Source: the human T2T-CHM13v2.0 reference genome, Homo sapiens
DNA length: 64,000 nucleotides
Strand: one strand, 5' to 3'
Assembly (NCBI RefSeq): GCF_009914755.1
Contig: NC_060937.1
Under the pieces are notes generated by a model, which was given only the letters and a program-made list of their open reading frames with translations, was not told the DNA's origin and did not search any database. Below, piece after piece: positions 1 to 64,000 of this stretch (the stretch's first letter is position 1; the number at the start of each line of letters is the position of its first letter). The position numbers and the translations under genes were made by a program.

Positions 1-2005
1 TATACATATATATATATAATTTTCTTCATTCATTCATTGATAGGCTTTTAGGTTTATTCTATATTTTGGCTACTTTGAATAGTGCTGCAGTAAACATGAT
101 AGTGCAGATATCTCTTCAATATGTTGATTTCCTTTCTTTTGGCTATCTACCCAATAATGGAATTGCTGAATTATATAGTAGTTCTATTTTTAAATTTTTA
201 AGGGACCTCCATACTGTTTCCTAGAGCGGCTGTACTAATTTACATTCCCATCAACAGTGTAGGAGGGTTCCTTCCCCTTTCTCCACATCCGCAGCAGAAT
301 CAACTGGTCCCTCTCTTTTTTATAAAAGCCACTTTAACTGGGATGAGATGATACCACGTTGTAGTTTTAATTTGCATTTCTCTGAAGATTAGTGATGTAC
401 ATTTTTTCATATACCTATTGGACATTTGTATGTCTTTTTCTGAAAAATGGTCAGATCTTTAGTCCATTATTAAGTCAGATTATTAGATTTTTCCTGTTTG
501 AGCTCCTTATATAGTCTAGTTATTAATCTCTTGTCAGCTGGATAGTTTGCAAATACTTTATCCCATTCTGTGGGTTGTCTCTTCACTTTGTTCTCTTTCC
601 TTTGCTGTACAGAAGCTTTTTAGCTTGGTGTACTCCCATTTATCTAAGTATGCTTATGTCACCTGTGCTTTTGAGGTCTTATACAAAAAATGTTTGCCCC
701 AACCGATGTTACAGATAATTTCCCGAATGTTTTCTTCTAGTAATCTCATAATTTCATGTCTTAGATTTAAGTCTTTAATCTATTTTTATTTGATTTTGTA
801 TATGGTGAGAGATAGGTTTCTGGTTTCATTCTTCCTCATATGAATATTCAGTTTTCCCAGCACGATTTATTGAAGAGACTGTTCTTTCCCATTGTTCTTG
901 GTGCCTTTGTTGAAAATGAATTAGCTGTAAATGTATGGATTTATAGCTGGGTTCTCTGTTCTGTTCCATTGGTCTAGATGCCTGTTTATATGCCAGTACC
1001 ATGTTGATTTGGTTATTATAGCTTTGTAATATATTTTGAAGTCAGGAAGTGTGATGCCTACAGCTTTGTTCCTTTTCCTCAGGATTGCTTTGGCTATTCC
1101 TGGGTTACTTGGGGTATTTTGTGGTTCCATATAAATTTTAGGATTTTTTTTCTATTTCTGTGAATAATGTCCTTGGTAATTTGATTGGGATTGCATTGAA
1201 TCTGTAAATTGTTTTGAGTAATATTGATATACAAATTTAGCAGTATTAATTCTTCTAATCCCTGATCATGGAATAGCTTTCCAAATTTTGTGTCCTCTTC
1301 AATTCCTTTTACCAAAGTTTTATAGTTTTCCTTGTAGAGATCTTTCACTTCTTTGGTTAATTCCTAGGTATTTTACATTCTTTGTCATTATTGTAATTGG
1401 AATTATTTTCCTGATTTCTTTTTCATATTGTTTGCTCTTGGTGTATATAAATGTCACTGATTTTTTGTATGTTGATTTTGCATCCTGCAACTTTACTGAA
1501 TTCATTTATCGGTTCTACCCACTTTTTGGCTAAGTCATTAGGATTTTTAAAATATAAATCTTGTAATCTGTGAACAAGGCTAATTTGACTTCTTCCTTTT
1601 CAATTTGGATGCCCTTTCTTTCTTTTCTTTTCTTTTTTTCTTTTTTTTTTTTTGCCTAATTGCTCTGTCCAGGACTTCTAGTACTATGCTGAATAAAAGT
1701 GGTAAAAGTGGGCATCTTTTTCTTGTTCTAGATCTTAGAGAAAAGGCTTTTAATTTTTTTCCCATTCAATATAATGTTTGCTGTGGGCTGATAAGAGATA
1801 TATTGAGATATCTTCCCTTCTATAACCAGTTTTTTAGGATGTTGATCATAAAGGGATATTGAATTTTATGAAATGTTTTTTAGAATCTATTGAAATAATA
1901 TGGTTTTAGATATAGATATAGTCTATTCTGGAGAATGTTCCATGTGCTGATGAAAAGAATGTGTATTCTATGACATTTGACTGAAATGCTCTGTAAATGT
2001 CAATT
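1..2005 (-). mobile_element. Old L1 (L1M/L1PB-type) ORF2 3' region, degraded
   Basis: Minus-strand ORF fragments such as [20 protein letters not shown] and [15 protein letters not shown] resemble L1 ORF2p; many frameshifts. Confidence 0.85.
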
Positions 2006-2103
2006 TTGATTACAGGTCTCAGGGCTGAACTGCAACATGTAGGCATCTGTGCTTGCAAACTGACTAAATTCTGCTTTACTTCATCTCTCTCATGGTAAAT
2101 GCA

Positions 2104-2468
2104 GTGTCTTTGTCCATTTGAGCTGTGATAGCAAAATACAATAAACTGGGTAGCTTATCAACAGCAAAACATTATTTCTCACAGTTTTGAAAGCTGCGAA
2201 GTCTAAGATCAAGGTGCCGGCAGATTTGGTTTCTGCTGCCGTCCTACTTTCTGGTTCAGAGATGGAACCTTCTTGCTGTGCCTTCAAATGGTAGAAAAAC
2301 AAAGAAGCCCTCTGCGGCCTCTTTTATGAGGGCACCATCTCATTCATGAGGGCTCCACCTTCATGATCTAATTACCTCCCAAAGGCCCCACCTCTGAATA
2401 TCATCACACTGGAGAATAGGTTTTCAACATATGAACTTTGGAAGGATACAAACATTTGAGCCATAGCG
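2104..2468 (-). mobile_element. MaLR solo LTR (MLT1A-like)
   Basis: The reverse complement starts GCTATGG...ATGTTTGTATCC...TTCATATGTTGAAAA, matching the recalled MLT1A start; ~365 bp. Confidence 0.7.
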
Positions 2469-2894
2469 TTCAGTAAGAAACAGTTAAAATATACGAATAT
2501 TCTAGGTTTTCCCAATCTCTTTTTCTAGCATGGGCCTCGTAGGTAACTAAGGCAAGTGAGACCTTTGTCAAATATTTTGCCATGGCATAAGAAGAGTCAA
2601 GAAACTTTTAGTTTCAACATTTATTTCTTCATTCCTATTACAAAAACAATTAACTAATAGCATGTGTTTTAGGCTCCTGTTTGATAGCACCTGATTCCTA
2701 GTACCAATCTCTATATAAATTAGGGCAGAGCTAAGTGACGTAGCAAAAACCTCTAAAATACAGTGGCTCAAACAAGATAGAATTTTTAAAAAATATATAT
2801 TTCTCACTTGAAAACAAAAGTAGGCTCTGCCCAGGAAAGTGTCCCAAGCATATGTTGCACTGCCGTCCGCTAGTATCTCATGATCAAAGCCGAA

Positions 2895-3203
2895 GGCCGA
2901 GTGCGGTGGCACACGCCTGTAATCCCAGCACTTTGGGAGGCTAAGGCGGGAAGGCTGCTTGAAGCCAGGAGTTGAAGACCAGCCTGGACAACACAGCAAA
3001 ACCTCATCTCTACAAAAAATACAAAAATTAGTGGGGCATGGTGGTACATGCCTGTAGTCCCAGCTACTTAGCAGGCTGAGGTGGGAGGATCACTTGAACT
3101 CAAGAGTCAGAGGTTGTGGTGAGACAAGATCGCACCACTGCACTGTAGCCTGGGCAACAGAGTGAGACCCTGTCTCAAAAAAGGAAACAAAACAAAACAA
3201 AAT
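2895..3203 (+). mobile_element. Alu (AluJ-like)
   Basis: GGCCGAGTGCGGTGGC start, dimeric structure, A-rich tail, AluJ-type substitutions. Confidence 0.9.
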
Positions 3204-4176
3204 AACCCTGGCTCACCAGCTCTATAATTGCCCCAATGAGAAGAGAAAAAGAATGGATGTGATGAAGAAGCTACTCTATTCCTTTCACTCATATCCAATT
3301 GGCCATTTATATCCCATTTCACACCTAACTCCAAGGGAGGTTGTGAAATGTAGCTTCTAGCTACATGCCTGCTAAAATGAGGGCCTTATAACTAAAGAAA
3401 GACTACGGGAGCTGGTAAAAGTCTCAGCTATAGATTCCTGTGAGCCAGGGCCTCTGACCTGGCCCCTGTGATAGCTCATCAGCCAGTGGTAGCCCATAGC
3501 CTCCTGCGAAACATCTCTTTGCATACAAAGGTACTGTGATTCGATCTCCCCAACGATTTTTAATAATATCTTTTCCTGTTGAACAAAGGATTTAAGATCT
3601 GTGTGGTGATTTTAGTATGATTCTGGCCTGATGTCCTCAATTTACAGGATCTGAAGATGAAGAGAGTTGGGGACGTGACTCTCCCAGGTAAACAGCCACA
3701 TTTAGCAGACAGGACATTCCAAGGACTTAGAAGTTATCTCCCAGGGCTCTAGGGCAAGGCCAAACTCTGATTGCTTCCATGAGATAGCCAGTTTGTTAGT
3801 GGCAAAGCTAAGATTGGAACCCAGCATGCTGAAATTTCTTTCACTATATATGGGGTTTTAAAATGAATATGATAATCTAAAAATTATCCCACTAGAATGG
3901 AATACAGTGACACACTTAGCCTTATATGCCATTCTCTTATTTGGATAATGCAGTATTTTATTAATTTTTAGAATTACAGTGACACGCTGCTAACTCCTAC
4001 TTAACTTGTGGTTTTTACTTGTCTGGATCGATTTTATGCCATACATTTGCAAAGTAAGTTCTGTCCTAGCATGCATTTGTATAGATTTCTTCTTTCGTGA
4101 GTTACTTCTTGTACTCTGCATGTGTCACTTTTGAATTAGTTAAATTTGTAGTCCTCTTGGAGCCTGTTTAATATGA

Positions 4177-6085
<1,909 letters not shown>

Positions 6086-6113
<28 letters not shown>

Positions 6114-7336
6114 TGCCGTCTCTTCTTTCTCCTCCTAAGCAGCTGTCTTAGTCTCCTGAATTTTGATGTTCTACTTAACACCCTCATGTTCTTATGCATG
6201 TTGCCCTGCTGGAGGTGTCCTTCTCTTTGGGAAGCCTGACCCACCAACAGTGCCTCAGGAGATAGACATGGAAGCTTAGCTGGTGGGGGCCCCTCGTCTC
6301 TATCCCACCTCAGTTGCAGGGGAGGGGTCGGTTGCAGCTGCAGTGGTGGCCCCGACAGTTTTCTTTTGTGGGACCTGTGGCCGGCAGCTTTGGGTGGAGA
6401 AGACCTACTTGATCCAAGAGCTGCAGGATCCTTGGGCTGCATGTCCTCCCCCACCATCAGCAAGCCTGGAGAGCTGGGCAGGTAGTCTTTACCCAGCACC
6501 TTCAAGGCCGCCTTCTCTGGCCACAGGGAGCAGCCCGGAACTGGGGCAGGGAGCACTGTTGGAAGTGGGTCAGGCCTCCCAAAGGGAAGGATGCCTCCAG
6601 CAGGGCTGTGTGAACTGGCGACTCCATGGCCCTTGGAGTAGAAACTCACTGCATGCACCTGGGCCTTGTCAGTCTGGTTCTTTTCTGTCAAGCTCTTGAG
6701 GTGGACATTTCCCTCCAAGGGCCTGGGATTGTACCAGGAGGAAGTGAGGTTTCCCTGAGTCTCCAGGGGCCTAGAGGTGGAGGCTGCTTCCCCATTGCTA
6801 CAGGGGCCCCTTTTATTGTCCTCCTGCTCCTGGGTCTCTACCTGGTCTTTCACCTCCGTTGCTTCTTTGGGCTCTTCTGCCCTCACCTCCGTCTTCGGGA
6901 GCCTGGCTGGGATCACCTGCTCATCTAATGAAGGAAGTTGAAGGTTAAACTTGCCTCTGAGATGAGGGATCCTCATGGGGCTGAGGTGTCCAAACATCAT
7001 GGAGTTGCGAGCAGACAGCACGGGTTTCTTCCTTGAGGGGGTGCTCCAGACCACAGGAGGCAGGACCCTCTGTGGGGTGCCCGTGTTCCGAGGGATAAGA
7101 CACAGCCTCATAGGGTCGCTGTCCCACCTGACTGGAAAAGAAGGCCCAAGATGTCGCTGACGGTTGAAGAGGAGTGGGAAACGGCCCCAGATTCCCGGCG
7201 CAGGCACACGTGCAGGAGCCGTGGGGGCAGCCCGGCCAGCTGGGAAGGCCTCACGGACAAGACGAGCAAGTTGCTGATGGCATGGCCAGAACCTGCAGTG
7301 GGACCAGGAACAAAATACACTTAGTGAGTTGCCCAT
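6086..7336 (-). CDS. Intact intronless NPAP1/POM121-related ORF (UPF0607 family), 416 aa from ATG at 7336; retrogene or pseudogene
   Basis: No stops over 1251 nt. MGNSLS start, RKKPVLSARNS..FGH, GEAASTSR, KRKLS and WDRDEGPPPAKLPCLS resemble the recalled NPAP1 N-terminal half. Last codons (GRCGGSRL*) come from the Alu 5' end. Confidence 0.75.
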
Positions 7337-8731
7337 TTTGAGCGAGTTGTGCACAGACGAAACTAAGGGTCAGAAGTGGAGAGGATACTCCTAAGTCACC
7401 CACTTCTCTGTGGCCGGGTGCACACTGGGCATCTGGGAGTTTATGACATCACCATGGGGCTGGTGACAGAGCCAGGGTGTGGAGGAGTGCTTAGGAGCCC
7501 AGTGAGGGTGCCTACAAGAGGAGTCAAAGGGCAAAGGGTGAGACCCTTCCACCGGTCCAGCTGGACTCTAGCCTCAGGGACGTCCTGCTCCTGGGGGCAG
7601 GTGTGTGGCCCTGGATGGGCCCCCCTGTGGGGCTGTTGGGGGTGCGGGGCTGATCTGCCAGAGCCCTTCTGCCTGGCGCCTGGCCCAGGTGCTGGCTGGC
7701 ACCCAGTGGCCCTGTCTTGGCCAGCCCTGTCCCCCGGGTTACAGGGCCAGAACCTGGAAGCAGAGCGCAGGACCAGCCAGATCCCGCCAGGCTCCCCCGG
7801 GGCCTCTCCAGTGCCTCTGTGCCACCTGGAGCCAGGCCCGCCTTCTCCATGGCTGCCGTGGCCTCAAGGGCCACCAGCCTCGCTCCGCAGGTTTCCAAAG
7901 AGAGGACGCGGTGCCCTGACCTGACTGGGTGCGCCTCTTACCACATGCCTCCCTGGCAGGCAAGGTCTCCACTTTTTACAAATTTGCCTGAGACCATTCC
8001 TCAGGTCATTCAGGTGGTCATGGCCCAGCCAGGCTTTGAACCCGGGCTGTGCAATTCCACAGCTGGCGCTCTGGCCTGTGTGCCTCATGATCATGGATAC
8101 AGCATCTATTCTTATTTTTTCCTGTAGTCCTGGGGGTACTTAGCACCGTGGCATATCTGTAATAAGCACATGCACACCTTGAAGGAGGTCTTCACTTCAA
8201 CATACAAGTTGACCATGGCATGCTCTGGGCTCCAGTCCTCTACAAAGATGTAGGGCAGGAACTACCAGTTGTCAGCACAGCACCATCCCACATTGCTCTT
8301 CTAATGGAGCCTTTCACCCCAGATGTTCTTTCTCGTCTGATGGGAAGGATCCAAGTATGTAAAGATTATGTTCTAGATCAGCTTTGGTCTGTCCTAAAAG
8401 AAATTTGCCAGTGGATTATTCCATATGGATAAAAGTCAGTTTCTCTGGTCTTCCTGGAATGTGTCTAGAAAGCAAACACATTATTTACAAGTTCATAGTA
8501 GATCAATGTATTGGATTAAAATATGACAAACATAATTTGGTCATTGTGAGCATGCCAGCTCAGTCAACTATTCACCACACATGATGCCCTAAATATAACT
8601 CTAGGTTTTCTTATGCCCAAGAGAGGGACATACTCTTGGGTGTCTGGACTAGGGAAACATGTATGAAAAACCATTTGGCCACTCTACATCTTGTTATTGG
8701 AGAATCGAAACCATCTATATTCAAAGATATT

Positions 8732-8785
8732 ATTAAAAGGCAAGAAGTTAACTTCAAAATAAATAAATAAATAAAAATAAATAAA
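8732..8785 (+). other. PolyA signal (ATTAAA 8732-8737) and decayed polyA tail of the chimeric retrocopy
   Basis: ATTAAA about 19 nt before an (AAAT)n tail at 8756-8785, followed by ACATCAAACCC (8786-8796), identical to 4188-4198. Confidence 0.85.
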
Positions 8786-9099
8786 ACATCAAACCCTGGG
8801 ACTAAATAACAATTTTACTAAAGTTAATATGCATTATACCCATTCTACACATACTTTTAATTTACTATATCACTACTGTAAATAATACATTAAATCATCA
8901 TTTACTCCTTTAGAAGTTATATCATTTTCCATATTTTGCTATTTTGACTATGTATTCTAATATTTTCTCTGGAAGTATAGCTTGTTGGTCTACAATTCTA
9001 GACTTGTTCTCCTCTAAATGTGGCTCCCCTTTTCACTTTTAGGCTTTTCCATAAATACTTTTATCTTACATTTGTGTGTAGAACTATATTCTCAATGCA

Positions 9100-9725
9100 C
9101 TTCTGCAAAGTTTGTGGGTCCCCAAGACCATCCTCATTTCTAACGTCAACTTCCGAGTTCTGGGGTCTCTAAGACCACCTTCAGTTCTGACACAGCTATC
9201 AGTTTGGGAGGTCCCCCAAGAAAACTCAGAGAAGCTGTTATATTCACAGTTTATTATAGGCAAAGGATACAGGTTAACATAAGCCAAGGGAAGAGGAGCA
9301 CAGGGCAGTGTTCAGGAGACGTTAATGTTGAGCTTCAGTTGTTCTCTTCAGTGGGGTTGTGTGGACAGCACCTATTTCTCCCAGCAATGATGTGTGACAA
9401 TATGCACTGCATAGGGGCAACCAGGGAAACTCATCCAAACCTTGGTGTCCAGAGTTTTTACTAGAATTTTGTCTTGTGGACATGGTTGACCACTTGCATG
9501 GCTGACCTTAGTCTCCAGCCTCTCCAGAGGTACTGATACTGTATGATCCAAAGGCCCCACTGTAAATCATATTGTTAGCATAAAATATCTGCCATGGTCC
9601 AAATCTGCCAGGTAAACAAACACGCACTTAGCAAGTAGGACATTCCAAGGCCTTAGAAGTTATCTCCCAGGACTCTAGGCCAAGGCCAAACCTCTCTTTG
9701 AGCAATGTTAATATTCTTCTACACG
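9100..9725 (-). mobile_element. MER21C-like LTR
   Basis: Reverse complement matches recalled MER21C motifs (CTTGGAATGTCCT, AAAACTCTGGACACCAAGG, TTGTCACACATC). Confidence 0.7.
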
Positions 9726-10668
9726 ACTTTCATATCAATAATGTAAGCCTTGTAAATCCAGACATTCTCAGGGTTCAGTCCCATAACACTGCTATAGTCA
9801 AGAAGGGTAGTTTGACTCCTGAAACATAATTAAAAAGAATTCCATCTTTTATAAGATACCTCTCAAAGGATGCTCAAGGGGATTCAAATACATACTCGAC
9901 ATCTTATTAAAATCCCCTTTCCTTTTCTACTTCTCTTATCTTCAACCCCACCACCCTACCCCCACAGGCCCCTGGCCTTCTCTTCTTTTTCTCTTCACAT
10001 TATTTAGTAGATTGGTTTAGGCTTAAATTTAGCACAAAATTATATTTATCCTTTAAGAGGTGAGAGGAGGGGGGGAATTGGGCTCGTCAATGCAGACTTT
10101 CTCTGATGGGTAGGAAAAGGGGGAAAATCAAAGGTACACCCATATTAATAATGTGTTGACATCATTGTAATTCTACTCACTGGGCACCAACTGTGTTTCA
10201 GGCACTTTACATACGTGTGTTTCTGGTTCTAATATCCCACATTTTTAGAGACGTTACAACCTGAGAAAATTTTTAACAATCATTAAGTGAAAGCAGAATT
10301 GTTCAAGAAATGCTAGAGGAATATACTGATGAAGTGCCTAATTCCATGATATTTTAACATGGTAAAGGAAATATATACCACACAGGAAGAAAAATGAAAA
10401 TGTATAAAGATCAAAATATTTAGCCTTAAAAATTCTTTTTTTCTTTATTTGTTATTTTTTTATTCTCATGGTTTTCTTCAATACTGCATGGTTAATGTAG
10501 GAGAAAAAAGGGAAAAATCTAAAGGTTCTACTAAATTTTAACAAACATAAAATTCTTAAATGGAGGCATATGGATATATATATATATATATATCTTTTTC
10601 ATAAGGTATTGAGACTTCTGTCAATTCTAATATATGTGGAGATGCTTGAATTCATTATAAACGTTTCT

Positions 10669-10964
10669 CTTTTTTTTAAGACAGGTTCTCATTCTGTCAC
10701 CCAGGCTGGAATGCAGTAGCTTCATCTTGGCTCACTGCAGTCCTGACCTCCAGGGCTCAAGGGATCCTCCCGCTTCATCCCCCAAGCAGCTGGGACTACA
10801 GGTGTGCACCACCATGCTTGGTTAATTTTTGTATTTTTTTTTTTTAAGAGATGGGGTTTTCCCCATGTTGATCAGGCTGATCTTGGATTCCTGAGCTCAA
10901 GCAATCTGCCTGCCTTAGCCTCCCAAAGTGCCGGGATTACAGGTGTGAGCCACCATGCCAGGCC
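10669..10964 (-). mobile_element. Alu (AluJ-like)
   Basis: T-run then antisense Alu ending CATGCCAGGCC. Confidence 0.9.
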
Positions 10965-12589
10965 ACTATGAACTTTTAACACATTTTGTTTAGTAGAGAA
11001 AAATGAGACAGAAAGAAACTTATTCAATGATCTTTATGCCTTAACAGGTCACCAATTGACTTTCTAAGCTGTTCATATAGATGCTTCAAGTGAATTAAAC
11101 CCAAATTTGAAATGCACTTTATAATTTATTCTCTGGCTAAAGAAAACAACAAACCTTCATTTCCCACCTCCATCACCCTCCACTCTCCTATCCCTATCCT
11201 ACTGTCACTTAGCTGCAATCTCAGGAGACTGATGCAATGGCAGTTAATATATATGTTTACCATAGTATACTTACTATCTGTATGTTTTTAGAACAGGGCA
11301 CAAATATCACCAATATATCTCTTAAATTAGCTTTATTTCCTTAATCTCCTCAAATATCCAGGTAGTGCTCACATTTCACAATTCATTCATGCTATAAATG
11401 TTTTCTCCTTATTTAAGCTTATTTGAATTATGATTTAATCACTACACATTGTTGATATGTCCTCTCTTTTAGTATATAGGTTCCTCCTCTGTCTCTTTTT
11501 TTTTCCTCTTGCAATTCTGTTGTTGTTGCAGAAGAAGGAGGATGAGAGGAGGAGAGGAGAAGGAGGAAGAGAAGGAGGAGGAGCAGAAGGAAGTTGGATC
11601 ACTTGTCTTACAGAGCTTTTGCTGATGGTATTTTTTGTTTTGTTTTACACATGTTTCTCAGTCCCTGTATTTCCATGTCTTGAGATGTGATCAAATTCAG
11701 GTTTTGTGTTGGTGGTGGTGGTGTGTGTGTGAAGACTACTTAATCAGTGATATTGGGTACTTTCATTGGAGGTGCATAATATCTACCGTCATTTTGTGAG
11801 ATTAGCAATTCATTAGACATTGCTAAATGTGCTGTTTTCATTTTATTTTTCCCTTTTCATTTATTAGCCAAAATACATCTATGAAAATATACTTTCTTTC
11901 AAAATAATTAGGTTATCTTAAATTTTTATAGAAAAGGTAGAATAAGAGCTTTATCCTTCATCAGTTTTCAAAGTCGTAAGTCAAAACTTTAGTATTCTCC
12001 AAAGGTGATTTATGTATTTAAGTATCATTTTGAACTATGGACTTAAATATATTTTGTGTTTCTATCCATGACAGCTATTGTTCTTATTGATATTGAAATG
12101 GCCCCATCTCTGGACAGTTGGGAGCTTATTCAAGCTGGCTCCTCTGTCCTTTTGACATAGTTCTACTAGTTTTTGATAATAATTTTCAGGCTCATCTAGT
12201 AAATTTTCTACCTTAGATCTCTAATAAGCGTCTTTTTTTTTTTCAAGAACACTGTTCTTTTAGTGGAATAGTTAAAGGACCACAATCTAACCACCACGGT
12301 TACTCACTACAATTGGGTTGATCAATATCTCTAGGCCGTTTCAGTGGATAATACTAAAAATAATTTTTTTATTAAAAAAGATAAATGACCTTACACTGAT
12401 ATTCCAATTCAGTTTATTTCAGGACTCTAAGGTCAAACTCATTGATCTTAGTGGATATCTGTTTTTTTCCATGCTATTAATACCAGTTGTCAATGACACA
12501 AACATAATGCTCATTTGCTTTATTCCACAGTGCACACATCAGCACATCAAAGCAACCACACCAACCCCACTATCACCAATATATTTCTG

Positions 12590-15500
12590 TACAAGTCAAA
12601 ACCACAATGAGATACCATTCATACCAGTTGGAATAGCTATTATTAAAAAGTCAAAAAATAACAGATACCGGTAAGGTTGTGGAGAAAAAGGAATGCTTAT
12701 ACACTGTTGGTGGGAGTATAAATTAATTCAACCATTGTGGAAGACAATGTGCTGATTCCTCGAAGACCTAAAGACACAAATACTGTTCTACCCAGCAATC
12801 CCACTACTGGGTATATATCCCCCAAAATAGAAATTGTTCTATTATAAAGACATGCAAAAATTCAGTAGGGCATCATGGCAGTGGGAAGCAGGACTAGATT
12901 GCAGCTCCGACTCAGATGGACAGAGCAGCATGTGAAGGCTCGCATTGTGAATTTTAGCTCCAGAATGACCGCAAAAACAAACCAGGAACCCCAAAGGAGC
13001 CACAGACACTCTGAAGGAAGCAGATTGCTCCTGCAGGACCCAGGAGACACCTCAAATACTGTGAGTGCCCAAACTGCGGAAGTGGGAAAGGGAAATCCTC
13101 TGCTCCAAACACACACCCCCAACTGGGGAAACTGATGGTCTAGTTTGCAGGTGAAGCTTTTGACCTTACCTGGAGCTGAGTCAAGTTAGAGAGTCGAGTG
13201 AAATACAGGGGTAGGGGAAGCAGCGGGAAAGGCCCTGGGAGCTTGTTGCAGCTGCAGCAAGACCCACCCAACAAAGGTCTGAGATCAGACAGCCTAGTTC
13301 TGCCCCCACCTGATGGTCCCGCTCTATCCACCCTGATAGCTGAAGACAAAGGGCATACAATCTTGAGGGTTCTGGGGCCCCACCCATGGCCGGCTCCTCT
13401 CCATACTACCACAGCTGATGTTCTCTGGAAAGTGCCACCTCCCCACAGGAGACCAACCAGCACAAAAATAGAACGTTAAACCACCAAAGCTAAGAACCCT
13501 CACAGAGTCCATTTCACCCCCACCACCTCCACCGGAACAGGTGTTGGTATCCATGGCTGTGAGACCCACAGGTGGTTCACATCACAGGACTCTGTGCAGA
13601 CAACCCCCAGTACCAGCCCAGAGCCAGGTAGACTTGCTGGATGGCTAGACCCAGAAGAGAGACAACAATCACTGCAGCTTGGCTCACAGGAAGCCACATC
13701 CACAGGAAAAGGGGGAGAGTACTACATCAAGGGAACACCCTGCAGGACAAAAGAATCTGAACAACATCCTTCAGCCCTAGACTTTCCCTCGGACAGAGCC
13801 TACCCAAATGAGAAGGAACCAGAAAACCAACTCTGGTAATATGACAAAACAAGGCTCTTTAACACCCCCCAAAAATCACACTAGCTCACCAGCAATGGAT
13901 CCAAACCAAGAAGAAATCCCTGATTTACCTGAAAAATAATTCAGAAGGTTAGTAATTAAGCTAATCAGAGAGGCACCAAAGAAAGGTGAAGCCTAATTAA
14001 AGGAAATCCAAAAAAATGATGCAAGAAGTGAAGGGAGAAATATTCAAGGAAATAAGATAGCATAAAGAAAAAACTGTCAAAACCTCAGGAAACGTTGGAC
14101 ACACTTGCAGAAATGTGAAATGTGCTGGAACGTCTCAGCAATAGAATTGAACAAGTAGAAGAGGATTCAGAGCTTGAAGATAAGGTCTTCAAATTAACCC
14201 AATCCAACAAAGACAAGGAAAAGGAAGAAGAAAATATGAACAAAGCCTACAAGGAGTCTGGGATTATGTTAAACGACCAAACCTAAGAATAATCAGTGTT
14301 CCCGAGGAGGAAGAGAATCCTAAAAGCTTGGAAAACATATTTGAAGGAATAACTGAGGAAAAATTTCCTGGCCTTGCTAGAGAGCTAGATATCCAAATAC
14401 AAGAAGTACAAAGAACACTTGGAAAATTCATCACAAAAAGATTGTGGTCCAGGCACATTATCATCAGGTTATCTAAAGTTAAGAAGAAGGAAAGAATCTT
14501 AAGAGATGTGAGACAAAAGCACCAGGTAACCTATAAAGGAAAACCTACCAGCTTAACAGCAGATTTCTCAGCAGAAACCCTGCAAGCTAGAAGAGATTGA
14601 GGCCCTATCTTCAGCCTCCTCAAATACAACAATTATCAGCCAAGAATTTTGTATCTAGAGAAACTAAGCATCATATATGAAGGAAAGATACCGTTTTTTT
14701 CAGACAAACAAATGCTGAGAGAATTCGCCACTACTAAGCCACTACTACCAGAACTGCTAAAAGGAACTCTAAATCTTGAAGTAAATCCTGGAAACACATC
14801 AAAATGGAACCTCCTTAAAGCATAAATCACACAGGACCTATAAAACACAAATACAAGTTAAAAAGCAAAAATGAAAAAACCAAAGTACACAGGCAGCAAA
14901 AAGCATGATGAATGCAATGGTACCTCACATCTCAATACTAGCATTGAATGTAAATGGCCTAAATGCTCCACTTAAAAGATACAGAACCACAGAATGGATA
15001 AAAACTCACCAAAGAACTATCTGCTGCCTTCAGGAGACTCACCTAACACATAAGGACTCATATAAACTTAAAATAAAGGGGTGGAAAAAGGCATTTCATG
15101 CAAATGGACACCAAAAGCAAGCAGGAGTACCTGTTCTTATATCAGAAAAAACAAACTTTAAAACAACAGCAGTTAAAAGAGACAAAGGACATTGTATAAT
15201 AGTAAAAGGCCTTGTTCAGCAGGAAAATATATCCTAAACATATATGCACCTAACACTGGAGCTCCAAGTTTATAAAACAATTACTAATAGCCCTAAGAAA
15301 TGAGATAGACAGCAACACCATAATAGTGGAGGACTTCAATACTCCACTGACAGCACTAGACAGTTCATCAAGACAGTCAACAAAGAAACAATAGATTTAA
15401 ACTATACCTTGGAACAAAAGGACTTAACAGATATATACAGAACATTTAATCCAACAACCACAGAATACACATTCTATTCAACAGCACATGGAACTCTCTC

Positions 15501-18500
15501 CAAGATAGACCATATGATAGACCATAAAACAAGCCTCAATAAATTTAAGAAAGTTGAAATTTTATTAAGCACTCTCTCAGACCACAGTGGAATAAAACTG
15601 GAAATCAACTCCAAAAGGAACCTTCAAAACCATGCAAATACATGGAAATTAAATAACCTGCTCCTGAATAAGCATTGGGTCAAAAACGAAAGGAAGATGG
15701 AAATTAAAAAATTCTTTGAACAGAATCATAATAATGGCACAATCTATCTAAACCTCTGGGATACAGCAAAGTCGGTGCTAAGAAGAAAGTTCATAGCCCT
15801 AAACACCTATGTCAAAAAGACTGAAAGAGCACAGACTGACATTCTAAGGTCACACCTCAAGCAACTAGAGAAACAAGAACAAATCAAACCCAAACCAGCA
15901 GAAGAAAGGAAATAACCAAAATCAGAGCAGAACTAAATGAAATTGAAACAAACAAAAAAATGAAACAAAAACTGGTTCTTTGAAGAGATAAATAAAATTG
16001 ATAGACCATTGGCAAGATTAACCAAGAAAAGAAGAGAGAAAATCCAAATTACCTCATTAAGAAACTAAACAGGAGATACTACAACTGACACCACTGAAAT
16101 ATAAAAGATCATTCAAGGCTAGAAACTAGAAAACCTAGAAGAGATAGATAAATTCCTGGAAAAATACAACCCTCCTAGCTTAAATCAGGAAGAATGAGAT
16201 ACCCCAAACAGACCAATAACAAGCAGCAAGATTGAAATGGTATTTTAAAAATTACCAACAAAATAAGTCCAGGAGCAGATGGATTCACAGCAGAATTCTA
16301 CCAGACATTCAAAGAATTGGTACCAGTCCTTTTGACACTATTCCACAAGATAGAGAAAGAGGGCACCCTCCCTAATTAATTCTATGAAGCCAGCATCACC
16401 CTAATACCAAAATCAGGAAAGGATATAACCAAAAAAGAAAGCTACAGATCAATATCCCTGATGAACATAGATGCTGAAATCCTTAACAAAATGCTAGTTA
16501 ACTGAATCCAACAACATATCAAAAAGATAATCCACCATGATCAAGTGGGTTTCATACCAAGGATGCAGGGATGGTTTAGCATACACAAGTCAATAAATGT
16601 GATACACCACATAAACAGAATTAAAAACAAAAATTACATGATCATCTCAATTGATGTGGAAAAAGCATTTGACAAAATGAAACATCCCTTTATGATTAAC
16701 ATTCTCAGCAAAATCAGCATACGAGGGACATACCTCAATGTAATAAAAGCCATCTATGACAAACCCACAGCCAACATAATACTGAATGGGGAAAAGTTGA
16801 AAGCATTTCCTCTGAAAACTGGAACAAGGCAATGATCCCCACTCTCACCACTTCTCTTCAGCAAGGTCCTGGAGGTCCTAGCCAGAGCAATCAGACAAGA
16901 GAAAGAAATAAAGGGCATCCAAATCAGTAAAGAGAAAGTCAAACTGTCACTGTTTGCTGATGATATGATCGTTTAACTCAAAAACCCTAAAGACTCCTCC
17001 AGAAAGCCCCTAGAACTGATAAAAGAAGCAAAGTTTCCAGACACAAGATTAACGTACAAAAATTAGTAGCTCTTCTATACACCAACAGCGGCCAAGAGGA
17101 GAATCAAATCAAGAACTCAACCCCCTTTACAACAGCTGCAAATAAAATAAAATACTCAGGAATATACCTAACCAAGGAGGCAAAAGACCTCCAAAAGAAA
17201 ACCACAAAACACTGCCGAAAGAAATCATCGATGACACAAATGAATGGATACACATCCCATGCTCATGGATGGGTAGAATTAATATTGTGAAAATGACCAT
17301 ACTTCCAAAAGCAATCTACAGGTTCAACACAATCCCCATCAAAATACCACTATTATTCTTCAAATAATTAGAAAAAAAAATTCTAAAATTCATACAGAAC
17401 CAAAAAAGAGCCTGCATAGCCAAAGCAAGATTAAGCAAAAAGAACAAATCTGGAGGCATCACACTACCTCACACTACTAGTACTGGTATAAAAATAGACA
17501 CATAGACCAATGGAACCGAATAGAGAACCCAGAAAGAAACCCAAATACTTACAGCGAACTGATCTTTGACAAAGCAAACAAAAACATGAAGTGGGGAAAG
17601 AACACCCTTTTCAACAAATGTTGCTGGGATAATTGGCTAACCACTGAATCCTCGTCTCTCACCTTATTCAAAAATCAACTCAAGATGGATTAAGGACTTA
17701 AACCTAAAACCTGAATCTATAAAAATTCCAGAAGATAACATAGGAAGAACCCTTCTAGACATTGACTTAGTCAAGGATTTCATGACCAAGAACCCAAAAG
17801 CAAATGCAATAAAAACAAAGATAAATCGGTGGGACTTAGTTAAACTAAATAACTTTTGCATGGCAAAAAGAGCAGTCAGCAGAGTAAATATTCAGCCAGT
17901 GGAGTGGGAGAAAATCTTCACAATCTATATAGCTGACAAAGGACTAATATCCAAAATCTACAATGAACTCAAACAAATAAGAAAAAAAACAAACAATTCC
18001 ATCAAAAAGTGGGCTAAGAACATGAATAGACAATTCTCAAAAGAAGATATAAAAATGGTCAACAAACATATGAAAAAATGCTGAACATCACTAATGATCA
18101 GGGAAATGCAAATCAAAACCACAGTGTGATACCATCTTACTCCTCCAAGAATGGCCATAATCAAAAAATAAAAAAACAGTAGATGTCTGCATGGAAGCAG
18201 TTATGAGGGAACACTTCTACACTGCTAGTGGGAATGTAAACTAGTACAGCCATTAGAGAAAACAGTGTGGAGATTCTTTAAAGAACTAAAAGTAGAACTA
18301 CCATTTGATCCAGCAATCCCACTACTGGGTATCTAACCAGAGGAAAGGAAGTCATTATATGAAAAAGATACTTGCACACACGTTTATAGCAGCTCAATGC
18401 GCAATTGCAAAATCGTGGAACCAACCCAAATGCCCATCAATCAATGAGTGGATAAAGAAACTGCTGATTATATATATATATATGATGGAATACTACTCAG

Positions 18501-19348
18501 CCATAAAAAGAAATGAATTAACGGCATTTGCAGTGACCTGGATGAGATTGGAGACTATTATTTTAAGTTAAGTAACTCAGGAATGGAAAACCAAACATCG
18601 TACGTTCTCACTGACATGTGGGAACTAAGCTAGGAGAATGCAAAGGCATAAGAATGTACGATGGACTTTGGGGATTTGGGGGAAGGACGGGGGGGCAGTG
18701 AGGAATAAAAGACTACAAATAGGGTACAGTGTATACTGCTCAGGTGTTGGATGCACCAAAATCTCACAAATCACCACTAAAGAACTCACTCATGTAACCA
18801 AATGCCACTTGTACCCCAACAACCTATAGAAAAAAAAAATCGAAAATTTTTAAAAGACACATGCACATGTATGTTCACTGCAGTCCCATTCACAATAGTG
18901 AAGACATGGAATCAACCTAAATATCCACCAATGATAGACTGGATAAAGAAAATGTGGTACATATACATTATGGAATACTATGCAGCCATAAAAAAGAATG
19001 AGATCATGTACTTTGCAGGGACATGGATGGAGCTGGGGGTCATTAACCTTAGCAAACAAATGCAGGAAGAGAAAACCAAATACAGCATGTTCTCCCTTAT
19101 AAGTGGAAGCGAAAGGATGAGAACACATGGACACATAGAGAGGAACAAGACACACTGGGGTCTATCTAAGGGTGGAGTGTGGGAGGAGAGAGGTGGCAGG
19201 AGGGATAAGGAAGAATAACTAATGGATACCTAGTACTTGGGTGATGAAATAATCTGTACAAAAATTCCCATGACACACTTTTACCTATGCAACAAACCTG
19301 TACATCCTGCACATGTACCTCTGAACTTACAATAAAAGTTTAAAAAAA
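12590..19348 (+). mobile_element. Older L1PA (PA15/16-like) 3' end (12590-12856 and 18853-19348), interrupted by L1PB1
   Basis: ORF2 C-terminal/3'UTR sequence is continuous across the nested element; degenerate TSD AAAGACA(CA)TGCA at 12846-12856 and 18853-18865. Confidence 0.7.
12866..18840 (+). mobile_element. Near full-length L1PB1-like element, inactivated
   Basis: L1PBa-type 5'UTR (CAGGACTAGATTGCAGCTCCGAC); ORF1 and ORF2 fragments (endonuclease LNVNGLN/CLQETH, RT TTTGCTGATGATATG at ~16952); L1PB 3'UTR and A tail. Confidence 0.88.
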
Positions 19349-21165
19349 CCCAGTGTATTTCTGGTAATTTCTTCAACTCAAAAGTATCTCAAGAAAACAA
19401 TGGAATCTGCAAACTGGATCATTCTTTCTTAATCAAAGACTAACTGTTTGGCTTAAACATATTTACTTGGTGTTATTTAAGATCTGCCATAAAATGTTGA
19501 AATACTGTAGTTTGCATGGAGGTTCACCTCAGAAGGATGGTAGAATTTTCTTCTCAGAATTAGTACCTTGTAATTCAAATGGCTTATAAAAATGTCTATG
19601 GCTAATTCTTATCTCTGCTGTGCATTAACCAGAAGGCTAACATATTTGCAGGGAAACTCTCTTGTAATGTGATGAGACTCACAATGAGTTGGTCTTCCTC
19701 CATGAGAAAGGCACAGTAGGGGTCATGCCATACCCAATTACACCATGGTTCTGTCTGGTATCCCTGAACAGTTACCATAGACACTTTGAAGTATTGAAGT
19801 AACAGATGGTAAATTTAAAAGAACAGCTTCTTAAAATTTAAAACAAGTCCAAATGTAAACCTCCCTCATCTTCTCAATTCCATTCTTTGCCAAAAAAAAG
19901 GGAGAACAACATCACAAGTATGATTCTAAGCTGTTTATTTTTGAAGTATCATTTATCTTAGATTTCAAAATCCATTATAATTCCTATTAAACAGTGGGTT
20001 TTTTTTTTTTTTTTGTGGGGAGGAGGAGGGTAAGACAATGCTTTATTTTTATAGGCTTTTCCTAGCTGATGACCAGTATGCGGAAACAATAGTCATGAGG
20101 CTACAACTTCTAGGAGGCAGTAGCAGAGAGGCAAGCTGCAACCACTGCCCACTTCACTCTTCCAAATTTATTCAGGACATCAAACCACTATATCTGAATG
20201 AATGTGAAAAAATGTAATCTTTCTTTTATATGAAAAATGTCTTATGTAATTTATCTTTTTGTTTTTGTATAAGAGGGAGAAGTTTAAAGTCATTGTAGCT
20301 TCCTCTTATTCTTTGAGTGAGGATGAGGCATGCTGATTAAGTAGCGTATGGTGTGCACTAGAGGCTAATGTTGAACTGAAGCTGTAACATGGGAGAAAAC
20401 ACGTAGTCCGACCTCTACTGTGGCATGGGGTTAGGATGCAATATTTAGCTTGTTTAAAAATAGATAATAAAATAGTGTAGACTTCTTGTCAAAAGGACAT
20501 TCAAAGTTTATACTTTGAATCACTCACAGACCTCCACGTCCAAACGTATAACCATGGGAGCAAAGCATAATATAAAATTCTAAAAAAGGATAATACTCTT
20601 TATGAATGAGGAACTTAAGAGAAATGTTGGACTGAAGCCCCATGACTGCCTTTCTCAGTATCAGAAGCAGCAGAAGCAGTAAGGATATCAGTCTCCAGGT
20701 CCAGGGAGAAGTAGGGTGGAGTGGCAAGTCTCTCTCCTCCCTACTTTCTTTTTCTCCTACCCCAGGAAAACAGGCAGAAAAAAAAGGTGTTGCCAGTTGC
20801 TGACCAAAGGTATAGCTTATAAGAATCGGAGTACTAGGAAAAACAGCAGGACAGACTCAACTTTCAAGACCAAGCCTAGCCAACATGTCATCTAGCTCCA
20901 AACTATCCCAATATCATGGTGGATAAGACCACTGAGCCATTAGAAAAAGATCTGGTTTTGGACTATGAGTCCTAGGGGCTGGGCTGAGGCAACCACAAAA
21001 ACTCTAAACAGAGAGGAGGAAGAGAGATAAGAGAAAAATAGCACCAAGTCAAGGTGGATCTAAAAAGCAACATTCTAAAATATACAAATAAAATTAACAC
21101 CAAGAAAGATATAAAGTAAAATCAAACCTTGGGAAATATAATAATTTTAGACAAAATAGAAATAA

Positions 21166-22811
<1,646 letters not shown>

Positions 22812-23282
22812 AAAAGTGCCATTTAAAAAATACTTTAGAACATGTATGTTTAAAGTCAACAAAGAGATACATAAAGTGATAGCATAATTCAAGGAAACGG
22901 GAAATCATACAAAAGTAATTTTTACAACTCAGTAGACTGGACAAACTCTAAACTGGAATTATCAAAGTAATACAAATAGATTGAGGGGCAATACCAATGA
23001 ATTCACCAAGAATTTAGCAGAGAGAATAAGAGGAAAAATTTTGAAAGATTAATTAAGAGATATAAAGATATATCGATATAGAGATAGATATAAATAAATG
23101 AATGAGTGAATAAACACAGACACAACCATGAAATTCCACCCCCCTCCCCACCGCTGCAGAAAAGAATGGAGAAAAAGGCAGAAGCAACAAGAAATGAGAT
23201 AAAAACTGAGAATTTTCAGAGTTGATGAAAGACATCAGCAGTCAGAAAATACACTCCGGTGTTTTGTTTTTGTTTTTGTTTT

Positions 23283-33650
<10,368 letters not shown>

Positions 33651-33659
33651 AAATGTATA

Positions 33660-35500
<1,841 letters not shown>

Positions 35501-37784
35501 TTTATTCTGTAACAAGAAATACTATGTAAAAGATCTATTGTAGTAGGCAGTGCTATACGTGAAATATTTCCAGTTCTGCTGGCCATATGGTACCATCGCA
35601 TATCCCTGTTCCCCTGAGGTTAGTTGTAACCACGTCACTTGTTTTGGTAAATGAAATGTGAATGGAGGGAACTTTTGCCACTTTTAGGCAGGAGCTTTAG
35701 GAGCTACAATTCAGTTGGCCAGATCATTTTTTTTCCCTTGGCAATGTCAGAAGCATGGAGATGGAGCCTCTCTTAGCCTATGCACTGGAGTGAAGATGAA
35801 CCCTGAGTCTGTATCATCCTTCTGCCTGTCCACATGTGAAGTGTAGCAGCATCAAAGGAACTGATGTCACCACCTCATTTTCAAGTTAGGCTTCCACAGT
35901 AATTCTCTGGATTTCTGTCTTCTAAAAGCTGAATTACTTTAGATTTTCTTCTTTCAATATGCATTTGCCATTTGTTGGCCTAATCACCAAACAAACATGT
36001 AAAAATAATTTTTATAAGGAAACAGACCCATAGCTAAGAGAGGTATAAGAAAAAATGCAAGTATTAATTGATTTTTAAGCTAGTAATTTAACTATTTGCT
36101 GATTATTTTATTGCTTCTTATTTTTTCTGTCTCCAGTCTTCCAGTAATATCTGAGAGCTTTCAGACACAGTTTTCCATGTACTAATACAAATTGCTTATA
36201 AATACCATCAAGAAAAGCCCAGAGTCTGAAAACAGAGGCTTTCAGCTGGTTATAAAACTGGAAAACTGTCCTGTGTCTTAATTCTCCCTTATCCTACCAA
36301 TTTGACCATCCCTTAGTTACCAGAACCTTTCATCTTTGAACGTTTTGCATTTTGATTTGAAGACGACCACAGCTTCCATAAAGTATTCTATGACAATTGA
36401 CACATATATTTTTTTCTGAAAATAAACAGAAAATATTCCTGATGATTAAAAAAAATGTCTGTAATCACAATGACCCAATCCTTTTCTGACAGGATTATAA
36501 TCATTGTTTCTGTGAAGGATTCAGGATGAGATATTGTAGTTGAAACACAGATCACCCCTCTATAATATCATTGTTACTCTTTTCTGAAAATTAATTATTT
36601 GCAAAGACTATGAAGATGCACTAATTGAAGGTTTGTTTTGAATAAACTTGCAGCAATTTTTCTGAAACTGACTTATAACTTCCAGAATGTGAGGATTTGG
36701 CAAAGAGAATGGTGCACTATTTTCTGTGGGCTGCCTTCCATTGCAGTTTACCTAGATTCCAAGAATCATGTCCTTGCACCTGTGTCAGATTCTGTTATGA
36801 GAACGACAAGATCCACTATCAGGAAGGCTTGTTGCCCTGCCATGTCACACAGACTTTCAAATGATTTCTAGCTTTTGTTTGTAACACTTAGGTGTGATGG
36901 CAATTTTTTTTTTCAGAGGAGTTTTATAAAAGCTCTGTAAATTATCAAAGAAAACTAACCATTTTCAATTAAAGAAAAAAATCGATCACATTGACTTTTA
37001 TGATGAGAGAAACATTTGAGGAAAATGAGAAAATAAATAATTCTAAATCCCAATATTTTCAAAAGCTTTAAAGTAGATAGCCAACGTGATAGTAGGATAA
37101 ATTACCACATTTTTCCAGCTAGATTCAAATTATACCGAATTCATTCATCTCTGTAAAGTTAAATTTTGAAAAATAAAGGTGCTTTTACATAAGATATTAT
37201 TTTTCAAAGTTTAAGTAATCTTGGGCACTTATTTTTAAGAAGAGCAAATCTTGTTCAAAAATGTCTATTTGCTTTGGGTAAAAAAGTTTCAGATTTTGAA
37301 AAAAGTCTCTGATGGTTTATTTTTATTTTCTTATTTTACATTTTTGAACTTTAAAACATTTCCAAAACCAGTATTGGATCTGTTTGGGTTTGATATAGGT
37401 CATGACATTGTTTCTTTTGAGTATTCTTAAGAGTGGTATTGACATTTGAAGAATCCAAATGGCTAGAAATGCAAAATAGGACAGTGATAATTTATGCTGT
37501 TTTAGTCATCTGCTCAGAAATGCACACTGAATGAATAGCCATTGTACTGTCAAAAATGTTGTACTAGCACTGGGAACTTTGTTGATCTTGGAAGCTTACT
37601 GTTTTCTAATCTGTGCTTGGTGACCTTTAAAGTTCCAGTAATATTTGCCTGTTAATGAATCAGACTTTGTTCAAGGCATTCCATTGACTGATTTTGCATT
37701 AATCAATAGTTTTTACTTAAAAGCCACAAAGACCAGAGCAGAGTACTCTGCTTGGTGCTGCTTAAGACCTAAAAAGAGATAATA

Positions 37785-37997
37785 CAGTTTAGGAGCTTGG
37801 ACTCTGAAATCAGACTGCTTAGCTTCAAATCCTGGCTCTGCCACTTATGGCTGGGTAACTGTGGGCAAATTGACCTCTCTGTGCCTCAGTTTTCTCGTTT
37901 ATACAATAAGAATAATTATCTCAAGGAGTTGTTTGACAATTTAATAACTTAATAAATGTAAAGGGCTTACAGCAATTCTTGGCATTTAGTAAGCACT
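37785..37997 (+). mobile_element. MIR
   Basis: MIR core TCAAATCCTGGCTCTGCCACTTA...CTCTGTGCCTCAGTTTTCTC. Confidence 0.8.
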
Positions 37998-38267
37998 AGA
38001 TAGCTTCTAAGATAAATTGTAGAAAGTTTCTTTCTAATGGCAGTAATACATGTGTGAGCTATTCATAAAAACAAAACAAATCGACCACAGAGGAAAGGAT
38101 ATAGATTAAGAATTAGAGCTGGGTACTATTTCCTAGTTTTCATCCCATGAAGACTGATAAATGAATATCACAATACTTGCCCTGATGCCTTAGCTAACAG
38201 CTTGATGAGGAGAACCAAATGAGATAATGAATTCTCTTAAATGAGGAGATCCAAATGAGATAATGGA

Positions 38268-38405
38268 TTCCTTCCTTCCTTCCTTCCTTCCTTCCTCCCT
38301 CCCTCTTTCTCCTTCCTTCCTTTCTTTTCTTCCCTTCTCTTTCTTTCTTCTTGCCTTCTCTTCCTCCCTCGCCTGCCTGCCTTTCCTCCTCTCTCTCTCT
38401 TTCTT
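38268..38405. repeat. Polypyrimidine (TTCC/TTTC)n tract
   Basis: Directly visible; lies at the tail end of the adjacent antisense Alu monomer. Confidence 0.9.
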
Positions 38406-38523
38406 TTAGAGATGAAATATCACTATGTTCCCCAAGCTGGCCTTGAATTCCTGGGCTCTAGCAATCCTCCTTTCTTAGCCCCCTGAGTAGCTGGGACTAC
38501 AGACACATGCCTCCGTGCCTGGT
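38402..38523 (-). mobile_element. Alu monomer (FLAM-like)
   Basis: Single ~120 bp Alu arm. Confidence 0.75.
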
Positions 38524-41500
38524 TGAAATAATGTTTGCTTTCTACTTGAGGCCTTCCCAAAATTTTAAGCCAAAATTGCTCCTTCTTGATCACTCCCTAT
38601 GCTGTTTATTTATATTTTCTTCATGATACATAACACTAATTTTTGTGTTATAGTTAGTTGCTTATATGCTTCTTTCTCCAACTAGATAAGGTCTTGATGG
38701 TGGAGACACTGTTTTCTTACTCACTTCTCAAAACTCATCTAGCACTTGAAAATAATAGACATGTAATGAGTGTTTATTCTAAAGGGCTCTTACAGGTATA
38801 GCTTGACAAATCAACAGAATGATTATTATTACTATTATTGTTATTATAACTACCACCACATGTGACCTTATAGGGTATAATTATGTGGGTTTTGGGCATG
38901 AATATGAGTAGTAGAGTTGGGTGGGGTTAGAATGGAGCAACTCACACAGGGATTTTTTTTGAATAAATTCTGACTTCTTGTATTTCTGTTTTCTCTTTCC
39001 ATAATCTCCTTACATTAAAATGCAACACATTAGGTGCAGCAAGTATTTTCCTGGCTATTAACTGGGTCAGATGTAAAATAATTGATTATTATGGGATCTG
39101 CAGAAAGCCTCTAGTCTTCCTATGTTGTTACCATATGATAAATGAGGTTTATGGAAATAGCTAATTATGTGTTTGTCTAAATTCCAGCTAGAACTTGGGG
39201 ATTTATTTATTGATTCATTTATCTTTTAAAATTTTTTGAGTATTTATTTGCCATGTGCTAGACACTGTGCTAGGCACTGCATATGGGCAGTGGGACCTGC
39301 AGTGTTCGAGTCTATTCTGTATGTATAAACAGGAATCTCCATGAAGAGGCATAAGAATCACTCAAACATTGTGGTTCAAATCAACTTGAAAACACAGTTG
39401 GGGATCTTTGATCTTAGTTTAACACATTAGGTTATTTTCTTTTCTTGCAGTAATTGGATCTATAAACTTGAATTAATGTAGTGCTCATATTAGGGTATGT
39501 CAGCTGCACTGATCGCAAAATTTAAGCGTATGAATCTTACTCTAGGAGAAATTTTACTCTGGCCCACTAGCAACTGCTAAGAACCATCATTTTCATGAGT
39601 GAACTTGGGCAAGTAACATAACCTTGTAAGCTCATCTGTAAAACTGGGATAATAACAGGCTGTTTCTAGATTTCCTTTGAGAATTATTTTTATATACTCA
39701 AGAACCTATGGGTGCTTTTGCGATTCTGTTGCTGGATCTATTTAATGTTCATACACAGTATTAGAAATATATGTGAAAAATACAAATTAAAATAAGTTCA
39801 TGTGCTTTCTTAAAATTCACTAGAGTGATGATAGTTCTGAAGTGTAATGAATAGAGAGAAACATGCATTTCTTTATCCAGTTTTGAATGTGTGATATGTG
39901 GATGTTTCACATTACCTTATGGTGTATCAAATGTATGCTTAAAGCATAAACTTTTAAATGAGACACGCACTTTCATTTTTCATATCCTCTTTGTAAACCT
40001 CTGAAATCACCTACATATTTTATTTAAAATCAAAACATTACAATTGAGCAACTACAGCATGCAATTTCTTTCAAAACACAAAGCTTACTAATTTGCATCA
40101 AAATAAAAAAATCAAGACTGCTTAATTAAAACCTTGACACCATCAACCTCTTTAATTATACGTTAAAGAGACTGGCATCCTGGGGACACCAACTTGAAAT
40201 CAGTGTGCATTTTGAGTGTCTCTGGTGTGTGTACATGTGCAATTCACAGAAGGGAAAAAAAGAGGGGCATTAAGAGAAAGCAAAAACATGATTTAAATTT
40301 TCTTTAGACATTAATAATTTCACACTTTTAAAATAGGTAGGAAAAGGGCAAATTTGTCTTTTCAGAAGAATAATGCAGACTAGAATTGTAAAACAATGTT
40401 TCATCTCTTTTCTATGTCTAAATTTCAATGCATGCTTTCTTTTTAAAGAACAAAGATTTTTATGATAATTATTACTTAGAAAACAGGGTTCAAAAGCTTG
40501 GCTACTGCTTGTTGGATGTATATAGACCATATTGGGTAAATGAAGGAGGAAAGGGCTGTCTGTTTCTCTCCTTCTTTAGAGTGTATATAAATTGTGCAGT
40601 AAAATGACGGCTTTTCTTTACATCTTAATTCTTGTTGTCTTCACTATTATGTGCCTATTCCCAATTTCTTTCTCTAGTCTGGGACCCAGCAGCTCTTTGT
40701 TCTCATTGTGTCTGTCGTCTCCCTTTCTTTGTGTTGCAGGGAGATACTGCTACCCGCATCTGCCACTGAGCATGCGGGAAAAATCCTTCAATAGATTCTT
40801 TACTTAGGACTTTCAGTAGTATTACTCCATTTCTCCAGGTTTTGGTAATAACCAAAAAAAATCCTAAAGATATACCGAAACTTGGAAAGGTGATGGGTGA
40901 TACAGGTGGTTAGGTGGTGGGCTAGCAAGCTGGGACACAGGGAAGGTTAAGGGAGTCATCACACGCATTTAGCTAATTTATGGAAGCGCTCACCAAGCAT
41001 GTTAAATGCAGAACATCCACCCTGCACACAGAAGCTAGAGATGTAGATTAACAACTGAGAAGATACAAGTGTTTCTGAGCAGGAAGACACAAAACCATAT
41101 CTGAAACCAATAGATACGATGTGTTAGCAGCTCCAGAGAAATGAGGTACATTGTCACAAAGATTGGTATGTAAAGTCCCTAGCAAGGACTTTCACTAGAT
41201 AGTATATCATCTGAGGATGAGAACCAGTGGTGTAGATTTTTCTCATAATATAATCTCAGGTTTTCCTCTGATTGTGTTAAACACTCAAAATGCTAAGTCA
41301 GTCAGTATTCATTGAACACAACTCGATTAAATTCTTCTGCTTAAAAGCCTCTTTTAAAAAAAGCAGATTTGCTCGTTTTCCAAGTGGTAAGAAATAGCAG
41401 GTTTGCAGGTGAGATTAAAGTGTATTGGGTAGAATTCTGAGGTTTTCTGTTTTCTGCTTTCCCACCAGCAAGTCTGACTTTAATAACTTATACATTATTT

Positions 41501-42514
41501 AATAGAAGGAGCACTAAACAATTTTACTCATATTTCTCCCCATAACCATTTTTGCCTATTGTACTCATTGCCCGCATCACGAGCTCTTAGAATGGTTCCT
41601 GGCACAGAGTAGGTGCTCAAAGATCTTTTGTTTGGGGAATGCATGAATATACATAGTATGAAAAAAAAAGCAGTTCTTCTTTTATTGTGACAAACAATGA
41701 TGGTAACAGTTCAAATTTGACTATTTTAGAATAAATAAGTAAACACTTGTCTCCTTAGCAGCTGGCCACTCTACCTCTTAGAGAGAGGGCTTTCTTCTCT
41801 TTCTTCTCGGTCTCCTGTCTCCCACCATTTTGCTTCTCTATTACCAATGAGAACATGAGTGGCATCGTCCCAAAGCCTTTCTGTTCCCCCTATCTCCACT
41901 TTTCGGTTTTTAGAATAACGATCCCCAGCCTTTAAGTTTTCTATAGGATTCGTTAGCCAGTGGCTATTAAGTGCTGTCACGGAGCCTAACAGAGAGCTGG
42001 GAAGGGAGCAAACCAGCGGGCCGGTGGTGCACTACTCGAGGGCCAGCACCTGCAGCTGCTTCTTTGGGAACCCCCTGGTCCCCGCAACCGCCTCAGAGAC
42101 CCGCGCAGTTCACTGTCCCACCAAGCGGCAGGAGGAGGTGCTTGTGGCGGGAAAGTTCAGGCCAGGTCCAATCAGGCCCCTGGGATTAGGTAGCGAGGGT
42201 GGGTGCGGCTCCCCGGCCCCAACCCGGGCTGCCGGCCCCGCCCCCTGGGTGGGCTTCCCCACGGTTCTCCGCCCCCCCCCCCCCCACCCGCCCCCTCGGC
42301 GCTCTTGCCCCGCCCCGCTCCGGGGCCGCGGCTAAAACCCGGAGCCGCCGCGACGCCCAGGGGACTGGAGGGACGCACTGAGCATGTGCAGATCAGCTCG
42401 GTGGTGGCTGCCGCGGCCGGAGGCGAGGGCCCGGTGCTGATGCGAACCGCCGGCTCGGCCTCAGCCCGCGCGTGGTCGGCCCCCCAGGCCGGGGCGACAG
42501 GGAAGGAGCCGTAG

Positions 42515-43603
<1,089 letters not shown>

Positions 43604-46425
43604 TAGGGGTTGGCCTCTGTCTGCGACTGTTACTGTTCTTTCGTTTTAAACGAACGCTGGACAGGATTTGCGTGCTCTTCCTCCTCGGGTGGCATCGGAA
43701 GCCGCGCAGTGATGGATCTCTCTTTATAGAGAGGTTCGTTCTTGCTGTTTGAATTTTGCAGTCGTGTGCCCTTTTGCGTTGCATTTTCATTGAAATCTTA
43801 TTTTCAGAGACTGACTTGCTTTTTAAAATGGGGTGACCTCACTGGCTTTCCCATAAATAGTGCCAATAAAGAGGACTTTTCTTGGAGTGGAATGAACAGG
43901 TGGGAGGGACTTTTTTATTTATTTATTTATTTTTTTACCTAGGAACCAACGAACTGTCTTTAATTTTTTAAATTAAACTGTAGAAGAAAAGTGAGATTAG
44001 AGAAGCCTTATTTTCTTATTTCTTGGAAACTTTTTAGCTTGGTTATCAGAAAACTTGAGGCTGACAGCATTTATTCAGTTGACATCTGGTTAGCACTGTC
44101 TACTTTCCATGAATGAGTAACTTTAGGGGGAGGCTTGCTGTAGTCCTTCTTTACTTTAGGTCCTTTTTATGTAGGACCCTTTCTGTTTTTCCAAGCTGTG
44201 TTTTCATTACTGTCTTTGTGTCTCTGTTGCGTGATTGCATGGAAGGGATTGGGAAATGGAGATCCTTACTGGTTTCCTATTGGGAACTGCAGTGTTCCTT
44301 TTCCCTTACACTCTGTCATGTGAGAGCTCTAACTGTAAAGTACATTAGTTAATTGGTTTCATTCAAGAATCAAAATATATGGAGTTACAGTAAGCCTTTC
44401 AGAGGTGTATTCATCATCCACCTTAATACTTTTTGGCAGCTGTGCAGGTAGCTCAAGGTGTAAAAAAATCAAACAACTCATCACTTTTGGGAACTTTAAG
44501 CCATTTTTTCAAAGCTGCACCCTTATTTCTGTAAAGCCCAGGGTGTATTGTAATCTCAGTTTCAGTCTGAATGTGGTACTAGAAAATGCTCTCATGATGG
44601 TCCTTAGATTTCACTAATAACTCTCAGCCCTTATGCCACTTTCAAATTATTTTAGGTTGATTTAGTCCCTACTTAGCCTTTTCTGATGGTATGTATGTAA
44701 ACAGTGGAAGGAAACTTGTTTACATTTTTGATGGGGAGATATATGGGATCAGTTTTATGCTTAAAATATTTGCATTTTAAAATTTATTGTGATATTGTTT
44801 GTAAATATGAGATTAGTAATCTATTAATAACTTTCCTTCTTTTGAATGGATTTCTGTCATATTTAGTTAGCATCCTATTACTAGCATTTTGGTACCTAGG
44901 CTTTCTTTTTATAGTTTAATTTTGTCCAAATAGCATTGAAATAATCAACTTTAACAGAAATCACCCACTTAGTGGTATTAGTATATTAGCTCTTCAGATG
45001 GTTTGAAGCAAATCAAAGTTGAAGCAGGTTCTATTTCATTCAACAAGTACACAGGTGAATAAATCAAAGCCTTGATGCTTTACAAATGTTTCTAGAGACA
45101 AATGGCAGAGAATCTTCCTGAAAACAAGCCTGAGATTAGAATTCCAGGTGGAAAAACAAGGAGGGTTCATTAATCTTAGTGGGATGGTCTTAAAAATTTT
45201 AAAGTTACCTGATTTACATAATTTTATTATTACATTTTATGCATCAAGATTTTGTTTGCATTGCAAATCTTTTTGATGAAGAAAATATCAACAGGGTTTA
45301 ATTTTTAAAGTTTAACCCACTTGTTAATGCTTGCAAAGCACTCTGTTCCTTTATCACTGCAGACTATAGTGTCCCAGTAGTGTGGTCTCAGAAATAAGAG
45401 TGCTGTTCATTTGGTTCCCTGATATGTTTGCAGGATGGCAACTTATTTTTATTTCCTGTGTTTATTAAGAAACAACTGGAGTGGGTATATAGTACCTTAT
45501 TTTAAAAATATTTAAAACTACAAGTTTTACATGCTCATTGTAAAAAAACTAAAACATAGATGTAGGTATAAGGTCACAAAAATTATCTTCCTTGTCCCCA
45601 ATTTATTACCGTGACTCAGAATTCACCCTGTTAATACTCTGCAGCTCCTTCAAGATAAAAAAATATAATTACAACAATCAATATACAAACATATACACAT
45701 CAGTTTTTTTTAACACTTGCCTTTCATTGAACATACATTGGACATTTGTGTATTCATGTGACATCACATCTCCCAGTAACAAAGGCATCATTATTAGAGT
45801 AACAATATTAAGGAACAAGTTACTGTTAACTGTATCACCTACAGTTTTTCATGCATTTTTTATTGTGATTTCATCCTAATGGGTTGAACAAAATGTGTTT
45901 GCTTATTTATTTAGAATAGCACTTCCTGCTAAAATGTCATAAGTTCAGGAAAGTTTACAAATGTAGATTAATCACTGGATATTTTAGCTATTCTTTTATG
46001 TAAGTATATCTTTTCTAATAAAACCTTAGAATACATTATTTTCCTTTTATTAACAACTTGGACAATATTTGGGTTAAGAGTTATGTGTGTAAGGAAAATC
46101 ATGACTAACAGAACCAATATTTTCTTTATGATAGTTCATTAGTTAATGATTAACCAGGTCTTTGAGATCATTTTTCTGAATAATTATTTAACCTATAAGT
46201 AGTATCTTAAAAAAAACAGCTTTAAAGAGAATGGAGTGTTATGCTCTCCCTTTTGACAAAAAAGCTTTGATGAAACAATTTTCTTATTTCTTTGAATATT
46301 TATCTTAATTGAATTTTAAGTCTTGAATGTTGCCTTAATACTACCTGATTATCTTAGCACAGTATTGCTGGAATTAAGTGTCTCAGAAAGTTAAAGTTGA
46401 TGGCAATTCCAGAACCTGAATTCTT

Positions 46426-46895
46426 TCTTTCTTTCTTTCTTTCTTTACTTATTTATTTATTTTTTATTATTATACTTTAAGTTTTAGGGTACATGTGCAC
46501 ATTGTGCAGGTTAGTTACATATGTATACATGTGCCATGCTGGTGCGCTGCACCCACTAACTCATCATCTAGCATTAGGTATATCTCCCAATGCTATCCCT
46601 CCCCCCTCCCCCCACCCCACTACAGTCCCCAGAATGTGATATTCCCCTTCCTGTGTCCATGTGATCTCATTGTTCAATTCCCACCTATGAGTGAGAATAT
46701 GCGGTGTTTGGTTTTTTGTTCTTGCGATAGTTTACTGAGAATGATGATTTCCAATTTCATCCATGTCCCTACAAAGGACATGAACTCATCATTTTTTATG
46801 GCTGCATAGTATTCCATGGTGTATATGTGCCACATTTTCTTAATCCAGTATATCATTGTTGGACATTTGGGTTGGTTCCAAGTCTTTGCTATCGT
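46426..46895 (-). mobile_element. 5'-truncated L1PA2-like element in SLAIN1 intron 1
   Basis: TSD GAACCTGAATTCTT at 46412-46425 and 46896-46909; young diagnostics (GAGATCAC, CACAATGTGCAC on minus) but GAG rather than ACA at the Ta position; tail has become (TTTC)n(TTTA)n. Confidence 0.9.
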
Positions 46896-48579
46896 GAACC
46901 TGAATTCTTAAGTCATCTTATAGCCCTATAGTAAAACTCTCATCCTGCTATACTGATTCCTCAGTTATCTTACTAATTTGATAGGCTTAGCTCTCCAGAA
47001 GGCCATTGGCTAGAAAGGAAAAGGGAAAAGTCTGAGTATCAGGAGCAAATAAAAAGCTCAAAGGGACTAAAATATCCATGCATACATGGGACACAGTGTG
47101 ATTGGATGCTTTTTCTATCTTTATGGAAGAAATGTTTTTAAGATTTATATTTGTCCTAATGTCACCAGGCTCTGCAGCACCAGAGTACAAACAGAGTAAT
47201 TCAGATTGGTCTGAAGTGGCAATGGGAGCCATTAGCTAACTGCATACTAGACCTTCCTATGACCTGTTTCAGCCCTCTTATTTCAGTGTTGAGGGACGGG
47301 AGCTCTGAGGCAAAATGGCTTATGTAAGCTCTTCTAGTTACTGATAGAGTTCAGACTAAAAATCAGATTATTTGTCCAGATTCAGAAGTGTTTACATCAC
47401 TGATATTTTTTTTTTCCCCAGAGCTAGCTGTGTAACTCATTAGTAAGTTTATAAAGTCAATTTAGTGGATTGACCAGCATTTTAAAAAAGTGAAGTGCAG
47501 TAGAATAGAAAATCAGAGTTTATCACATCTTATAATACAATGCTTGCTTTGATTAAATATGTTTTAGTTTTATAGATGTGGAAATATTAAACGTATTTTT
47601 GCATTATGATCAAAGTTAACAAAACTCTATACTGTTTGAAAGCAAAACGGAGAAAGCAGGTGGAAAAGCACTGAAGATAGTATAGTACTCTGAAGGGAAG
47701 TTAGGTCTTGCACACCTCAACCAGGAAGATGGTTCTATATGAGAAAATGCCACGATAAAAATAAGTCAGCCAATATAAAATGCAGCCATATAAGGAGGCT
47801 TTATTTTAGTAGAATGACAATTAACAGAACATTGAGACTATATAAACAGGATGTGGCAAGGATTTTTAACTTTCCCAACTGGGAAAGACAATGGAAAAGT
47901 TGTTAATTATACAAGGAAAAATGGTGACTTGTACAAATTAAGAAAAATTTAATGAATGAGATATTCATTTTCCACATGTAATACCAAGACCCCAGACAGC
48001 TGGCTAACATCATTGCCAATTTTTCATCAAAGCTGTTGAACACCTTGTGCTATACATATGGCACAACTAAATTAGACCACCTAAACTGTTTTTTGCATAA
48101 TTGATTTTCAGTGAAAAGACCAGAGGGTGCTTCCCTTTTTGACAGTGCTAATTGAAAATGTACAATGTTTTCTAGGAGCAAATGGAGTTGACTGAAGTGT
48201 ATGACGTGTGTTTGAAATAAGTAACTTTTAAATGTTGAAGTGAGGTGCTGAAGTAGTTTACCTGCAACTGGGCGAGGCAGGGTTGGGGGTGGAGGGAAAG
48301 TTTGTTATAGGACAGCTTAGTAAGTAACGCTTGAACTTCATGTATCCTTTTAAGAGCCTGTTGGAACTAAGTATTGTAGTGGCTATCTAGTTTGATCCTA
48401 GCAGGTGCCAGTGACTCAAACACTGTTACAGAGAACTAAAGATTCGTTGATCGTGCTTATTAGTGTTGATGTTTCAGCTTTCCTTAAAATAAAACTTGCA
48501 GAGATTGAAGGCTCTTAAAATTATTTGTCTGAAAATTACCACATATTACTTTTCAGTGGCAGGTCTAAAAAAAAAAAAT

Positions 48580-50090
48580 TATATATATATATATACACAC
48601 ACATATATATTTTTATATGTGTATATATACACATATAAAATATATATACATATGTTTTATAAGTGTATATATACACATATAAAATATATATACATATGTT
48701 TTATAAGTGTATATATACACATATAAAATATATATACATATGTTTTATATGTGTATATATACACATATAAAATATATATACATATGTTTTATATGTGTAT
48801 ATATACACATATAAAATATATATACATATGTTTTATATGTGTATATATACACATATAAAACATATGTATATATATTTTATATGTGTATATATACACATAT
48901 AAAATATATATACATATGTTTTATATGTGTATATATACACATATAAAATATATATACATATGTTTTATATGTGTATATATACACATATAAAATATATATA
49001 CATATGTTTTCTATGTATATATACATAGAAAATATGTACATATGTTTTATATGTATATATACATAGAAAATATATGTACATATGTTTTCTATGTATATAT
49101 ACATAGAAAATATATGTACATATGTTTTCTATGTATATATACATAGAAAATATATATACATGTTTTATATGTATATATACATAGAAAATATATATACATA
49201 TGTTTTATATGTATATATATAGAAAATATATACATATGTTTTATATGTATATATACATAGAAACTGTATATACATAGGTTTTATATGTATATATACATAG
49301 AAACTGTATATACATAGGTTTTATATGTATATATACATAGAAACTGTATATACATAGGTTTTATATGTATATATACATAGAAACTGTATATACAGAGGTT
49401 TTATATGTATATATACATAGAAACTATATACAGAGGTTTTATATGTATATATACATAGAAACTGTATATACAGAGGTTTTATATGTATATATACATAGAA
49501 ACTGTATATACAGAGGTTTTATATGTATATATACATAGAAACTGTATATACAGAGGTTTTATATGTATATATACATAGAAACTGTATATACAGAGGTTTT
49601 ATATGTATATATACATAGAAACTGTATATACAGAGGTTTTATATGTATATATACATAGAAACTGTATATACAGAGGTTTTATATGTATATATACATAGAA
49701 ACTGTATATACAGAGGTTTTATATGTATATATACATAGAAACTGTATATACAGAGGTTTTATATGTATATATACATAGAAACTGTATATACAGAGGTTTT
49801 ATATGTATATATACATAGAAACTGTATATACAGAGGTTTTATATGTATATATACATAGAAACTGTATATACAGAGGTTTTATATGTATATATACATAGAA
49901 ACTGTATATACAGAGGTTTTATATGTATATATACATAGAAACTGTATATACATAGGTTTTATATGTATATATACATAGAAACTGTATATACATAGGTTTT
50001 ATATGTATATATACATAGAAACTGTATATACATAGGTTTTATATGTATATATACACACATAAAATATATACTTGTGTGTATATATATGTG
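48580..50090. repeat. AT-rich minisatellite, ~38-44 bp units
   Basis: About 15 near-identical 40-mers ATATGTATATATACATAGAAACTGTATATACAGAGGTTTT at 49441-50040, preceded by 42-44 bp variants. Confidence 0.97.
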
Positions 50091-53000
50091 ACTGTACCAT
50101 TTGTTTTTTGTATTATCTGCAAAAAGATGACTTTAGAACCAAATATTTTGAGAATAACTGAGACTTTGTTTTCCAGACAGTTGTCATACTTCATTGGAAA
50201 CATTCAGGGTTATCATGGGCTTTATATTATTTTTGTTCTCCCAGCATAGAATGTGATGTGTATGGAAAAGAAGGGGTTCTATGAGAAGGATAGTAGTTTC
50301 TGGTGTGTGTGGTTTGGAAGCAATTTAAGAAAAGTTAAAGAAAATTAGAGTGACATTCCAAATAGTAGTTTGAAATGTATATTTCAAATATAATTTGAAG
50401 AATTCTGAAAATTTAGATTAAGACTTTTCAGATGCTCTTGCCAGAATCCAATATACCATTAATGAAACTACTGAAGTTGAAAAAAATGTTTATAAGTCAC
50501 TAGAATGTATGATGTACTAATGATGGCCAGATAGGACATTGTAAATGTTACTTGCATTCTAATGACATTGAATAAAGTGATTTTTAAAATGACTTTTTGG
50601 AGGGTTAGAGCTATATAGGAGAAATACAGATTTTTTTTTTTTTTTTAAAAACCTTGCCTATCTAATTTTGGAGCTGTGTTGTACTCAAGGAGTTTTTAGC
50701 CACATGATCTCTATAACTAGTTTTTTGTATTATCTGCAAAAAGATGACTTTAGAACCAAATATTTTGAGAATAACTGAGACTTTTTTTTTCTAGACAATT
50801 GTCATACTTCATTGGAAACATTCAGGGTTATTGTGGGCTTTTTCTTTCTTTAAATCCAGCTCTAGGCCAAGTCATAGAAACACTAGGCTCAAAGCTATCC
50901 TGCTCACTGTCAGGAGACTGACTCTGAAAATGATCACTTCTGTCTTAATGCCATACATTTGTATAGCACCTCAACAGTTTTATCAAAATAATATAATAAC
51001 ATGTTAGTAGTTTTCAAAACTCCCCTTGTTAGGCTTATTACAGGAAGCAGTCCTCTACTCCCTCCTCCTGCTGAGTCCTTCACATAGGCATCACTTTATA
51101 CTCTACTAGCTGTTTCTTTTTCCTAAACAGTCTTTATACTTTTATGATCTTAGACATCTATGGACTTATTATGAAAGAAGAAAACTTAGCTCTCTTCCTC
51201 TCACCCTTGACTACCATATCTCTTTTCCCTTCTCATAATGGTTTTTATGGTTTTTCTTTTATATTTAATGTCTGCATTATGATTATAATTTACTAGCTAA
51301 GTCCTGTTAATTGCATGTTAAACATGTATTTTCTCTGACCCCTTTGTTCCTCCAAGAGTTAGTAATGGCACTTCTTCTCTCCTCTTCACTTTCTTTAATT
51401 ACCTATCAGAAATTATTTCCCCAAACACGCTAAAGGAGCCATAAAATCCCTCATTAAGGTCATACACATTTGGCAGTCTGTTAAATCTGCTTTTTTAAAA
51501 TTTATATTGTAGTGCTATCCCCTCTGAAACTCTTAATCTCATTGCTCTAGTTTTTACTGTTTGCCCCCTAAGCTGGATGCATACTGCTGTTGCCATGGGA
51601 ACTCTTTCAGTTTCTTGGCAATGTGGATTCCCTTCTTCTTAAATCCTTTTCGTTTGTATTTTTTTATTCTCTTAGGTGGGGCACAGCCTTCAATAGCTTT
51701 CTGAGAAAGGAGACCTGCAGGAGAGGCACACTTTGAGATCCTGCGTATTTGAAAATGTCATTGTTCTGCCCTTACATAAGATTCATAGTTGGACTGGCTA
51801 TAAAAGTCTAAGTTAACCTTTCCCTCATGTTTGAAGGCACTGTTCCATTTTGTTCTAGCTTCTGTTATGTTCTAGCTGTTGAGTGCACTGTGTTTGGATA
51901 TCTAATCCTTTTTGACTTTTTCTTTTGCTTCCTTTATTCCTAGTATTCTAAAATGTCATGTTGTACCTTGGTATGGGTTATTTTATTTAATATACTGGAC
52001 ATTCGTGCACACTTTCACTCTAGAATTGCATGGCCTGACTTCCACTCTGGAAATTTTCTTGCTCTTTTTTTTTTCTTCAAAATAACTTTCCAGTTTCTTT
52101 CTTTTCTTTCTTTCTTTTTTTTAAGAACTTGTAACAGACAGATGTAGGTCATTCCATCTGGCTTAATCACTTGATTTTCTTATCTGTCTTATCCCATTGC
52201 TAATCTGTTTTTATTTTGTTTTCAGGAGACTTCTTCAACTTGATATTCCAAACTCATTTACTGACTCTTTTGTTTTTGCTATGATAGTTTCATTTCCCAA
52301 GCATGAATAAACTGTTTTTTTCAATATCCATGTGTATGTGTGTGCTTGTGTGTGTGTGTGAATGTAACATTTTCTTTTAGATGATATAAATTATATTCGT
52401 CTTGACATTTTCATCTGTTCCCTGCATTGTTTTTCTCTTTGGTTCTCTTTACTCCCTCTACTTTTAGTCTCAGTGTTTCATGTAAAAGGAATATTTCACA
52501 TATTTGGTGTCACTGGTTGTCTGTTCATACCCAAAGGAGGTGCCGAAGCCGATCTAAAGCTCTTAATGGATGGAGCTCCTTGGTGCAGTTTACTAGTGAT
52601 TGGATGGGTAGCCAGGCCACATTCAAGCATCTCTAGGTCTTCTCTTGGATTCATCTTTTTCTCTATGCATAAACCTTCTATACTCCTAGGAGATGTAAGC
52701 AAGGCAGTCATTTCTAGGAATATAAAGAAAGAAATGGGGCCAGAATTCTAACGAGTCAGCATGTGGACTTCCATTTAATGTTTGGTTAAGTAAGGTACCT
52801 CATTTATCCTTCAGCTAAGTTTGGTGTGCCTGAAGTCAGGGCTTCTCTGGATCAGCTTATTCACATAGCAAAGTCTCTGATCTCAGGTTGAGATGAAGAG
52901 GGGTGGTAGGACTGGCTGTATTGGAGGGGATTTGGGATTCCAGTTGTCCCTTAGGTAGACTTTCAACTGGATTCACTGCTTTTAGTGCCATGATCATCCC

Positions 53001-53460
53001 TACCTTCTATGAAATGCGGAGTGGGAATGAGATATAGTACCAGACAATAGGAATTGGACTATGGAGTATGAAAGAGAAATCTCCATAAGTGAACATGGCA
53101 TAGTGGGTCACTTAGAAACTGAATGTGCCTGTAGAAATGAGCACTGCTTTTGAATATGCTGTGAGGCAGTGTGGACAAATGAAATATTTGTATCACATAG
53201 GCCCTAAGTAATTGAAGACACCTTACTGTGGTGTTCCCCTACAAACAAAAAAAGGACTCTATCAAAAAAAGTGAATGGGAGTATCTGGAATCCAGAGTCA
53301 AGCTGGTTGGAGGAAGCTTCCTAGCAGCAGAAGAGATCAGCAATTCTCCCATTGGATACTGGAGGTAACAGGCAGAGCCGTGCTTTAGATAGCAGTTTCA
53401 GATGGTAGCTGAGAGGGATTTGAAAACAACAGGCACAAGCTCAGACAGAAACATGAATTC

Positions 53461-59168
<5,708 letters not shown>

Positions 59169-59317
59169 AGGAAAATTGGTGAAAAAAGTATTGAGATAAG
59201 GAAACTCCACAGTTGACTAACTAGTGGCTCATTTCTGTCAGGGCTGTGGTATTCATGGCTTTTTACATACGTGGTAGATGGCAGCTATGAATTTCTCATC
59301 TTAAGAACACTGAGTAC

Positions 59318-59620
59318 TGGTCATGGTGGGTCACACCTGTAATCCCAGCACCTTGAGAGGCTAAGGCAGGAAGATCACTTGAGCCCAGGCTTTTGAGACC
59401 AGCCTCGACAACATAGGAAGACCACATCTCTACAAAAAAACTTATAAAATAGCTGGGTGTGGTGGTGCATGCCTATGATCCTAGCAACTCAGGAGGCTGA
59501 GGTGGGAGGATTACTTGAGCTCAGAAGGTCAAAGCTGCAGTGAGGTGTGTTTGTCCCACTGCACTCCAGCCTGGGTGACAGAGCAAGACCATGTCTCAAA
59601 ACAGAACAAACAAAACCACA
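59318..59620 (+). mobile_element. Alu (AluJ-like)
   Basis: Dimeric Alu with GATCACTTGAGCCCAGG. Confidence 0.88.
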
Positions 59621-59644
59621 AAGCAGTGATTCCTTATCTTGTGA

Positions 59645-62560
<2,916 letters not shown>

Positions 62561-62709
62561 CACTTCCACCTCCCTTTAAGGAAAAACTTGTCCGCAAGCT
62601 TATCAGATGATTTTCTCTCAGTTTCTGTTGGCTAGGATTGTGTCTGGGGCGTGGGCCTAAACCAGTCAGGCAAAGGGGAACAATGAAAATACCATGATTG
62701 GCTTAGCTG

Positions 62710-62882
62710 AGTGCCTCTCAAGATGTGGTCTCCAGACCGGTAATATTAGCATCACCTGGAAGCTGCTTAGAAATCCAGATTCTTTGACCCTATGCATCAA
62801 ACTTTTAAGGGGTGTGGTTTAGCAATTTGTCTTAACAAGATGTTTAAGTAATTTTGAGGCATGAGACATTGAGAATAACTAG
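62710..62882. mobile_element. MER5-like hAT DNA transposon
   Basis: AGCATCACCTGGAAGCT..TTAGAAAT motif with degenerate termini CTCTCAA and TTGAGAA. Confidence 0.6.
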
Positions 62883-63154
62883 CCTGGACTAACCTATACT
62901 TGTGAGTAGGGAGAAGTACCGTGTACTGGGCAGTTTAGGCTATGTTGCAAGGAAGTGGAAGGGATTATTACCTACATAGGTAGGTGATAATCTTGCCATA
63001 GTAGGACTGAGCTGGGGCCCAAGAATATGATTTTTAACTATATATACTCTTGATGGAGTCACAACTGTGCAACACACTCTAAGGAAAAAAAAAAATATAT
63101 TGGACTTACAATTAAATCCATTGAGATCTATATTTTAGAGTCCTTACCTGTAAC

Positions 63155-63463
63155 TGGAGTGAACAAACTGTCTCAAGGGCAAATCAGAGCTGTTGCATGT
63201 TTTGTATGGTGGGTAAGATACGGTTTTATGTTTTTAAATGATGAAAAAAAATACAAAGAATGTGAAAACTATGGGAAATTCAACTTTCAATGTCTATAAA
63301 TCAATTTTAAAGGAACACAGCCACGTTTATTCGCTTACATATTGTCTAGGATGCCTTTGGACTGGAATGGCAGGGCTGAGTAGTTGTGACAGAGATCATG
63401 TGGCTTACAAAGCCTGAAATATTTACTTGCCGGTCCTTTACAGAAAACATTTGGCAATCCCTG
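63155..63463. mobile_element. MER58B-like hAT DNA transposon
   Basis: GGAACACAGCCAC, GAGTAGTTGTGACAGAGA and CCTTTACAGAAAA..TTTG..CCCTG motifs. Confidence 0.65.
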
Positions 63464-64000
63464 ATCTGTAAGAATAATTTACTGAAGAATAGTACATTCC
63501 CCAACCATCTTGTATAACTGATAAATTACTCTAATAGGTGAACGTTTTGTCTAGAACAGTGAAAGTATGAATAATGAAGTATGTTATTTCAAGAATATGT
63601 GCTTATTAGAATTGTGGTAGCTTTGTTGGAAAGAAGATTACTTTAGATTTGTAATTAATGTAAGCTTATAGTAGTAAGGTGTCACGTATTAGAGCCAGCA
63701 GTTTTGGGGAGGTAATTCACCCTCCCCCCTTTTTTAGTTAACTGCTGTTTATTCCTCAAGATAAACCTTTCTGTATAGCCCTATCACTGAAAATATTCTA
63801 AAATCTACCTTAACATGGCATATTAATGAGAGAAGCTTTTTTATAACTTGCAGTGCCTCCGGGTAGTCATTTTGAATACTATCCATTACTGTGTAATTGT
63901 GTAGGTGCTGAAAGTGAAGTCTTCGTAAAACATATCTTTTAAAGCTCTTTGTTTGGCTTTAATGAAAAAGAAACATATACCAAGGTTAGTATAGATTTGA

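What the first reader, a model, noticed from the sequence alone, without database searches (positions are those of the whole stretch)
6086..8755. Intact NPAP1-like ORF carried backwards together with its own upstream region
Seen: a 416-codon open frame on the minus strand, opposite to the retrocopy's polyA direction, with ~1.4 kb of upstream sequence (7337-8755, partly GC-rich) inside the TSDs. Downstream on the same strand are an Alu and the SVA2 ATTAAA/polyA (4736-4708). Inference: retroposing an antisense read-through RNA copies an intronless gene with its promoter and a polyA site, avoiding the usual promoter loss of retrocopies. This would be a route to expression-competent gene family expansion.
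Basis: partly seen in the sequence, partly recalled or inferred. Interest (0 to 1): 0.8.

Follow-up and report, generated by a model that had tools for sequence, protein, structure and literature searches.

The report
Backwards gene copied inside SPTLC1 retrocopy
This stretch is one of nine retrocopies of an aberrant SPTLC1 transcript that carried a small NPAP1-like gene backwards with its own upstream DNA, which explains how that gene family spread, but the copied genes have since drifted like pseudogenes.

Summary
Observation confirmed. A 416-codon POM121/NPAP1-type ORF (6086-7336, minus) lies backwards inside a 4.58-kb plus-strand retrocopy (4199-8782) with 14-nt TSDs and a poly(A) tail after ATTAAA.

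New here: the 5' end is SPTLC1 exons 1+2+3 spliced together, then joined by a canonical GT-AG splice to an antisense-Alu acceptor. The source locus sits in SPTLC1 intron 3 on chr9. The genome holds nine full-length retrocopies with the same junction and the same cleavage zone. Eight of the nine have TSD-like flanking repeats (six clear and abutting). One older 5'-truncated retrocopy and three DNA-level copies also exist. Region 7337-8662 is homologous to the 5' flank of NPAP1, and the two ATGs align, so the gene unit did travel with its upstream DNA.

Function is not supported. ORF and flank change at the same rate. Private N/S/nonsense changes are 116/39/4 against 108/46/5 expected (omega about 1.2). 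Five of 11 frames are intact against 2.6 expected (P = 0.09). The flank is CpG-poor. Transcription could not be tested.

The copying route is supported; expression competence is unproven. My literature searches found no description of this mechanism.

The parts
4185..4198 (+). 5' target-site duplication (AACACATCAAACCC)
   Evidence: family D6: 15 nt with 1 mismatch, matching 8782-8796. It abuts the first base of the insert.
4199..4502 (+). SPTLC1 exons 1, 2 and 3, spliced (about 4201-4300, 4298-4408 and 4406-4502; the annotated SPTLC1P5)
   Evidence: the three sub-blocks map to three separate places on chr9, minus strand (104281800-899 at 93%, 104278941-9051 at 98%, 104275227-323 at 97%). The introns are therefore removed.
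4503..4707 (-). 3' two-thirds of an Alu (sense on the minus strand). Read on the plus strand, it supplied the splice acceptor for SPTLC1 exon 3
   Evidence: the source has a T20 run followed by GAG|ACGGAGTC, 2,268 nt downstream of the exon 3 donor TTTCAGG|gtaaat. The retrocopy junction is TTTCAGG+ACGGAGTC in the paralogues and TTTTAGG+ACGGAGTC here; the piece maps to positions 91-304 of a full Alu elsewhere in the window.
4708..4812 (-). SVA2 3' end: unique sequence, ATTAAA (4736-4731) and an A8 run (4715-4708) on the minus strand
   Evidence: sequence; this 99-nt stretch is a dispersed repeat, with 186 candidates and 40 scored at 95-100% identity (the 100% row is the window itself). The name SVA2 rests on the 39/40-bp units plus a unique 3' end as described in PMC4432496. 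No Repbase comparison was possible.
4800..6030 (-). SVA2 VNTR, about 31 units of 39/40 bp
   Evidence: families D1 and D2 (spacing 40/39). PMC4432496 states that SVA2 has dominant units of 40 and 39 bp. The length of this interval varies between paralogues from about 128 to 1,336 bp.
6031..6113 (-). 5' 83 nt of the same Alu, split from the rest by the SVA2 insertion; holds the last ~8 codons and the stop codon of the ORF
   Evidence: it maps to positions ~25-74+ of a full Alu, complementary to piece 4503-4707. An imperfect duplication of about 13 nt lies at the two SVA2 junctions (my reading of the printout).
6086..7336 (-). UPF0607 / NPAP1-like ORF, 416 codons (annotated LOC100129307)
   Evidence: ORF. 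(PF15229, E 2e-21). (43% identity over 385 aa to the N-terminal third of the 1156-aa NPAP1 ORF). (the ATGs align).
7337..8662 (-). 5' flank of the carried gene, homologous to the 5' flank of NPAP1 (putative promoter/5'UTR region; CpG-poor)
   Evidence: window 8662..7998 matches the NPAP1 locus at 3850-4517 (76.7%), and 7986..6253 matches 4886-6624, with the NPAP1 ATG at 5535. CpG o/e 0.25-0.29. Promoter activity was not tested.
8732..8737 (+). ATTAAA poly(A) signal used by the carrier RNA
   Evidence: all ten retrocopies (nine young ones plus L042) switch to A-runs 13-22 nt downstream of it. The three DNA-level copies continue into shared genomic sequence.
8756..8782 (+). Poly(A) tail of the retrocopy, decayed to an (AAAT)n-like run
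8783..8796 (+). 3' target-site duplication (AAAACATCAAACCC)
   Evidence: family D6.

Best explanation
Window 4199-8782 is a full-length, L1-type (target-primed) retrocopy of an aberrant SPTLC1 transcript.

Source and carrier RNA:
- The source lies on chr9. An NPAP1-type intronless gene (UPF0607) sits inside SPTLC1 intron 3, antisense to SPTLC1.
- The 3' end of that nested gene is truncated by an Alu, and an SVA2 element later inserted into the Alu.
- SPTLC1 transcription produced an RNA in which exons 1-3 were spliced normally.
- Exon 3 was then spliced to the AG acceptor behind the poly-T of that antisense Alu.
- The next 4.3 kb of intron stayed unspliced, and the RNA was cleaved after an intronic ATTAAA.
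- That retained stretch contains, backwards, the SVA2, the whole UPF0607 ORF and about 1.4 kb of its 5' flank.

Copying:
- L1 machinery reverse-transcribed this RNA into at least nine dispersed sites in one burst, and once earlier.
- Each insertion received a complete antisense gene unit: 5' flank, ORF and an SVA2 poly(A) signal.

What is shown and what is inferred:
- Shown: the anatomy, the source, the junction and the repeated copying.
- Inferred: that L1 was the machinery (from the TSDs, the poly(A) tails and A-rich target sites); that the 5' flank contains the promoter (from homology with NPAP1 only); and the age, roughly 10-20 Myr (from terminal branches of 0.013-0.026 and recalled primate substitution rates).

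Since insertion the ORFs have evolved as neutral sequence. This window's frame is open because the copy is young, not because it is maintained.
For: Structure:
- TSD, poly(A) tail and ATTAAA.
- Exons 1-3 are spliced and map to three chr9 blocks directly upstream of L034.
- The donor TTTCAGG|gtaaat and the acceptor T20-GAG|ACGGAGTC, 2,268 nt apart in L034, reproduce the junction.
- One search found 11 copies at 96-100% identity over 2.67 kb (36 of 36 candidates scored).
- Nine of them start within 31 nt of each other in exon 1 and end in A-runs within 9 nt of each other.
- TSDs: six clear and abutting (WIN, L032, L033, L035, L036, L038); one of 14 nt with 2 mismatches, seen by eye (L040); one of 10 nt separated by a 51-nt spacer (L031); none found in L039.
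- L034, L037 and L041 continue into shared genomic DNA and keep the full Alu poly-T.
- L042 is an older 5'-truncated retrocopy with the same cleavage site and the TSD AAGAAAGAGTG. It branches before the split between L041 and the young copies, with 93% support.
- The tree is star-like: internal branches are at most 0.003.
- The gene unit is complete: the NPAP1 ATG aligns with 7336/7337, and the flank homology runs to 8662.

Neutrality:
- Private non-CpG substitution rate is 0.0103 in the ORF and 0.0092 in the flank.
- Private N/S/nonsense changes are 116/39/4 against 108.3/45.6/5.1 expected; chi-square p = 0.42.
- Private indels: 7 in the ORF and 11 in the flank.
- NG86 omega averages 1.16 over the 10 pairs of intact copies, and is 0.84-1.17 against L041.
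- ORF survival: 5 of 11 intact against 2.59 expected, P(>=5) = 0.092. For this copy alone P = 0.31.
Against: - ORF retention is numerically about twice the neutral expectation (5 against 2.6).
- In-frame stop codons number 3, in 2 of 11 copies. About 8.5 nonsense changes would be expected if the ML branch lengths are multiplied by the 3.2% nonsense fraction. This is a mild deficit.
- An earlier count against the majority state gave 2 nonsense changes against 8.9 expected.
- The ORF/flank ratio of private changes differs between copies (p = 0.008). The source copy has 4 in the ORF and 19 in the flank, which could mean past constraint on the parental gene.
- RefSeq labels the locus a transcribed pseudogene (hub annotation).
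- The name appears in a plasma-peptide list, although this is not copy-specific.
- All nine young retrocopies are full length, which is unusual for a passive 4.6-kb processed pseudogene and hints at special mobilisation or selection.
- Only one human haplotype was examined.
Confidence: 0.72

Rival explanations
1. The retrocopies arrived with a working promoter and poly(A) site and are, or were for a time, expressed NPAP1-like genes. They may be testis- or brain-specific and fast-evolving, so the route produced functional family expansion.
For: - The whole unit is present: 1.3 kb of flank homologous to the NPAP1 5' flank, the aligned ATG, and an SVA2 ATTAAA downstream.
- 5 of 11 frames are intact against 2.6 expected, and in-frame stops are few.
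- Omega is slightly above 1. NPAP1 is reported to be under strong positive selection and expressed in testis and brain (PMC3942032, passages), so omega near 1 could hide a mix of positive and purifying selection.
- RefSeq labels the locus 'transcribed pseudogene' (hub annotation).
Against: - Rates are equal in the ORF and the flank. N/S/nonsense counts fit neutrality (p = 0.42), and indels are as frequent in the ORF as in the flank.
- Three of nine retrocopies, and the source copy, are frameshifted; a fourth retrocopy, L038, has a premature stop at codon 408.
- The flank is CpG-poor, o/e 0.25-0.29.
- The ORF-survival excess is not significant (P = 0.09).
- No copy-specific expression evidence was found in 9 literature searches.
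Confidence: 0.2
2. The composite behaved as a short-lived non-autonomous retrotransposon. The antisense-Alu plus VNTR module right behind the trapped SPTLC1 exons gave the RNA privileged access to L1 proteins, as in SVA-type VNTR composites. On this view the gene was a passenger of an efficient vehicle rather than of an ordinary processed pseudogene.
For: - All nine young retrocopies are full length at 4.6 kb, with 5' ends within 31 nt of each other. No young 5'-truncated copy appears among the 36 scored candidates.
- Every genomic match to SPTLC1 exons 1-3 outside the real gene and its chr9 duplicate is one of these composites (13 of 13 candidates scored). No ordinary SPTLC1 retrocopy retaining the 5' exons exists.
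- The topology (exons, antisense Alu, VNTR, 3' domain, pA) parallels SVA, PVA and FVA. PMC4432496 analysed only 7 FVA elements, so a 9-copy family is not out of scale.
- Host exons spliced into an antisense-Alu acceptor and then amplified is the SVA-F1/MAST2 pattern (recalled, not read here).
Against: - The VNTR is inverted relative to the Alu-like part when compared with SVA (the SVA layout is recalled).
- There is no CT-hexamer 5' end.
- The star tree points to one master locus driven by the SPTLC1 promoter, not to self-propagating copies.
- Nine copies could reflect high germline abundance of one isoform.
- Whether 5'-truncated ordinary SPTLC1 pseudogenes exist could not be settled (only 9 of 54 candidates scored, parent genes unassignable).
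Confidence: 0.25
3. The block was copied at the DNA level (segmental duplication), or by a minus-strand RNA such as a UPF0607 mRNA reading through, or SVA2-driven transduction.
For: - DNA-level copies of the same region do exist on chr9 (L037 and L041).
- SVA-mediated transduction of whole genes is known for AMAC1 (one passage in the review PMC9917352).
Against: - This copy and eight others have spliced SPTLC1 exons at one end and a poly(A) tail at the other. Both are in plus orientation, and most copies are bounded by TSDs.
- A minus-strand RNA cannot carry SPTLC1 exons spliced in the plus sense.
- The SVA2 poly(A) lies internally, at 4708-4715.
Confidence: 0.02

Closest known systems
PMCHL1 (retroposed antisense PMCH mRNA, primates)
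   Same: An RNA antisense to a gene was retroposed, so gene sequence sits backwards relative to the retrocopy's poly(A). It is primate-specific, and later transcripts are found in testis and brain with doubtful coding capacity (PMC2621205, abstract and passages).
   Different: PMCHL1 was a single event that carried part of a gene. Here a host-gene read-through RNA carried a whole nested intronless gene with about 1.4 kb of 5' flank and a poly(A) signal, and was copied ten times.
SVA-mediated 3' transduction of the AMAC1 gene family
   Same: Whole gene units were multiplied to several chromosomes by L1-driven retroposition of a long read-through RNA (one passage in review PMC9917352; the primary paper is recalled and was not read).
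   Different: There the vehicle is an SVA read through in sense, with the gene downstream in the same orientation. Here the vehicle is a host-gene transcript, and both the SVA2 and the gene are antisense passengers.
SVA-F1 / MAST2 exon trapping (5' transduction groups of SVA)
   Different: Hundreds of SVA-orientation copies form a subfamily there. Here there are nine copies from one master, an inverted VNTR, three trapped exons, and a 2.7-kb gene-bearing 3' domain.
Nested-gene transcriptional interference (Kaer et al. 2011)
   Same: Nested genes and intronic repeats induce forced exonization and cryptic polyadenylation of the host gene's transcripts (PMC3192792, abstract). This is the kind of truncated host isoform that served as carrier here.
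   Different: That work concerns RNA processing only and does not follow the isoforms into retroposition. Their prematurely terminated transcripts end upstream of the nested gene, whereas this carrier runs through it.
UPF0607 / NPAP1 / NPAP1L family (Neumann et al. 2014)
   Same: The ORF belongs to this POM121-derived intronless family. The paper notes that UPF0607 is primate-restricted and duplicated (PMC3942032, passages).
   Different: In that paper's main text, 'SPTLC1' and 'SVA' occur 0 times, and the one 'antisense' hit concerns UBE3A. The paper says only that the genes 'duplicated or retrotransposed'. Its supplementary tables were not opened.

Membership tests
L1-mediated (target-primed) processed retrocopy | Target-site duplications flanking the insert | tested here: met
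   This copy has 14-15 nt with 1 mismatch. Across the nine copies: six clear and abutting, two imperfect or offset, one without.
L1-mediated (target-primed) processed retrocopy | 3' poly(A) tail shortly after a poly(A) signal | tested here: met
   ATTAAA at 8732-8737 and an A-rich tail at 8756-8782. All ten retrocopies use the same zone.
L1-mediated (target-primed) processed retrocopy | Introns of the parent removed | tested here: met
   Exons 1-3 are contiguous here but lie 2.7-3.6 kb apart on chr9. The fourth junction uses a GT donor and an AG acceptor 2,268 nt apart.
L1-mediated (target-primed) processed retrocopy | A/T-rich endonuclease-type target site at the 5' edge of the TSD | tested here: met
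   My reading of the printout: the TSDs begin with A-rich runs preceded by T-rich bases, for example ...gcttttt|AAAATTAACC and ...gactt|AAGAAAAACT. The consensus for the L1 nick site is recalled.
POM121 / NPAP1 / UPF0607 protein family | POM121-family domain | tested here: met
   PF15229, E 2e-21, 77.3 bits against a cut-off of 27.
POM121 / NPAP1 / UPF0607 protein family | Collinear homology with NPAP1, including the start codon; intronless | tested here: met
   43% identity over 385 aa, the ATGs align, and the ORF covers about the N-terminal third of NPAP1's 1156 aa.
Functional retrogene | Purifying (or clear positive) selection on the ORF after duplication | tested here: not met
   Omega is about 1.2 and not different from 1 (p = 0.42). 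The ORF rate equals the flank rate.
Functional retrogene | ORF retention above the neutral expectation | tested here: inconclusive
   5 of 11 against 2.59 expected, P = 0.092.
Functional retrogene | Own transcription start and transcripts | not testable with these tools
   No expression data are available here. The RefSeq NR model equals the ORF span. The literature hits are list entries only.
SVA2 element | VNTR of 39/40-bp units plus a family-specific unique 3' end, poly(A) and TSD | tested here: met
   Spacing 40/39 against the description in PMC4432496. The 3' end is multi-copy. An A8 run and an imperfect ~13-nt duplication within the split Alu are present. No comparison with the Repbase consensus was possible.
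VNTR-composite retrotransposons (SVA/LAVA/PVA/FVA) | CT-rich 5' end, Alu-like region and VNTR in the SVA orientation | tested here: not met
   The 5' end is SPTLC1 exons, and the VNTR is inverted relative to the antisense-Alu part (the SVA layout is recalled). It is therefore not a member. Whether it is mobilised like one is open.
Retrotransposon 3' transduction (AMAC1 type) | Retrotransposon in sense at the 5' end, with its poly(A) signal read through | tested here: not met
   The SVA2 is antisense to the retroposed RNA and lies internally.

The most novel reading that the evidence does not exclude
The SPTLC1-exons / antisense-Alu / VNTR / UPF0607 composite was a small, transient, SVA-like non-autonomous retrotransposon. 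L1 mobilised it preferentially, which is why all nine young copies are full length while no ordinary SPTLC1 retrocopy keeps the 5' exons. Because its cargo lies antisense, every jump delivered a promoter-bearing, polyadenylation-competent NPAP1-like gene. At least some copies are transcribed from their own carried promoter in germ cells or brain.
Probability: 0.15. Interest if true: 0.75.

Novelty: new variant of a known kind. Interest (0 to 1): 0.5.

Why it matters
Retrocopies normally arrive without a promoter. Here a nested intronless gene lying antisense in an intron was copied whole, with its flank, ORF and poly(A) signal, because the host gene's aberrant transcript served as the vehicle.

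This explains, at base-pair resolution, how the primate UPF0607 branch of the NPAP1/POM121 family multiplied to many chromosomes. It also links two separately annotated pseudogene series (the SPTLC1P copies and the UPF0607 LOCs) as two ends of one insert.

The nine near-identical promoter-plus-ORF units were dropped into nine chromatin contexts at about the same time. They form a natural experiment on whether carrying a promoter changes a retrocopy's fate. On present sequence evidence it did not rescue them from neutral decay.

Tried and rejected
- **Nonsense deficit against the majority state.** This suggested 2 nonsense changes against 8.9 expected, with omega 1.4. However, 59 of the 222 changed sites were hit in more than one copy, so the counts were not independent. 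The private-change count gave 4 against 5.1. I treat the earlier deficit as largely an artefact, and the milder deficit against ML branch lengths as unresolved.
- **Event counting on reconstructed ancestors.** Pairwise and private-difference counts were used instead.
- **Ordinary SPTLC1 processed pseudogenes.** A Pfam PF00155 sweep of the genome scored only 9 of 54 candidates and cannot assign parent genes. The result is inconclusive.
- **Former coding sequence.** I considered that 7337-8755 might be decayed NPAP1 coding sequence rather than flank. This is rejected because the NPAP1 ATG aligns with 7336/7337.
- **Template-switch chimera.** Rejected, because the source locus supplies a canonical donor and acceptor that reproduce the junction.
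- **Literature.** Nine searches over open-access PMC and bioRxiv found no paper linking SPTLC1 with UPF0607, SVA2 or VNTR elements, and none describing this carrier mechanism. Subscription-only papers are outside that library; these include the primary SVA exon-trapping, SVA2 and AMAC1 papers. The supplements of Neumann 2014 were not opened.
- **Plus-strand ORFs of 170-189 aa inside the VNTR.** These are stop-free repeat units, not genes.
Full report
**1. Observation**

One search finds a single ATG-to-stop ORF of 416 codons at 6086..7336 on the minus strand. Pfam assigns it to the POM121 family (PF15229, E 2e-21). The sequence and the repeat search (family D6) show that it lies inside a 4,584-bp insert (4199-8782). 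The insert is bounded by AACACATCAAACCC (4185-4198) and AAAACATCAAACCC (8783-8796). Its plus-strand 3' end is an A-rich tail (8756-8782), which begins 19 nt after the end of an ATTAAA (8732-8737). The ORF is therefore antisense to the retrocopy, with 1.4 kb of its own upstream side enclosed.

**2. Anatomy of the insert, read on the plus strand**

- **Positions 4199-4502.** These match SPTLC1, but as three blocks lying 2.7-3.6 kb apart on chr9: 104,281,800-899, 104,278,941-9,051 and 104,275,227-323, minus strand. They are exons 1, 2 and 3 spliced, not one exon.
- **Positions 4503-4707.** This is the 3' two-thirds of an Alu in antisense.
- **Positions 4708-4812.** This is the antisense 3' end of an SVA2. 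On the minus strand it reads unique sequence, ATTAAA, then A8. The stretch is a dispersed repeat: 186 candidates, 40 scored at 95-100% identity, the best being the window itself.
- **Positions about 4800-6030.** This is a VNTR of 39/40-bp units. That matches the SVA2 unit sizes given in PMC4432496 (passages).
- **Positions 6031-6113.** This is the remaining 5' 83 nt of the same Alu. The two Alu pieces map to complementary parts of a full Alu elsewhere in the window. An imperfect duplication of about 13 nt lies at the SVA2 junctions. The last ~8 codons and the stop codon of the ORF lie in this Alu piece.

The Alu assignments rest on my recalled knowledge of the Alu sequence, supported and by the many 72-90% hits of 4493-4734 in every locus.

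**3. Source locus**

L034 (chr9:104.27 Mb) contains the same Alu-SVA2-ORF-flank block in the orientation of SPTLC1, but differs from the retrocopies in three ways:

- No exons are attached to it.
- The Alu is complete, with a 20-nt poly-T.
- Genomic sequence continues past the ATTAAA.

SPTLC1 exon 3 lies 2,268 nt upstream of the Alu and ends TTTCAGG|gtaaat. The Alu offers (T)20GAG|ACGGAGTC. Joining the two gives TTTCAGGACGGAGTC, which is the junction seen in the retrocopies (TTTTAGG... in this window after one substitution). The carrier was therefore an SPTLC1 transcript with exons 1-3 spliced normally, exon 3 spliced to an Alu exon in intron 3, then 4.3 kb left unspliced and cleaved after an intronic ATTAAA. 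Nested genes and intronic repeats are reported to force this kind of exonization and cryptic polyadenylation in host transcripts (PMC3192792, abstract). Whether the nested gene's own activity promoted the isoform here is speculation.

**4. A family of copies**

A search of the genome with 6086-8755 found 11 copies at 96-100% identity over the whole 2.67 kb (36 of 36 candidates scored).

- **Nine are retrocopies**: this one, chr2, chr6 (two), chr1, chr8, chr10, chr9:28 Mb and chr16.
  - All start within 31 nt of each other in exon 1.
  - All share the exon 3-Alu junction.
  - All turn into A-runs within 9 nt of each other.
  - TSDs: six are clear and abutting (11-18 nt). L040 has 14 nt with 2 mismatches, seen by eye. 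L031 has 10 nt separated from the first SPTLC1 base by 51 unassigned nt. L039 has none within 400 nt.
- **Two of the eleven are DNA-level copies**: the source L034, and L037 at chr9:94.6 Mb. L037 is a >8.7-kb duplicate at 94-95% identity that includes an exon 3 copy.
- **Older relatives**:
  - L041 (chr9:100 Mb, 90%) is an older DNA-level copy.
  - L042 (chr8:36.6 Mb, 88%) is an older retrocopy that begins inside the VNTR. It uses the same cleavage site and has the TSD AAGAAAGAGTG. It branches before the split between L041 and the young copies, with 93% support.
- **Consequence**: the antisense-carrier event happened in at least two epochs.
- **Tree**: the young copies form a star. Terminal branches are 0.013-0.026, and internal branches are at most 0.003 with 20-80% support. 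This indicates one master locus and one burst.
- **Age**: with recalled primate substitution rates, the burst falls roughly 10-20 Myr ago. This is an inference and was not tested against other primates.
- **Truncation**: no young 5'-truncated copy appeared.

**5. Is the enclosed upstream region the gene's own?**

Yes, by homology. Against the NPAP1 locus on chr15, which holds an ORF of 1156 aa, window 7986..6253 aligns with NPAP1 4886-6624 and window 8662..7998 with 3850-4517 (76.7%). The NPAP1 ATG at 5535 falls on window ~7337. The two start codons are therefore homologous, and 7337-8662 corresponds to NPAP1's 5' flank, not to decayed coding sequence. The UPF0607 ORF equals about the N-terminal third of NPAP1 (43% identity over 385 aa).

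The flank is not a CpG island: o/e is 0.25-0.29, at GC 0.55-0.68 between 7337 and 7950. Promoter activity was not and could not be tested. The RefSeq NR model coincides with the ORF, so it gives no TSS.

**6. Are the copies maintained?**

| Measure | ORF | Flank or neutral expectation |
|---|---|---|
| Private non-CpG substitutions per site per copy | 0.0103 | 0.0092 (flank) |
| Private indel events | 7 | 11 (flank; one is an alignment-edge effect) |
| Private N / S / nonsense | 116 / 39 / 4 | 108.3 / 45.6 / 5.1 expected from the observed CpG and transition/transversion spectrum; omega 1.25, chi-square p = 0.42 |
| NG86 omega | mean 1.16 over 10 pairs of intact copies; 0.84-1.17 against L041; 0.72 against NPAP1 | neutral value is 1 |
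| Copies with an intact 416-codon frame | 5 of 11 | 2.59 expected, P(>=5) = 0.092; 0.31 for this copy alone |

Frame status of the 11 young copies:

- Five keep 416 codons: this one, chr2, chr1, chr8 and chr10.
- One (L038, chr9:28 Mb) stops at codon 408.
- Five are frameshifted: L032, L034 (the source), L037, L039 and L040. L037 also carries two in-frame stops.

The simulation used the ML branch lengths and the flank's frameshift rate.

Points in the other direction:

- Only 3 in-frame stop codons occur, in 2 copies. About 8.5 would be expected from the ML branch lengths multiplied by the nonsense fraction.
- The earlier majority-based count gave 2 against 8.9, but it is weakened because 59 of the 222 changed sites are shared between copies.
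- The ORF/flank ratio of private changes is heterogeneous (p = 0.008). The source has 4 in the ORF against 19 in the flank, and this copy has 12 against 3.

Overall the data fit neutral decay, with at most a faint, non-significant excess of open frames.

**7. Comparison with what is known**

- The UPF0607 group is described as primate-restricted, intronless and related to NPAP1 and POM121 (PMC3942032). In that paper's main text, 'SPTLC1' and 'SVA' occur 0 times, and its one 'antisense' hit concerns UBE3A.
- Retroposition of an antisense RNA has a precedent in PMCHL1 (PMC2621205).
- Multiplication of whole genes by read-through retroposition has a precedent in the AMAC1/SVA case (one passage of the review PMC9917352).
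- Host exons trapped on an antisense-Alu acceptor and then amplified is the SVA-F1/MAST2 pattern (recalled).
- Nine searches of open-access PMC and bioRxiv found nothing linking SPTLC1 to UPF0607, SVA2 or VNTR elements, and nothing describing a host transcript carrying a nested antisense gene unit into multiple retrocopies.
- Paywalled primary papers on SVA and SVA2, and the supplements of Neumann 2014, were not seen and could bear on this.

**8. Verdict**

The copying mechanism is right and now anchored to its source. It accounts for 9 of the 11 young UPF0607 copies, plus an older one. The claim that the route yields expression-competent genes is untested for transcription and unsupported by sequence evolution. 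I rate it a new variant of a known kind (retroposition of an aberrant host transcript with an antisense nested gene as cargo), of moderate interest. The unexplained 9-of-9 full-length copies keep open a retrotransposon-like reading.

Noticed in passing
L034 (chr9:104.27 Mb, source) compared with window 6086-8755: Private changes are distributed unevenly between ORF and flank across the copies (chi-square p = 0.008). The source copy has 4 in the ORF and 19 in the flank, evenly spread. This window's copy has 12 and 3. This could mean past constraint on the parental ORF only, even though it now carries a 1-nt insertion.
   Followed up: partly
window 7116-7297; L031 equivalent 7117-7196: Eight of this copy's 12 private ORF changes, and six of L031's 12, cluster in the first ~75 codons (7116-7297 here; 7117-7196 in L031). 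This may be a local mutation hot spot or a rapidly changing N-terminus. Eleven of this copy's 12 private ORF changes are nonsynonymous.
   Followed up: partly
window 4800-6030 and paralogues L031-L040: The interval holding the VNTR ranges from about 128 bp (L035, VNTR almost entirely lost) to 1,336 bp among copies made from one source. The source itself now has 770 bp (positions).
   Followed up: no
window 8666-8755: The last ~90 nt of the retrocopy, which include the ATTAAA used by the carrier RNA, match many loci on other chromosomes at 76-81% identity. The poly(A) signal therefore seems to be supplied by an old interspersed repeat. The family was not identified.
   Followed up: no
L031 (chr2), 51 nt upstream of the first SPTLC1 base: The only good TSD (TTTTCAGACT, 10 nt) is separated from the retrocopy's 5' end by 51 nt of sequence that matches neither SPTLC1 nor the 3' flank. 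This may be extra nucleotides or a small 5' rearrangement at insertion.
   Followed up: no
L039 (chr6:23.7 Mb): This full-length retrocopy has a poly(A) tail but no detectable TSD within 400 nt. Possible causes are a target-site deletion or an endonuclease-independent insertion.
   Followed up: no
L041 (chr9:100.01 Mb): The older DNA-level paralogue carries a 498-codon ORF and a further Alu inserted into the SVA2 3' end, with its own short duplication. An even older relative, L043 (78%), lies about 30 kb away.
   Followed up: no
window 7998-8662 compared with the NPAP1 locus (L046): The distal 5' flank is more similar to NPAP1 (76.7%) than the ORF and proximal flank are (64%; dS 0.64). Possible reasons are a lower mutation rate in this AT-richer, CpG-poor stretch, or conservation of a regulatory block. 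The RefSeq 'silencer' at 7878-8056 lies next to it.
   Followed up: no
window 4255-4611 (+): A 118-codon plus-strand ORF joins the first ~82 residues of SPTLC1 (starting at an internal Met) to an Alu-derived tail. It is the reading frame of the aberrant carrier isoform. There is no evidence that it is used.
   Followed up: no
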